Assembly: GCA_964388115.1 (NCBI GenBank)
Contig: CAYLYK010000006.1
Location: forward strand, 10,001 to 74,000
Origin: an uncultured Hyphomicrobiales bacterium
Lineage (GTDB): Bacteria > Pseudomonadota > Alphaproteobacteria > Reyranellales > JAQSWP01
Reading direction: 5' to 3'
DNA: 64,000 nt
The notes under the pieces were generated by a model. It made no database searches and was not told where the DNA came from. It saw only the letters and a list, made by a program, of their open reading frames with translations. Shown piece after piece: positions 1 to 64,000 of this stretch (positions within the stretch are counted from its first letter, which is position 1; each line of letters begins with the position of its first letter). The position numbers and the translations under genes are program-made.

Positions 1-581
1 TCAAGGGTTTCTCGGTGGCGCAGAAGCTCGACAAGCTCGGCATGCGCGGCTCCAACACCGGCGAGCTGGTGTTCCAGGATTGCGAAGTGCCGGCCGAGAA
101 CGTGCTGAACGACGTCGGCAAGGGCGTCAACGTCCTGATGAGCGGGCTTGATTACGAGCGCGCCGTTTTGGCCGCCGGCCCGCTTGGCATCATGCAGGCC
201 TGCATGGATGTGGTGCTGCCCTATATTCACGAGCGCAAGCAGTTCGGCCAGTCGATCGGCGAATTCCAGCTCGTGCAGGGCAAGATCGCCGACATGTACA
301 CGACCATGAACGCTTGCAAGGCCTATGTGTACTCGGTCGCCAGGGCCTGCGATGCCGGCAAGACCACGCGCTATGACGCGGCCGGCGCCATCCTCTATGC
401 CGCCGAGAAGGCGACGTTGGTGGCGCTCGATGCCATCCAGTTGCTGGGCGGCAACGGCTACATCAACGACTACCCGACCGGCCGTCTGTTGCGCGACGCA
501 AAGCTCTATGAGATCGGCGCCGGCACCTCGGAAATCCGCCGCATGCTGATCGGCCGCGAGCTGTTCCAGCAGACGGCTTGA
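1..581 (+). CDS. liuA: Isovaleryl-CoA dehydrogenase, C-terminal part (5' end outside window; reading phase starts at nt 3)
   Basis: Translation from nt 3 reads [24 protein letters not shown]...[20 protein letters not shown]. This is colinear with the middle and C-terminal acyl-CoA dehydrogenase domains of IVD. Stop at 579-581. Confidence 0.93.
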
Positions 582-668
582 GAACGCTCACAAGGTTTTG
601 TTGAACGACTGACAACCTCGGGGGTTTAAACTCCTCTCTGCGGACAAGCGCGTCCGCGGGGAGGAAAT

Positions 669-1079
669 ATGCCTGAAATCAATTATCTGGCCGTGCTGGT
701 AGCGGGGGTCGCCACCTGGATCATTGGCGCGCTGTGGTATTCGCCGGTTCTCTTCGCCAAGCCGTGGATGGCCGGCCATGGCTACACGCCGGAAAAAATG
801 GAAAGCATGAAGGCCGGCATGATGCGTGCCTTCATCGGCTCGTTCATCTGCTACTTGGTGACGGCCGCGGTGCTGGCTGTCCTCATCGCGATGACCAACA
901 GCGTCGGCATCGCGCCCGGCATCAAGCTCGGCGTGTTGTGCTGGCTGGGTTTCTCAGCGGCGCTTTTCCTGGCGCAGAATCTCTACTCCGACAAACCGCT
1001 CAAGGTTTTCCTGATCGACACGGGCTATCACCTGGTGTTCCTGATCGTGATGGGGGCCATCCTCGGCGCCTGGCGTTAG
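669..1079 (+). CDS. DUF1761-type small integral membrane protein
   Basis: 136 aa with about 4 hydrophobic helices. The N-terminus MPEINYLAVLVAGVATWIIGALWYSP is typical of DUF1761. GGGGAGGAA SD just upstream of the ATG. Confidence 0.72.
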   Translation: MPEINYLAVLVAGVATWIIGALWYSPVLFAKPWMAGHGYTPEKMESMKAGMMRAFIGSFICYLVTAAVLAVLIAMTNSVGIAPGIKLGVLCWLGFSAALFLAQNLYSDKPLKVFLIDTGYHLVFLIVMGAILGAWR

Positions 1080-1390
1080 GCTGGCGGCGCCTCACCGTTG
1101 GACATCACCAGCCGGTAGTGCTCGACGGTGGGGAACGGGTCATAGAAATGATGCAGCAGCGCCCGCCAGCGCTGGTATTCGGCTGAGCCGCGGAAACCCA
1201 CCGTGTGGTCTTCCAGCGTCTGCCACCACACCAGCAGCACGAAGCGCTGCCCGTTCTCCAGGCATTCCTGGAGCTGGTGCGCGATGTAGCCCTTCATGCC
1301 GGCGATAATGCCGCTCGCCTCGCGAAAAGCGGCCTGGAAAGCCTCGCGCTGGCCCGGTTTTACGTCGAGGGTGGCGACTTCGAGGATCAT
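1076..1390 (-). CDS. Antibiotic-biosynthesis-monooxygenase (ABM/Dabb fold) domain protein
   Basis: About 104 aa from ATG 1390 (MILEVATLDVKPGQREAFQAAF...LLVWWQTLEDHTVGFRGSAEYQRW), a typical ABM pattern. The upstream extension to 1450 has no support. Confidence 0.7.
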   Translation of the reverse strand: MILEVATLDVKPGQREAFQAAFREASGIIAGMKGYIAHQLQECLENGQRFVLLVWWQTLEDHTVGFRGSAEYQRWRALLHHFYDPFPTVEHYRLVMSNGEAPPA

Positions 1391-1479
1391 GGCGGCTTTC
1401 CTTCTGGCACATGGCGGGACCCTTGCCGTCCCGGCCATCGGGTCTATCATACCGGCCGCCGCAAAGCGGGAGGAAAAAC

Positions 1480-2274
1480 ATGAGCCAGGCGCGCATGAGC
1501 GTGGCGAAAACCGGCAAGAGCGGGGCTGCCCGTTTCTCCGAAGCCGAATGGAAAGTCCGACTGGACCTGGCCGCCTGCTACCGGCTGGTGCATCGCTTCG
1601 GCATGACCGACCTGATCTACAACCACATCACGGCCAAGATCCCGGGCAGCGATCACCATTACCTGATCAATCCCTATGGCCACTACTATTCGGAGATCAC
1701 CGCCTCGAGCCTGGTGCGCATCGACCTCGACGGCAACATCCTCGATGAGGACACGCCTTACGAGATCAATCCGGCCGGCTACGTGATCCATAGTGCCATC
1801 CATGGCGGACGGCCCGACCTGCAATGCGTGATCCATACCCACAGCCGCGCCGGTGTCGTCGTATCGGCTTTGGAAGAGGGGCTGATCCCCATCGCCCAGG
1901 GCGGCTTCCAGTTCTATAACCGGATCGCCTACCACAATTACGAAGGCTTCGCCGTCGACGAGAACGAACGCAAGAGCCTGGTCAGGGATCTGGGCACGCG
2001 CAACACGATGATTCTGCGCAACCACGGCCTGTTGACCTGCGGCCGCAGCGTCTCTGAAGCTTTCCGCCTTATGTACTATCTTGAGCAGGCCTGCCGTCTG
2101 CAGGTCGAGATGATGGCGACCGGCGGCCGCCTGAAATTGCCGCCGCCCGAGGTCATGGAGCACACCGCCCAGCAATGGGAAGGCGGCGCCGCCAATATCG
2201 GCACCGTCGAGAGTCGCGAATGGCCGGCGCTGTTGCGCCTGCTCGACAAGGACGATCCGTCCTGGCGCAACTGA
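1480..2274 (+). CDS. Class II aldolase/adducin family protein
   Basis: 264 aa. Motifs: RLDLAACYRLVHRFGMTDLIYNHITAK...VIHTHSRAGV...LRNHGLLTCG. AGGAAAAAC SD before ATG 1480. Confidence 0.85.
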   Translation: MSQARMSVAKTGKSGAARFSEAEWKVRLDLAACYRLVHRFGMTDLIYNHITAKIPGSDHHYLINPYGHYYSEITASSLVRIDLDGNILDEDTPYEINPAGYVIHSAIHGGRPDLQCVIHTHSRAGVVVSALEEGLIPIAQGGFQFYNRIAYHNYEGFAVDENERKSLVRDLGTRNTMILRNHGLLTCGRSVSEAFRLMYYLEQACRLQVEMMATGGRLKLPPPEVMEHTAQQWEGGAANIGTVESREWPALLRLLDKDDPSWRN

Positions 2275-2305
2275 GCCAGAGATATTTCTGTAAGGAGTAG
2301 AGAAG

Positions 2306-3481
2306 ATGAGCAGCGATCCGATCGTAATCGTGGGCGCCGCCCGCACGCCGATGGGAGGCTTCCAGGGCAGCCTGAAGGACATGCTGGCGCCCCAGCTTGG
2401 CACCATCGCCATCAAGGCGGCGCTGGAGCGCGCCGGCGTGAAGGCCGATCAGGTGGACGAGGTGATCATGGGCTGCGTACTGCCGGCCGGGCAGGGCCAG
2501 GCGCCGGCGCGGCAGGCCTCGCTGGGCGCGGGCATTCCCGATACGGTTGGAGCGACCACCATCAATAAGATGTGCGGCTCGGGCATGAAGGCCGCCATGC
2601 TGGCGCACGACCTGATCGCGGCGGGCACCAACAAGATCATGGTGGCCGGCGGCATGGAGAGCATGACCAACGCGCCCTACCTGCTGGAGAAGGCGCGCGG
2701 CGGCTATCGGCTGGGCCATGGCCGCGTGGTCGATCATATGTTCCTCGACGGTCTGGAAGACGCCTACGACAAGGGCCGCCTGATGGGCACCTTCGCCGAG
2801 GACGCGGCGCAGAAATTCCAGTTCACCCGCAAGCAGCAAGACGATTTCGCCATCGCCTCGCTGACCCGGGCGCAGAACGCCATCAAGGACGGGACCTTCG
2901 ACAAGGAAACCACGCCGGTCGCGCTCAAGGGCGAACAGGTGACGCAGGACGAGCAGCCGATGAAGGCGCGTCTCGACAAGATCCCGACCTTGAAGCCCGC
3001 TTTCCGGGCCGACGGCACGGTGACGCCGGCCAATTCCAGCTCGATCTCCGATGGCGGCGCGGCGCTGATCATGATGCGCCGGTCGGAAGCCGAGAAGCGC
3101 GGCCTGAAACCGCTGGCCGTCATCCACGGCCATACGACCTTTGCCGGCAAGCCGTCGGATTTCCCGACTGCGCCGATCGGCTCCATCCAGAAGCTTTACG
3201 AGAAGACGGGCTGGAGCAAGAAGGACGTCGATCTGTGGGAGATCAACGAGGCCTTTGCCGTCGTTACGATGGCGGCAATGCGCGAGCTCGATTTGCCGCA
3301 CGACAAGGTCAACGTGCATGGCGGCGCCTGCGCCCTGGGCCATCCTATCGGCGCTTCCGGTGCGCGCATTCTGGTGACATTGATGAACGCGCTCGAGAAG
3401 TACGGGCTGAAGCGTGGCGTCGCCTCGCTCTGCATCGGCGGCGGCGAAGCCACTGCCATGGCCATCGAACGTGTGCACTGA
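2306..3481 (+). CDS. Acetyl-CoA C-acetyltransferase (thiolase II)
   Basis: 391 aa. Thiolase signatures NKMCGSGMKA (active Cys), NVHGGACALGHPIGASGARIL and CIGGGEATAM. AAGGAG SD upstream. Confidence 0.95.
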   Translation: MSSDPIVIVGAARTPMGGFQGSLKDMLAPQLGTIAIKAALERAGVKADQVDEVIMGCVLPAGQGQAPARQASLGAGIPDTVGATTINKMCGSGMKAAMLAHDLIAAGTNKIMVAGGMESMTNAPYLLEKARGGYRLGHGRVVDHMFLDGLEDAYDKGRLMGTFAEDAAQKFQFTRKQQDDFAIASLTRAQNAIKDGTFDKETTPVALKGEQVTQDEQPMKARLDKIPTLKPAFRADGTVTPANSSSISDGGAALIMMRRSEAEKRGLKPLAVIHGHTTFAGKPSDFPTAPIGSIQKLYEKTGWSKKDVDLWEINEAFAVVTMAAMRELDLPHDKVNVHGGACALGHPIGASGARILVTLMNALEKYGLKRGVASLCIGGGEATAMAIERVH

Positions 3482-3484
3482 AAC

Positions 3485-3868
3485 ATGCGACGGCTGATTT
3501 CCTCCGGTTCGGATTTCGAAAAGGTCGCGGGCTACTCGCGGGCGGTTGTCGACGGCGACATGATCTTCGTCGCCGGCACCACCGGCTTTGACTATGACCG
3601 CATGACCATCGTCGATGACCCCATCGAGCAGACGCATCAATGCTTTCGCAACATCGCCAAGGCCCTGGCAGAGGCTGGATCGAGTCTCGATGATGCAGTG
3701 CGCGCGACTTACTACCTGAGCGATGCCGCCTTGTTCGAGAAAGTCGCCCCGATATTTGGCCAGTATTTCGCCAAGGCGCGGCCGGCGGCGACGGCGCTGG
3801 TTTGCCAGCTGGTCGATCCGCGCATGAAAATCGAGATCGAAGTTACCGCCCGCAAAAGACAGGGATAG
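3485..3868 (+). CDS. RidA/YjgF/endoribonuclease L-PSP family protein
   Basis: 127 aa with a YjgF-like pattern (YSRAVVDGDMIFVAGTTG...RPAATALVCQLVDPRMKIEIEVTA). Starts 3 nt after the thiolase stop. Confidence 0.85.
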   Translation: MRRLISSGSDFEKVAGYSRAVVDGDMIFVAGTTGFDYDRMTIVDDPIEQTHQCFRNIAKALAEAGSSLDDAVRATYYLSDAALFEKVAPIFGQYFAKARPAATALVCQLVDPRMKIEIEVTARKRQG

Positions 3869-3870
3869 AA

Positions 3871-4551
3871 ATGCCGACAGTCATGATTACCGGCGCCAGT
3901 CGTGGCATCGGCCTCGAATTCGTCCGCCAATACGCCGCCGCGGGATGGAAGGTGCTGGCCTGCTGCCGCAAGCCCGGCACCGCGACTGACCTCAACAAGA
4001 TTACCGGCGATGTGTCGCTGTTCGCGCTCGACGTAGACGACGATGCCAACATCGCCAGCCTGGCCAAACAGCTCAAGTCGGTGCCGATCGACGTGCTGAT
4101 CAACAATGCCGGGATTTCCAAGCTTGAGGCCAGCACGCTGGGCCAAATCTCGAGCGAGGTGTGGTTGCAGGTGTTCCGCACCAACACAATCGCGCCGCTG
4201 AAGATGGCGGAGGCTTTCCTGCCCAATATGGAAGCGGGCAAGGAGAAGAAGCTGATCGCCATTTCCAGCCGGCTGGGCAGCATCGAGCTCAACGAAGGAG
4301 GCCGCTATTCCTATCGTTCCAGCAAAGCAGCGCTGAACTCGGCCTGGAAGAGCCTGGCCGGGGATACGGCGGGGAAGGGCATGATTTGCGTCGTGTTCCA
4401 TCCCGGCTGGGTGCAGACCGACATGGGCGGCAAGGCAGCGCCAGTGACGCCGCCGCAAAGCGTCGCCGGGATGATGAAGGTGATCGGCAGTCTGACGAAG
4501 AAGGACAACGGCACCTTCCGCAATTTCGACGGCGATACGCTGCCCTGGTAA
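3871..4551 (+). CDS. Short-chain dehydrogenase/reductase (SDR) family oxidoreductase
   Basis: Cofactor motif ITGASRGIG and catalytic YRSSKAA (YxxxK). Start taken at ATG 3871 (MPTVMITG), 2 nt after the RidA stop. Confidence 0.9.
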   Translation: MPTVMITGASRGIGLEFVRQYAAAGWKVLACCRKPGTATDLNKITGDVSLFALDVDDDANIASLAKQLKSVPIDVLINNAGISKLEASTLGQISSEVWLQVFRTNTIAPLKMAEAFLPNMEAGKEKKLIAISSRLGSIELNEGGRYSYRSSKAALNSAWKSLAGDTAGKGMICVVFHPGWVQTDMGGKAAPVTPPQSVAGMMKVIGSLTKKDNGTFRNFDGDTLPW

Positions 4552-4557
4552 ACGAAG

Positions 4558-5691
4558 ATGATCCTCAGCGAAGAACAGACGATGATCCGCGACATGGCGC
4601 GCCAGTTCGCGCAGGATCGGCTGGCGCCGGCCAATGGATTCGAGGCCGAGGGCGCATTTCCGTCGGAAATCATCGCCGAAATGGGGCAGCTAGGGTTGTT
4701 GGGCATGACGGTGCCGACCGAATGGGGCGGCGCTGGCGTCGATATGGTTTCCTACGTGCTGGCGCTCGAGGAGATCGCGGCCGGCTGCGGCGCCATGTCG
4801 ACCCTGATGAGCGTCAACAATTCGCCGGTAGCGGCGGCGGTCAATGCGTACGGCACGCCGGCCCAGAAGAAGAAGTTCCTGGTGCCGCTGGCGCAGGGCA
4901 AGGTCATCGGCGCCTTTTGCCTGACCGAGCCGCAGGCCGGCTCCGACGCTTCCGCCCTGAAGACGCGCGCGGTGCGTGACGGCGATCATTTCGTCTTGAA
5001 CGGCACCAAGCAATTCATCACCTCGGGCAGGATCGCGGGCTTCGCACTGGTCTTCGCCGTTACCGATGCGGCGGCGGGCAAGAAGGGCATTTCCTGTTTC
5101 ATCGTACCGACCGATACGCCGGGCTATGTCGTGGCCTCGACCGAACGCAAGCTGGGCCAGCGCGCCTCCGATACCTGCCAGATCGTGTTCGAGAATTGCC
5201 GCGTGCCGGCCGATTACATGCTGGGCGGCGAGGGCGAAGGCTATCGCATCGCGCTGGCCAATCTGGAAACTGGCCGCATCGGCATCGCCGCGCAGTCAAT
5301 CGGGATGGCGCGGGCGGCCTTCGAGGCGGCGCGGGCCTATGCCGGCGAGCGCCAGGCTTTCGGCACTGCCATCGTCAACCATCAGGCTGTGGCCTTTCGT
5401 CTGGCCGACATGGCGACCAAGATCGCCGTGGCGCGGCAGATGGCGCTGCATGCGGCGGAGTTGAAACAGGCGGGGCGGCCGTGCCTGACTGAAGCGGCCA
5501 TGGCCAAGGTCTTCGCCTCCGAGATGGCGGAAGAGGTTTGCAGCGCCGCCATCCAGATCCATGGCGGTTACGGCTATGTCGAAGGTTATCCGGTGGAGCG
5601 CATCTATCGCGACGTGCGGGTGTGCCAGATCTACGAGGGCACCAGCGATGTGCAGCGCCTGATCATTGCGCGCGGTTTGCCGGCGATCTGA
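4558..5691 (+). CDS. Acyl-CoA dehydrogenase, short/branched-chain type
   Basis: 377 aa, colinear with ACADs ([13 protein letters not shown]...[40 protein letters not shown]). Confidence 0.93.
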
Positions 5692-5702
5692 CGACCAGAC
5701 GA

Positions 5703-6656
5703 TTACTCGGCCGTCAGGCGGCGGAAGATTGCCAGATCGACGTTCGAGCCGGTATGGACCAGGGCCACCCGCTTGCCGGCCATACGTTCCCGCTCCTTGA
5801 TCAATGCCGCCAATGGCGCCGCCGCGGCAGGCTCGGCGAGGTTATGCGTATCGGTGTAGTAATGACGCATGGCCATGGCGATCTCGTCTTCCTCCACCTC
5901 GACAATGCGCGCCGCGCCACCGCAGATGATCTCGACCGCCTGCGGGTCGGGGACGCGGACCGCCAGGCCGTCGGCAACCGTATCGGCGCTGTTGGTGGCG
6001 ATCGGATTGCCGGCGGCGAATGAGTGGGCATAGCAGGGGGCCCGCGCCGCTACGACGCCGATGACTTCAGTGCGTGGGGACATTAGATCGCGCGCGGCGA
6101 TGGTGGCGCAGATGCCGCTGCCCAGCCCGATCGGCACATAGACAGCGTCGAGTTCTGCATGGGCGTCGAACATTTCCAGCCCATAGCTGGCGACGCCATC
6201 CACCAGATCGCGATGGAACGATGGCACACGGGAAAGACCGTCGCGTCGCGCGATTTCCTGCGCCTGCTCGGTGGCGGCCTGAAAATCATGGCCATGGACG
6301 ACCAGTTCGGCTCCCAGGGCTGCCATGGCGGCATTCTTTTCCGTCGAGTTGCCCTCAGGAACGACAATCACGGCCCGCAGGCCATTGCGCGAGGCGGCAA
6401 AGGCCATGCTCTGGCCGTGATTGCCGCGCGTTGCCGAAACGATGCCCAGTATATCAGGTCGATCCGCTTTCAGCCGCGCCAGATAGTTCAACCCGCCGCG
6501 CACCTTGAAAGCGCCCAGCGGAGTGTGATTCTCGTGCTTGACCCAGGTTTCGACGCCGGTGCGCTTGCACAACAACGGCCAGCGATGCAGCGGTGTCGGC
6601 GGCATCACGCGATGGATATCTCGCGCGATGCCGCGCAGGTATTCCAGCCGGGGCAC
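5703..6656 (-). CDS. PLP-dependent threonine/serine dehydratase family enzyme
   Basis: 317 aa with a GTG start. PLP-lysine motif GAFKVRG, then SATRGNHGQS and IGLGSGICA, typical of the Trp-synthase-beta fold II dehydratases. Confidence 0.85.
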   Translation of the reverse strand: MPRLEYLRGIARDIHRVMPPTPLHRWPLLCKRTGVETWVKHENHTPLGAFKVRGGLNYLARLKADRPDILGIVSATRGNHGQSMAFAASRNGLRAVIVVPEGNSTEKNAAMAALGAELVVHGHDFQAATEQAQEIARRDGLSRVPSFHRDLVDGVASYGLEMFDAHAELDAVYVPIGLGSGICATIAARDLMSPRTEVIGVVAARAPCYAHSFAAGNPIATNSADTVADGLAVRVPDPQAVEIICGGAARIVEVEEDEIAMAMRHYYTDTHNLAEPAAAAPLAALIKERERMAGKRVALVHTGSNVDLAIFRRLTAE

Positions 6657-6671
6657 GCTAGCGCAGGCGCC

Positions 6672-7385
6672 CTAATCTTGGGGAGGCGGAGCGCCCCCCG
6701 ACTTGCCGCGAAGCTGATCGCGCAACTGGTCGCGCCGATCCTGGCCCGGTGTGACGTTGCCGCTGCCGAGATCGACGATCGGCTGCAGCAGGGCGATCTG
6801 GCGTTCGTTCAAGGAGTTAGTAATGGTTTGGCCCTGATTGTTGGGCCGGATAACCAGCACCTGCCCGGGGCGGATAAGGGCGGTTTCCTGCCGCGCCAGC
6901 GTCGTGAACACGATGCCGCCTTCAAGCACGCGAACGGTTACGCTGAGGTCGAGGTCGATGATCAACTCGAAAATCGTGCCGCGCACGCCGATCGAGCCAG
7001 CCGGCGTCTTGATCTCGTAGGCCTGGCTGGGGAGGCTGCCGCTGACGAAGCGGAAAACGCCACGCACGGCGGTCATCGTCACCGTACCGGTGCTCTTGCC
7101 TGGATCGTAAACGAAACGATCCAGCGTCACCCGCGAGTTGGGGCCGACCGTCAGCACCGTCTCGTCGAGGAACAGCAGCTGGCCCTTGCCGCGATCGCCG
7201 GTCTCGACGACCTCGTCCTTGTACACCTTGTCGCCCTGGCCGATGACGCGCCGGTTCTGCGACACGGTGCCTTCCATCTTGTCGACGACGGTGGCGGCGA
7301 CGCCGATATTCGGCGTCGTCTGGGCCAAGGCGGGCAGAGGCAAAAGGCCGAGAACGATCGAGGCGACGGCGAAAGACTTACGCAT
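6672..7385 (-). CDS. Secreted FecR-domain protein (paralogue B)
   Basis: 237 aa from ATG 7385 (GGAGAG SD). Signal peptide MRKSFAVASIVLGLLPLPALA/Q with no lipobox Cys. FecR-like core GVFRFVSGSLPSQAYEIKTPAGSIGVRGTIF. Confidence 0.8.
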   Translation of the reverse strand: MRKSFAVASIVLGLLPLPALAQTTPNIGVAATVVDKMEGTVSQNRRVIGQGDKVYKDEVVETGDRGKGQLLFLDETVLTVGPNSRVTLDRFVYDPGKSTGTVTMTAVRGVFRFVSGSLPSQAYEIKTPAGSIGVRGTIFELIIDLDLSVTVRVLEGGIVFTTLARQETALIRPGQVLVIRPNNQGQTITNSLNERQIALLQPIVDLGSGNVTPGQDRRDQLRDQLRGKSGGAPPPQD

Positions 7386-7475
7386 GGCAAGCTCTCCATC
7401 TGATGAGCATGCTCGAGGTGGGGCGGAGCTGCAGGAACTTCCAGTCCCGTCGGAGCATACTGTGAACGGCTTCAC

Positions 7476-7503
7476 AATGAAAACGGGCGGCACAAGGCCG
7501 CCC
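7476..7503 (-). terminator. Candidate rho-independent terminator after FecR paralogue A
   Basis: On the minus strand, GGGCGGC-CTTGT-GCCGCCC is followed by GTTTTCATT. It lies 29 nt downstream of the stop at 7532. Confidence 0.45.
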
Positions 7504-7531
7504 GCTGTCGGAGTCTTGGGCTCGCGCCGGT

Positions 7532-8290
7532 CTAGTCACTATCCGGATAGCACTCGTAGCAGGGCTCGTAGCCGCCATCGGAATATCCGCTGGCCTTGCC
7601 GCGCAAGATGCTGCGCAGCTTGCGGACGCGGTCCTGCTCAAAGAATTCCGGGACCGTGGCTCCGGTCTTGGACGGATCGAGCAGCGGCGCCAAAAGCGCG
7701 ATCTGCCAGGCAGCGGCCTTGCTGTAGATCTCCGGCTGGCCACCGGGACGAATCACCAGCACCTGACCCGGTCGGTTGACGTTGAAGTTGCCGAACAACG
7801 TGGCCGCGACGAAGCTGCCTTCGCCGTTCCAGAAGAACGCTGTGCCGTCGGGCAGCAGGCCGATCAGAATGATCGTTCCGCGAACGCCGATCGTCGCCGC
7901 CGGCGTCTTGATTTCGTAGGCCTGGCTGGGCAGGCTGCCGGAAATGAATCGGAACACGCCCTTGGTGGCGTTCAGCGACACCGTGGAACTGCCCTGCGGG
8001 TTATAGACGAACTGGTCGAGCTTGACCTCCGAGTCTGGACCAATGGTCAGGCTGGTCTCGTCGCGGAACAGCAGCTGGCCCTTGCTCTCGCTGCCGGTGC
8101 GGATCAACTCGTTCTGGAACACTCGGTCGCCGGTCTTCTTCGTCGTCGTCTGCGGTCCCACCGTGCCTTCGACCTTGTTTACGACCGTAGCCGCAACGCC
8201 GATATCGGCAGTCTGCGTCTGGGCCGACAATCCCGTGGCCAGCGCCGATACGGCGACAGCGAGGGTGGTGGCGATGATGATCTTGCGCAT
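7532..8290 (-). CDS. Secreted FecR-domain protein (paralogue A)
   Basis: 252 aa. Signal peptide MRKIIIATTLAVAVSALATGLSA/Q. FecR-like core GVFRFISGSLPSQAYEIKTPAATIGVRGTI. The ATG overlaps the upstream stop (TAATG). Confidence 0.85.
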   Translation of the reverse strand: MRKIIIATTLAVAVSALATGLSAQTQTADIGVAATVVNKVEGTVGPQTTTKKTGDRVFQNELIRTGSESKGQLLFRDETSLTIGPDSEVKLDQFVYNPQGSSTVSLNATKGVFRFISGSLPSQAYEIKTPAATIGVRGTIILIGLLPDGTAFFWNGEGSFVAATLFGNFNVNRPGQVLVIRPGGQPEIYSKAAAWQIALLAPLLDPSKTGATVPEFFEQDRVRKLRSILRGKASGYSDGGYEPCYECYPDSD

Positions 8291-9492
8291 TAGAAATCCA
8301 CGTAGAAGTTCAGACTGATACGGTGATTCGTATAGTCGCGTCCGCTGTTGCCGCCGGTGTTGTTGTAGTTGGAAAAGTTCCGGTCATACATGTAGCCGAG
8401 GACGGCGGTGTAGTTGTCGTACATGCCGATCAAGCGCAGGGCGGGGGCCAGGCGAATGTCCGTGCGCTCCTTGGTGCGGCCCGGTTCGTTCCCGTCGTAG
8501 TCGCGAAACTGCGCCGTCACTTCGGGATTCAAATAGACATTGCCGACGCCGCCGGAGAAGGAGAACAGGCTCACCGCATAGGACAAGGTCACGCCCGCCT
8601 GCATGAAGGAGAATCGTGCTTTATCGGCGTCGTTCCAGATAAAGGACGGCCTGACTTCAATGCCGTCGGTCTTGCCGAATACATTGTCCCAGCCAATGCG
8701 GGCGGAAAGGCCGAACACGACGGCATCCCGGCCTTTTTCGGCGTTGAAAGCCCCGCTCGAGTTGTTTTTGCTGAAATCGGCATAGGAAACGGCAGCGGTC
8801 ACGCTGCGCAGCGGGTCCGTGCCCTTGGTCTCGACAGTGGCGCCGACGCCGGCCGAATAGAACAGAAAGTCGTAATCGGCAAAGCCCGTTTCCGCAGAAA
8901 CGAACGTGTGCATGCGCCAGCCATTCTCGAACAGCCAAACCGGACCGGTGCTGGCGTTGCCGTAGAGAAAGTCGGAGCTGCCGGTGCGCGCGTGCGCATC
9001 GCCGTAAAGCTGAACGGAGGAGCGCCACAACTGGCTACCGAAACGGCGGTCATCGTCGACACGGAACGTGACGATGCCCGAGAAATCGCTGCGGCCGTTG
9101 CCATCGTTGAGATTCGTATTGCTCTCCCACTGGCCGCCGAAGCCGACTTGGAAGCGGGTCTGGGCGGGCTCAAGCAGCGCCTTGATGCGCTCGTACTCGC
9201 CGCGCGCCTGGGAATTGCTGGGGTCGTTCAGCACCATGCGCTCGTAGGCCGACAGCGCCTTGCGCAGCTCGCCCCGACGCTCGGCTTCCTTGGCGTAGCG
9301 AAGATTCGCAGCCGCATCGGTTGGATTGGAGATCACCTGTCGGAACAATTCCTGCAGGTCGGCGGTCTGTTGTGCAGCAGCCGGCGTCCATGCGGCAGCC
9401 GTCAGCGCGGCTGCAAAAGCCAGACCCAGGCCAAATTTAGCCCCGGATCCGACCCACGCCGTTGCCTGCGGCGAATTAGCGAACTGAAACAA
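8290..9492 (-). CDS. Outer-membrane protein: signal peptide + TPR-like segment + about 14-strand beta-barrel (Slam/DUF560-like candidate)
   Basis: 400 aa with a signal peptide ending AAWTPAAA/QQ. The helical segment AANLRYAKEAERRGELRKALSAYERMVLNDPSNSQARGEYERIKALL is TPR-like. About 300 aa of alternating strand-like segments follow. The C-terminal beta-signal is ISLNFYVDF. Family assignment is by architecture only. Confidence 0.8.
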   Translation of the reverse strand: MFQFANSPQATAWVGSGAKFGLGLAFAAALTAAAWTPAAAQQTADLQELFRQVISNPTDAAANLRYAKEAERRGELRKALSAYERMVLNDPSNSQARGEYERIKALLEPAQTRFQVGFGGQWESNTNLNDGNGRSDFSGIVTFRVDDDRRFGSQLWRSSVQLYGDAHARTGSSDFLYGNASTGPVWLFENGWRMHTFVSAETGFADYDFLFYSAGVGATVETKGTDPLRSVTAAVSYADFSKNNSSGAFNAEKGRDAVVFGLSARIGWDNVFGKTDGIEVRPSFIWNDADKARFSFMQAGVTLSYAVSLFSFSGGVGNVYLNPEVTAQFRDYDGNEPGRTKERTDIRLAPALRLIGMYDNYTAVLGYMYDRNFSNYNNTGGNSGRDYTNHRISLNFYVDF

Positions 9493-9587
9493 AGCCCTTA
9501 CCCCCTGACCGGAAGCCTCTCCTGCCAGCAGAATAGGCGCTGGCTGTCCGTGGAAGCCGGTTGCATTTACGGACTGAGCAGGCAGAA

Positions 9588-9616
9588 AACATACATTTAA
9601 ACCAAAGATTTATCAA
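9588..9616 (-). promoter_or_regulatory. Candidate sigma70-type promoter for the OMP/FecR operon
   Basis: Minus strand: TTGATA (9616-9611), 17-nt spacer, TATGTT (9593-9588). It sits in the only AT-rich patch upstream of ATG 9492. Confidence 0.3.
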
Positions 9617-9936
9617 TAACTACACGGATTTCACCGCCAAGGATGTGAAGCAGGTCACAAGCTCGACTTGTGTCTCGTGAAATCCTCACTTCGCATGTTC
9701 CACAGGCGTATGGCTTGTCGCTGCCAGCCAAAAGGAACACACTTTTTTCCTAAGCGTTCGTCCAGAGCGGGGCCGAATCGGACCCGCGCCGTTGGGATCG
9801 AGTTCCCGGCGTTCGCACAAAGAGGTCCGTAACGGGCCAGATGACGCCGCTATTCGACGCGTCTGCCATCAAGGGATCCAGCGAGCGTATTGCGACGCGG
9901 TGCCGGGCGTCTCCCGTCTGGGAGAGGAGGTGGCAT

Positions 9937-10368
9937 ATGCTTGTTTCCGACGTTCTTGGCGGCAAGGAAATCGATGTCATCGGCGTGACGCCGGACATGA
10001 CGGTTGAAGATGCCGCCCGCACCATGGCCAGACACGGCATCGGCGCCGTTCTGGTGCTGGCGGGCGACCGTGTATTGGGCATCGTTTCGGAGCGCGATAT
10101 TGCCCGCGGTGTCGCCAATCGCGGCGGCGCGGTTTTGGCCGATCGCTGCGGCGACATCATGACCCGCGCCGTGGTGGTGTGCGAGCCGGATAATACGGTG
10201 GAATCGGTGATGTCGGTGATGACCGAACGGCGTATTCGGCATTTGCCGGTGGTTCAGCGCGGCCGGCTGATCGGCGTGGTGTCCATCGGCGACATCGTGA
10301 AGGCGATGATCGACGAGGTGAAGCACGAGGCCGAGGATTTGCGCCGCTACATCGTGGCGGGCGAATAG
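9937..10368 (+). CDS. CBS-pair domain protein
   Basis: 143 aa from ATG 9937, with a strong SD GGAGAGGAGG at 9921-9930. Two CBS motifs ([25 protein letters not shown]...GIVSERDI and [24 protein letters not shown]...GVVSIGDIV). Confidence 0.85.
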
Positions 10369-10397
10369 TCAGTCAGAATTGTTCTGCGGAACTGCAT

Positions 10398-10437
10398 GGG
10401 GCCGTTGCGCCGACAGGCGAGACGGCCCTTTCTTTTT
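10398..10437 (+). terminator. Rho-independent terminator after the CBS gene
   Basis: GGGCCGT...ACGGCCC stem with an internal CGCC/GGCG extension, followed by TTTCTTTTT. It starts 30 nt after the stop. Confidence 0.6.
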
Positions 10438-10541
10438 GTCCTTGCCCGGTCGCGGCGCGAGCGGCAATTTGCCTGTGGGAAGCGCCTTTTCCTTCCGGCC
10501 TTAAAGCCGGAAAAAAGCCAATCAGACGTATGGGTTGTTTT

Positions 10542-12149
10542 ATGCCGGTTTTGAAATCCGCGGTCGATACCCGTTCGGCCAGTTTCCAGGCCAATGCCAA
10601 GGCCATGCGCGAGCAGGTCGACGATCTGAAAGCCAAGGTCGCCAAGATCAAGGAAGGCGGCGGCGCCAAGGCCAAGGAGCGCCATGTCGCGCGCGGCAAG
10701 CTCCTGCCGCGCGACCGCGTCCGCACCTTGCTCGATCCGGGCTCGCCCTTCCTCGAGCTGTCGCAGCTTGCCGCCTACAACATGTATGACAACGAAGTGC
10801 CGTCGGCCGGCGTGATCACCGGCATTGGCCGCGTCTCGGGCCAGGAATGCGTGATCGTCTGCAATGACGCCACGGTCAAGGGCGGCACCTATTATCCGAT
10901 TACTGTGACCAAGCATTTGCGGGCGCAGCAGATCGCGATCGAGAACAGACTGCCTTGCATCTACCTTGTCGATTCCGGCGGCGCCAATCTGCCGAACCAG
11001 ACTGGCGTGTTCCCCGACGTCACCCATTTCGGCCGTATCTTCTACAATCAGGCCAATATGTCGGCGCAGGGCATTCCGCAGCTCGCCGTCGTGATGGGCT
11101 CGTGCACCGCGGGGGGCGCCTATATGCCCGCCATGTCGGACGAAGCCATTATCGTGCGCAAGCAGGGCACCATCTTCCTGGGCGGCCCGCCGCTCGTTAA
11201 GGCCGCGATCGGCGAAGTGGTCAGCGCCGAGGATCTGGGCGGGGCCGATGTGCATTCGCGCACCTCGGGCGTCACCGATTACTACGCGATGAACGATTCG
11301 CATGCGCTGGGCATGGCGCGGCGGGTCATCGCCAACATCAATCGCGTCAAGCGTCCCTCGGTTTCTGTCGAGCCGCCGCGTGAGCCGCTCTACGGCGCCG
11401 AAGAGATGTATGGCGTGGTGCCGTCCGACGCCCGCCAGCCCTACGACGTGCGCGAGATCATCGCGCGGCTGGTCGACGGCAGCGAGTTCGACGAGTTCAA
11501 GCAGCTTTACGGCACCACCGTGGTCTGCGGCTTCGCCCGCATCTGGGGCTACCCGGTGGGCATCGTCGGCAACAACGGCATCCTGTTCTCGGAGTCGGCG
11601 CTTAAGGCCACGCATTTCATCGAACTGTGCGGCCAGCGCGGCATTCCGCTGATCTTCCTGCAGAACATCGTCGGCTTCATGGTCGGCAAGAAATACGAGT
11701 CGGGTGGCATCGCCAAGGACGGCGCCAAGATGGTGACGGCCGTCGCCACCGTGAACGTGCCGAAATTCACCGTCATCATCGGCGGCTCCTATGGGGCGGG
11801 CAATTACGGCATGTGCGGCCGCGCCTACAGCCCGCGCTTCCTGTGGATGTGGCCGTCGGGTCGCATCTGCGTCATGGGCGGCGAGCAGGCGGCATCGGTG
11901 CTGGCCACGGTCAAGCGCGACGGCATGGAGCGCAGCGGCGAGAGCTGGAGCGCCGAGGAAGAGGCCGCATTCAAGAAGCCGATCCGCGATCAGCTCGAGG
12001 CCGAGGCGCATCCATATTTCGCGTCGGCCCGTATCTGGGACGACGGCGTCATCGATCCCGCCGATACGCGCATGACCCTGGGTCTGGCGCTGTCCGCCAC
12101 CATGAACCGACCGATCGAGCCGACCAAGTTCGGCGTGTTCCGGATGTAA
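10542..12149 (+). CDS. liuB: Methylcrotonyl-CoA carboxylase, carboxyltransferase (beta) subunit
   Basis: About 535 aa, colinear with MCCase beta / propionyl-CoA carboxylase beta-type carboxyltransferases. The N-terminus [22 protein letters not shown] is typical. An alternative ATG lies at 10530. Confidence 0.95.
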
Positions 12150-12934
12150 TGATGGAAGACCCGGTTCTCTATTCGGTCGATGGCGGTATCGCGACGGTCC
12201 GTCTCAATCGGCCGTCGGCGCATAACGCGCTCGATCGCGCCACGGGCGAGGCTTTGATCGATTGCGTGAAGCTCGCGGCCGAGGATGACAGCGCGCGCGT
12301 GGTGGTATTGGCGGCGGACGGGCCGACATTCTCCGCCGGCGGCGATTTCAATTGGGTGCTGAGCTGGCCCAAGCTCAGCCAGCAGGAGCAGCACGCCGGC
12401 GCCAAGCTGCTGTCGGATGCCGTGCAGGCGATTTACGACCTGCCCAAGCCCAGCATCGCGCGCGTGCAGGGCGCCACGGTCGGCGGCGGCGTGGGCATGA
12501 TGCTGGCGTGCGATTATGCGGTGGCGGCCGACAACACGCGCTTTGGCCTGACATCCGTGCGCAACGGCTTGCTGGCCGGCATCGCCATTCCCGAACTGAT
12601 CCAGGCTCTGGGCGCGCGCAAGGCGCGGCAGTTGCTGCTGCATGGCGGCGTCATGCCGGCGGAGCAGGCGCTGGAGCTTGGCCTGGTCGATCGCGTCGTG
12701 CCTGCTTCGCAACTGGACGAAGAGGTTCAGGGCCTCGCCTACGAACTGAAGCAGGGCGCGCCGTCGGTGCAGGCCCTGATCAAGCGGCTGGTGACGGAAA
12801 TGTCCGTCGCCGCCCGCGACGAGAAGATTGCTGCCCGCATTGCCGACGAGGTCGCCGCGCAATGCACCACGCCCGATGCCGGGGAGGGCATGAGCGCCTT
12901 CCTGCAGAAGCGCAAAGCGGCGTGGACGAAGTGA
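12149..12934 (+). CDS. liuC: Enoyl-CoA hydratase/isomerase family (probable methylglutaconyl-CoA hydratase)
   Basis: 261 aa with a crotonase fold (VVVLAADGPTFSAGGDF...ARVQGATVGGGVGMMLACDYAVA). The ATG overlaps the liuB stop (TAATG). It occupies the liuC position between the liuB and liuD genes. Confidence 0.85.
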   Translation: MMEDPVLYSVDGGIATVRLNRPSAHNALDRATGEALIDCVKLAAEDDSARVVVLAADGPTFSAGGDFNWVLSWPKLSQQEQHAGAKLLSDAVQAIYDLPKPSIARVQGATVGGGVGMMLACDYAVAADNTRFGLTSVRNGLLAGIAIPELIQALGARKARQLLLHGGVMPAEQALELGLVDRVVPASQLDEEVQGLAYELKQGAPSVQALIKRLVTEMSVAARDEKIAARIADEVAAQCTTPDAGEGMSAFLQKRKAAWTK

Positions 12935-12949
12935 GATAGGGAAACGCCA

Positions 12950-14968
12950 ATGTTCAGCAAGATCCTGATCGCCAATCGCGGCGAAATCGCCTGCCGGGTC
13001 ATCAAGACCGCACGCCGCCTGGGCATCAAGACGGTCGCCGTCTATTCCGACGCCGACCGCAACGCCATGCATGTCGCGATGGCCGACGAGGCCTATCACA
13101 TCGGCCCGGCCTCGGCGCGCGAGAGCTACCTGGTCGCCGACAAGATCGTCGAGGTGGCGCGCAAGTCCGGCGCGCAGGCGGTGCATCCGGGTTACGGCTT
13201 CCTGTCCGAGAATGCCGGCTTCGCCGAAGCCTGCGCCCAGGCCGGCATCGTCTTCATCGGCCCGCCGCCCTCGGCCATCCGCGCCATGGGCTCCAAGAGC
13301 GAAGCCAAGAAGATCATGGAGAAGGCCAAGGTACCGCTGGTGCCGGGCTATCACGGCGACGACCAGGGCGAGGCGCTGCTGATCAAGGAGGCCGCCCGCA
13401 TCGGCTATCCGGTGCTGATCAAGGCGGCGGCCGGCGGCGGCGGCAAGGGCATGCGCGTGGTCGAGAGCGAGGCGAAGTTCGCCGAGCAGCTGGCAGGCGC
13501 CAAGCGCGAGGCCAAGGGCGCGTTCAGCGACGATCACGTGCTGATCGAGAAATACCTGACGCGCCCGCGCCATATCGAAATCCAGGTGTTCGCCGACACC
13601 AAAGGCAATTGCGTCTATCTGTTCGAGCGCGACTGTTCGATCCAGCGTCGCCATCAGAAGGTGGTCGAGGAAGCGCCGGCGCCGGGCATGCCGCAGGACC
13701 GCCGTCGGGCCATGGGCGAGGCCGCCGTCGCTGCCGCCAAGGCGATCGGCTATGTCGGGGCCGGCACGGTCGAGTTCATCGCCAACCAGGACGGCACGTT
13801 CTATTTCATGGAGATGAACACCCGTCTGCAGGTCGAGCATCCGGTGACGGAAATGATCACCGGGCAGGATCTGGTCGAGTGGCAGCTCAAGGTCGCCTCG
13901 GGCGAGCGTCTGCCGCTGCTGCAGGACGATCTGGCGATCAACGGCCATGCCATCGAAGTGCGGCTCTACGCCGAAGACCCGGTGCGCAACTTCCTGCCCT
14001 CGATCGGCCCGCTGCGCCATCTGCGCTTGCCGGCCGAGAATGCGCATGTGCGCGTCGATACCGGCGTGCGCCAGGGCGATGAAGTGTCGATGAACTACGA
14101 TCCGATGATCGCGAAAATCATCGTCTGGGATCGCGATCGGCTTTCCGCCATCCGCCGCCTGGCCGGCGCCATGGCCGATACGCAGGTGGTCGGCGTTTCC
14201 ACCAACACTGCCTTGCTGGCGGCCATTGCCGCGCATCCAGCCTTTGCCGCCGGCGATCTCGATACCGGTTTCATCGAACGCCACAAGGCGGAGATCATCG
14301 TCAAGCCGGGTGCGCCTTCCGATCAGGTGCTGGCCCTGGCCGCGCTGGCGCAGCTCAGTCGCTTCGGCGCCAGATCGTGCGAACTGCAGAAGCAGTCGCT
14401 CGATCCGTGGTCGCCCTGGGGCATTGCGTCGGGTTGGCGCGTGAACGGTACCAGCCAGGACACGCTCGGCTTCAAATCCGGCGACAGCGACATGAAGGTT
14501 GGCGTGACCTACAAGCGCGACGGCTCATATGAACTGGCGCTGCCGGGCGGGTCGGTGAGCGCGACGGGCGAGTTGGACGATGACGGGCTGCTGTCGGCAA
14601 CCATCGACGGCGTGCGCCAAAGCGCCAATATCGTGCGGCTCATCGCCAACGATGGCAGCGAAGACCTGGTGGTCATGGCGCCGGGCATCAACCATCGTCT
14701 GAAGGCGCTCGATCCGCGCAACGTCTCTGCGGTCGAAGAGGCGCCGCACGGCACCTTGCAGGCGCCGATGCCGGGCAAGGTGATCGATGTAAAGGTCAAG
14801 GACGGTGAGAAGGTGCGCCGCGGTCAGGCCGTCGTCGTGCTGGAAGCGATGAAGATGGAGCACACCATCTCGGCGCCCTCCGACGGCACAATCAAGAAGG
14901 TGAAGTTCGCCGCCGGCGAACTGGTCGACGAAGGCGTCGAACTGGTCGAGTTCGAGCCCGCGGCATAA
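12950..14968 (+). CDS. liuD: Methylcrotonyl-CoA carboxylase, biotin carboxylase + biotinyl (alpha) subunit
   Basis: 672 aa. N-terminal biotin carboxylase (MFSKILIANRGEIACRVIKT...), ATP-grasp domain, and a C-terminal biotinyl domain with VVLEAMKMEHTI. Confidence 0.95.
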   Translation: MFSKILIANRGEIACRVIKTARRLGIKTVAVYSDADRNAMHVAMADEAYHIGPASARESYLVADKIVEVARKSGAQAVHPGYGFLSENAGFAEACAQAGIVFIGPPPSAIRAMGSKSEAKKIMEKAKVPLVPGYHGDDQGEALLIKEAARIGYPVLIKAAAGGGGKGMRVVESEAKFAEQLAGAKREAKGAFSDDHVLIEKYLTRPRHIEIQVFADTKGNCVYLFERDCSIQRRHQKVVEEAPAPGMPQDRRRAMGEAAVAAAKAIGYVGAGTVEFIANQDGTFYFMEMNTRLQVEHPVTEMITGQDLVEWQLKVASGERLPLLQDDLAINGHAIEVRLYAEDPVRNFLPSIGPLRHLRLPAENAHVRVDTGVRQGDEVSMNYDPMIAKIIVWDRDRLSAIRRLAGAMADTQVVGVSTNTALLAAIAAHPAFAAGDLDTGFIERHKAEIIVKPGAPSDQVLALAALAQLSRFGARSCELQKQSLDPWSPWGIASGWRVNGTSQDTLGFKSGDSDMKVGVTYKRDGSYELALPGGSVSATGELDDDGLLSATIDGVRQSANIVRLIANDGSEDLVVMAPGINHRLKALDPRNVSAVEEAPHGTLQAPMPGKVIDVKVKDGEKVRRGQAVVVLEAMKMEHTISAPSDGTIKKVKFAAGELVDEGVELVEFEPAA

Positions 14969-14978
14969 GGAGGCGGTC

Positions 14979-15887
14979 ATGGCCCTGCCCAAGCGAGTGC
15001 GTCTGGTCGAGGTCGGCCCGCGCGACGGGCTGCAGAATGAGGCCAAGCCGGTTCCCGTCGAGGTCAAGGTAGAGCTGATCAACCGGCTGACCGATGCCGG
15101 TCATGTCACCGTCGAGGCCGGCTCCTTCGTCTCGCCCAAATGGGTGCCGCAAATGGCCAGCACCGACGAGGTGATGGCCAGGATCAGGCGCAAGCCGGGC
15201 GTGTCCTATCCCGTGCTGGTACCCAACAAGCAGGGCTTCAACGCGGCGCTGGAAGCGAAGGTCGAGGAGATTGCGGTCTTCGCAGCGGCCTCTGAAAGTT
15301 TCTCGCGCAAGAACATCAATTGCTCCATCGCCGAAAGCCTGGAGCGGTTTGCGCCAGTGATGGAAGCGGCGCGGCATCACAACATCAAGGTGCGCGGCTA
15401 CGTTTCGACAGTGGTCGGCTGCCCCTATGAGGGCGATATCGCGCCGCAGGCCGTGGCCGACGTGGCGGCGAAGCTGCTGGCGATGGGCTGCTACGAGATT
15501 TCCCTGGGCGAGACGATCGGCGTCGCCACGCCCGGCAAATGCGTCGCCATGGTCGAGGCGGTGGCGGCTGTTGTGCCGCGCGAGAAGATCGCGGTGCATT
15601 TCCACGACACGTACGGGCAAGCGCTGGCCAATATTCTGGCCTGCATGGAGCGCGGCATCACCGTGATGGATAGCGCCGTCGCCGGTCTGGGCGGCTGTCC
15701 CTATGCCAAGGGTGCATCGGGCAATGTCGGCACGGAAGACGTGCTCTACATGCTGAACGGGCTGGGCATCGAACACGGCGTCGATATCGAGAAGATCGCC
15801 GAGACGGGCCGCTTCATCACCGCCGCGCTGGGCCGCCAGCCGGCGTCGAAGGTAGCGCAAGCCATGGCGGCCAAGCTCGCCGCCTGA
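14979..15887 (+). CDS. liuE: Hydroxymethylglutaryl-CoA lyase
   Basis: 302 aa. RLVEVGPRDGLQNE at the N-terminus, then HFHDTYGQALAN and GLGGCPYAKGASGN, all HMGL signatures. Confidence 0.93.
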   Translation: MALPKRVRLVEVGPRDGLQNEAKPVPVEVKVELINRLTDAGHVTVEAGSFVSPKWVPQMASTDEVMARIRRKPGVSYPVLVPNKQGFNAALEAKVEEIAVFAAASESFSRKNINCSIAESLERFAPVMEAARHHNIKVRGYVSTVVGCPYEGDIAPQAVADVAAKLLAMGCYEISLGETIGVATPGKCVAMVEAVAAVVPREKIAVHFHDTYGQALANILACMERGITVMDSAVAGLGGCPYAKGASGNVGTEDVLYMLNGLGIEHGVDIEKIAETGRFITAALGRQPASKVAQAMAAKLAA

Positions 15888-17987
15888 TCAGTCCGCGATC
15901 TGCACCCTGATCTGCACCGCGCTGCTGCGGCCGGTGGCGTCGACCACGGCGATGCGCGCGAACCCGTCGCCGTCGGGTTTCCACGAGGCGTTGGTCGCCT
16001 GGATCGGCATCGGCTCGCCGTTAATGACCCAGCGCAGCGGACCCTGGCCACCTTCGGCCTTCAACGGCAAGGCGCTTGCATTGGCATCCTGACGGCGCAG
16101 TTCCACCACCGCGCCCTCGGGTGGATAGAGAATGCGGGGCGCGGCTGACTGGTTGCGCGCGCGCGGGCCGATAGTGATTGGCGGCGCACTGGGATCGAAC
16201 ATCTGCAAATACGGCGGCAGGGCGGCGGTGCTGCTGACCGTCAGCACATCGACCGGCTTGCGCGGTGGCGAAACGTCTTCCGGCGGCAGCAGGTCGAAGG
16301 CGCGCAGCATGATAGGGGCCGCCGTGTTGCGGCCGAACTGGCCGGGGCGGGGCGTGCTGTCGGCATGGCCGACCCAGACGCCGACCGTGTAGCGCGGGCT
16401 GTAACCCACCGCCCAGGCATCGCGGAAGCCGAATGAGGTGCCGGTCTTGAAGGCGATGCGACGGCGGCTGCCTGGCGTCGCGGTTTGGGCGTAACTGTCC
16501 GGCGGCGCTGAGCCCACCAGAATATCGCCCACGTACCAGGCGGCGCGCTCGCCGACGAAGCGGCGCGGCTTGTCGTCCGCCGGCCGGTCGCCATGGCGCA
16601 GCGACAAGCCGCGCATGTTTCCGCCATCGGCCAGCCCGGCATAGAGCATGGTCATGTCGAGCAGCGAGATGCCCGCACCGCCCAATACTATGGCCAGCGA
16701 GCCCGAACCGGTTGCATCCTTGGGATAGAGCAAGGTCGCGCCGGCCTGTTGCAGCCCGGCGGCGAAGCGCTCGGCGCCGATGCGATTGACCACGGCGACG
16801 GCCGGAATGTTCAGCGACTGCTGCAGGGCGGAGCGGGCGGTGATGGTGCCCTGGAAGTCGCGGTCGAAATTGCGCGGCGCGTAATCGCCGAAACGGTAGG
16901 GCGAATCATCGATTAGCGACTCCGGATGCAGGATGCCGTCGTCGAAGGCCAGCGCATAGGCGAAAGGCTTCAGCGCCGAGCCGGGCGAGCGCCTGGCGCG
17001 CACCAGGTCGTTCTGCCCCGCCTTGCCGAAGAAATCGGCGCTGCCGACATAGGCCACGACCTTGCGGTCGCGATTGTCGACCACCACCATCGCCACGTCC
17101 GCGCCGTCGGCGAAATGGCGCGAGCTGTCATAGGCAAGCCGCTCCAGCCCACGCTGCACGCCGCCCAACACATGGGAGCGCACTGTTGCGCCGGCGGGCA
17201 CATCGCCGGCCAGCGCCAGTGCAAGATGGGGCGCCAGGAAGGGCAGCGGCTTGCGTTCGATCGGTACCGGCCGGTCGATGGCTTCCAGCCGTTGCGCCTT
17301 GGTCAGTGCGCCACGCTCGGTCAGCACGTCGATCACCCAGTTGCGCTCGCGCCTGGCCGTATCGGCGCGCAGATCGGGGCGGCGGCGTTCCGGCGATTGC
17401 GGCAGGGCGACCAACAAAGCGGCTTCCGCCGGCGTCAGAGTGCGCGGCTCCTTGCCGAGATAGGCCAGCGACGCTGCCCGCACGCCTTCCAGATTGCCGC
17501 CATAAGGCGCCAAAGTCAGGTAGAGCGTCAGGATCTCGTCCTTGCTGTAGCGCAGCTCCAGCTGCACCGCGCGCGCCATCTCGAACAGCTTGCCGCCCAA
17601 ATCGCGCGAATGCGGCTCCAGCAGGCGGGCGGTTTGCATCGTAAGGGTCGACGCGCCCGACACGATCTCGCCATGGGCCACGTATTGCCCGGCGGCGCGC
17701 ACCACCGCAATCGGATCGACGCCAGGGTGCCAGCGGAAGCGACGATCCTCGTAAGCCACCAGCAGCTTCAGGAACAGCGGATCGACGTCCTGCGGCGTCG
17801 CCAGCAGCCGCCAGCGCTCGTCGCGCGAGGTGAAGGCACGCAGCACCTTGCCGTCGGCGTCGAGCACCAGCGTCGATCTGTCGTTGAATCGCGACAGGTC
17901 CGGCGGATACAGCCGATCCAGCACCGCGCCGGCGACGACAAGCGCCGCGCAGCACAGTGTTGCGATCAATAGAAGGCGGCGGCGCAT
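15888..17987 (-). CDS. pbpC: Penicillin-binding protein 1C (bifunctional transglycosylase/transpeptidase-like)
   Basis: 699 aa. GT51 motifs AYEDRRFRWHPGVD. Transpeptidase motifs SPGSALKP (SxxK) and KTGTS. C-terminal PbpC-type domain. Lies immediately downstream of the alpha-2-macroglobulin gene. Confidence 0.9.
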   Translation of the reverse strand: MRRRLLLIATLCCAALVVAGAVLDRLYPPDLSRFNDRSTLVLDADGKVLRAFTSRDERWRLLATPQDVDPLFLKLLVAYEDRRFRWHPGVDPIAVVRAAGQYVAHGEIVSGASTLTMQTARLLEPHSRDLGGKLFEMARAVQLELRYSKDEILTLYLTLAPYGGNLEGVRAASLAYLGKEPRTLTPAEAALLVALPQSPERRRPDLRADTARRERNWVIDVLTERGALTKAQRLEAIDRPVPIERKPLPFLAPHLALALAGDVPAGATVRSHVLGGVQRGLERLAYDSSRHFADGADVAMVVVDNRDRKVVAYVGSADFFGKAGQNDLVRARRSPGSALKPFAYALAFDDGILHPESLIDDSPYRFGDYAPRNFDRDFQGTITARSALQQSLNIPAVAVVNRIGAERFAAGLQQAGATLLYPKDATGSGSLAIVLGGAGISLLDMTMLYAGLADGGNMRGLSLRHGDRPADDKPRRFVGERAAWYVGDILVGSAPPDSYAQTATPGSRRRIAFKTGTSFGFRDAWAVGYSPRYTVGVWVGHADSTPRPGQFGRNTAAPIMLRAFDLLPPEDVSPPRKPVDVLTVSSTAALPPYLQMFDPSAPPITIGPRARNQSAAPRILYPPEGAVVELRRQDANASALPLKAEGGQGPLRWVINGEPMPIQATNASWKPDGDGFARIAVVDATGRSSAVQIRVQIAD

Positions 17988-18009
17988 GGCCTGGCCTCTG
18001 GTTTCCTTC

Positions 18010-21000
18010 CTATTGCCGCGGCAGTACGGTCACGGTGCCGCCGGCGGTGCGGCCGATGACGCCGGGCCGGTACATGTCTTCGATCTGCGCCGGCGGCAGC
18101 ACGTAGGTGCCGGGCGTGACGGCGCGCACGATATAGGCCAGGGCGAAGTCGGCCTTGTCCTCTTCCTCGTAATAGTAGTTGCCGCGATAGGTGCCGAAAT
18201 AGGTCGGCTTGCCGAAGGTGAAGCTCGCGAAGAAGCGATCGTCGCGGGCTTCGCGCGTGCGCGTGAAGCTGATCTTGGGCAGCCACGAATAGGCCTGCTC
18301 GCCATCCTGCACGTAGGGAACGATCGCTTCGATCTCCCAGCCGGCCGGCAGCAGGTCGAGCAGCGCCACCTCGTGATAGTCCTTGTCCAGCGAGCGTCCC
18401 GTCAGCACCACCATCAGGCGGTCGTTCTGCGTCACCTTGGTCAGGTCGGCGGTCGTTCCGTCGAGCTTGCGGAAGACCCGATCGACCCGCATGCCGCGCT
18501 GCACGGCCGGCTGCATCGCCTTGGGAATGCCGCGCACTGAGAGCGTGCCCCAAATCTCACGCTCCGTGGTGTTCTTGATCACCAGCGGGTCTTTGGCGAG
18601 CGTGTTCGGCTCGGGATAGAACATCGCCGGCTCGCGCTTGGGCGCCACAGGCTTGCCATTGACCTGCAAGGTCAGCGGCGTTGCCGACTGGGTCATGGCG
18701 TGCGCCGCCAGCAGCATCCAGGCCTTCTCCTGCGTCGAGGTGTTCTCGATGCTGGCCTTGTCGAAACGGCGCAGGCGCGTGGTCAGGTCGGCCAGCATGT
18801 CGCTCTGGCCAGCCAAAGCGGAGACTGCCGTCAGGCCTGCGGTGTCGCGCAAGGCCGAGCCGTAATAGTCGCCACGGATGATGGTGCCGACCGCTTGCTT
18901 GGATTGCTCGAAAGCGGTGACGGCGCGGGCCTTCTCGCCGACCAGTGCCAGGGCCGCTGCCAAATGGCCGCGACCCAGGCCGTTGCGGATGTTGCGGAAC
19001 TCCGTGTCCTGGAAGTAGCGCAACTGGCCGACATCGGCCTGTCCGGCTCGCGCGAGAATGTAGAAACCGTAGGCGCGGGCTTCCGGTCCCAGCTCGCTCA
19101 ACGCGCCGCGCGCCCAGGCAAGCCCGCGGGCGATCGAGCCGTCGGGCACGACGAAGTCCTTGGCCTTGGCCTGGATCAGGAAATCCAGCGCGAACATCTG
19201 GATCCACGGATCGGCGCTATACGCGCCTGCGCCCCACATGCCGAAGCTGCCATCGGGACGCTGCATGTCGAGAATGCGCGACACCGCTTCCTGGATGCGC
19301 TCGGGCAGGGCCTTGTCCTGCTTCACGCCGCTCAGCGCCGCCAGCTCGCCAAAATACAGCAGCGGCAGGGCGCGGCTGGTGGTCTGCTCGAGACAGCCGA
19401 ACGGATATTTGTCGAGTGCGGTCAACAGGCCCGGTACGTCGAACCCGCGCACGCTGGCCATGCTCACCGACACGGTGGCACTGCCTGGCACGAACGTGTC
19501 CAGCGTTGCACCATCGACGGTGAAGTTCGCCCCGGGCTTGACGGCGGAGACCAGCTCCACGGTCTGCGGCGCCTGCGCCGGACGCACCTGGATCTGCCAG
19601 TCGCGCGTGACGGAAAAGCCGTTGGGGCCGGTGATGGTGAGGTCGACCTTGCCGATGCCGATCTCGTTGCCCTTGATCGGCCAACCGAACAGCTGTCGCT
19701 TGCCGGCCGGCATGTCGATGCTCTGGTCGATCTTCTGCGGCAGGGTGACCGCACCATTCGATGTCAGCGTCACCTTGTAGGCGCCCGGAGCAGCTTCGAC
19801 GTTGTGCAGCAGCAGCGAGATACGGCTCTCGTCGCCTGGCGCCAGGAAGCGGGGCAGGGTGATGTCGCTGACCAGCGCATCGCGCACCGTCATGGGCTTG
19901 CTGGCTTGGCCCACTCTGTTGCGATCGAACGCCACCGCCATCAGGCGCAATTCGCCGGTGAAATCGGGGATGTCGAGCGGGATCAACGCCTGGCCTTGCG
20001 CATCGACTTTCACGATGCCCGAGAACAGCGCCACCGTGCGCGTCGGCACCACTTCCAGCCCACGACCGGCGGCGCTGTCGCCGCCGGTGCGGATCTGGCC
20101 CACTACGTCAGCCGTGCCATCCAGCAGGCGGCCGTAATCGTCGCGGATGGCGACAGTCAGGCGGCGCTTGCCGAAATAGTATTTGCTGGGTTCGGGCGAG
20201 GCGAATTTGGTGAGCTGCAGGATGCCTTCGTCGACCGCAGCCAGCGTCACGAACGCTTCGCTGCCGGCCTGCGCTACTTTCACGGGCACCTCGATCTTGC
20301 GCCGCGGCGTGATCTTTTCCGGGCTGCCGATCTCAACGGCCAGCACGCGGTTGGAAACGTCGAGCCCCAGCCAGACCAGGCCGATGGCCCGCACCGGCGC
20401 GCGATCATTCTTCTGTGCCAGCGGTCGGAAAGCGCTGACCAGCGCATAGGCGCCGCTGCCCCAGTCGGACGAGACCGGAATGTCGACGGTCGTGCCTTCG
20501 GCCGCGACCTGCACCAGCTTGCGCTCGAAGATGCGGTCGCCCGCGATCACCACCGTCGCTTCGCCGGCGAACGGCGCTTCGATGCGCACCCGCGCGGTCT
20601 CGCCTTGCTTGTAGCTCTGCTTGTCGGCCGTGACCTTGACCATGTCCGGCGTCTCTGAGACCTGAGAAGAGGCCCAGCCAGAGTAATAGCTGATGCTGGT
20701 GGCCGAACTGGTCACCGGATCGGTCACCGTAAGGCGGAAGCGGCCCCAGGACTGGGTCTGACTGATTACCGCCAGCTTGTCGGCCTCGACGTCGATCGTG
20801 CCGCTGGTGACCGGCACATCGCGGTTATAGATCTCCCAGCGCCAGGTGTTGCCGGTGCGATACCATTGGTAATTGTAGACTTCGCGTACCAGTTCCCATT
20901 TCACGCCCGGACGGGCGATGCGCTTGCCGGTATTGTCGACCAATGCGATCTCGAACTGGGCCGGCGTGCTCTCCTGCACGTAGCCGTCGAAGCGCGGGCG

Positions 21001-22956
21001 CATGCCGACGTAGCTGTCGCGCGGCCGCACCGGCAGTGAGATCTCGTCCTTGGTGGCGCGACCGCCGGGCTCGAAGATCGAGACCGAGATATTGGCCTTC
21101 AGCGGCAGAGTGCCGGCCTGGATTTTTTCAATCTTGCCGGTCGCCGTCGTCTTGCCCTGCGCATCGGTCTTGCCGATGGTCAGGGGCACGATGGTTTCCT
21201 TGACCTTCTCGCCGGTGAGCCCGAAGCGGAAGCCGGGCAGGGAGGCGAAGGCCAGCGGATCGGCGACGATCTTCATCTCCGCTTCGCCGTCCAGCTCGGC
21301 CGCCGGCGCGCCGTAGAGGAAACGGCCGTCGACGCCGACCGACACCGGATCGTCGATCTTCAGCGGTTTGTCCTTGTCGGCCGTCAGCGCCAGCTTCAGC
21401 CGTTGCGGCACGAAATCCTCGACGCTGAATTCGGCCGTGCCGATCGGCGCGGCCTTGGGATCGACATAGGCGCTGACGCTCCAGCGCCCACGCTTGGCGG
21501 ACGGGCTGAGTTCGACCGGGAAGTACACGCTGCCGGCATTCGAATTGGCGAGCGTCGTGCGGCGATATTCGACGCCGTCGGAGCGCTTGACGATCAGCGT
21601 CAGCGGCGCATCCAGCGCCATGGCGGTGCGATCGCGCAACATGGCGGTGACATGCACGGTCTCGCCCGGCCGGTAGATGCCGCGATCGAGATAGACGAAA
21701 GCGTCGGTGGCGCCGGGGGCAGCGCGGCCTTCGACGCCGCGATCCGACAAATCGAAGCCGGCCCGCGTCAGGTTGAGATAGTTGAAATCGCTGTTGTTGG
21801 CGCCATAGGCCATGACGGCAACGGGGGTGTTGCCGCCCGTGCCGCGCAAAAGGCCAGGCGCGAACTGGGCATAGCCCTGCGCATCGGTGGTGATCCGCCC
21901 CAGCTCTTCGTTATTGCGCGCGATCAACGTCAAGGCAGTACCGGCGAGCGGTTTTGCCGAGGCCAGCGAGCGGGCGAAGACATGCAGCCCGTCTGTGCCG
22001 GTCAGCACTGTCAGGCCGATATCGGAATCGACCACCCATTGCGAAGCGGTCTCGTAGCGATAGTTGAAATTATTATCTTCGTTGTTGTCGTCAATCTTGC
22101 CGTCGGCGGCGTTCCAGGCGACGACCAGATAGGCGCCAGGCTTCCACGGCTTGACGGCTTCGCGGATCGGGAAAGCGGTGGTGACGGTCTCGTTCTGCGT
22201 GCCCTTGACCGGCATGGTGCCTTCCCATACCAGCGCGCCGGTATCCTGCAGCACTTCCTGCACGCGCCATGGCCGCATGCGCTTCTCGTCGAACTCCTCC
22301 GGCGCCAGCCGGGCCATGATACGGTCGGGCACGCGCAGCACTTTGATGCGCACCAGATCGACGTTGACCGTGGTGACCGGCACGCCGGCCGTCGTTTCGC
22401 GCGGCAGGATCAGGCCGGAGCCGGTGAAAGCGACCAAAGGCGGGCGCTCGCCCAGCGAGACCTTGACCGTCTCGGCCGCCGCCAACGTCTTGCCATCGGC
22501 CGCGGGCAATCCGGCCAGCAACTCGACTTCATAGTCGCGGCCGAAGCCCAGGCCGCCCAGGCACAGGCGATCGCCGGCGACGCGGATGGCGGGCTTGGTC
22601 GCGGGCGTCAGTTTGACGTAGTCGTCGTAGCGCACGTTGCCGGTCTCGTTCAGCTTGTCGGAGAAGCTGAAGCAGGCCTCGATCAAGTCGCGCGTGCCGT
22701 CGATCGTCAGCCGGCGGAAAATGAAATTGGGCGCCGGGGCCGGCGTCGTGGTGGCCGCAGGGGTGCCGCTAGCGGCCGGTGTTGGCGCCGAGGCTGATGT
22801 CGACGGCTGCGGCGCCGGTGCCGGCGTCGTGGCTGGCGCAGTCGCGGTTTGCGGCGCTTTGTCGAGCGGCGTCTTGGGACGCAAATTGAAATAGGCGACG
22901 GTGCCGATTGCCACCACAGCGGCGATCAGCAGGGAAACGACGGTCGTGCGCTTCAT
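18010..22956 (-). CDS. Bacterial alpha-2-macroglobulin family protein (thioester-containing)
   Basis: 1648 aa. N-terminal TM anchor, Pro/Thr/Ala-rich linker, and the thioester motif YPFGCLEQTTSR. Classical pairing with pbpC, 22 nt downstream. Confidence 0.92.
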   Translation of the reverse strand: MKRTTVVSLLIAAVVAIGTVAYFNLRPKTPLDKAPQTATAPATTPAPAPQPSTSASAPTPAASGTPAATTTPAPAPNFIFRRLTIDGTRDLIEACFSFSDKLNETGNVRYDDYVKLTPATKPAIRVAGDRLCLGGLGFGRDYEVELLAGLPAADGKTLAAAETVKVSLGERPPLVAFTGSGLILPRETTAGVPVTTVNVDLVRIKVLRVPDRIMARLAPEEFDEKRMRPWRVQEVLQDTGALVWEGTMPVKGTQNETVTTAFPIREAVKPWKPGAYLVVAWNAADGKIDDNNEDNNFNYRYETASQWVVDSDIGLTVLTGTDGLHVFARSLASAKPLAGTALTLIARNNEELGRITTDAQGYAQFAPGLLRGTGGNTPVAVMAYGANNSDFNYLNLTRAGFDLSDRGVEGRAAPGATDAFVYLDRGIYRPGETVHVTAMLRDRTAMALDAPLTLIVKRSDGVEYRRTTLANSNAGSVYFPVELSPSAKRGRWSVSAYVDPKAAPIGTAEFSVEDFVPQRLKLALTADKDKPLKIDDPVSVGVDGRFLYGAPAAELDGEAEMKIVADPLAFASLPGFRFGLTGEKVKETIVPLTIGKTDAQGKTTATGKIEKIQAGTLPLKANISVSIFEPGGRATKDEISLPVRPRDSYVGMRPRFDGYVQESTPAQFEIALVDNTGKRIARPGVKWELVREVYNYQWYRTGNTWRWEIYNRDVPVTSGTIDVEADKLAVISQTQSWGRFRLTVTDPVTSSATSISYYSGWASSQVSETPDMVKVTADKQSYKQGETARVRIEAPFAGEATVVIAGDRIFERKLVQVAAEGTTVDIPVSSDWGSGAYALVSAFRPLAQKNDRAPVRAIGLVWLGLDVSNRVLAVEIGSPEKITPRRKIEVPVKVAQAGSEAFVTLAAVDEGILQLTKFASPEPSKYYFGKRRLTVAIRDDYGRLLDGTADVVGQIRTGGDSAAGRGLEVVPTRTVALFSGIVKVDAQGQALIPLDIPDFTGELRLMAVAFDRNRVGQASKPMTVRDALVSDITLPRFLAPGDESRISLLLHNVEAAPGAYKVTLTSNGAVTLPQKIDQSIDMPAGKRQLFGWPIKGNEIGIGKVDLTITGPNGFSVTRDWQIQVRPAQAPQTVELVSAVKPGANFTVDGATLDTFVPGSATVSVSMASVRGFDVPGLLTALDKYPFGCLEQTTSRALPLLYFGELAALSGVKQDKALPERIQEAVSRILDMQRPDGSFGMWGAGAYSADPWIQMFALDFLIQAKAKDFVVPDGSIARGLAWARGALSELGPEARAYGFYILARAGQADVGQLRYFQDTEFRNIRNGLGRGHLAAALALVGEKARAVTAFEQSKQAVGTIIRGDYYGSALRDTAGLTAVSALAGQSDMLADLTTRLRRFDKASIENTSTQEKAWMLLAAHAMTQSATPLTLQVNGKPVAPKREPAMFYPEPNTLAKDPLVIKNTTEREIWGTLSVRGIPKAMQPAVQRGMRVDRVFRKLDGTTADLTKVTQNDRLMVVLTGRSLDKDYHEVALLDLLPAGWEIEAIVPYVQDGEQAYSWLPKISFTRTREARDDRFFASFTFGKPTYFGTYRGNYYYEEEDKADFALAYIVRAVTPGTYVLPPAQIEDMYRPGVIGRTAGGTVTVLPRQ

Positions 22957-23160
22957 GGAAGGCTCCAGCGGACGTCAAAGGCTTGTTTGTTGCAGCGCAT
23001 TCTAGCGCGTTGACCTTCGACGTGTGATGCCTATTCAGCGGCTTGGTTTGGGGAAAATCTGTGGCGGATGCCGTGTGGATGCTTGCAATTTTTCAATTCG
23101 CTGCCGCTGTGGGAAACCTGCCACAGGTCGGTTGCGGAAAGCCGCCCGCCGGTCGTAAAC

Positions 23161-23595
23161 ATGGGCATGGCTTTGCACCTGATCAAACTTGCGGTTGGCG
23201 CTTCCTCCATGGAGGAGATCGAGAAATTCCAGGAGAAGCGGCGCAAGGAGCGCAAGCAGAAGCCGGCCTCGCCGCACCGGGTTTTCACCCGCTCGACGCC
23301 CAAGCGGCAGGAAGAGCTGCTGGATGGCGGCTCGCTCTATTGGGTGATCAAGGGGTTTATCCGGGCGCGGCAGAAACTGGTGGGTTTCGACGAGACGACG
23401 GACGAACAGGGCCGCAAATATTGCGTCTTCCTGGTCGAACGAAAATTGATCCCGACGGCCGCCCGCGCCATGCAGCCCTTCCAGGGCTGGCGCTATCTGG
23501 ACCAGGCCCGCACCCCGTCCGACGCCAAGGCCGGCGATTCGGCCGATGTACCACCGGAAATGGCCGCCGAGCTGCGCCGGCTTGGCCTGATCTGA
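23161..23595 (+). CDS. DUF1489 family protein
   Basis: MALHLIKLAVGASSMEEI...GGSLYWVIKGFIRARQKL matches the conserved alphaproteobacterial DUF1489 pattern. The start is ambiguous (ATG 23161 or 23167). Confidence 0.8.
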   Translation: MGMALHLIKLAVGASSMEEIEKFQEKRRKERKQKPASPHRVFTRSTPKRQEELLDGGSLYWVIKGFIRARQKLVGFDETTDEQGRKYCVFLVERKLIPTAARAMQPFQGWRYLDQARTPSDAKAGDSADVPPEMAAELRRLGLI

Positions 23596-23631
23596 TCGCG
23601 CCGTGGCGTCGGCGCAGCCGGCCGCCTAAGG

Positions 23632-25089
23632 TTGCGGGCAAAAGGGGGCAGGGTGCAGCGGGGAATCGGGCTTTCGGGCATAGCCGGCTTTATCATCCTG
23701 TCGCTGTTGATCGGCTGGATTTCCGGCCGGCTGAGCCAGCGCCTGTTCGACGACGAGGTGCTCACCCTTGCCGCCATCGATGGCCGCTCCTATGGCGAGC
23801 TGATCCGCCTTTATCTGGGTGGCGGCGATGTCCATCCGCCGTTGCCGTTCCTGTGGTTCCGCCTGCTGCAGGATCTGCAATTGCCGATCTGGCTACAGCG
23901 GGGGCTGTCGCTGGCGCTGGCCGCCGGCGGCTTCGCGCTGGTGCTCGATCTGGTGTGGCGGCGGTTGCCCCATAGCGCCATCTGCCGGGCCCTGGCTATC
24001 GTTCTGTTCCTGGGCGCGCCGCTGCTTTACGGCATGGGGTCCAGCCTGCGCTGGTATCCGCTGCTGGTGCTGCCGGTCGCCCTGGCCTTGTGGAGCGCCC
24101 TGAATGTCGGTCGACCGACATTGCTGGCGGCGATCGGCTTTGGCGTGGCGGCCAATATCAGCTTCCTGGCGATCATTCCCGCTTTTGCCTTTGTGGTCTG
24201 GCGCTATCTGCTGACGCGCCGCTTCGATGCCCGCCAGGACGGCCGTTTTCTGGTCGTCGCTGTCTTGCTCGCATTGCCCGGTCTGCTCGCCTTCGTCCTG
24301 TCAGCCCGCAATGTTGCAGGACAGATCGATGCCAATATCCTGACGGCCCTTGGCATGACGACGCTCGGGGTGATTGGCGGTTATGGCTTGGGCCTGACGC
24401 AGGCGCTGATCGCCATTCCGTTTGCGCTGCTATGTGCGATCGGTAGCGTAGGCGCAGTTCTGGCGCTTCGCCGCCGGCCGGTCGGCGATCTTTTGGCTAT
24501 ATCGCTGCTGATTGCGCTGGCATGTCTGGTCCTGACCGCGATCGGTTTCGCCAAGCCGCGGTCGTTTCTCTTTGCCGTGCCGTTCCTGCTGGCGATCGTG
24601 ACGCTTGGCGGCGCCAGCCTGTCATGGCGGCGAGGTTTCGCGCTGGCGACCCTGGTTGCCTCGCTCAGCGTGACGGTGCCGGCTTTATGGCTGTTCAATG
24701 CCAGCGACCGGCCGTTCAAGCGCAATCTGCATATTCCCGACGCCGAAGTGCTGGCCGCGATCCGCCAGCACGCGCCCAAGGAGACGAGCCTGATCGTCTC
24801 GTCCGAGCCAGCTCTGGGATGGCAATTGCGCAAAGAAGGCTACTGCGTGATAGCAGCTTCGCTGTCGACCACATGTCCGCAGCGGACGGCGCCGATCATC
24901 GTCACGGTCGACGACGGCACTTTCACGCAGCGCGGCAACTTCGCGACCAATGTCGGCGGTATCACCGCCGATTACAAACTCGTCCACCAGATGACTTTCG
25001 GCGATGACGAAGATGGGCCAACCAAGACTTTTCTGAGTGGCCGGCTGGTACCGAAATGGCTGGTCAGTATCGCGGTCTACAGCCGCTAG
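23632..25089 (+). CDS. Polytopic membrane protein, GT-C (ArnT/PMT-like) glycosyltransferase candidate
   Basis: About 12 hydrophobic helices by eye, followed by a soluble tail of about 110 aa. An acidic FDDEV motif follows helix 1, as in GT-C enzymes. The start may be GTG 23653 (AAAGGGGG SD) rather than TTG 23632. Confidence 0.6.
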   Translation: MRAKGGRVQRGIGLSGIAGFIILSLLIGWISGRLSQRLFDDEVLTLAAIDGRSYGELIRLYLGGGDVHPPLPFLWFRLLQDLQLPIWLQRGLSLALAAGGFALVLDLVWRRLPHSAICRALAIVLFLGAPLLYGMGSSLRWYPLLVLPVALALWSALNVGRPTLLAAIGFGVAANISFLAIIPAFAFVVWRYLLTRRFDARQDGRFLVVAVLLALPGLLAFVLSARNVAGQIDANILTALGMTTLGVIGGYGLGLTQALIAIPFALLCAIGSVGAVLALRRRPVGDLLAISLLIALACLVLTAIGFAKPRSFLFAVPFLLAIVTLGGASLSWRRGFALATLVASLSVTVPALWLFNASDRPFKRNLHIPDAEVLAAIRQHAPKETSLIVSSEPALGWQLRKEGYCVIAASLSTTCPQRTAPIIVTVDDGTFTQRGNFATNVGGITADYKLVHQMTFGDDEDGPTKTFLSGRLVPKWLVSIAVYSR

Positions 25090-26733
25090 CTAGCCAGCGG
25101 CTTTCTTGGCCCGCTTCTCCATATCCATACGCTTCAATTCGCGGCGCATGATCTTGCCGGTCGTGGTCAGCGGAAACTCCGTCACGAATTCGACCTCGCG
25201 CGGATATTCATGCGCGGCAAGCTGGGTCTTGATGAACTCCTGAATTTCCTTCTTCAGCTCGTCCGACGGCTGCACGTCCGGCTTGAGCTGAATGAATGCC
25301 TTGACGATCTCTGTCCGCACCGGATCGGGAATGCCAACAGCGGCGGCGAGGCCGACAGCCGGATGCTTCAAAAGGCTCTCTTCGATCTCGCCCGGGCCGA
25401 TGCGATAGCCGCCCGAGGTGATGACATCGTCGTCACGGCTCTTGAACCAGACATAGCCGTCCGGGTCCATCGAGCCGACATCGCCCGTCAGTAGCCAATC
25501 GCCGGCGAACTTCTTCTTCGTCGCCTCGGGGTTGCGCCAATATTCCTTCATCATCACCGGATCGGGCCGCCTGGCTGCGATATTGCCCTCAACGCCCGGC
25601 GGCAGCACGTTGCCGTCATTGTCGACGATGGCCACCACGCGCCCGACGCTGGCGCGGCCGGCGGAACCCGGGCGAGCCGGATAAAGGCCGGGGGAGTTGG
25701 TGGTCATCAGATTGCATTCGGTCTGGCCATAGCCTTCGGACAGCGTCACGCCGAAGGTCTCGCGGCCCCAGGCCATGAGTTCCGCGCCCATGGCTTCGCC
25801 GCCGGTGGCGACGGCGCGAATGTCGTATTTCCATTTCTCGCGCGGCTTCTGCACCTGGCGCATCATCTTGAGCGCCGTCGGCGGAATGAAGGTGACGCCG
25901 ACATTGTGGCGGGCGATCAGGTCGAACGCCTTTTCGGCATCGAATTTCGGCGCACGCTGCGCCAGCACCGGCTTGCCGAGATACCAGGCCGGGAAAAGGA
26001 CGTCGTACAAACCGGCGATCCACGCCCAATCCGCCGGCGTCCAGTAAAGCTCATCGCCTTTGGGGTAGCGGTCGAGCCATTGCTGGACGGCCGGGATATG
26101 GCCGATCAGCGCGCGGTGGACGTGCAGGGCGCCTTTGGGCTGGCCGGTCGTGCCCGAGGTGTAGATCAGGAAAGCGGGATCTTCGGCAGCGGTATCGACC
26201 ACGGGACTGCTGTCGGAAGCCTCCGCCATCAAGGTTCCGTAGTCCTTGAACCAGGCGCCGTGCCTGCCGGCGCCGATGACGATGATGGTCTTCAGCTCCG
26301 GCAGCTTGTCGCGCACCTGTTCCAACTTGGGCATGTGCACGGCATCGAGGATCACCGCCTTGGCGCCGGCATTGCCGAGGCGGAATTCGATGGCATCCGC
26401 GCCGAACAGGGCAAAGAGCGGCACGCCAACCGCGCCCATGCGATAGGCCGCAACATGCGAGATAGCCACTTCCGGGCTCTGCGCCATCAGCACGCCGACG
26501 CGGTCGCCGCGCTGCACGCCGTGGGCTTTCAGCACGTTGGCGAGTTTCGAACTCAGCTTGCGGATATCGCCGAATGTGAAGCGCAATACGTTGCCGCGAT
26601 CGTCGTCGAAGATCATCGCCAGCTTGCCGGCGTCGTGGCGGTCGCAAACCTGCTGGGCGATGTTGTAGCGCTCGGGAATTTCCCAACGGAACTTGTTGTA
26701 GACTTCCTCGTAGGTGCTGCCGCTCGGCATCAT
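25090..26733 (-). CDS. AMP-forming acyl-CoA synthetase (adenylate-forming family)
   Basis: 547 aa with the AMP-binding signature YTSGTTGQPKG, plus GYGQTE and the late motif TTTGKIMRREL. Confidence 0.9.
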   Translation of the reverse strand: MMPSGSTYEEVYNKFRWEIPERYNIAQQVCDRHDAGKLAMIFDDDRGNVLRFTFGDIRKLSSKLANVLKAHGVQRGDRVGVLMAQSPEVAISHVAAYRMGAVGVPLFALFGADAIEFRLGNAGAKAVILDAVHMPKLEQVRDKLPELKTIIVIGAGRHGAWFKDYGTLMAEASDSSPVVDTAAEDPAFLIYTSGTTGQPKGALHVHRALIGHIPAVQQWLDRYPKGDELYWTPADWAWIAGLYDVLFPAWYLGKPVLAQRAPKFDAEKAFDLIARHNVGVTFIPPTALKMMRQVQKPREKWKYDIRAVATGGEAMGAELMAWGRETFGVTLSEGYGQTECNLMTTNSPGLYPARPGSAGRASVGRVVAIVDNDGNVLPPGVEGNIAARRPDPVMMKEYWRNPEATKKKFAGDWLLTGDVGSMDPDGYVWFKSRDDDVITSGGYRIGPGEIEESLLKHPAVGLAAAVGIPDPVRTEIVKAFIQLKPDVQPSDELKKEIQEFIKTQLAAHEYPREVEFVTEFPLTTTGKIMRRELKRMDMEKRAKKAAG

Positions 26734-26851
26734 GGTTTTACGCGTCCTGTCCCGATTTTCCTTGGTCCCGCGCCGGTTCTGCAGCGTGAACGGTGGATCA
26801 CTCTAGCCCGAGCAAGCTGGCAAGAGGAAGGGCAGGCGGGTAGACTAAGCC

Positions 26852-28933
26852 ATGGCTCCAGATGACGGCATTGCGCGGCCGGTCCGCGACATCGTTCCCT
26901 CCGTTTGCCCGCATGATTGCACCAGCACCTGCGCGCTGGAGGTTGAACGGCTCGACGATCGCACCATCGGCCGCATCCGCGGCTCTCAGCGCAACACCTA
27001 CACCGCCGGCGTGATCTGCGAGAAAGTCGCCCGCTACAGCCAGCGTATCCACCATCCCGACCGGCTGCTGCAGCCGCTGCGCCGGGTGGGACCGAAGGGC
27101 TCGAAGCAATTCGCACCGATCTCCTGGAAGGACGCGCTCGACATCGTGGCCGAGCAATTCCAGGCCAAGACCAAGCAATACGGCAGCGAAACGGTCTGGC
27201 CCTATTTCTATGCCGGCACGATGGGGCTGGTGCAGCGCGACGGCATCCAGCGCCTGCGCCACGCGATGCGCTATTCGCGCTGGTATTCGACCATCTGCGT
27301 CGCGTTGTCGGATATCGGCTGGAACGCCGGCGTTGGATCCAAGCGCGGTGTCGATTTCCGCGAGGTCGACGAGCATTCCGATCTGGTGGTGATCTGGGGC
27401 GGCAATCCGGTCAACACCCAGGTCAACGTCATGGCGCATGCCATGAAGGCCAAGAAGCGCGGCGCCAAGCTGGTCGTGGTCGATCCCTATCGCACCGGCA
27501 CGGCCGAGCAGGCCGATATCCACCTGGCGGTGCGGCCGGGCACCGATGCGGCGCTGGCCTGTGGCGTCATGCACGTGCTCTTCAAGGAAGGCTACGCCGA
27601 CTGGGACTACATGCGCCGCTACACCGACGCTCCCGACGAGCTGGCAGCGCATGTGCAAAGCCGCGATCCCGCCTGGGCGTCATCGATTACCGGGCTGAGC
27701 GTCGAAGAGATTGTCGCGTTTGCGCGCCTCTATGGCAGTACCAAGAAAAGCTTCATCCGCTGCCATCATGGGTTTTCCCGTTCGCGTAACGGCGCGGTCA
27801 ACATGCACGCCGTCACCTGCCTGCCCTCCGTCACCGGCGCGTGGCGCCACAAGGGCGGCGGAGCGCTCTATGGCCATACCGGCATCTATCCGCTGGACCG
27901 CACGCTCATTGAGGGGCTCGATCTGGAGGACAAGAGTCTGCGCGTGCTCGACCAGTCACGCTTGGGCCCAATCCTGACCGGCGATCCTAAGGATCTGCAG
28001 GACGGCCCGCCGGTCACGGCACTGCTGGTCCAGAACACCAACCCGGCCATGGTCTGCCCCGAACTCGATCTCGTGTTGCGTGGCCTGGCGCGGGAGGATC
28101 TGTTCACCTGCGTGCATGAGCAGTTCATGACCGAAACGGCGGCCTTCGCCGACATCGTGCTGCCAGCGACCATGTTCCTCGAGCACGACGATTTCTACAC
28201 CGCTTCGGGCCACACCTATTTCCAGGCGACGAAGAAGGTCATCGAAGCTCCAGGCGAATGCCGCGAGAACCATTACGTCATTTGCGAGCTGGCCAAGCGT
28301 CTCGGCGCGAAACATTGCGGCTTCGAGATGACAGCTTGGGAAATCATGGACGAGACGTTGAAGAGGTCCGGCATGTGGGATGCGCAGACCAATGTCGATC
28401 GTGGCGGCCAGGATTGCGTCGCCGATTTCGAGACGCTGCATTTCATCAACGGCTTTCCCAACTCGATCGGGAAGTTCCGCTTCAAGCCGGATTGGGTGCG
28501 CTATGGCGGCCGCGGCGCGGAAATGCCCGAACTGCCGGACCATTTCGACGTCATCGACAATCCGACGGCGGAGAAGCCGTTCCGTCTCGTGGCAGCGCCC
28601 GCGCGCACTTTCCTCAATTCCACCTTCACCGAGACGCCAGGTTCGCTGCAGCGCGAGAAGCGGCCGACGGCCTTGCTCAACAAGCTCGACTGCGAGCGAT
28701 TGGGCATTGCCGCTGGCGACCTCGTGCAACTTGGAAACGAGAAAGGCGCGGTCCTGGTGCATGCCCAGCCTAAGGACGGACAACAGCCTGGCGTCGTGGT
28801 GGTCGAAGGCATCTGGCCCAACCGCAATTTCGAAAATGGTGTTGGCATCAATCTTCTGACCAGCGCCGAGCCCGGCTATCCCAATGGCGGCGCGGTGTTC
28901 CACGACACCGCCGTCTGGCTGCGCAAGGCCTGA
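26852..28933 (+). CDS. Cytoplasmic molybdopterin-dependent oxidoreductase (MopB superfamily) with N-terminal Fe-S cysteine cluster
   Basis: 693 aa. N-terminal CPHDCTSTC cysteine motif with no Tat signal. Molybdopterin-binding and C-terminal MopB_CT-like regions. Confidence 0.88.
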   Translation: MAPDDGIARPVRDIVPSVCPHDCTSTCALEVERLDDRTIGRIRGSQRNTYTAGVICEKVARYSQRIHHPDRLLQPLRRVGPKGSKQFAPISWKDALDIVAEQFQAKTKQYGSETVWPYFYAGTMGLVQRDGIQRLRHAMRYSRWYSTICVALSDIGWNAGVGSKRGVDFREVDEHSDLVVIWGGNPVNTQVNVMAHAMKAKKRGAKLVVVDPYRTGTAEQADIHLAVRPGTDAALACGVMHVLFKEGYADWDYMRRYTDAPDELAAHVQSRDPAWASSITGLSVEEIVAFARLYGSTKKSFIRCHHGFSRSRNGAVNMHAVTCLPSVTGAWRHKGGGALYGHTGIYPLDRTLIEGLDLEDKSLRVLDQSRLGPILTGDPKDLQDGPPVTALLVQNTNPAMVCPELDLVLRGLAREDLFTCVHEQFMTETAAFADIVLPATMFLEHDDFYTASGHTYFQATKKVIEAPGECRENHYVICELAKRLGAKHCGFEMTAWEIMDETLKRSGMWDAQTNVDRGGQDCVADFETLHFINGFPNSIGKFRFKPDWVRYGGRGAEMPELPDHFDVIDNPTAEKPFRLVAAPARTFLNSTFTETPGSLQREKRPTALLNKLDCERLGIAAGDLVQLGNEKGAVLVHAQPKDGQQPGVVVVEGIWPNRNFENGVGINLLTSAEPGYPNGGAVFHDTAVWLRKA

Positions 28934-28939
28934 GCTCGC

Positions 28940-29800
28940 ATGAGACTGGGAAACACGTTGCGGCGCGCGGCAGTCCGGATACCAGGGCGCGCGCATGTCG
29001 TGGTGCTGGGCAACGAGAAGGGCGGCTCCGGCAAGTCCACCACCGCCATGCATCTCGCCGTGGCGCTGCTCTACGATGGCGGCCGTGTGGGCACCATGGA
29101 TGTCGACAGCCGGCAGGGCACGTTCACGCGCTATATCGAAAACCGGCGCGATTTCATCAAGGCGAATCGTCTCGACTTGCCGTCGCCGGAGCATCGCACG
29201 GTGCTGCTTAGCGACCTTGCCAATCGCAACGAGGCGGAAGCTGCCGAGCGCGAGCGCTTCGGCAAGGCGTTTGTCGAGCTTTCGTCGAGCTGCGATTTCC
29301 TCATCATCGATACGCCAGGCTCGCACACCCATCTGTCGCGTCTGGCGCATGTCGAGGCCGATACGCTGCTGACGCCGCTCAACGACAGTTTCATCGATCT
29401 CGATCTGCTGGCCCGCGTCGAGCCCGATACGTTTCGCATTCAGCGGCCCAGCATCTACAGCGAATCGGTGTGGCAGCAGCGACAGCAGCGCGCTGCCGCG
29501 GGGCACCGACCGGTCGACTGGATCGTCATGCGCAATCGCCTGGCCAGTCTCGATGCCCGCAACAAGCGCGACATGGAAAAGGTGCTCGCTGCTTTGGCGC
29601 AGCGACTGGGTTTTCGCGTCGCGCCGGGCCTCAGCGAGCGCGTGATCTATCGCGAGTTGTTCCTGAAGGGCCTGACCTTGCTCGACCTGCGCAAGAGCTC
29701 AGGCCTGCCGATGACCATGTCGCATGTCGCGGCGCGGCAGGAAGTCCGTACTTTGCTGGAAGAGCTTAATTTGCCGCCGCTTGCCGCCGCGGCAGGATGA
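28940..29800 (+). CDS. mipZ: Division-plane positioning ATPase MipZ (ParA/MinD superfamily)
   Basis: VVVLGNEKGGSGKSTTAMHLAVALLYDGGRVGTMDVDSRQGTFTRYIENRR is closely colinear with Caulobacter MipZ. Deviant Walker A motif. Confidence 0.9.
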   Translation: MRLGNTLRRAAVRIPGRAHVVVLGNEKGGSGKSTTAMHLAVALLYDGGRVGTMDVDSRQGTFTRYIENRRDFIKANRLDLPSPEHRTVLLSDLANRNEAEAAERERFGKAFVELSSSCDFLIIDTPGSHTHLSRLAHVEADTLLTPLNDSFIDLDLLARVEPDTFRIQRPSIYSESVWQQRQQRAAAGHRPVDWIVMRNRLASLDARNKRDMEKVLAALAQRLGFRVAPGLSERVIYRELFLKGLTLLDLRKSSGLPMTMSHVAARQEVRTLLEELNLPPLAAAAG

Positions 29801-31022
29801 GCCAGATATAGGTCGTGACCTGCAGGAACAGGGCAACCGAGAACGCCGCCGAGTAGGCGATGGCGGGGTAGGCGCCGGTGGCGTCGCGCTCCCAGAGCGA
29901 GATGATTTCGCCCATGCCGTATTGCAGCAGGAAGGCGGTGGCGAACATCAGCATATTGGCCGAGGTCGTGACGCGGCCGCTGAGATGCAGCGGGAACATG
30001 TGCGTCAGGATGGGGAAGCACAGCACGCCGGTGACGCCGAAAAAGCCGAACAGCATCCACGCCGCCAGCACGCTGGGCGTCCAGTTCAAGATCAGCGGCA
30101 CTTGCAGCAGCATCAGGATCGCGTAGCCCCAACACAAGGTCGTCATCGGCTTCACGCCGCGCTTGGTCAGCGCGCCGGAGATGACACCCGACAACAGGAA
30201 GCCGCAGGTCATCGATGCCGCGATCGCCAGCAGATACTCCGACGTCGTGGTGCGATCGAGGCCGGCGACATGCCGCAACCAGGGACCGGACCACAAGGTC
30301 TGGATCGACATGAAGGAGGCCTGGGACATGACGACGGCCGGCGCCAGACGCCAGAAGGCCTTGCTCTGGAACACGCTGGCAACCCCGCCCAGGGCCTCGC
30401 GCAGGCTGGACCGGGCGTGGGTTTCCGGCTTCTCCGGCACCGCGGTGATGAGGAAGAGCGCCACGGTAACGGTGATGCCGCTCAGCACCATGAACACGCC
30501 GCGCCAGTCAGTGTAATGCAGCGCCAATTCGACGGGCGCCGTCGCCATCATCGCGCCCAGGCCGCCGAACGCCAGATGGAAGCCGTTGATCAGCGCCCAG
30601 CGCTCGGGCGGGAACCAGATGGAGATCGCCTTGAAAGCAGCCATCAGACCGCCGGCCACGCCCATGCCGATCAACGCGCGACCCAGAAACAGCATTGGCA
30701 GGGAATCGGCGAAAGAGAACAGCAGCGCGCCGCTGGCGGCGACCGTGAGCAAGGTGGCATGGACGCGCCGCGGACCGTAGCGGTCGAGCAGCAGGCCCAG
30801 CGGGAGCTGGAAGGCGGCGAAGCTGATGTAGTAGGCGCTGGTGAGCAGCCCCAGATCGGCAGCGCTGAGCGACAGATCGCGGGTGATGTCGACCGAGATG
30901 ACGGCATTTACCGTCCGATAGAGGTAGGACAGGAAATAGCCGAGGGCGAAGGGCAGATAGACCCGGAAGAAGAGCAGCGACAGGCTGCTGCGGGCGCCCT
31001 GCGCCAGGCCGTGGTTGGTCAT
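29766..31022 (-). CDS. MFS transporter
   Basis: 418 aa with about 12 TM segments. MFS loop motif LGLLLDRYGPRRV. The 3' end overlaps mipZ by 35 nt (convergent). Confidence 0.88.
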   Translation of the reverse strand: MTNHGLAQGARSSLSLLFFRVYLPFALGYFLSYLYRTVNAVISVDITRDLSLSAADLGLLTSAYYISFAAFQLPLGLLLDRYGPRRVHATLLTVAASGALLFSFADSLPMLFLGRALIGMGVAGGLMAAFKAISIWFPPERWALINGFHLAFGGLGAMMATAPVELALHYTDWRGVFMVLSGITVTVALFLITAVPEKPETHARSSLREALGGVASVFQSKAFWRLAPAVVMSQASFMSIQTLWSGPWLRHVAGLDRTTTSEYLLAIAASMTCGFLLSGVISGALTKRGVKPMTTLCWGYAILMLLQVPLILNWTPSVLAAWMLFGFFGVTGVLCFPILTHMFPLHLSGRVTTSANMLMFATAFLLQYGMGEIISLWERDATGAYPAIAYSAAFSVALFLQVTTYIWLILPRRQAAAN

Positions 31023-31138
31023 TTCCTCTCCACAGAGCGGGTTTGTCCGCCGCTAACTTATTGAGCCGGAAGCCTTTACCTTATGCTCCGGCCACCCAAC
31101 ATCATGTGCTAAGTGCCAGCAAACGGGGCCGCAAGGCA

Positions 31139-31840
31139 ATGAGCGAAAAGAAGAACGCTTCCCTGCAAAAAGCGGGCAGCAGCGCCGTCGACGCCTTTCT
31201 CGGCAAAGTCGCCGGGCTGACGCGCGTTGATGCAGCGGGTGGCCGCGGCCGGCTGTTCTTCGCCATGGATGCGACAGCCAGCCGCCAGCCGACCTGGGCG
31301 CAGGCGCGCGACATCCAATCGGAGATGTTTTCCGCGGCCCCTGGCGAGTTGGAAGTCCAGCTCGGCTTCTATCGCGGCCGGGATGAATTCAAGGTCAGCA
31401 AATGGCTGACGCAGACTGCAGCACTGCAACGCGCCATGGGCGCGGTCGATTGCCTGGGCGGCTACACTCAGATCGCCCGCGTGCTGCGCTATGCCGCCGA
31501 GCAGCACCGCCAGCAACCGATCCACGCCGTCGTCTTCATTGGCGACGCCATGGAAGAGCCGGTCGACGAGCTGTGCCATCTCGCCGGCGAACTGGGCCTG
31601 CTCGGCCTGCCGCTTTTCATCTTCCATGAAGGCGGCAATGCCAATGCCATCATGGGCTTCGAACAGATGGCGCGGCTGAGCGGCGGCGCCTGCTGTCCGT
31701 TCGATCTATCGAGCCCGGACCAGCTGCGCCGCCTGCTGGGCGCGGTTGCCGCTTTCGCCCGGGGCGGGCGCAAGGCGCTGGCGAATTACGCCGACAGCAA
31801 AGGCGGCAGCGCGCGGCTGCTGCTGGCCAGTATGAAATAG
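31139..31840 (+). CDS. von Willebrand factor A (VWA) domain protein
   Basis: 233 aa from ATG 31139. MIDAS-like FAMDATAS (DxTxS) and a Rossmann-like alternation typical of VWA domains. Confidence 0.75.
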   Translation: MSEKKNASLQKAGSSAVDAFLGKVAGLTRVDAAGGRGRLFFAMDATASRQPTWAQARDIQSEMFSAAPGELEVQLGFYRGRDEFKVSKWLTQTAALQRAMGAVDCLGGYTQIARVLRYAAEQHRQQPIHAVVFIGDAMEEPVDELCHLAGELGLLGLPLFIFHEGGNANAIMGFEQMARLSGGACCPFDLSSPDQLRRLLGAVAAFARGGRKALANYADSKGGSARLLLASMK

Positions 31841-31841
31841 C

Positions 31842-32537
31842 ATGAGTTACCTGCTGCTTGCGGCGCTGGCCGCCTTTCTCATCTACCTCGGCCTGCGCTG
31901 GTTTGTCAGTGCCGATCCGGCCCGTGTCGCCTTCGTGGTTACGGCTCTGGCCATGACCATTGCCGGCGCGGTGGCGCTCTTGCTGATCTTCACCGGTCGC
32001 ATCGGCTCGCTCTACCTGCTTGGGGCGCTGGTCTTGCCTGCCGCCATGGCGTGGTACCGGCGACGCAAGGCTACGGCGGGTGGCTTCTCCGATCCTGGAC
32101 GAAAATCGAGTGAAACATCCCAGGTCGAGACCGCCTGGCTGCGCATGGAGCTCGACCTGGAGAACGGGCGGATAGATGGGCAGATACGCCAAGGCGTTTT
32201 TGCCGGCCGGCGTCTGTCGGAGCTTGGCGACCAGCAATTGCTCGATCTCTATCGCATCAGTGGCAGCGATGCCGATACAAGGCGACTGCTCGAGGCTTAT
32301 TTCGACCGCCGGCTGGGACCGGCATGGCGCGGGCGGCAGGAAACGGCCGCTCCGCCATCCGCCGGCATGTCCCGGGAGGAAGCGCTGGAAATACTCGGCC
32401 TGGCGGGCGGAGCAACCAACGACGAAATAAAGGCGGCGCATCGGCGACTAATGGCGCAGCTCCATCCCGATAAAGGCGGCTCGACTTATCTGGCGGCGAA
32501 GATCAACCAGGCGCGGGATCTCCTGCTTGGCGACTAG
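31842..32537 (+). CDS. Membrane-anchored J-domain protein (DjlA-like architecture)
   Basis: 231 aa with 2-3 N-terminal TM helices. C-terminal J domain EEALEILGLAGGATNDEIKAAHRRLMAQLHPDKGG with an HPD tripeptide. Starts 1 nt after the VWA stop. Confidence 0.8.
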   Translation: MSYLLLAALAAFLIYLGLRWFVSADPARVAFVVTALAMTIAGAVALLLIFTGRIGSLYLLGALVLPAAMAWYRRRKATAGGFSDPGRKSSETSQVETAWLRMELDLENGRIDGQIRQGVFAGRRLSELGDQQLLDLYRISGSDADTRRLLEAYFDRRLGPAWRGRQETAAPPSAGMSREEALEILGLAGGATNDEIKAAHRRLMAQLHPDKGGSTYLAAKINQARDLLLGD

Positions 32538-32672
32538 GATGGCGCTGGGCGGGCTTCGCCTTGTTCGCCAGCGGCTTATATGGCATTTACTGCGCCACAA
32601 CATTGGTCGTGGGAACGCTTCCGTCCTCAGCCCTTCAGGCGACGTCAGAAATCTCCCCCCGCAGGAATTGGA

Positions 32673-33548
32673 ATGAGAAAACCCGTTCGTAAGGCCGTCT
32701 TTCCCGTTGCCGGTCTTGGCACCCGCACCTTGCCCGCCACCAAGGCGATCCCCAAGGAAATGCTGACCATCGTCGACAAGCCGCTGATCCAGTACGCGGT
32801 CGAGGAATGCCTGGCGGCGGGGATCGAGCAATTCGTCTTCGTTACCGGTCGCAACAAGGAGGCGATCGAAAACCATTTCGACCATGCCTACGAGCTGGAA
32901 GCGACGCTGGTTGAACGCAAGAAGACTGTGGAGTTACAGCAGACCCTGGCTAGCCTGATCCCCGCGGGAAACGCGATCTTCACGCGCCAGGAACAGCCGC
33001 TGGGGCTGGGTCACGCCGTATGGTGCGCGCGGCACTGGATCGGCGACGAGCCGTTCGCTGTGCTGCTGCCCGATGAGCTGACATTATCGTCGCCGAGCTG
33101 CACCGCCGAGCTGGTTGCGACCTATGGCCAGACCGGTGGCAACGTGATCTCCGTGCTCGACGTGCCCAAGGCGCACACCAGCCGCTACGGCATCGTCGCC
33201 ACCGGCAAGGATGACGGCAAGCTCGCCGAAGTCACCGGCATGGTCGAGAAACCCAAGCCTGAAGCGGCGCCATCGACGCTGGCGATCATCGGCCGCTACG
33301 TGCTGCTGCCGGACGTGTTCCGTCACCTCGACCGGCAGGAGCGCGGCGCCGGAAACGAGATCCAGCTGACCGACGCGATGGCCAAGATGGTCGGCAACAC
33401 GCCGTTCCATGCCTTGCGCTATGCCGGCCGGCGCTACGATTGCGGCAATCGGTTGGGCTTTCTGGAAGCCAACCTGGCCATCGGCCTGTCGCATGCCGAG
33501 ATCGGCAGCGAGGTGCGCGCCATGGCCGCCGCCCTGCTAAAAGAGTGA
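32673..33548 (+). CDS. galU: UTP--glucose-1-phosphate uridylyltransferase
   Basis: MRKPVRKAVFPVAGLGTRTLPATKAIPKEML...VEKP are GalU signatures. Start at ATG 32673. Confidence 0.93.
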   Translation: MRKPVRKAVFPVAGLGTRTLPATKAIPKEMLTIVDKPLIQYAVEECLAAGIEQFVFVTGRNKEAIENHFDHAYELEATLVERKKTVELQQTLASLIPAGNAIFTRQEQPLGLGHAVWCARHWIGDEPFAVLLPDELTLSSPSCTAELVATYGQTGGNVISVLDVPKAHTSRYGIVATGKDDGKLAEVTGMVEKPKPEAAPSTLAIIGRYVLLPDVFRHLDRQERGAGNEIQLTDAMAKMVGNTPFHALRYAGRRYDCGNRLGFLEANLAIGLSHAEIGSEVRAMAAALLKE

Positions 33549-33577
33549 CGCCGGCAACCTTGATCCTGGAGTAGGCG

Positions 33578-34888
33578 ATGCGCATTGCCATGATCGGTAC
33601 GGGTTATGTCGGTCTCGTGTCCGGCGCCTGCTTTTCCCAGTTTGGCTTCGACGTTATCTGCGTCGACAAGGATGCCGGTAAGATCGCCGCCCTCGAACGG
33701 GGCGAGATTCCGATCTTCGAACCGGGCCTCGACAAGCTCGTGGCGGATAATGTAGCCAAGGGCCGGCTGCATTTTTCCACCGATCTCGCGCAGTCGGTAA
33801 AGGGCGCCGACGCAGTGTTCATCGCGGTCGGCACTCCGACGCGACGCGGCGGTGGCCATGCCGATCTCAGCTACGTTTATGCAGCCGCGGCGGAAATCGC
33901 CCAGGCGGTAAGCGGCGATGCGGTCATCGTCACCAAATCGACCGTTCCCGTTGGCACCGGACGGGAGGTCGCGAAAATCCTGCGCAGCCATCGTCCGGAC
34001 GTCAAATTCGACGTGGTCTCCAACCCGGAATTCCTGCGCGAAGGCTCGGCGATCGAGGATTTCATGCGGCCCGATCGCGTCGTGATCGGGGCCGAGACCG
34101 AACGCGCCCGCGACGTGATGAAGCAGATCTACCGGCCGCTGTTCCTGATTGAAACGCCGATCGTCTTCACCGGTCTGGAAACGGCCGAGATCATCAAATA
34201 TGCCGGCAACACGTTTCTTGCCACCAAGATCACCTTTATCAACGAGATTGCCAATCTTTGCGAGAAGGTCGGCGCCGATGTGCATGATGTGGCGCGCGGC
34301 ATCGGGCTGGACGGCCGCATCGGGCGGAAGTTCCTGCATGCCGGTCCCGGGTTCGGTGGTTCCTGCTTTCCCAAGGACTGCATGGCGCTGGTTCACACCG
34401 CGCGCCAGCACGAAGCGCCGCAATCGATCGTGGAAACCGTGCTGGCCGTCAACGCCGCCCGCAAGAAAGAGATGGCGCAGCGCGTCATAGAAGCCTGCGG
34501 CGGCTCGGTGCAGGGCAAGACTATCGCCGTTCTCGGCCTGACCTTCAAACCCAATACCGATGACATGCGCGATGCGCCGTCACTCGATATCGTGCCGGCC
34601 TTGCAGGCCGCCGGCGCCAGGATCAGGGCTTACGATCCCGAAGGCATGGGCGAGGCGCGCAAGATGCTGCCTGACGTAGAATTCTGCGCTGGGTCCTACG
34701 AGGCGATGCAGGGCGCCGATGCGCTGGTGGTCATCACAGAATGGACAGAATTCCGTGCGCTTGATCTCGGCCGCATCAAGTCCCTCCTGCGTCAGCCGGT
34801 CGTGGTGGATTTGCGCAACGTCTATAACCCCGAGGAAATGCGCGCCGCCGGCTTCAGCTATCGCAGCATAGGCCGGCCTGCCGTCTGA
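33578..34888 (+). CDS. ugd: UDP-glucose 6-dehydrogenase
   Basis: 436 aa. NAD motif MRIAMIGTGYVGLVSG and catalytic GFGGSCFPKD. Confidence 0.95.
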   Translation: MRIAMIGTGYVGLVSGACFSQFGFDVICVDKDAGKIAALERGEIPIFEPGLDKLVADNVAKGRLHFSTDLAQSVKGADAVFIAVGTPTRRGGGHADLSYVYAAAAEIAQAVSGDAVIVTKSTVPVGTGREVAKILRSHRPDVKFDVVSNPEFLREGSAIEDFMRPDRVVIGAETERARDVMKQIYRPLFLIETPIVFTGLETAEIIKYAGNTFLATKITFINEIANLCEKVGADVHDVARGIGLDGRIGRKFLHAGPGFGGSCFPKDCMALVHTARQHEAPQSIVETVLAVNAARKKEMAQRVIEACGGSVQGKTIAVLGLTFKPNTDDMRDAPSLDIVPALQAAGARIRAYDPEGMGEARKMLPDVEFCAGSYEAMQGADALVVITEWTEFRALDLGRIKSLLRQPVVVDLRNVYNPEEMRAAGFSYRSIGRPAV

Positions 34889-34898
34889 CCTCGCAGAG

Positions 34899-36311
34899 AT
34901 GGAAGCAATGTCACAGAAATTCTCCCACAAGTTCGAAGCCACGATCCTGCGCGAATACGACATCCGCGGCATTTTCGAGAACACCTTGCATGTCGCCGAC
35001 GCTCGCGCCGTTGGGCGCGCCTTCGGCACCATCGTTCGCCGCAACGGCGGCAAGACGATCGCCATCGGTCGCGATGGCCGGTTGAGCTCACCGATCCTGG
35101 GGCCGGCGCTGATCGAGGGCGTTACCGAAGCCGGAGTAGACGTGATCGATATCGGCGTCTGCGCCACGCCGATGCTCTATTACGCGGTGTATCACCTGCA
35201 GACCGACGGCGGCATCATGCTGACCGGCTCGCACAATCCGTCCGATTACAACGGCTTCAAGATGATGCTGGGCAAGAAGTCGTTCTTCGGCCAGGACATC
35301 CAGAAGCTGGGCGCGATGGCGGGCGCGGGCGATGTCGAAAGCGGCAAGGGCAGCGTGCGCCAGCAATCGATACTCGATGCCTATGTCGACCGCGTGGTGC
35401 AGGGCTACGACGGGGTGCGGGCGCAGACCGTGGTGTGGGACATCGGCAACGGCGCGGTCGGGGTCAATATCGCCAAGGTGATCGCCAAGCTTCCCGGCAA
35501 GCACATCCTGCTCAACGAGGCAGTCGACGGCCGTTTCCCGGCGCATCATCCCGATCCAACGGTGGCCAAGAACCTCGAGCAGCTGCAGCAGGAGGTCGTC
35601 AAGCGCGGCTTCGATCTGGGCATCGCTTTCGATGGCGACGGCGATCGCATCGGCGTGGTCGACAACAAGGGCCGCATCCTGTGGGGCGACCAGTTCCTGG
35701 TCTTCCTGGCGCAGGACGTCCTGAAGAAATATCCCGGCGCCACCATCATCGCCGATGTGAAGGCCAGCCAAGTACTGTTCGACGAGGTGGCACGGGCAGG
35801 GGGCACGCCGGAAATGTGGAAGACCGGCCACTCGCTGATCAAGACGCGCATGGCGGAGACCGGCGCGCCGCTGGCGGGCGAGATGAGCGGCCACATCTTC
35901 TATTCCGACGGCTGGTACGGCTTCGACGACGCGCTTTACGCCGGCATCCGTCTGCTTGGCGTGCTGGGGCGCTCGCCGAAGACTCTGGCGGAAATGCGCG
36001 ACGGTTTGCCCAACGTGGTCAACACTCCGGAAATGCGCTTCGACTGCGATGACACGAAGAAATTCGCGGTTGTGGACAAGGTTCGCGATCTTCTCAAGAA
36101 GCAAAATGCCGATGTCAGCACGGTCGACGGCGTGCGGGTCAACACCGAGGACGGCTGGTGGCTGCTGCGCGCTTCCAATACCCAAGCGGTTCTGGTAGCT
36201 CGTTGCGAGGCGCGCGACCAGGCCGGGCTGGAACGTCTGCGCCAGCAGTTGAAGGGCGCGTTGCAGGCCGCCGGCGTCGATCTCCCGGACAACCCTTCCG
36301 CTGGCCACTGA
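34899..36311 (+). CDS. Phosphomannomutase/phosphoglucomutase
   Basis: 470 aa. Phosphoserine loop TGSHNPSDYNGFK and metal loop FDGDGDR. An alternative ATG lies at 34908. Confidence 0.93.
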   Translation: MEAMSQKFSHKFEATILREYDIRGIFENTLHVADARAVGRAFGTIVRRNGGKTIAIGRDGRLSSPILGPALIEGVTEAGVDVIDIGVCATPMLYYAVYHLQTDGGIMLTGSHNPSDYNGFKMMLGKKSFFGQDIQKLGAMAGAGDVESGKGSVRQQSILDAYVDRVVQGYDGVRAQTVVWDIGNGAVGVNIAKVIAKLPGKHILLNEAVDGRFPAHHPDPTVAKNLEQLQQEVVKRGFDLGIAFDGDGDRIGVVDNKGRILWGDQFLVFLAQDVLKKYPGATIIADVKASQVLFDEVARAGGTPEMWKTGHSLIKTRMAETGAPLAGEMSGHIFYSDGWYGFDDALYAGIRLLGVLGRSPKTLAEMRDGLPNVVNTPEMRFDCDDTKKFAVVDKVRDLLKKQNADVSTVDGVRVNTEDGWWLLRASNTQAVLVARCEARDQAGLERLRQQLKGALQAAGVDLPDNPSAGH

Positions 36312-36315
36312 CCCG

Positions 36316-36744
36316 ATGCGCTTCTTCTTTTTCGGCACCTTGCTGGATGAGGAAGTGCTGACCCTGGTCGTCGGCCGGAAGGTGCCGGCTGCCGACAAGC
36401 GTCCGGCCAGCCTGCCCGGGTTCCGCCGCGTCAGGGCACGGGGCGTGACCTATCCCATCATCGTCAGCCGTGAAAATTCGAGCGTTGCGGGCCTGCTGGT
36501 TTCAGGCCTTGCGGACGCAGAGGCGAAGCGGCTGATTGAATACGAAGGCGCCAATTACGATCTGGTGACGCTGTCCGTCACCGCTGGCAGTCGTCGGCAC
36601 CAGGCGCGGGTGTTCGTTCCAGTTGGCCAAGGTGGCCTGACGCCGTTGGACGAAGATTGGACTTTCGAGGAGTGGACCCGCCTGCATCGCGACGGTTTCG
36701 TCGCCCGCCTGCGGCAGTGGAAGACGGCGGATCGGGCTGTCTAG
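36316..36744 (+). CDS. Gamma-glutamylcyclotransferase (AIG2/GGACT-like) family protein
   Basis: 142 aa. N-terminal FFFGTLLDEEVL plus a YPIIV...GLLV pattern typical of GGCT-like proteins. Confidence 0.72.
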   Translation: MRFFFFGTLLDEEVLTLVVGRKVPAADKRPASLPGFRRVRARGVTYPIIVSRENSSVAGLLVSGLADAEAKRLIEYEGANYDLVTLSVTAGSRRHQARVFVPVGQGGLTPLDEDWTFEEWTRLHRDGFVARLRQWKTADRAV

Positions 36745-38204
36745 TTGGCGGCCATGTCGACGTCGTCGGGTTCGACGCGCACGACCGAACAATCGAGAAT
36801 ATTGCTCTGCGCCAGGCGACGGCAGCCAATGGCGGCCTGATCTTCGCCCAGGCCGAGGATGCGCGCGCGATAGAGCGTGCGGCCGTTGCGCTCGATCGGC
36901 GCGATCGATCCGTTGCCGCCCAGGTCGGGCAGGCTGAAGCGGGCCAGGGTTACGGCGCGGCGCGCGGCTTCGGCATCGGAATAGGCGCCGATCTGCATGG
37001 CGACCTGTGTCGGCTCGCCGCCTTGCGGCGTCTGCTTCGCACTGTTGCTGGCAACCGCGAAGGGATTGGGGGGCAGCTTGTTGCTGGCCATGCCCTGCTT
37101 GGCGGGCGTCAGTTCGTTGAAGCTGGGCGGCAGCATCGGAGCCGGGGCTGAGGTGGCGACGCGGGCGAGCGGCGTCAAGTTGCTGCCGGCGTTCGCCGGG
37201 CGGGCGCCGACGGTGACGACATTGCCATTGCCGGCAACCAGCGTGCCGCCGGTCATGCTGAAGCCCTTGTCCATCAGCTCGGCCATATGGTTGTCGCGTG
37301 ACTGGGCCGAGTCGCCGCCCATCACGACGCCGACCAGACGCCGCCCGTCGCGCTTGGCGACCAGGATCAGGTTGAATCCCGAAGCGTTGGTGTAGCCGGT
37401 CTTCAGGCCTTCGGCGCCGCCGTACCAGCCCAGCATGCGGTTGTGGTTGGTATGCACCCGGCCGGCGTAGGAGAATTCCTGCGTCGCGAACAGCGGGTAG
37501 TAGGTCGGAAAATCGCGGAGTACGGCCATGGCCATCACCGCCATGTCGTGGGCGCTGGTGATTTGCTGGTCGTTGGGCAAGCCCGAGGCGTTACGGAAGG
37601 TCGTCGCGCTCATGCCCAGCTGCCGGGCGCGCTGCGTCATGCGCTGGGCAAACACGTCCTCATCGCCGGCGATTGCTTCGGCCAGCACGACGGCAGCGTC
37701 ATTGGCCGATTTGGTGATCAGGCCGAGGACCAGGTCGCGCACGGGAACCGTGTCGCCTTCCTTGAGATCGAGCTTGGTCGGCGATTGCACGGAGGCCCAG
37801 CCGGAGACTGGCAAGCGTTGATCCATGCGCAAGCGGCCTTGCTCGATGGCTTCGAACGTCATGTAAAGCGTCATCACCTTGGTCAGCGAGGCGGGATGAC
37901 GGATCTCGTAGGCACTGGCGTCGTGCAGCACCTGACCGGTTTGAGCGTCGAGAATCATAGACGCGTAGCGTTCTGACTTGCGGGGAACGGTGGAAGAGGG
38001 CGCGCGCGCTGCTTCCTGGATCTTCTTTGTACGCGGGGCGACTTTGGCGACGGGTTTGCTGGCTGCCTGCTTGACCTTCGATTTCGATGTGGTCTGGGCG
38101 TGCGCCACCGGCGCGGCCGGCGCCGTCAAAGTCACGGCTAGGAGCGCCGCGACCACGACGCCAAACGAGCGCCGTCCCAGAAGACCGAACATCGACCGAA
38201 GCAT
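36741..38204 (-). CDS. D-alanyl-D-alanine carboxypeptidase (S11 PBP5-type) with C-terminal SPOR domain
   Basis: 487 aa with a signal peptide. Motifs ASLTK (SxxK), SAN and KTGYT. The C-terminal segment VAMQIGAYSDAEAARRAV...YRARILGL resembles a SPOR domain. Confidence 0.88.
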   Translation of the reverse strand: MLRSMFGLLGRRSFGVVVAALLAVTLTAPAAPVAHAQTTSKSKVKQAASKPVAKVAPRTKKIQEAARAPSSTVPRKSERYASMILDAQTGQVLHDASAYEIRHPASLTKVMTLYMTFEAIEQGRLRMDQRLPVSGWASVQSPTKLDLKEGDTVPVRDLVLGLITKSANDAAVVLAEAIAGDEDVFAQRMTQRARQLGMSATTFRNASGLPNDQQITSAHDMAVMAMAVLRDFPTYYPLFATQEFSYAGRVHTNHNRMLGWYGGAEGLKTGYTNASGFNLILVAKRDGRRLVGVVMGGDSAQSRDNHMAELMDKGFSMTGGTLVAGNGNVVTVGARPANAGSNLTPLARVATSAPAPMLPPSFNELTPAKQGMASNKLPPNPFAVASNSAKQTPQGGEPTQVAMQIGAYSDAEAARRAVTLARFSLPDLGGNGSIAPIERNGRTLYRARILGLGEDQAAIGCRRLAQSNILDCSVVRVEPDDVDMAAN

Positions 38205-38399
38205 TCCCCCGCAGCCGCTCCCTGGCTTGAAGCCGAATCATCGGCCAGAATCTTAAGGTTATCGTCGTTTCTTAATTTTATTGATAATCTTTAGCGGCGC
38301 AACCCCAAAAGCCGCTTGTCGAACGTTATTTTGCCAAGCCTGCCATGGCCGCGCCAGAATTGCGAGCCAAAGGGCTGCTTGAAACAAGGGATAGCACAA

Positions 38400-39074
38400 A
38401 TGCGTCGGATCGCTGCGGTAATCGCGGGTTGGAGTGTCGCCGTAGGGCTGGGGACTGTCGCATGGGCGCAGGGCGTCGACAGCCCGATAACGCGCAGCTT
38501 CTATTGGTTTCGCTTTGTGGCTGGGAAGGAGATCCGCGAGGCCTGCGGCAAAGGAGGCCCGGACCATTATCGGCTTGTCTATAACGCGATCTATCGCGAA
38601 CAAGTGCGCGCCTATGATCTGGTAGCGCAACCTGGTGGCGGCGCCGCCTTGACGACACGGGTGTTTGGCGAGGCTGGCGTCATCAACAACATCGTCATCA
38701 ATGACGTCGTAGACGTGCTGGGCCCGTGGCGCGGCGTGAAGACCGAGCGGGTTTTGTCGACATCGGAATTTTCCAGCCTCGTTGCCGCGATGGAAGCAAG
38801 CGGCGCGCTGCGTTTTCCCGACAAGCGCTTCGAGGTTCCGTCGAACGATTTCTATTGGGCGGTCTCGGCGTGCCGCGCCGGCAAGTTTACGGCCACGGCC
38901 TTCCATCATCCGACGGACGGTTTCCGCTCCGTCAGCTTCGACAGGCCGCTCTTTGCCCTCGACAATTCCGGGGTGACCGTCAACCAGCCTCGCAAGCTCG
39001 AGCCTTCGGCTTTCCGCGGCGATCAGAACCAGGTCTGGCGACTACGGATTACCTCTCAAGGCATTGAATATTAA
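38400..39074 (+). CDS. Hypothetical secreted protein
   Basis: 224 aa from ATG 38400. Signal peptide MRRIAAVIAGWSVAVGLGTVAWA/Q. I recognise no family motif. Confidence 0.6.
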   Translation: MRRIAAVIAGWSVAVGLGTVAWAQGVDSPITRSFYWFRFVAGKEIREACGKGGPDHYRLVYNAIYREQVRAYDLVAQPGGGAALTTRVFGEAGVINNIVINDVVDVLGPWRGVKTERVLSTSEFSSLVAAMEASGALRFPDKRFEVPSNDFYWAVSACRAGKFTATAFHHPTDGFRSVSFDRPLFALDNSGVTVNQPRKLEPSAFRGDQNQVWRLRITSQGIEY

Positions 39075-39087
39075 TTAAGATTACGGG

Positions 39088-39106
39088 AATGTTGCGATGC
39101 AACATT
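39088..39106. promoter_or_regulatory. Perfect palindrome AATGTTGC-GAT-GCAACATT (PhaR-like TGC-N3-GCA core, or a weak terminator)
   Basis: 8-nt inverted repeat with a 3-nt spacer immediately upstream of the phasin -35. The TTTCTCTT that follows would also fit a weak terminator for the upstream gene. Confidence 0.35.
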
Positions 39107-39111
39107 TTCTC

Positions 39112-39139
39112 TTGAATTGGTTGAAGAGTGCTCTATATT
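39112..39139 (+). promoter_or_regulatory. Candidate sigma70-type promoter of the phasin gene
   Basis: TTGAAT (39112-39117), 16-nt spacer, TATATT (39134-39139). It lies 77 nt upstream of ATG 39216. Confidence 0.45.
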
Positions 39140-39146
39140 TTGATCA

Positions 39147-39161
39147 TGCTGCAATGCAGCA
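39147..39161. promoter_or_regulatory. PhaR-type operator TGCTGC-AAT-GCAGCA (contains CTGC-N3-GCAG)
   Basis: Perfect 6-3-6 palindrome just downstream of the candidate -10. It matches the published PhaR site CTGC-N3-GCAG of alphaproteobacterial phasin promoters. Confidence 0.5.
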
Positions 39162-39215
39162 CAGATTTTCAGGGCCGCGTCTGAGTTGGGCCCTCATACT
39201 CTAGAGGAGCATGCC

Positions 39216-39743
39216 ATGTACGAGAGCAATTTTACGATGACCCCTGTGGTCGAAAACGCGATGGAGACCGGCAAGCAGCAGGTCGAGCAGTTCGTCAAAA
39301 CCGGCACGCAGGCCGCAACCAAGAGCTATGAGGGCTTGGTTTCCTTCACCAAGGAGAACGTCGATAAAGCCATGAAAATGGCCGACACGACCTTCAAGGG
39401 CTTCGACGAAGTGGCCGAACTGGGCAAGGAAAACATTGATGCCATCGTGAATTCCGGCACCACCTTGGCCAAGGGCGCCGAGAGCATGGCCAAGAGCTGG
39501 TTCGCCTTCGGCCAGAAGTCCTTGGAAGGTTCGCTGGGCGCCGCCAAGGAGGCGATGGCTTGCAAGAACTTCAAGGATTTCGTCGAACTGCAGACCAAGT
39601 TCGCTCGCGACCAGTTCGACTCACTGTTCGGCGAAGCCACCAAGCAGTCCGAACTCGGCGTCAAGGCGGCGCAGGAAGCTTTTGGCCCGATCTCCGAGCG
39701 TATCAACGTGGCGGTCGAGAAGGTTCTGAAGCAGAGCGCCTAA
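39216..39743 (+). CDS. phaP: Phasin (PHA granule-associated protein, phasin_2 type)
   Basis: 175 aa from ATG 39216 (GAGGAG SD). Ala/Lys/Glu-rich helical protein with FVELQTKFARDQFDSLF, typical of alphaproteobacterial phasins. Confidence 0.88.
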   Translation: MYESNFTMTPVVENAMETGKQQVEQFVKTGTQAATKSYEGLVSFTKENVDKAMKMADTTFKGFDEVAELGKENIDAIVNSGTTLAKGAESMAKSWFAFGQKSLEGSLGAAKEAMACKNFKDFVELQTKFARDQFDSLFGEATKQSELGVKAAQEAFGPISERINVAVEKVLKQSA

Positions 39744-39784
39744 GATAATAGCCCGAAAATCCCAGTGGTTTCCCACCGCTGGAA

Positions 39785-39819
39785 AGGCCTGACGAGCCGT
39801 TCGTCAGGCCTTTTTCTTT
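39785..39819 (+). terminator. Rho-independent terminator after the phasin gene
   Basis: AGGCCTGACGA-GCCG-TTCGTCAGGCCT stem followed by TTTTCTTT. Confidence 0.7.
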
Positions 39820-39861
39820 GCCCGCATTGAAGTTTGGCCTGCGCGGGAGCATCTTTATCGC

Positions 39862-40188
39862 ATGAGCGAAGGCGACCGTAAGAACAAGACCGACGGCCAG
39901 GTCGGGGTGGTGACCAAAACCCGCCCCAAAACCAAGAAGCCGTCAATGTACAAAGTCCTGATGCTGAACGACGACTACACGCCCATGGAGTTCGTCGTCC
40001 ACGTCCTGCAAGTCTATTTCAGCAAGAACAGGGAAGAGGCGACCCAGATCATGCTGCACGTGCATCAGCGCGGCGTCGGCGTCTGCGGCGTCTTTACCTA
40101 CGAAGTCGCTGAAACCAAAGTGGCGCAGGTGATGGAACACGCCCGCCGGCACCAGCACCCGCTGCAATGTACGTTGGAGAAAGAGTAG
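39862..40188 (+). CDS. clpS: ATP-dependent Clp protease adaptor ClpS
   Basis: 108 aa. The segment [25 protein letters not shown]...[27 protein letters not shown] is a canonical ClpS core. Confidence 0.95.
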
Positions 40189-40215
40189 TAACCCAGTTGC
40201 CCAAGGAGAGCGCCG

Positions 40216-42525
<2,310 letters not shown>

Positions 42526-42534
42526 GATAGACCG

Positions 42535-42981
42535 TTGGACGAGGGCCTCGTTCCAATCGCCCGTTTCATCGATTGGAGCGAGGCCCACATCGCCTGCGGC
42601 TTCCTGAAGACCAACGGCATCGGCGCCGTCCTGCATGACACCAACCTCATCTCCATCGACTGGCCACTGGCCACTGCCTTGGGCGGCATCAAGCTGATGG
42701 TGCCGAAAACCGAATCGGGCGCGGCATTAGGCCTACTTCGGGAAGTCGGCGCCGGCGAGTTCGTCAATTCGGTCGAGATGCTGGAAAAGCCGGAGGCCGG
42801 CGAGGATTTCGCCATCGAACGCTGCCCGCAATGCAGCGGCGAGGATATTTTCCGGCCGCGCTCGTTCGTGGCCGCCCTCATCGGCTGGGCCATTGCCGCG
42901 CCAACCCCGCTTGCCACGCAGCAGCGGCATTGCCGTCGCTGCGGCCATGAGTGGAAAGCGCTGTCGGAAGGCGCCGCCTAG
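42535..42981 (+). CDS. DUF2007-like domain protein with C-terminal CxxC...CxxC zinc-ribbon
   Basis: 148 aa with a TTG start. The N-terminal segment LVPIARFIDWSEAHIACGFLKTNGIGAVLHD resembles DUF2007. C-terminal CPQCSG...CRRCGHEW. Confidence 0.62.
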   Translation: MDEGLVPIARFIDWSEAHIACGFLKTNGIGAVLHDTNLISIDWPLATALGGIKLMVPKTESGAALGLLREVGAGEFVNSVEMLEKPEAGEDFAIERCPQCSGEDIFRPRSFVAALIGWAIAAPTPLATQQRHCRRCGHEWKALSEGAA

Positions 42982-44165
42982 ATTTCGTTCGCTTTTCTGA
43001 ACGGCGACAGCGTCGCCAGATCGGCGATCTGGGCTTCGATGGCAGGCCGCTCGCGCTGCAGATAATCGTCTACCGCCCTGCGGAAGCCGGGATCGGCGAT
43101 CCAGTGCGCCGAATAGGTCGGCACCGGCAGATAGCCGCGCTGGATCTTGTGCTCGCCCTGCGCGCCGGCCTCGACCCGCTTCAGCCCATGGGCAATGGCG
43201 TAGTCGATGGCCTGGTAGTAGCAGGCCTCGAAATGCAGGAAGCGGTAATCCTCGACGCAGCCCCAGTTGCGGCCGAAGAGCGTGTCACGTCCTTTCAGAT
43301 TGAGGGCGCCAGCGACCAGCTCGCCGTCGGTTTTTTCCGCCATGACCAGCACGATCCTGTCGGCCATAGTGCGGCCGATCTGGTCGAAAAAGGCGCGGGT
43401 CAGGTAGGGCTGGCCCCATTTGCGCGAGCCGGTATCCATGTAGAAGGCGAAGAAGGCATCCCAATGCCGCTTCTCGATCTGATCGCCGCTGAGCGGGCGA
43501 ACGACCAGGCCGGAGTCGCGCACGGCTTCACGCTCCTTCCGGATAGCCTTGCGCTTGCGCGAATTCAGCGCCGCCAGGAAATCGTCGAACGAGCCGTAAT
43601 CTTCGTTATGCCAGTGATATTGCTGGCCCAGCCGGCGCAGGAAACCGTGCCGCGCCAGGCGCTGCCATTCCTCTTCGCGGCAGAACGTGACGTGACAGGA
43701 GGAAAACTTGTTACCGCGCGTGATTTCGACCAGCGCTTCGCACAGGGCGTCGGCGACCGCTCCGGCTGTCTCGCCAGGCCGGACCAGCAGGCGAGGGCCC
43801 GGCGCCGGGGTGAAGGGGACGGCCACCTGTAGCTTGGGATAGTAGCTGCCGCCGGCGCGCTCGTAGGCATCGGCCCAGCTATGGTCGAAGACGTATTCGC
43901 CGTAGGAGTTGGATTTGACGTAGAGCGGCGCGCAACCCAGCAGCCGGCCGTCCGTCGTTTCCGCCAGCAGATATTGCGGCAGCCAGCCGCTGCGCCTTCC
44001 GACCGATTTGCTGCGTTCCAGCGCGATCAGGAAGGCGTGCGAAACGAAAGGGTTGTCGTCGCCACCGTCCGGCATGGCGCAGGCATCCCAATCGGCCGGC
44101 GCTACCGCTTCCAGCGAATCGGCTATTCGGACGGCAAGTTCGAGCGTTCCGTCGGGCATGGTCAC
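42978..44165 (-). CDS. GNAT/FemAB-like family protein (DUF482)
   Basis: 395 aa. The N-terminal segment DWDACA...NPFVSHAFLIALERS...GWLPQYLL is typical of the DUF482 (PF04339) family. Confidence 0.82.
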   Translation of the reverse strand: MTMPDGTLELAVRIADSLEAVAPADWDACAMPDGGDDNPFVSHAFLIALERSKSVGRRSGWLPQYLLAETTDGRLLGCAPLYVKSNSYGEYVFDHSWADAYERAGGSYYPKLQVAVPFTPAPGPRLLVRPGETAGAVADALCEALVEITRGNKFSSCHVTFCREEEWQRLARHGFLRRLGQQYHWHNEDYGSFDDFLAALNSRKRKAIRKEREAVRDSGLVVRPLSGDQIEKRHWDAFFAFYMDTGSRKWGQPYLTRAFFDQIGRTMADRIVLVMAEKTDGELVAGALNLKGRDTLFGRNWGCVEDYRFLHFEACYYQAIDYAIAHGLKRVEAGAQGEHKIQRGYLPVPTYSAHWIADPGFRRAVDDYLQRERPAIEAQIADLATLSPFRKANEI

Positions 44166-44194
44166 AGTCTATTCGACGGAGACCTTCAGGGGGA

Positions 44195-44458
44195 TCATTT
44201 TGGCGTGGCGTGCCGCAGCTTGATCACGGCCAGGACCAGGGTCAGGCCCAGCGTTATGGCGTTGAACAGGATGATCGGCGGCTCTTCCAGCATGATGCCA
44301 TAGACCACCCACAGGGCGACGCCACAGGAAAAGAAGCACAGCATGATCCAGGACAGATCTTCGGTCGATCCCGTGCGCCAGGCTTTCAGGACCTGCGGCA
44401 GAAAGGCCAGCGTGGTGAGAAAGCCGGCGACATAGCCCAGCGCAGTGGCGTCGCTCAT
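44195..44458 (-). CDS. SemiSWEET (PQ-loop, 3-TM) transporter
   Basis: 87 aa with three TM helices. The PQ motif (LAFLPQVLKAWRTGSTEDLS) aligns well with Bradyrhizobium SemiSWEET. Confidence 0.85.
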   Translation of the reverse strand: MSDATALGYVAGFLTTLAFLPQVLKAWRTGSTEDLSWIMLCFFSCGVALWVVYGIMLEEPPIILFNAITLGLTLVLAVIKLRHATPK

Positions 44459-44958
44459 ATTTGGTCCATTAGGAAAATGCCGTCGATTTCGACGGAGGTT
44501 TGCATCGGTAGCACCGGCTTGCCCACGACACTGCGGCAGTGCCAGCCCTTGTCGCCGAGTGCGGCTGTTACCAGAGACGAAGCCGCATCGGCGATCGGCT
44601 CCATCTCGGCAAAGCCGTCATTGCAATTGAGGAAAATGCCTAGCCGCACACAGCGCGCCTTGTGCAGCGACGGAGCGCCGAATTTCGCCACGGTTGCCGC
44701 CGCGGCTTGTGCAAGCACATTCAATGTGACCAGCCGGGCGCTTGCGATTGCGTCGTCTAGCGCCATGTCGGCGCCGATCCGCCCGACATGCTCCAGCCGC
44801 CCGTCACGGAACGGCCCCTGGCCCGCGATATGGACCAACGTTCCGGCACCGGTTTGGGTTTGGACGAACGGCACGTAGCTTGCCACCGCCGGCATCGCGG
44901 GCGGCAGCTCGTGCCCCGCCGCGCGAAGCCGGTCGACGATGGTTTGATGCGTCGTCAT
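44455..44958 (-). CDS. RidA/YjgF family protein
   Basis: 167 aa with a YjgF-like pattern (YVPFVQTQTGAGTLVHIAGQGP...PMQTSVEIDGIF). The stop overlaps the SemiSWEET start. Confidence 0.83.
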   Translation of the reverse strand: MTTHQTIVDRLRAAGHELPPAMPAVASYVPFVQTQTGAGTLVHIAGQGPFRDGRLEHVGRIGADMALDDAIASARLVTLNVLAQAAAATVAKFGAPSLHKARCVRLGIFLNCNDGFAEMEPIADAASSLVTAALGDKGWHCRSVVGKPVLPMQTSVEIDGIFLMDQI

Positions 44959-44972
44959 GGCGAAATCGCCGG

Positions 44973-45440
44973 TCAGGCGACCTCGAACACCGCGTCAACC
45001 TCGACCGCCACGTTGAAGGGCAGGGCGTTGGTGCCGACGGCGAAGCGGGCATGGCGGCCGGCATCGCCGAAGACCGCGACGAACAGGTCGGATGCGCCGT
45101 TGATTACCTTGGGCTGATCGCCGAAGCCCGATTCGCAATTCACAAAGCCGCCGACCTTGACGCAGCGGCGGACGCGATCGAGATCGCCGCCGAGGGCAAG
45201 CTTGAGCTGGGCGATGATGTTGAGGGCGCAGAGGCGAGCGGCCTGCTGGCCCTGCTCGATTGTAAGTTCGACGCCCACCTTACCGAGATATTTGAGTTCC
45301 CCCTGCAGCACCGGGACCTGACCCGACACGAAGGCGAGATTGCCGGCAATCACTACGGGTACGTAGTTGGCGGCCGGCACACTGGCCGCTGGCAGGGCAA
45401 TTTTTAGCTCGGTAAGGCGAGCGTCGATACGACCGGTCAT
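44973..45440 (-). CDS. RidA/YjgF family protein
   Basis: 155 aa (YVPVVIAGNLAFVSGQVP...ARFAVGTNALPFNVAVEVDAVFEV). Paralogue of the gene downstream. Confidence 0.87.
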   Translation of the reverse strand: MTGRIDARLTELKIALPAASVPAANYVPVVIAGNLAFVSGQVPVLQGELKYLGKVGVELTIEQGQQAARLCALNIIAQLKLALGGDLDRVRRCVKVGGFVNCESGFGDQPKVINGASDLFVAVFGDAGRHARFAVGTNALPFNVAVEVDAVFEVA

Positions 45441-45444
45441 AAGT

Positions 45445-45483
45445 CTGTGCCTCCCACAGTACGAGACGATGTGGGAGGCACAG
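45445..45483 (-). promoter_or_regulatory. 14-bp perfect hairpin sequestering the SD of the RidA gene
   Basis: Minus-strand RNA reads CUGUGCCUCCCACA-(11 nt)-UGUGGGAGGCACAG, then ACUU and the AUG. The 3' arm contains the only SD (GGGAGG) and the 5' arm the anti-SD CCUCCC. Confidence 0.5.
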
Positions 45484-45500
45484 TCTGACAGGTTTTACGC

Positions 45501-45524
45501 GGGAGCAAGAATTAACTTGCCCCC
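45501..45524 (-). other. 9-bp hairpin, strand-specific (G-U wobble only on the minus-strand RNA)
   Basis: Minus-strand RNA reads GGGGGCAAG-UUAAUU-CUUGCUCCC. The equivalent plus-strand fold would have an A-C mismatch. It begins 7 nt after the small-ORF stop. Confidence 0.4.
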
Positions 45525-45530
45525 AGCGGA

Positions 45531-45599
45531 TTACATCTTCTTCTTCTTAGCGGCCTTCTTGGTGGCTTTCTTCTTAGCCGCCTTTTTCTTAGCTGCCAT
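45531..45599 (-). CDS. Unannotated 22-codon Lys/Ala-rich small ORF (MAAKKKAAKKKATKKAAKKKKM)
   Basis: ATG at 45599-45597, preceded by GAGAGGAGAGAGATC (AGGAG SD, about 8-nt spacing). Stop TAA at 45533-45531. Below the 60-aa cutoff of the ORF track. No homology evidence is available to me. Confidence 0.45.
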   Translation of the reverse strand: MAAKKKAAKKKATKKAAKKKKM

Positions 45600-45683
45600 G
45601 ATCTCTCTCCTCTCAAGTGACGTTGTAGGACCGGTCCGCTCCGATCCCGGGTTTGGGAACAAAGGTAATCACCTCTACGCTTA

Positions 45684-49379
<3,696 letters not shown>

Positions 49380-49476
49380 TCACTTCCCCCGAGCTGTGGT
49401 GTGGGCTGCGCTATTTCCAATCAACATCAAGTAGGAATTTTTCAGCGCACACATCTAGCTATAAGGCGATACTAAA

Positions 49477-49492
49477 TCACAAAATCTTGTGC
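49477..49492. promoter_or_regulatory. NrdR-box-like palindrome tCACAAAATCTTGTGc
   Basis: 14-bp palindrome about 100 bp upstream of the nrdJ ATG. It matches 13 of 16 positions of the NrdR consensus as I recall it (acaCwAtATaTwGtgt). Partner half-sites are poor. Confidence 0.3.
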
Positions 49493-49709
49493 GCGCAACA
49501 ATATTTTGAGTTATGGGGTGTGGAAGATACTAGATTGTGTCCCGGTCGACACGGTAGAGGAACGGCATCGCGCACTCTTCAACTCCTTCGAACGAGTGCG
49601 CGAGAGCGATGGAGAGAGTGATGCGACGGCGTGATCGATTGTGTCGAAGGAAGAGCGGGGCTATACCGCAGGCGACACCGCAACAGCGCGTTCAACACGA
49701 GTACGACGC

Positions 49710-50066
49710 ATGACCATCGGCACACGTATCTTCACCTGGCTGCGCGGCCAACATGTCGGCGCCGACCAGTTCGGCAATCAGTATTACCAGGATCGCAAGC
49801 CGGTGAAGGGCCAGCGTCGCAAGCGTTGGGTCATGTACAACGGCGAGGTCGAAGCCTCGCGCGTACCGCCCGACTGGCATGGCTGGCTGCATCACACGGT
49901 GGACACGCCGCCGCCGGCGGAGGGCCTGCCGCGCCGCGACTGGCAGAAGGACCATGTGCCGAATCTGACAGGAACGGCCGAGGCTTATCGTCCGCCGGGC
50001 CACGTGCTTTCCGGCGGTCGTCGCGACAAGGCAACGGGCGATTACGAGCCCTGGAAGCCCAACTGA
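49710..50066 (+). CDS. NADH:ubiquinone oxidoreductase subunit NDUFA12-family protein
   Basis: 118 aa from ATG 49710. FTWLRGQHVGADQFGNQYYQDR...RWVMYNG...ASRVPPDWHGWLHHT matches the NDUFA12/B17.2 signature. Confidence 0.88.
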   Translation: MTIGTRIFTWLRGQHVGADQFGNQYYQDRKPVKGQRRKRWVMYNGEVEASRVPPDWHGWLHHTVDTPPPAEGLPRRDWQKDHVPNLTGTAEAYRPPGHVLSGGRRDKATGDYEPWKPN

Positions 50067-50073
50067 TCGCGTT

Positions 50074-51081
50074 TTATTCGATCGTTACCGAATAGGTCTT
50101 GTCGTACAGCGTGGCGCTGTTGTCGCCGCGTGCGATCTTCAGGCGCGCCGAATATTTGCCCGGCGGAAGCGGCGCCGGCAGGTTGAGTTTTCCGGTTCGG
50201 AAGGCATAAGGCAGATCGCTCTCCCAGGTGAGTTCGGCAGGCGCGCGCCAGCTGCCGTCGGGCAGGCCCCATTGCAAGGAGACGCTGTCGTTGCGCGCCA
50301 GTCCGTACAGCTCCATCCAAAGAAAGAGTGCCGGCGGCGATCGCGATGGTGCGAGTTCGGCAGCGCGTCCATAGACCGCCTCCGCCCGGGTGAGCTCGCG
50401 CGTGGCGAAGCCCAATCGGGCGACCGCCGGCGCATAGGCCAGCCGCGCCATCGCCGATTTTGTCCACAGGCTTTGCGCCGATGCGCCGCATTCGCCGCTG
50501 TCGCTGGCATCGAACGGATCGACGACGAGCTCGCGATTGCGCCGCAGCTCGAAATGCAGATGCGGGAAATTCGTATCGCCTGACAGGCCGACCAATCCCA
50601 GCTTCGTGCCGGCCGCTACCGTCTGTCCTTGCTGTACCGCGATGCTGCCTTTGCGCAGGTGCCAGTAATAGGTCTCCCAGCCGCCGTCGTGAGCGATGAC
50701 CACCTGATTGCCGCCGGCGCGGCCCTGAACCTTGTCGCGGCCCAGCACGACCACGTCGATGTCGTCCATGCCATCGCGAATCGCGACGACTTTTCCCGGC
50801 GCCGCGGCCAGCACCGGAATGCCGGCATCGAAATCCTCTCTGGCGAACACCCTGAAATCGGTGCCGCGATGGGTATCGTAGGACAGCCGGCCGCAGCGGA
50901 AATCGCCGACTTCCGGTCCCTGTCGTCGATCGACGTGGAATTGCACGGCGCAGCGGTCGGGCAGGGCGCAGTCGATCGGCAGGTCCAGCGCAAAGGGTGG
51001 CGCTTGCGCGGCGGACTGAGGCGGTATTCCGCCAAGCAGCAGGGCGGAGATGGCGAGAACGAGCGGGTCGCTGCGCTTCAT
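50074..51081 (-). CDS. M23 family metallopeptidase (secreted)
   Basis: 335 aa with a signal peptide. Zn ligand motifs HRGTDF and HLHFELR. Confidence 0.9.
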   Translation of the reverse strand: MKRSDPLVLAISALLLGGIPPQSAAQAPPFALDLPIDCALPDRCAVQFHVDRRQGPEVGDFRCGRLSYDTHRGTDFRVFAREDFDAGIPVLAAAPGKVVAIRDGMDDIDVVVLGRDKVQGRAGGNQVVIAHDGGWETYYWHLRKGSIAVQQGQTVAAGTKLGLVGLSGDTNFPHLHFELRRNRELVVDPFDASDSGECGASAQSLWTKSAMARLAYAPAVARLGFATRELTRAEAVYGRAAELAPSRSPPALFLWMELYGLARNDSVSLQWGLPDGSWRAPAELTWESDLPYAFRTGKLNLPAPLPPGKYSARLKIARGDNSATLYDKTYSVTIE

Positions 51082-51184
51082 GAGCTCAGCTTGGGGGCAT
51101 CAGTGCGCGAATTCAACCCGGGGGCCAGCGCTTGCGCCCGGATACGCCGATGATTACCCTGCGCCCGCAACCAGTGGAGGCCCT

Positions 51185-51676
51185 ATGAACCGCAGTGTCG
51201 TGGAAACGCTTATCGGCGCGATCGTGCTGGTCGTGGCGGCGCTGTTTCTCGGCTATGCCTTCCGCGCCGTCGACGCCTCGACCTCGACCGGCTACGAGGT
51301 CATTGCCCGCTTCGATCGGGTCGACGGGCTGAAGAAGGGCGCCGACGTCACCATTGGCGGCATCAAGATCGGCACCGTTACCGACCAGAAGCTCGACCCC
51401 AAGACCTTCCAGGCCATCGTCCGCCTGAGCATCGCCAATGATATCCAGCTGCCTCTCGATACCTCGGCCAAGCTGGTCAGCGAATCGCTGCTCGGCGGGC
51501 TGTCGCTGACCCTGGAACCCGGCGGCAACGAAAAGAACATCCCGCCCGGCGGCGAAATCGCCCGCACCCAGGGCGCCGTCAATCTGATGGATCTGATCGG
51601 CCAGGCGATATTCTCGCCCAAGCCCAGCGAGCCCGCGCCGCAGCCGGGCCTCCCGCCCGCACCGCCCAAGCAATAG
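51185..51676 (+). CDS. mlaD: Outer-membrane lipid asymmetry maintenance protein MlaD (MCE domain)
   Basis: 163 aa from ATG 51185. N-terminal TM, MCE core ARFDRVDGLKKGADVTIGGIKIGTV, and a Pro-rich tail. Confidence 0.85.
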   Translation: MNRSVVETLIGAIVLVVAALFLGYAFRAVDASTSTGYEVIARFDRVDGLKKGADVTIGGIKIGTVTDQKLDPKTFQAIVRLSIANDIQLPLDTSAKLVSESLLGGLSLTLEPGGNEKNIPPGGEIARTQGAVNLMDLIGQAIFSPKPSEPAPQPGLPPAPPKQ

Positions 51677-51718
51677 GGCCGCCTTGGTCGTAAGCCGGCC
51701 GGCGTGCTAAGTCAGGCC

Positions 51719-51955
51719 ATGGTCAAGACCGACAAATTCGCCCCGCCCCAGTGGCAGGGCCCGGACGGCAAGCCCGTTTCCTGCCTCGAAAAGATCAAGG
51801 TTCTGAACCAGAATCTCGACGAGATCAGGCAGTTGTGCGCCGATGCGGTCGAGGACGCCGTCCTGATGGGATGCGATCCGGAACAAGTCCGCACTGTGCT
51901 GCGTCATCTCGTCGAATCGCTGGAGCAGCCTGTCGCTGGCCAGCCCAAAAAGTAG
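51719..51955 (+). CDS. Hypothetical small protein
   Basis: 78 aa from ATG 51719 (GTG 51704 is also possible). No motif recognised. Coding call rests on ORF length, position and codon usage only. Confidence 0.5.
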   Translation: MVKTDKFAPPQWQGPDGKPVSCLEKIKVLNQNLDEIRQLCADAVEDAVLMGCDPEQVRTVLRHLVESLEQPVAGQPKK

Positions 51956-51961
51956 GTTCTC

Positions 51962-52399
51962 ATGCTCGTTCGTCTTTTCGCCGGCGTTATTCTGTTGTCG
52001 GCAATCGCCTCTTCGGCCTTGGCGCAGGGCTCGACGGCGGCCGCACCGCCAGCCGCGCCGAAGCCGCCTGTCGTTATCACGGGCGCCGTGCTGCAGGGGC
52101 TCGACAAGCTGGTGGCGCGGGTGCACGAGATCGAGGCGCCCCTGAACAAGGAAACCCGCCTTGGCACGTTGAAGATCCTGGTGCGCCAATGCGTCGTCAG
52201 CCCGCCGGAAGCGCCGCCGGAAGCTTCGGCGTTTCTCGAAATCAGCGAGCAGCGCCCGGGCGAAGAAGTGCGCAAGGTCTTTGCCGGCTGGATGTTCGCC
52301 TCTTCGCCGGCACTGTCAGCGCTGGAACACCCTATCTATGATGTATGGGTGGTCGGCTGCAAAACCGCGGACTCCGCCGCGCCCGCCAAATCGCGCTGA
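51962..52399 (+). CDS. DUF2155 domain protein (secreted)
   Basis: 145 aa with a signal peptide. [11 protein letters not shown]...LGTLKI.VRQC...AFLEI...[25 protein letters not shown] matches the DUF2155 pattern. Confidence 0.8.
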
Positions 52400-52986
52400 A
52401 AACTGGCATCGACTTTCAATGCTTTTGCCAGCCGGAGGCGATACTCGGCCCGGCTGATCTCGACCACGCCGAACTGGCGCAGATGCGCGGTCATGAACTG
52501 GCAGTCGAGCAGCACGTACCCCCCAAGCTTCAGCCGAGCCACCAGATGCACCAGCGCCACCTTGCTGGCGTCCGTCTCGCGGCTGAACATGCTTTCGCCG
52601 AAGAACGCCCCACCCAGCGATACCCCGTACAGCCCGCCGACCAATCGCCCGTCGCGCCAGGCTTCGACGCTATGCGCCTGGCCGCGATGGAAGAGGGCGG
52701 TATAGAGCTGCAGGATCGGCTCGTTGATCCAGCTTTCCGTGCGGCCTTCCGCCGGTTCGGCGCAGGCGCGCATGACGTCGGCAAAAGCCGTGTCGCAGCG
52801 GATGTCGAAGCGGTTGCTGCGCACGGTGCGCGCAAGGCGGCGGGAAAGGTGGAAGCCGTCGAGCGGCAGGATTGCGCGCTCTTCCGGGTCGATCCAATAC
52901 AGGGCCGGATCGTCGCGGCGCTCGGCCATGGGGAACAGGCCGACCGCGTAGGCTTGCAGCAGCAGGTCGGGACTTAGGCCCGCCAT
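52336..52986 (-). CDS. aat: Leucyl/phenylalanyl-tRNA--protein transferase
   Basis: 216 aa. [14 protein letters not shown]...[25 protein letters not shown]...[11 protein letters not shown] are canonical Aat motifs. Confidence 0.92.
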
Positions 52987-53010
52987 GACGAAAGTCTCAT
53001 CGCCAGCGCC

Positions 53011-54354
53011 TCACTTCTTCAGGCCGACGAAACGCTCCAGCCAGTTGATGTCGTAATTGCCGTTGATGAAATCGGGATGCGCGATCAGTTTCTGGTGCAG
53101 CGGGATCGTGGTGTCGATGCCGCCGATGACGTATTCCTCAAGGCTGCGGCGCAGGCGCATCAGGCATTCGTTGCGGCTGGTGCCGGAGACGATCAGCTTG
53201 GCGACCATGCTGTCGTAATAGGGGGGCATGGTGTAGCCGCTGTAGAGCGCGCTATCGACCCGTACGCCCAGGCCGCCGGGCGTGTGGTAGTCGGTGATCT
53301 TGCCGGGGCAGGGCACGAAGGTTTCGGGGTTCTCCGCATTGATGCGGCATTCGATGGCATGGCCGCGCAATACGATGTCGTCTTGCACCATGCCCAGAGG
53401 CGCGCCGGTGGCGACGCGGATCTGCTCGCGTACCAGGTCGAGACGGGTGATGGCCTCGGTTACCGGATGCTCGACCTGCAGGCGGGTGTTCATCTCGATG
53501 AAATAGAATTCGCCGTCCTGGAACAGGAATTCGACCGTGCCGACGCCGCGATAGCCCAGCGTGCGCATGGCGTCGGTCACCTGCTTGCCGATCTTGCGTC
53601 TTTGCGATTCGTTGAGCGCCGGCGAGGGCGCCTCTTCCAGCACCTTCTGGTGCCGCCGCTGCAGCGAGCAGTCGCGCTCGCCCAGGTGCACGACGTTGCC
53701 GTGATTGTCGGCCAGCACCTGGATTTCGATGTGGCGCGGATGGCCGAGATATTTCTCCAGATAGAGCGAATCATTGCCGAAGGCGGAACGGGCTTCCGAT
53801 TGCGCCAGGTTAAAAGCTTCTTCGGCGTGGTCGATGCTCTCGATCACCTTCATGCCGCGACCGCCGCCGCCGGCAACGGCTTTGACCAAAACCGGAAAGC
53901 CGATCTTGGCGCCCAGTTTCTTGACCTCGTCGACGCTGGACACGGAGCCGGATGAACCCGGCACCAGTGGCAGGCCGAGCTTCTCCGCCGTCTGCTTGGC
54001 GACGATCTTGTCGCCCATCATGCGGATATGTTCGGGCGTCGGGCCGATGAAGGTCAGGCCGTGGTCCTCGACCATCTCCGCGAACTTGGCGTTCTCCGAC
54101 AGGAAGCCGTAGCCGGGATGGATCGCGTTGGCGCCGGTGATGGTGGCGGCCGAGAGGATCGCCGCCATGTTGAGATAGCTTTGCGACGCCGGCGGCGGGC
54201 CGATGCAGACCGATTCGTCGGCCAGCCGCACATGCATGGCGTTGGCGTCGGCGGTCGAATGCACCGCCACCGTCTGAATGCCCATCTCGTGACAGGCGCG
54301 GTGGATGCGCAGCGCGATCTCGCCGCGATTGGCGATCAGAACCTTGTCGAACAT
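53011..54354 (-). CDS. accC: Acetyl-CoA carboxylase, biotin carboxylase subunit
   Basis: 447 aa. MFDKVLIANRGEIALRIHRACHEMGI..., ATP-grasp domain, and EMNTRLQVEHPVTE. Confidence 0.97.
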   Translation of the reverse strand: MFDKVLIANRGEIALRIHRACHEMGIQTVAVHSTADANAMHVRLADESVCIGPPPASQSYLNMAAILSAATITGANAIHPGYGFLSENAKFAEMVEDHGLTFIGPTPEHIRMMGDKIVAKQTAEKLGLPLVPGSSGSVSSVDEVKKLGAKIGFPVLVKAVAGGGGRGMKVIESIDHAEEAFNLAQSEARSAFGNDSLYLEKYLGHPRHIEIQVLADNHGNVVHLGERDCSLQRRHQKVLEEAPSPALNESQRRKIGKQVTDAMRTLGYRGVGTVEFLFQDGEFYFIEMNTRLQVEHPVTEAITRLDLVREQIRVATGAPLGMVQDDIVLRGHAIECRINAENPETFVPCPGKITDYHTPGGLGVRVDSALYSGYTMPPYYDSMVAKLIVSGTSRNECLMRLRRSLEEYVIGGIDTTIPLHQKLIAHPDFINGNYDINWLERFVGLKK

Positions 54355-54355
54355 G

Positions 54356-54805
54356 CTACTCGACGATCATCAGCGGTTCGCCGAATTCCACGGGCTGGCC
54401 ATCGGTGACGTTGATCTTCACGACCTTGCCGGCCTTGGGCGAGCGGATCGGGTTGAAGGTCTTCATGGCTTCGATGATCAGCAAGGTCTGGCCCGCGGCG
54501 ACGCTGTCGCCCAGCTTGATGAAGGGGGCGGCGCCGGGCTGCGAGGAAAGATAAGCGGTGCCGACCATCGGAGAGAGCACGGCGCCGGGATGCTTTGCGT
54601 CGTCGGCTGCCGGCGCGGACGCCGGAGCGGCTACCGCTGCTCCTGGCGCAGGGGCGGCGGCATAAGTCATGGGCGCCGCCACGCCATTGCGCGCCAGGCG
54701 CACGCGCTGGCCGCCGCTTTCGTATTCGATCTCGGCCAGGCCGGTGTCTTCCAGCAGCGCCGCCAGTTTCCGTACTGCATCTTCGTCGATTTCAAACTTT
54801 GCCAT
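54356..54805 (-). CDS. accB: Acetyl-CoA carboxylase, biotin carboxyl carrier protein
   Basis: 149 aa. Ala/Pro linker and biotinyl motif LLIIEAMKTFN. Confidence 0.93.
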   Translation of the reverse strand: MAKFEIDEDAVRKLAALLEDTGLAEIEYESGGQRVRLARNGVAAPMTYAAAPAPGAAVAAPASAPAADDAKHPGAVLSPMVGTAYLSSQPGAAPFIKLGDSVAAGQTLLIIEAMKTFNPIRSPKAGKVVKINVTDGQPVEFGEPLMIVE

Positions 54806-54808
54806 CGG

Positions 54809-55279
54809 CTATTTGCCCGTTTTGTTCAGCAGTTTCTTCATTGCCGCCAGGGCCAGAAGGTAGCCCTGGCTGCCCAGCCCGCAGATAACGCCCTGCGCGA
54901 TCAGGCTGACATAGGAATGGTGGCGGAAGGATTCCCGCCGGAAGATGTTGGACAGATGCACCTCGATCACCGGTTTCTCGGCGATCTGCAGCGCATCGAA
55001 TATGGCCACCGACGTATGGGTATAGGCGCCGGCGTTGATGATGATGCCCGAATTGCCCGTGCGCGCGGCATGGATGAACTCGACCAGCTCGCCTTCCTTG
55101 TTGCTCTGGCGGAACTCGACATCGAGGCCAAGGGCGGTGGCTTCCGCGCGGCAGGCGCGAATGACGTCGCCCAGCGTCTCCCGGCCATAGATTTCCGGCT
55201 GCCGTACGCCCAGCATGTTCAGGTTCGGGCCGTTCACGATCAGCACCGGCCGAACCACTTTGCCGCTCTTCTTAGCCAC
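54809..55279 (-). CDS. aroQ: Type II 3-dehydroquinate dehydratase
   Basis: 156 aa. VNGPNLNMLGVRQPEIYG and INAGAYTHTSVA signatures. Classical aroQ-accB-accC order. Confidence 0.95.
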   Translation of the reverse strand: MAKKSGKVVRPVLIVNGPNLNMLGVRQPEIYGRETLGDVIRACRAEATALGLDVEFRQSNKEGELVEFIHAARTGNSGIIINAGAYTHTSVAIFDALQIAEKPVIEVHLSNIFRRESFRHHSYVSLIAQGVICGLGSQGYLLALAAMKKLLNKTGK

Positions 55280-55377
55280 GGCGTTTCCTTTAATCCCGTC
55301 TCAGGCAGGCGCCGTTATACCATGGTGCCGATAGCAGGCAACCTTTTGACGGAACAGCCGTTTTTGCCGATTCCCCG

Positions 55378-55851
55378 CTAAGCGCCGTTAAGCAATCTCT
55401 TCAACAGAGAATCAAGGGCCGCCTTTTCCTCGGCGGTCAGGGATTCGAGAAGCCGACGCTCGTATTCCAGCGCCATCGGCACGATCTCATTATGAATGGC
55501 GCGGCCACGCTTGGAGAGACGCAACGCCGATCGCCGGCGATCGCGATTGTCGACGGTGCGCTCGACCAGGCCCCGCCGTAGCATCGCCTGCACGGCGCGG
55601 CTGACGGCCACCTTATCCATGACGGTGCGGTCGCAGACCTCGTTGGCCGAAATCGGCTCGTAGCGGCCCAGCACGGCCATCACCCGCCATTGCGGCACCG
55701 AAAGGTCGAAGCGGCTGGCGTAGATTTTGGACAAACCGCCGCTAACTGTTTGAGTTACAACGGAAAGCCGATAGGGAAGGAAGTTTTCCAACGCAAAGGC
55801 CGAGACGGCGTTATCCACCGGAGAAGAGGCGTTGGATTGATTTTTGCTCAT
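55378..55851 (-). CDS. MarR family transcriptional regulator
   Basis: 157 aa with a winged-helix region (LSVPQWRVMAVLGRYEPISANEVCDRTVMDKVAVSRAVQAMLRRGLVER). Divergent from hppD. Confidence 0.88.
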   Translation of the reverse strand: MSKNQSNASSPVDNAVSAFALENFLPYRLSVVTQTVSGGLSKIYASRFDLSVPQWRVMAVLGRYEPISANEVCDRTVMDKVAVSRAVQAMLRRGLVERTVDNRDRRRSALRLSKRGRAIHNEIVPMALEYERRLLESLTAEEKAALDSLLKRLLNGA

Positions 55852-55858
55852 AACATTG

Positions 55859-55872
55859 GTTACATATGAAAC
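55859..55872. promoter_or_regulatory. Near-palindrome GTTACAT-ATGAAAC in the marR/hppD intergenic region
   Basis: 7+7 inverted repeat with one mismatch, 8 nt upstream of the marR start. Confidence 0.3.
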
Positions 55873-55891
55873 TAATTTCAGGTCTTGGGCG

Positions 55892-55906
55892 ATACTGTTT
55901 CAGTAT
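55892..55906. promoter_or_regulatory. Perfect palindrome ATACTG-TTT-CAGTAT, candidate MarR operator
   Basis: 6-3-6 inverted repeat 40 nt upstream of the hppD ATG. It overlaps a TATAGA -10-like hexamer. Confidence 0.4.
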
Positions 55907-55945
55907 AGAGCGCTAGGCTGATCAACAACACCCCCGGAGGGCTCC

Positions 55946-57037
55946 ATGGCAAGCGTCACGCCTCCTATTGCATCCCCGTTCGGCGTCGAAAATCCGATGG
56001 GCACCGATGGCTTCGAGTTCATCGAATACACCGCTCCCGACCCGCAAGCCCTGGGGCGGCTGTTCGAATCGATGGGCTTCGTTGCCGTCGCCAAACACCG
56101 CTCCAAGCGCGTCACGCTCTATCGCCAGGGCGGCGTCAATTTCATCGTCAATGCCGAGCCGGAGAGTTTCGCCCAAAGCTTTGCCCGCATTCACGGCCCC
56201 AGCGTCTGCGCCATCGCCTTCCGGGTGCGCGACGCCGCCAAGGCCTACAAGCGCGCCGTCGAACTGGGCGCCTGGGGTGTGCAGGGCAAGGTCGGGCCGA
56301 TGGAGCTCAACATTCCGGCCATCAAGGGCATTGGCGACAGCTTGATCTATCTGGTCGACCGTTACGGCGACAAAGGCACGATCTACGACGTCGATTTCGA
56401 GCCGATCGACGGGGTAGACCAGAATCCCAAGGGCGTCGGCTTCACCTATGTCGATCACCTCACGCACAACGTTCATCGCGGGCGCATGGCGGAGTGGGCC
56501 GAGTTCTACGAGCGGCTGTTCAATTTCCGCGAGATCAAGTATTTCGATATCGAGGGCAAGCTCACCGGCCTGAAGTCGAAGGCCATGACCAGCCCCTGCG
56601 GCAAGATCCGCATCCCGATCAACGAAAGCTCCGACGACAAATCGCAGATCGCCGAATACCTCTCGGCCTATCACGGCGAAGGCATCCAGCACATCGCGTT
56701 GGGCTCTAATGACATCTATGGCACGGTCGAAGCTCTGGCGGCGCGGCAAGTGCCGTTCCAGACGGTGCCCGACACCTATTACGAACAGATCGACGCGCGG
56801 CTGCCGGGTCATGGCGAGGACGTGAAACGCCTGCAGAAGAACCGCATCCTGATCGATGGCGCGCCGACCGAGGGTGGCGGGTTGCTGCTGCAGATCTTCA
56901 CCAACACGGTGATCGGTCCGATTTTCTTTGAGATCATCCAGCGCAAGGGCGACGAAGGCTTCGGCGAGGGCAATTTCCGGGCGCTGTTCGAATCGATCGA
57001 GCTCGACCAGATCCGCCGCGGCGTGTTGAAGGCCTAA
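55946..57037 (+). CDS. hppD: 4-hydroxyphenylpyruvate dioxygenase
   Basis: 363 aa. FEFIEYTAPDP..., GIQHIALGSNDI and FFEIIQRKGDEGFGEGNFRALFESIE are HPPD signatures. Confidence 0.95.
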   Translation: MASVTPPIASPFGVENPMGTDGFEFIEYTAPDPQALGRLFESMGFVAVAKHRSKRVTLYRQGGVNFIVNAEPESFAQSFARIHGPSVCAIAFRVRDAAKAYKRAVELGAWGVQGKVGPMELNIPAIKGIGDSLIYLVDRYGDKGTIYDVDFEPIDGVDQNPKGVGFTYVDHLTHNVHRGRMAEWAEFYERLFNFREIKYFDIEGKLTGLKSKAMTSPCGKIRIPINESSDDKSQIAEYLSAYHGEGIQHIALGSNDIYGTVEALAARQVPFQTVPDTYYEQIDARLPGHGEDVKRLQKNRILIDGAPTEGGGLLLQIFTNTVIGPIFFEIIQRKGDEGFGEGNFRALFESIELDQIRRGVLKA

Positions 57038-57047
57038 GGAGGGAACC

Positions 57048-58190
57048 ATGAAAAACTGGATCACATTCCCGCAGGTGCAAGGCATGGCATCGCGCCAGGC
57101 CCATACGAAGCTGCCGGAAGGCACCTACGAGCGCGAACTGGGCAAGGAGGGCTTCTTCGGCCCCGCGACGCAGATGCACCATCGCCATCCGCCGACCGGC
57201 TGGGTCGACTGGCAGGGGCCGCTGAAGCCGCGCGCTTTCGATCTGGTGAAGGTGAACGAAGCGCAATCTTCTCCGTGGAAAGCCGCTTCCATTCTGTCCA
57301 ATGCCCATACCAAGGTCCGCTTCTGGCGGCCAGACGGGGCGATGGACCACTTGGTGCGCAATGGCGATGGCGACGAATTGCTGTTCGTGCACGAAGGGCA
57401 GGGCGAGCTGTTCTGCGACTATGGCCGGCTGGAAATCCGTGACGGCGATTACGTAATGATCCCGCGCGGCACCATGTGGCGCATCACGCCAGCGGCGCCG
57501 ATGTCGATCATGATGATCGAGGCGACCAACGACAGCTATCGGCTGCCGGAGAAAGGCCTGGTCGGCCGCCATGCTATCTTCGATCCGGCGATGCTGGACT
57601 TGCCGCAGATCGACGACAAGTTCCGCGCCCAGCAGGACGAGAAGACCTGGAAGCTGCTGATCAAGCGGCGTGACGAGATCTCCACCGTGACCTACCCCTT
57701 CAATCCGCTCGACGCGGTGGGCTGGCATGGCGATCTGACGGTGGTACGCATCAACTGGCGCGACATTCGACCGCTGAACAGCCATCGCTATCACCTGCCG
57801 CCTTCAGCGCACACCACCTTTCTGGCCAATCGTTTCGTCGTCTGCACCTTCGTGCCGCGGCCGGCGGAGAGCGATCCGGATGCGCTCAAGCTGCCGTTCT
57901 TCCACAACAACGACGATTTCGACGAGGTGATCTTCTATCACCGCGGCAATTTCTTCAGCCGCGACAACATCCATCCCGGCATGATGACCATCCATCCCTG
58001 TGGCTTCACCCATGGCCCGCATCCCAAGGCGCTGGCCATGGCGATGCAGTCCAAGGGCGGACATATGCTGGATGAGGTGGCGGTGATGATCGATACGCGC
58101 GATGCGCTCGACATAGGCGCGGCCGCCAGCACGGTTGAATTCACTGGCTACGTCGATTCCTGGCAGCCGAAGAAGGAAGCGGCGGAATGA
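57048..58190 (+). CDS. hmgA: Homogentisate 1,2-dioxygenase family protein (short, about 380-aa form)
   Basis: Cupin-type enzyme. The spacing FH-x6-E...x28...THGPH reproduces the His/Glu/His metal triad of HGD (His to His = 36 residues, PHGP-like motif). It occupies the hmgA position between hppD and fah. Confidence 0.8.
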   Translation: MKNWITFPQVQGMASRQAHTKLPEGTYERELGKEGFFGPATQMHHRHPPTGWVDWQGPLKPRAFDLVKVNEAQSSPWKAASILSNAHTKVRFWRPDGAMDHLVRNGDGDELLFVHEGQGELFCDYGRLEIRDGDYVMIPRGTMWRITPAAPMSIMMIEATNDSYRLPEKGLVGRHAIFDPAMLDLPQIDDKFRAQQDEKTWKLLIKRRDEISTVTYPFNPLDAVGWHGDLTVVRINWRDIRPLNSHRYHLPPSAHTTFLANRFVVCTFVPRPAESDPDALKLPFFHNNDDFDEVIFYHRGNFFSRDNIHPGMMTIHPCGFTHGPHPKALAMAMQSKGGHMLDEVAVMIDTRDALDIGAAASTVEFTGYVDSWQPKKEAAE

Positions 58191-59179
58191 AGCTCGCGTC
58201 GCTGAAGGCCGGCGGCCGCGATGGCACGCTGGTGGTGGTCGATCGCGAGCTGAAACGGGCGATTGCCGTGCCGCATATCGCCCGCACCCTGCAAAGCACG
58301 ATCGAGCATTGGGACGTGCTGGCGCCCGAGTTGCAGGCGGTTTCCGACCGCCTCAATGCCGGCAGGCTGGCCGACGAGATCGTCTTCGATCCGGCCAAAA
58401 CTGCAGCGCCCCTGCCACGCGCGTATCAGTGGGTCGATGGATCGGCCTATGTCGTGCATGTCGAACTTGTGCGCAAGGCGCGCGGCGTCGAACTGCCGGC
58501 CAATTTCTGGACCGATCCGCTGATGTACCAGGGCGGCTCCGACAAGTTTATTGGCCCGACCGACGACATCGAGGCGACCAGCGAGGATTGGGGCATCGAT
58601 TTCGAGGCTGAGGTCTGCGTGATTACCGACGACGTTCCAATGGGCACGACGCCGGCGCAGGCTAAGAAGCACATCAAGCTGGTGCTGCTGGCCAACGACG
58701 TATCCGCGCGCCTGCTCATTCCCAACGAGCTGAACAAGGGATTCGGCTTCCTGCACGGCAAGCCCGCGACGGCGTTCTCGCCCGTTGCCGTGACTCCGGA
58801 CGAGTTCGGCGGTGCCTGGGATGGCACGCGGGTGCAGCTGCCGCTGGTCTCGACCTATAACGGCAAGCTGTTTGGCAAGCCGGAAGCGGGTGTCGACATG
58901 ACGTTCGATTTCCCGACCTTGATCGCGCATGCAGCCACGACGCGTCATCTGGGGGCTGGGACCATCGTCGGGTCGGGAACTGTGGCCAACAAGGATCGCA
59001 GCGTCGGCTCGTCCTGCCTGGCCGAGCGGCGCATGATCGAGACCATCGAGCAGGGCAAGCCCGTGACGCCGTTCATGAAGTTCGGCGATCGCATCCGTAT
59101 CGAAATGCTGGATCGCGCCGGAAAATCGGTGCTGGGCGCCATTGATCAGAAAGTCGTCAAATACACGCCGCCGAAGTAA
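58187..59179 (+). CDS. Fumarylacetoacetate hydrolase (FAH) family protein
   Basis: 330 aa with an FAH-fold C-terminal domain (DFEAEVCVITDD..., GTIVGSGTV). The start overlaps the hmgA stop (ATGA). Confidence 0.87.
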   Translation: MKLASLKAGGRDGTLVVVDRELKRAIAVPHIARTLQSTIEHWDVLAPELQAVSDRLNAGRLADEIVFDPAKTAAPLPRAYQWVDGSAYVVHVELVRKARGVELPANFWTDPLMYQGGSDKFIGPTDDIEATSEDWGIDFEAEVCVITDDVPMGTTPAQAKKHIKLVLLANDVSARLLIPNELNKGFGFLHGKPATAFSPVAVTPDEFGGAWDGTRVQLPLVSTYNGKLFGKPEAGVDMTFDFPTLIAHAATTRHLGAGTIVGSGTVANKDRSVGSSCLAERRMIETIEQGKPVTPFMKFGDRIRIEMLDRAGKSVLGAIDQKVVKYTPPK

Positions 59180-59207
59180 GGTGCGCGGTCCTCAAGGGGA
59201 GGGATTG

Positions 59208-59852
59208 GTGAAACTTCACGGCTATTTCCGCTCGTCGGCGGCATTTCGCGTCCGCATCGCGCTCAATCTCAAAGGCATCGCCTACGAGGATATTTTCCAC
59301 CACCTGCGCAAGGGCGAGCATCTGAAACCGGAATATGCCGCGATCAATCCGCAAAAGCTGTTGCCGGCGCTACAGCTCGACGATGACAGCATCCTGACTC
59401 AGTCGCTGGCGATTATGGAGTATCTCGAGGAAACGCAGCCCAACCCACCACTACTGCCACGCGATCCTATCGGCCGTGCGCGCGTGCGGGCGCTGGCCAT
59501 GATCCCGGCCTGCGAGATTCATCCGCTGCAGAATTTGCGCGTGTTGAAGCATGTGCGCGAGACCTACGGCCAGGACGAGGCGGGCAGCTTCGCCTGGGCG
59601 CGGCACTGGAACGAGGTCGGCTTGCAGGCTTACGAGGATATGCTGACCAGGACTGCCGGCACCGGCCGATATTCCCATGGCGATATGCCCACGCTTGCCG
59701 ATACCTGTCTGGTGCCACAGGTGATCGGTGCCAAGCGATTCGGCGTCGATCTGGCGCGTTACCCGACCGTGATGAAGGTTTTTGACGCTTGCATGAAGCT
59801 CGATGCCTTCGATCGCTCCCAGCCATCAAAACAGCCTGACTTCGAGGTCTGA
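59208..59852 (+). CDS. maiA: Maleylacetoacetate isomerase (GST zeta class)
   Basis: GTG start at 59208 after AAGGGGAGGGA. KLHGYFRSSAAFRVRIALNLKG...INPQKLLPAL...SLAIMEYLEE are zeta-class signatures. Confidence 0.9.
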   Translation: MKLHGYFRSSAAFRVRIALNLKGIAYEDIFHHLRKGEHLKPEYAAINPQKLLPALQLDDDSILTQSLAIMEYLEETQPNPPLLPRDPIGRARVRALAMIPACEIHPLQNLRVLKHVRETYGQDEAGSFAWARHWNEVGLQAYEDMLTRTAGTGRYSHGDMPTLADTCLVPQVIGAKRFGVDLARYPTVMKVFDACMKLDAFDRSQPSKQPDFEV

Positions 59853-59931
59853 TTTCCTGCGCAATCCATATTGCGATTGTGCTGGGTGCTATGCCGGGTG
59901 AACATCGATGCTTCCTTTTGAGAGGCGGTCG

Positions 59932-61716
59932 ATGACAGGTCGGAAGATTTCTTTGATTGCGGCTGCGGTCGTCGTTGCCCTTGGCGCAGTGGCGGCCGGC
60001 GGCTATTTCGCCGTCCAGTCCCGGATCCAGGCTCAGATCGAGGACGGGTTGCGGCAACTCGCCGCCAACCCGCCGCCGCCTTATCGCGCGGTCGGCTACG
60101 ACAAGGTCGACTTCACGCTGCATGACCGGCGTCTGGTCATCACCGGCCTGAAAGCGGAACCGGGGGACAGCGGCGATCGCATCAGCCTGGCGCGGCTGGA
60201 ACTGGAGCAATTCGATCCGGACGTCTGGCAACAGGCGGTGGGGCCCAGACCGGCAGAGGCAAAGCTCGATTCGACGTTTCGCCGCCTGTTCGACAAGGCC
60301 GTTGTCAGCGATCTTTCGAGCGTGCAGGGCGGCCAGCCCGGCAAGGCCGATCGAGCGACCATAACCGGTGTCGATATCCGTCCCATCCCGGCGCAGGCTG
60401 TCGCCACTTTCCGCGCGCTCTCGCCGACCGAGCGGATGAAGGAGATTCTGTCCTATGTGCGCGTCGATTCCGTCGCCGTGGAAGGTGTGCGCACCGTATC
60501 GGCCGGGCGTGAACTGACGTTCAGCCGCGGCGAGATACAGGGGCTGCGCGATGATCGTTTCAAGTCGATGGTATTCGAGAAACTGGCGCACGATCAGCCC
60601 GATGGCAAATTCAGCCTGGGCCGTTTCGAGCTGCGCGATGGGATCAGTAGCATGTGGTTCAGTCCGGTCGAAACCAAGACGGCCGGCGAGAAGCTATCCT
60701 ACTTCGATTTTTCGGCGCTCAAGCTTGCCGATCTTCGCAAGGGCGATTCACTGCTCAAGGAAAGCGAGTTTTCCATTCAGACGGCGGAAATCGGTTCGAT
60801 CAATCGCCAGAAGTTCGAAAGTCTGCTTATCCGTGGCATACGGGTTGTCGATATCAGTGCGGCGACCCCTATTTCAGTCAGCGTTGCCAGCGTGGAACTG
60901 CGCGACCTGGATTGGGGGCAAATACTGCCTGTGGCAGCGCGGATTCTGGCTGACGACACGACGGACGGGCCCCAAAGCTGGGGGCAAATCGGCAAGCTGC
61001 GCTATTCGCTCGGCAAGCTGTCGCTCGACGGCATGGATTTCGGTCCGGGTGTGACTGTCGCCAATGCCTCGATGCGCTTCCAGAACGACAATGGAACCGG
61101 CGATGTCGACTTTACCCTGACGGATTTGCTGATCAACGCGGCCGATCTGCGGGACCGCAACATGGCTGCCGGGTTGGTTGGGTTTGGCTACGGCACACTT
61201 AATCTGTCGATGCGCACGCGTGTGACGGGCGAGCGCGAAGGGGGAAAAGCTGCGCTGGAAACCTTCGAGGTCTTCGGCCCGGACGTCGGCAAGCTCTCCG
61301 CCAGCTATGTCGTCAGCAATTACCGGGAAGCGGCTGCGGGCGGCGATCCGATGGCACAGCTCCTGGCGGCCAATGTCGATCGCGTCGAGATCGCCTGGCT
61401 GGACGCTGGACTGACCCCGCGCGCGCTTGCCGCTGCAGCGCGGCAGCAGCGTGCCACCATTGTCCAACTCAAGGCGGGGCTCGCCGCCCAATTGCGACAG
61501 ATGATGGCGCCTTATCGCAATTCGCCGCGCGTGATCGAGGTGGGAGAAGCGGCCTTGCGCTACCTCGACAAGCCTGGCGCGCTGGCCATCAGCGCCAAAC
61601 CCGCCCGTCCGGTGCCGGTGATTGAAGTCGTAGCGCTGTTGGATGCGCCACCTGACCGGCAGCCCGATCTGCCGGCCCTGTTTGATCTGTTGGAGATCAC
61701 CGCCACCGCGCGGTGA
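59932..61716 (+). CDS. Hypothetical membrane-anchored (N-terminal TM) large periplasmic protein
   Basis: 594 aa from ATG 59932 (GAGAGG SD); an alternative ATG lies at 59908. Single N-terminal helix ISLIAAAVVVALGAVAAGGYFAV. No motif recognised. Confidence 0.65.
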   Translation: MTGRKISLIAAAVVVALGAVAAGGYFAVQSRIQAQIEDGLRQLAANPPPPYRAVGYDKVDFTLHDRRLVITGLKAEPGDSGDRISLARLELEQFDPDVWQQAVGPRPAEAKLDSTFRRLFDKAVVSDLSSVQGGQPGKADRATITGVDIRPIPAQAVATFRALSPTERMKEILSYVRVDSVAVEGVRTVSAGRELTFSRGEIQGLRDDRFKSMVFEKLAHDQPDGKFSLGRFELRDGISSMWFSPVETKTAGEKLSYFDFSALKLADLRKGDSLLKESEFSIQTAEIGSINRQKFESLLIRGIRVVDISAATPISVSVASVELRDLDWGQILPVAARILADDTTDGPQSWGQIGKLRYSLGKLSLDGMDFGPGVTVANASMRFQNDNGTGDVDFTLTDLLINAADLRDRNMAAGLVGFGYGTLNLSMRTRVTGEREGGKAALETFEVFGPDVGKLSASYVVSNYREAAAGGDPMAQLLAANVDRVEIAWLDAGLTPRALAAAARQQRATIVQLKAGLAAQLRQMMAPYRNSPRVIEVGEAALRYLDKPGALAISAKPARPVPVIEVVALLDAPPDRQPDLPALFDLLEITATAR

Positions 61717-61720
61717 GCAG

Positions 61721-62449
61721 CTATTTCTTCCGCGCCTGCGCCACCATCTCGCGCAACTGTTCGATCGGCAAGGCGCCGGGGGCGAACTGATCGCCGATAA
61801 CGAAGGCTGGCGTGCCGTCGACACCCAGCGAGGCGGCAAGTTTCAGATTGCGGTCGATGGCGCCCTGGATATCCGGCGAGTCCATGTCCTTTTCGAGCTT
61901 GGCCACATCGAGCTTCAGTTCCTTGGCCAGCGCCAGCACCCGGTCCTTCGTGAGCTTGCCGCGCGCTTCCATCAGCGCGTTGTGCAGTTCGACATACTTG
62001 CCTTGCTTGTTCGCCGCCAGCGCGCCGGCGGCCGCAATGCGCGATTCGGGCGCCAGGATCGGCAGTTCCTTGTAGACGATGCGCAAATTCTTGTCCTCGC
62101 GGATCAGGGTCAGCATGGGCTCGTGCACTTGCTTGCAATAGCCGCAGTGATAGTCGAAGAACTCGACCAGCGTGACGTCACCTTTGGCATTGCCGCCAAC
62201 CGGTGTCGCCCCGTCTTCGAACAGTTCCTTCTTGTGGGCCTCTATCGCCTTGCTCGAAGCCTCATTGGCGGCCATCTCCTGTCGCCGACGCAACTCGTTC
62301 ATCGCTTCGACCAGAACTTCGGGATTCTGGATCAGGTATTCGCGCACGATCTTCTCGATCGCCACGCGGTCGGGCGCTGAGGAAGTTTGCGCCAGGGCAG
62401 GGAAGGCAACCAGGCAGGCGAACAGACCGGCAATCAGGCGAGTGAACAT
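61721..62449 (-). CDS. DsbA-family periplasmic thiol:disulfide oxidoreductase
   Basis: 242 aa with a signal peptide. Thioredoxin-fold active site FFDYHCGYCKQ. Confidence 0.88.
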   Translation of the reverse strand: MFTRLIAGLFACLVAFPALAQTSSAPDRVAIEKIVREYLIQNPEVLVEAMNELRRRQEMAANEASSKAIEAHKKELFEDGATPVGGNAKGDVTLVEFFDYHCGYCKQVHEPMLTLIREDKNLRIVYKELPILAPESRIAAAGALAANKQGKYVELHNALMEARGKLTKDRVLALAKELKLDVAKLEKDMDSPDIQGAIDRNLKLAASLGVDGTPAFVIGDQFAPGALPIEQLREMVAQARKK

Positions 62450-62534
62450 TCGATCTCCGTGGGGTTGCGGTCAGTGTAATCGGCAGGCCTGTCTGAAGCA
62501 AAGCGGCGCCCAATCACGTTGCCGCGAGACTGTT

Positions 62535-63902
62535 CTAGTTCTTCTTCGGTCTTTCGGCGAGAAACTTGATGTCCTGCGCCCTTTGATAGGCCGGCGTGCC
62601 GAACTTCAAGCCGCGTTCGGCAGCGGTGGCGTGGCGCAGCGCATCGACGCGGTCGCCGCGGGCATAAGCCAGTTCCGCCAGCGCCAGCGAACGCATGCCG
62701 ATATTGCCGGTGCGGTCATAGATCATCGACATCTGCCGCCAGTAACCGCCGTCGCGCTCGTTCTGCTCGACGCTTTCGAGCAATTTTTGCGCCCGAATCA
62801 ATTGCGCCTGATCCGGATTCTGCAGCAGCGCCTGAGCCAGTTCGATCTTGATCAGTCCGGAGCGGGGCAAAAGCGCGACGGCGCGCTCGTAAGACGGAAT
62901 CGATTCGGCCACACGCTGGTTCTCGAACAGAATCTGTCCGCGCAATTCGTGAAAATAGGGGTCGTTCGGCATCTGCCGGATCAGGCCGTCTATCAAACCT
63001 ATCGCTTCCGGCAGGTTGCCGGAGCGGTAATGGGCGATCGAACGGGCATAGCGCCCGGGAACGCTGTTGTCGCTGGGCGGATATTTTCGCAGCGCCTGAG
63101 CCGGGTCGATGAAACCGTAGAGCTTGGCGACGATGCGCTCATGCATCATCTCAAGCTGCGGTGATACGGGGACTTTGGTGAAGCGGGACGTTTCGACATG
63201 CTGGCGCAGGAAAGCCACCCGCTCCTGAGTGAGCGGATGCGTGCGCAAATAGGGATCCGGCCGCAGCCCTGCCACCATCTCCTGCTGCAGCAGCATCGAG
63301 CTGAAATCGAGCAAGCCCTGCGAAGACTGGCCGATGCGATCGAGCAACGTCACCGCAGCCTGGTCCGCCGACTGCTCCTGGCTGCGCGTGTACGCAAAGA
63401 GACTGCGCTGGGCGACACCGACTGGCGGGCCGCCGGTGCGGTTCGTGCCGGTTTGCGCCCCCCCGGCGGCCGAACCGGCAATCGCCGCGGCGGTCAGCAG
63501 CATCTCGAGAATGTTCTCGATGGTCGCGTTCTCAAGCTGCTCCTGCAGCCGCGCCAGATGGCCGCCCGCGATATGGCCGGTCTCGTGGGCGATGACACCC
63601 TGCACCTGGCCGGCGCTGGTCGCCTTCATGATCAGTCCGGTGAACAGGAACAGCCGCTGGCCGCCGGCGACGAAGGCGTTGAGCGAAGGATCGTTCACGA
63701 TGTGGACGCTGACCGCGTCGTTCTCCAGTCCGGCCGCTTCCAACAGCGGCTTGGCATAGGTGCGAATGGCATTTTCGATTTCGGCATCGCGGATTAATGA
63801 TAACCTGCCTTGCTGCGCCGAAGCCGCTTGCCACAGCGCCGCTGTCGGCGTCATCAGCGCCGCCAAGGCCAGAATTGCAACGATGCGCCGGAAGAAAATC
63901 AT
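62535..63902 (-). CDS. M48 family metallopeptidase with C-terminal TPR domain (BepA-like architecture)
   Basis: HETGHIAGGH (HExxH) in the N-terminal half, TPR-like helices in the C-terminal half. Signal peptide from ATG 63902 (MIFFRRIVAILALAALM...). The track ORF extends to TTG 63923. Confidence 0.87.
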   Translation of the reverse strand: MIFFRRIVAILALAALMTPTAALWQAASAQQGRLSLIRDAEIENAIRTYAKPLLEAAGLENDAVSVHIVNDPSLNAFVAGGQRLFLFTGLIMKATSAGQVQGVIAHETGHIAGGHLARLQEQLENATIENILEMLLTAAAIAGSAAGGAQTGTNRTGGPPVGVAQRSLFAYTRSQEQSADQAAVTLLDRIGQSSQGLLDFSSMLLQQEMVAGLRPDPYLRTHPLTQERVAFLRQHVETSRFTKVPVSPQLEMMHERIVAKLYGFIDPAQALRKYPPSDNSVPGRYARSIAHYRSGNLPEAIGLIDGLIRQMPNDPYFHELRGQILFENQRVAESIPSYERAVALLPRSGLIKIELAQALLQNPDQAQLIRAQKLLESVEQNERDGGYWRQMSMIYDRTGNIGMRSLALAELAYARGDRVDALRHATAAERGLKFGTPAYQRAQDIKFLAERPKKN

Positions 63903-64000
63903 GTCGATGTGCCTCACCGTCAAACCTAGTGCTGCCCCCCTCGATCGTCAAACTCACCTGATCCATAAATCCGGCTCTTTTGTGACGTCGGTTCTGGCTT

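Follow-up and report, generated by a model that had tools for sequence, protein, structure and literature searches.

In the window, i.e., the whole 64 kb stretch of DNA from an uncultured alphaproteobacterium that was analyzed here, the spacer between nrdJ and the first of two ridA genes (RidA1) harbors a small open reading frame (ORF) which encodes a peptide composed almost entirely of lysine and alanine. Judged from its sequence and from that of its relatives, this small ORF is very probably a real coding gene under selection. The preferred overall reading, to which a probability of about 0.6 is assigned, is that the small ORF is a real gene which belongs to a stand-alone class of Lys/Ala ORFs, that the peptide is selected and that it would act as a polycation that binds polyanions. 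The earlier, first-pass annotation of this DNA had offered two readings, a genuine tiny polycationic protein or a leader peptide through whose translation the structured spacer and the RidA operon would be controlled. The former gains support from the retained frame, start codon, Shine-Dalgarno (SD) sequence and stop codon, from substitutions that are silent only, from in-frame indels and from the stand-alone ORFs in other phyla. The latter is not supported, because the predicted hairpin that hides the RidA1 SD sequence is not coupled to the position of a ribosome on the ORF, a related locus carries the ORF without RidA and the neighboring genes vary.

The small ORF and its conservation

The codons of the small ORF, read from 45599 to 45531, are ATG GCA GCT AAG AAA AAG GCG GCT AAG AAG AAA GCC ACC AAG AAG GCC GCT AAG AAG AAG AAG ATG TAA (coordinates of the features are collected in Table 1). 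The product consists of 12 Lys, 7 Ala, 1 Thr and 2 Met residues, in agreement with the minus-strand ATG to TAA reading of the first-pass annotation (12 Lys and 7 Ala of 22), and its net charge is about +12. The strong SD sequence that had been noticed ahead of the ATG is also found, with AGGAG 7 nt upstream; the sequence GAGAGGAGAGAGATC (45614 to 45600) directly adjoins the start codon on its 5′ side. The distances given earlier hold as well, i.e., 84 nt from the nrdJ stop codon (at 45684-45686) to the ATG and 90 nt from the small-ORF stop codon to the RidA1 ATG (at 45440), and Pfam identifies the neighbors as those that had been named: a class II ribonucleotide reductase, two YjgF/RidA genes, a PQ-loop/SemiSWEET gene and a FemAB_like (DUF482) gene. 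Among ORFs of 12-70 codons, the small ORF is the only one in the 64 kb window that is Lys-rich (at least 35% Lys). The probability of finding at least 12 Lys codons in 21 by chance was estimated here, from the base composition of the window, to be about 1e-16 per position.

Table 1. Features of the nrdJ-ridA region in window coordinates
Feature	Position	Strand	Description
nrdJ	45684..49379	-	Class II B12-dependent ribonucleotide reductase, 1231 aa (Pfam); upstream neighbor, conserved
Small hairpin, GGGATCGG-AGCGGA-CCGGTCCT	45627..45648	-	Between nrdJ stop codon and SD; no T-run after
SD region, GAGAGGAGAGAG	45603..45614	-	AGGAG core at 45607-45611, 7 nt 5′ of ATG
Small ORF	45531..45599	-	22 codons + TAA; encodes MAAKKKAAKKKATKKAAKKKKM
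Hairpin 1, GGGGGCAAG-TTAATT-CTTGCTCCC	45501..45524	-	6 nt past small-ORF stop codon; no T-run
Linker, AAACCTGTCAGA	45484..45495	-	Invariant in alignment; predicted pairing with RidA1 start region TATGACCGG
Hairpin 2, CTGTGCCTCCCACA-11 nt-TGTGGGAGGCACAG	45445..45483	-	3′ arm holds RidA1 SD GGGAGG (45450-45455)
RidA1	44973..45440	-	YjgF/RidA family, 155 aa (Pfam); downstream neighbor in this clade only

Mechanically, the frame of the small ORF opens at a TTG codon at 45662, 21 codons upstream of the ATG, which would give a version of 43 codons. This TTG start, 63 nt 5′ of the ATG and with an SD-like AGAGGTGAT, was rejected because the extension is not kept in orthologues, and the ATG is therefore taken as the start codon. 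On the opposite strand, the mirror ORF at 45367-45687, which the first-pass annotation had set aside as an artefact, is indeed one: its open length of 106 codons becomes 84, 84, 128, 86 and 37 codons in orthologues, with changes of frame, and it exists because the reverse complement of GCN and AAG codons contains no stop codons. Public gene calls in the nrdJ-ridA spacer choose spurious ORFs and miss the small ORF; the gene called in L205 (2820-2972, minus strand) is the antisense mirror frame of 50 residues, and a 35-residue ORF called in L001 (575-682, plus strand) overlaps the 3′ end of nrdJ.

A terminator scan of 45300-45800 identified none on the minus strand. The small hairpin between nrdJ and the SD sequence appears in the consensus fold of six orthologues, where its pairs are partly kept and one pair is changed on both sides in two sequences; because no T-run follows it, there is no obvious terminator between nrdJ and the small ORF, and for this reason the two are most likely co-transcribed. 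The small ORF would then be translated from its own strong SD sequence.

Conservation was assessed using the loci of RidA1 homologues at 95, 94, 83, 81, 79 and 75% identity, which form a graded series. The homologue at 95% identity is labelled as a Reyranellaceae MAG, so that the window probably derives from this family, and the relatives with orthologous spacers are probably Reyranellaceae as well. All of the compared loci display the order nrdJ, a spacer of 215-245 nt and ridA, and the records' own annotation of the orthologous loci calls no coding-strand gene in the spacer. Three sequences (L001-L003), being at 100% identity with the window, offer no variation to use.

Four of the orthologues (L204, L205, L206 and L207) encode the exact 22-residue peptide and differ from the window by silent codon changes only (up to five). 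In L206, where RidA1 is 83% identical to that of the window at the protein level and 76% at the DNA level, the small ORF displays five silent sense-codon changes and a change from TAA to TAG, with no amino-acid changes and no gaps, and the upstream spacer is identical at 69 of 88 positions, with gaps of 4 nt in total. About 18% of the single-base changes in the small ORF are silent, which by our own calculation yields P of about 2e-4 for five of five changes being silent. Two other orthologues (L208 and L212) encode a 19-residue version, MAKKAAKKKAKKAAKKKKI, which reflects a net in-frame loss of 9 nt and is found behind the same GAGAGGAGAGA; this SD sequence is unchanged in six of six orthologous spacers. 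Unlike these in-frame deletions, indels in the spacer that flanks the small ORF are not multiples of three. The non-Lys positions, i.e., Ala, Thr12 and Met22, are likewise conserved. The first-pass annotation had proposed that orthologous spacers be inspected for conservation of the frame, for synonymous versus non-synonymous change and for the phase of indels, and in each of these respects the outcome is that of a coding sequence, with the ATG, SD sequence and stop codon kept. The pattern indicates that the small ORF is under purifying selection, in an orthologue set with dN = 0 that is small and closely related.

In the two loci at 75% identity (L210 and L211) the small ORF is missing and nrdJ ends in an ordinary terminator.

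Lys/Ala ORFs in other lineages

The 80 alphaproteobacterial nrdJ loci listed were scanned for small Lys/Ala ORFs. Such ORFs are found downstream of nrdJ and on its strand in L083, where the product is MAAKKAAKKKAAKKATKKKAAKKKT, in L006, where it is MAAKKAAKKPAKKAAKKPAKKAAKKPAKKKAAKKK, and in L031, where a 44-residue variant begins 45 nt past the nrdJ stop codon; elsewhere in the approximately 880 kb of alphaproteobacterial loci listed, none was found besides those after nrdJ. About 76 of the 80 listed loci harbor no such ORF at this position, and because it is absent from these as well as from the RidA1 relatives L210 and L211, the small ORF is dispensable. Three further nrdJ-linked cases (L132, L168 and L122) were obtained among the matches listed from the metagenome pattern scan described below. 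Thus, nrdJ lies 5′ of the small ORF in the window, in L132, L006, L083, L122, L168 and L031, and in the L204-L212 series, and this shared position argues for common descent within the Alphaproteobacteria.

Among the matches listed, L132 is the closest nrdJ relative that carries the ORF (NrdJ 70%, FemAB_like 67%). Here, nrdJ is followed by 82 nt, the ORF for MAAKKKAAKKKAAKKKKQ, several hairpins, a clear terminator and the FemAB_like gene, and RidA and SemiSWEET genes are missing, which means that the small ORF travels with nrdJ and not with RidA. In L083, L006, L122 and L132 the unit closes with an intrinsic terminator of its own. The arrangement in L083 and L006 is composed of an nrdJ terminator, a spacer of about 550 nt with shared blocks, AGGAGA and the ORF, and is closed by a conserved hairpin that is rich in GC and has a T-run; the gene that follows the small ORF in L006 is convergent (a YkuD gene is found among the neighbors in other lineages).

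One of the blocks found in Hyphomicrobiales, GATGTGGTnGGCATATTGCCGAATCACrCAAAC, is located about 130-160 nt 5′ of the small ORF in L083 (~8150-8185), L006 (~8055-8090) and L122 (~3615-3655), and a second block, TGTGAGGCTTACCTGCGTT, is shared by L083 and L006 nearer to the ATG. A role as promoter, operator or 5′ UTR element is conceivable for both blocks. An ORF for another small basic product, of about 44 residues and different in sequence, is also seen 3′ of nrdJ, in L122 (3196-3330), where it has its own terminator, and in L030 (5552-5686), with the common motif S-V-A-(A/G)-S-D-L-A-Q. The Lys-rich matches in L030 and L007 were rejected as tails of longer, different ORFs.

For a wider search, metagenome contigs were screened with a degenerate DNA pattern that encodes MAAKK(K)AAKK. 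Because the pattern fixed the first 9-10 residues, the sampled class is incomplete and biased to that N-terminus, and counts refer to the matches listed. At least 121 complete pattern matches were obtained, and 75 of those listed are ORFs of at most 45 codons in which Lys and Ala continue up to the stop codon. A strong SD sequence (at 3-12 nt) precedes 52 of these 75; when every ATG of these loci is counted, the share is 4.5%. The strictest stand-alone criteria, i.e., a strong SD sequence and the absence of in-frame starts more than 8 codons upstream, are passed by 38 listed ORFs, which are mostly 13-23 codons long, with 92% K+A (Met1 counted) and contig GC contents of 0.33-0.73. With L001, L006 and L083 included, a somewhat larger set (78 tiny ORFs) has an overall composition of 54% K and 33% A and uses TAA (48), TAG (26) and TGA (4) as stop codons; a terminator-like hairpin follows 53 of these 78, among the matches listed, as compared to 69 of 390 random segments. 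Identical class peptides are encoded by four to five different DNAs that differ at silent sites only, and beyond the codons fixed by the pattern, the differences at codon positions 1, 2 and 3 number 125, 120 and 271, respectively.

The small ORF of the window has the features seen in this class, i.e., a length within 13-45 codons, a MAAKK start, a K+A content of at least about 85%, a stop codon straight after a Lys run, a strong SD sequence within 3-12 nt and a coding-type substitution pattern. Unlike 53 of the 78 class members, it has no intrinsic terminator of its own (hairpin 1 is not followed by a T-run). The remaining listed matches are Lys/Ala-rich N-terminal extensions of longer proteins, which by eye are HU-like, SWIB-like or H1-like, and a few low-GC matches are tails of slightly longer ORFs. 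As far as the matches reveal, tiny Lys/Ala ORFs form a widespread, unannotated class that includes Candidatus Dormibacterota, within which common descent and convergence between phyla are inseparable for peptides of such low complexity.

The genes next to these ORFs vary by lineage: nrdJ in Alphaproteobacteria, secA at a distance of 64-284 nt downstream in a low-GC group, a RecA-like gene and an IMS-family (ImuB-like) gene in a high-GC group, and a methyltransferase gene in a fourth group. The linkage to nrdJ, imuA/imuB and secA provides no consistent functional clue, and no linkage of the listed class members to ribosomal genes was found. In the low-GC loci L086, L095, L108, L117, L141 and L172 an ORF of 28-45 residues that is rich in Lys, Ala, Val and Thr and has no SD sequence precedes secA by 64-284 nt and shares its strand, a layout that recalls secM-secA, but the peptide is polycationic.

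The high-GC group is Candidatus Dormibacterota, where the ORF is part of a more elaborate unit. This unit begins with an A-tract, a near-consensus promoter (cATTGACg-N17-18-gGTATCAa) and a conserved leader of 130-250 nt, which are followed by the SD sequence AAGGAGGT, an ORF of 21 codons and a terminator; in some cases the unit is present twice, in tandem. The presence of a dedicated promoter and a structured leader suggests regulated, possibly autoregulated, expression. Promoter-leader units are seen in L194 (5933-6235), twice in L177 (2109-2411 and 2659-2961), in L187, L110, L135, L179, L162, L170 and L180, and in others. The leader contains the invariant blocks GGCGATGCTGCTCGTGGTTGCC, ACAGAGG and TCGGGTCC, and a helix, GGACCCG/CGGGTCC, which closes a variable domain and in which the changes found in L180 and in copy two of L177 apparently compensate each other. 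The leader belongs to no Rfam family, and RNAalifold yielded almost no consensus for it, with large indels. The Rfam model L20_leader scored 34 and 32 bits on Dormibacterota loci, relative to a gathering score of 58.7, and was rejected because these sub-threshold matches, which span the terminator as well as the 3′ end of the ORF, rest on features that hairpins and terminators have in general.

The motif CTTCTT is found within 40 nt past the stop codon in 16 of the 78 tiny ORFs, compared to 1.8% of random 40-mers, and forms a small hairpin with AAGAAG Lys codons whose loop contains the stop codon. The motif, seen in L194 (6284-6320), L177, L110, L187, L090, L119, L153, L170, L083, L141 and L203, is for the most part specific to the Dormibacterota lineage and is absent from the window. 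In L194, a Cheo-type LexA box (GAACATCTGTTC) at about 6505-6530 precedes a RecA-like (imuA-like) gene beside the tiny-ORF unit, and the promoter of the tiny ORF itself has no LexA box.

In viral contigs (L213-L332), the matches are mainly Lys-rich C-terminal tails of a larger phage protein and not stand-alone ORFs, an outcome that prompted the strict count of the metagenome set given above. In low-GC viral contigs (e.g., L220, L230, L241 and L268) the pattern mostly marks the tail ...PYTKKGK-MAAKKAAKKKGMKVKNKY of a conserved protein, and a few viral contigs carry tiny ORFs, e.g., MKKGMKKMAAKKMAAKKKKK.

The structured spacer and rival explanations

Folding calculations (z = -3.8) indicate that the sequence from the small ORF to RidA1 is structured. 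Hairpin 1 is kept in six orthologues, with both-sided changes at two pairs. Hairpin 2 has, in the same number of orthologues, an invariant core of 11 bp, a loop that varies in sequence and length, and one compensatory change from C-G to U-A which preserves the SD sequence (GGGAGG to AGGAGG); as a dispersed repeat within the window it was not found. In the minimum free-energy (MFE) structures, the invariant linker ACCTGTCAGA pairs with TATGACCGG and extends hairpin 2 over the AUG, such that a conserved helix (45432-45495, minus strand) is predicted to lock the translation start of RidA1. This helix, for which Rfam holds no match, may be a thermometer or may be controlled by a ligand or a protein.

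With such a structure downstream of a Lys-rich ORF, the rival that survives best, even if it is unlikely, is that translation of the ORF senses Lys-tRNA supply or ribosome flux and controls the RidA-RidA-SemiSWEET-FemAB_like genes, either by changing the fold of hairpins 1 and 2 or through ribosomes that terminate and then re-initiate. Every copy of the ORF in this clade precedes two conserved hairpins, the second of which buries the SD sequence and, via the linker, the AUG of RidA1. The ORF and hairpin 2 also co-occur, since L210 and L211 have neither, and 55% of the codons (12/22) specify Lys, the enrichment expected of a leader peptide. A ribosome that resides at the small-ORF stop codon would melt hairpin 1 in a constrained fold. 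However, the RidA1 SD sequence stays paired wherever the ribosome is modelled: whether it sits on codon 10, codon 21 or the stop codon, or covers the entire ORF, the probability of the SD sequence being unpaired is 1e-4, no alternative pairing appears and hairpin 2, which starts 47 nt past the small-ORF stop codon and thus beyond the reach of a terminating ribosome, is intact. Furthermore, the stretch that separates the ORF from RidA1 contains no T-run terminator, none of the downstream genes is connected with lysine, and the residues Ala, Thr12 and Met22 are conserved as well as the lysines. The small ORF is also independent of the genes downstream: in L132 it follows nrdJ, RidA genes are missing and a terminator separates it from the gene downstream; in Hyphomicrobiales the units are complete in themselves and are followed by a convergent gene, as in L006; and across the class the neighbors differ by lineage (convergent YkuD, secA, RecA-like/IMS-family) and most units end in terminators.

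The leader-peptide attenuators trpL, hisL and pheL offer a comparison. Like these, and like systems controlled by sequestration of an SD sequence, the locus presents a short ORF in which one amino acid predominates and, 3′ of it, stable hairpins, and the SD sequence of the downstream gene, RidA1, is sequestered. Unlike attenuators of this type, the small ORF has neither an antiterminator or anti-sequestor pairing nor a terminator T-run, the genes 3′ of it are unrelated to lysine, and ORFs of its type are monocistronic elsewhere. Because hairpin 1 is not followed by a T-run, read-through from the small ORF into RidA1 is possible.

A second rival, which has a still smaller chance of being correct, assumes that the ORF is translated but that the peptide is irrelevant, i.e., that translation shields the spacer from Rho-dependent termination or nucleases, or loads ribosomes, and that Lys and Ala are a by-product of a purine-rich, unstructured sequence. 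The strong SD sequence, the location between two co-oriented genes with no terminator and the poor folding of GCN/AAG sequences fit this assumption. It does not account for the retention of the exact peptide with silent changes only, for peptides of the same type being encoded in monocistronic units that have their own promoter and terminator and no downstream gene to protect, or for a composition and length that are very uniform across GC contents of 0.33-0.73.

That the small ORF is not a gene at all, being either a chance ORF in a purine-rich tract made by slippage or a non-coding RNA or DNA element, is very improbable: low-complexity triplet repeats can grow by slippage, length variation in multiples of three is also expected from slippage of 3-nt or 6-nt units and no database entry exists, but the ATG, the SD spacing and the stop codon straight after the Lys run are kept in the orthologues and in the class, strong SD sequences are enriched over the background as described above, the third-position substitution pattern is that of coding DNA and Rfam finds no match.

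Possible function and known relatives in kind

The preferred reading is thus that the peptide itself is the product under selection. It would be an unstructured or helical polycation which binds polyanions of the cell (DNA, rRNA/ribosomes, other RNA), and it may serve as a free counter-ion or compaction factor, comparable to the Lys/Ala tails of histone H1, HU/Hlp and AlgP but provided in trans. Polyanion binding is regarded as the most likely activity because of the composition and because the same motif heads apparently nucleic-acid-binding proteins; it is the presence of this N-terminal pattern in HU-, SWIB- and H1-like proteins, assigned by eye, that ties the Lys/Ala composition to nucleic acids. 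That the peptide acts specifically by binding nucleic acids is, by this analogy, a tentative proposal.

Lys/Ala-rich H1-like proteins are found in a range of bacteria, e.g., AlgP in Pseudomonas, BpH1 in Bordetella, Hc1 in Chlamydia and HupB/Hlp in mycobacteria, the last with PAKKA repeats at the C-terminus. These domains or proteins comprise about 60-350 residues and are usually joined to a folded DNA-binding domain. The peptide resembles the tails of AlgP, BpH1, Hc1 and HupB in having AKKA/KKAA-type repeats and a strong positive charge, but it is a free-standing product of 22 residues with nothing else attached. A sequence relationship to H1-like or AlgP proteins was not detected as a match in Pfam or NCBIfam, where low complexity blinds HMM tools.

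A second group of relatives in kind is formed by the very small basic ribosomal proteins Thx, bS22, bL37 and bL36 and the eukaryotic eL41, which are Arg-rich and have specific conserved residues. The likeness lies in the size of 20-35 residues, the extreme basicity, the strong SD sequence and a history of missed annotation. The peptide differs from these proteins in that neither a family profile nor a PDB chain matches it, in that its gene is not linked to those of the ribosome and in its patchy distribution. By analogy with Thx, bS22, bL37 and eL41, a ribosomal role is possible.

Database searches are in line with the statement in the first-pass annotation that no equivalent has been described. 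No match to the peptide was found in Pfam or NCBIfam, and no similar chain among the PDB sequences, at E≤10; Rfam gave no match for the spacer of the window or for L083 and L006. None of five family peptides was present in an exact look-up in 15 billion proteins, and a protein search with a 42-residue relative gave no scored match, because composition filters remove such low-complexity matches. In kind, MAAKKKAAKKKATKKAAKKKKM is grouped here with bacterial Lys/Ala-rich basic proteins and small basic proteins, and it is assigned to no defined family. Tryptic or LysC proteomics would cut these peptides after every lysine. No description was found in full-text literature searches, including the GMSC catalogue, sORFdb and a Ribo-seq/proteogenomics study of S. 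meliloti. The latter study used LysC, and the GMSC predicted ORFs down to 30 nt, so that entries for such peptides may exist there unremarked.

From the above discussion, the nrdJ-ridA spacer emerges as a gene together with a separate, conserved structure that would lock the ribosome-binding site of RidA1, rather than as a leader-peptide attenuator. At somewhat less than even odds, proteins of 13-23 residues made of Lys and Ala only constitute a cross-phylum, highly expressed and undescribed class of free polycations that act like histone tails or protamines on the nucleoid or the ribosome. If this proposal is correct, the class would have escaped gene callers on account of its length, HMM tools on account of its low complexity and tryptic or LysC proteomics on account of cleavage at every Lys, i.e., through a systematic blind spot that is common to gene finders, profile searches and tryptic proteomics. 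If the peptides are made at the levels that their signals suggest, several phyla would carry an abundant polycation that is absent from annotations, proteomes and models of the charge balance of the nucleoid and the ribosome.
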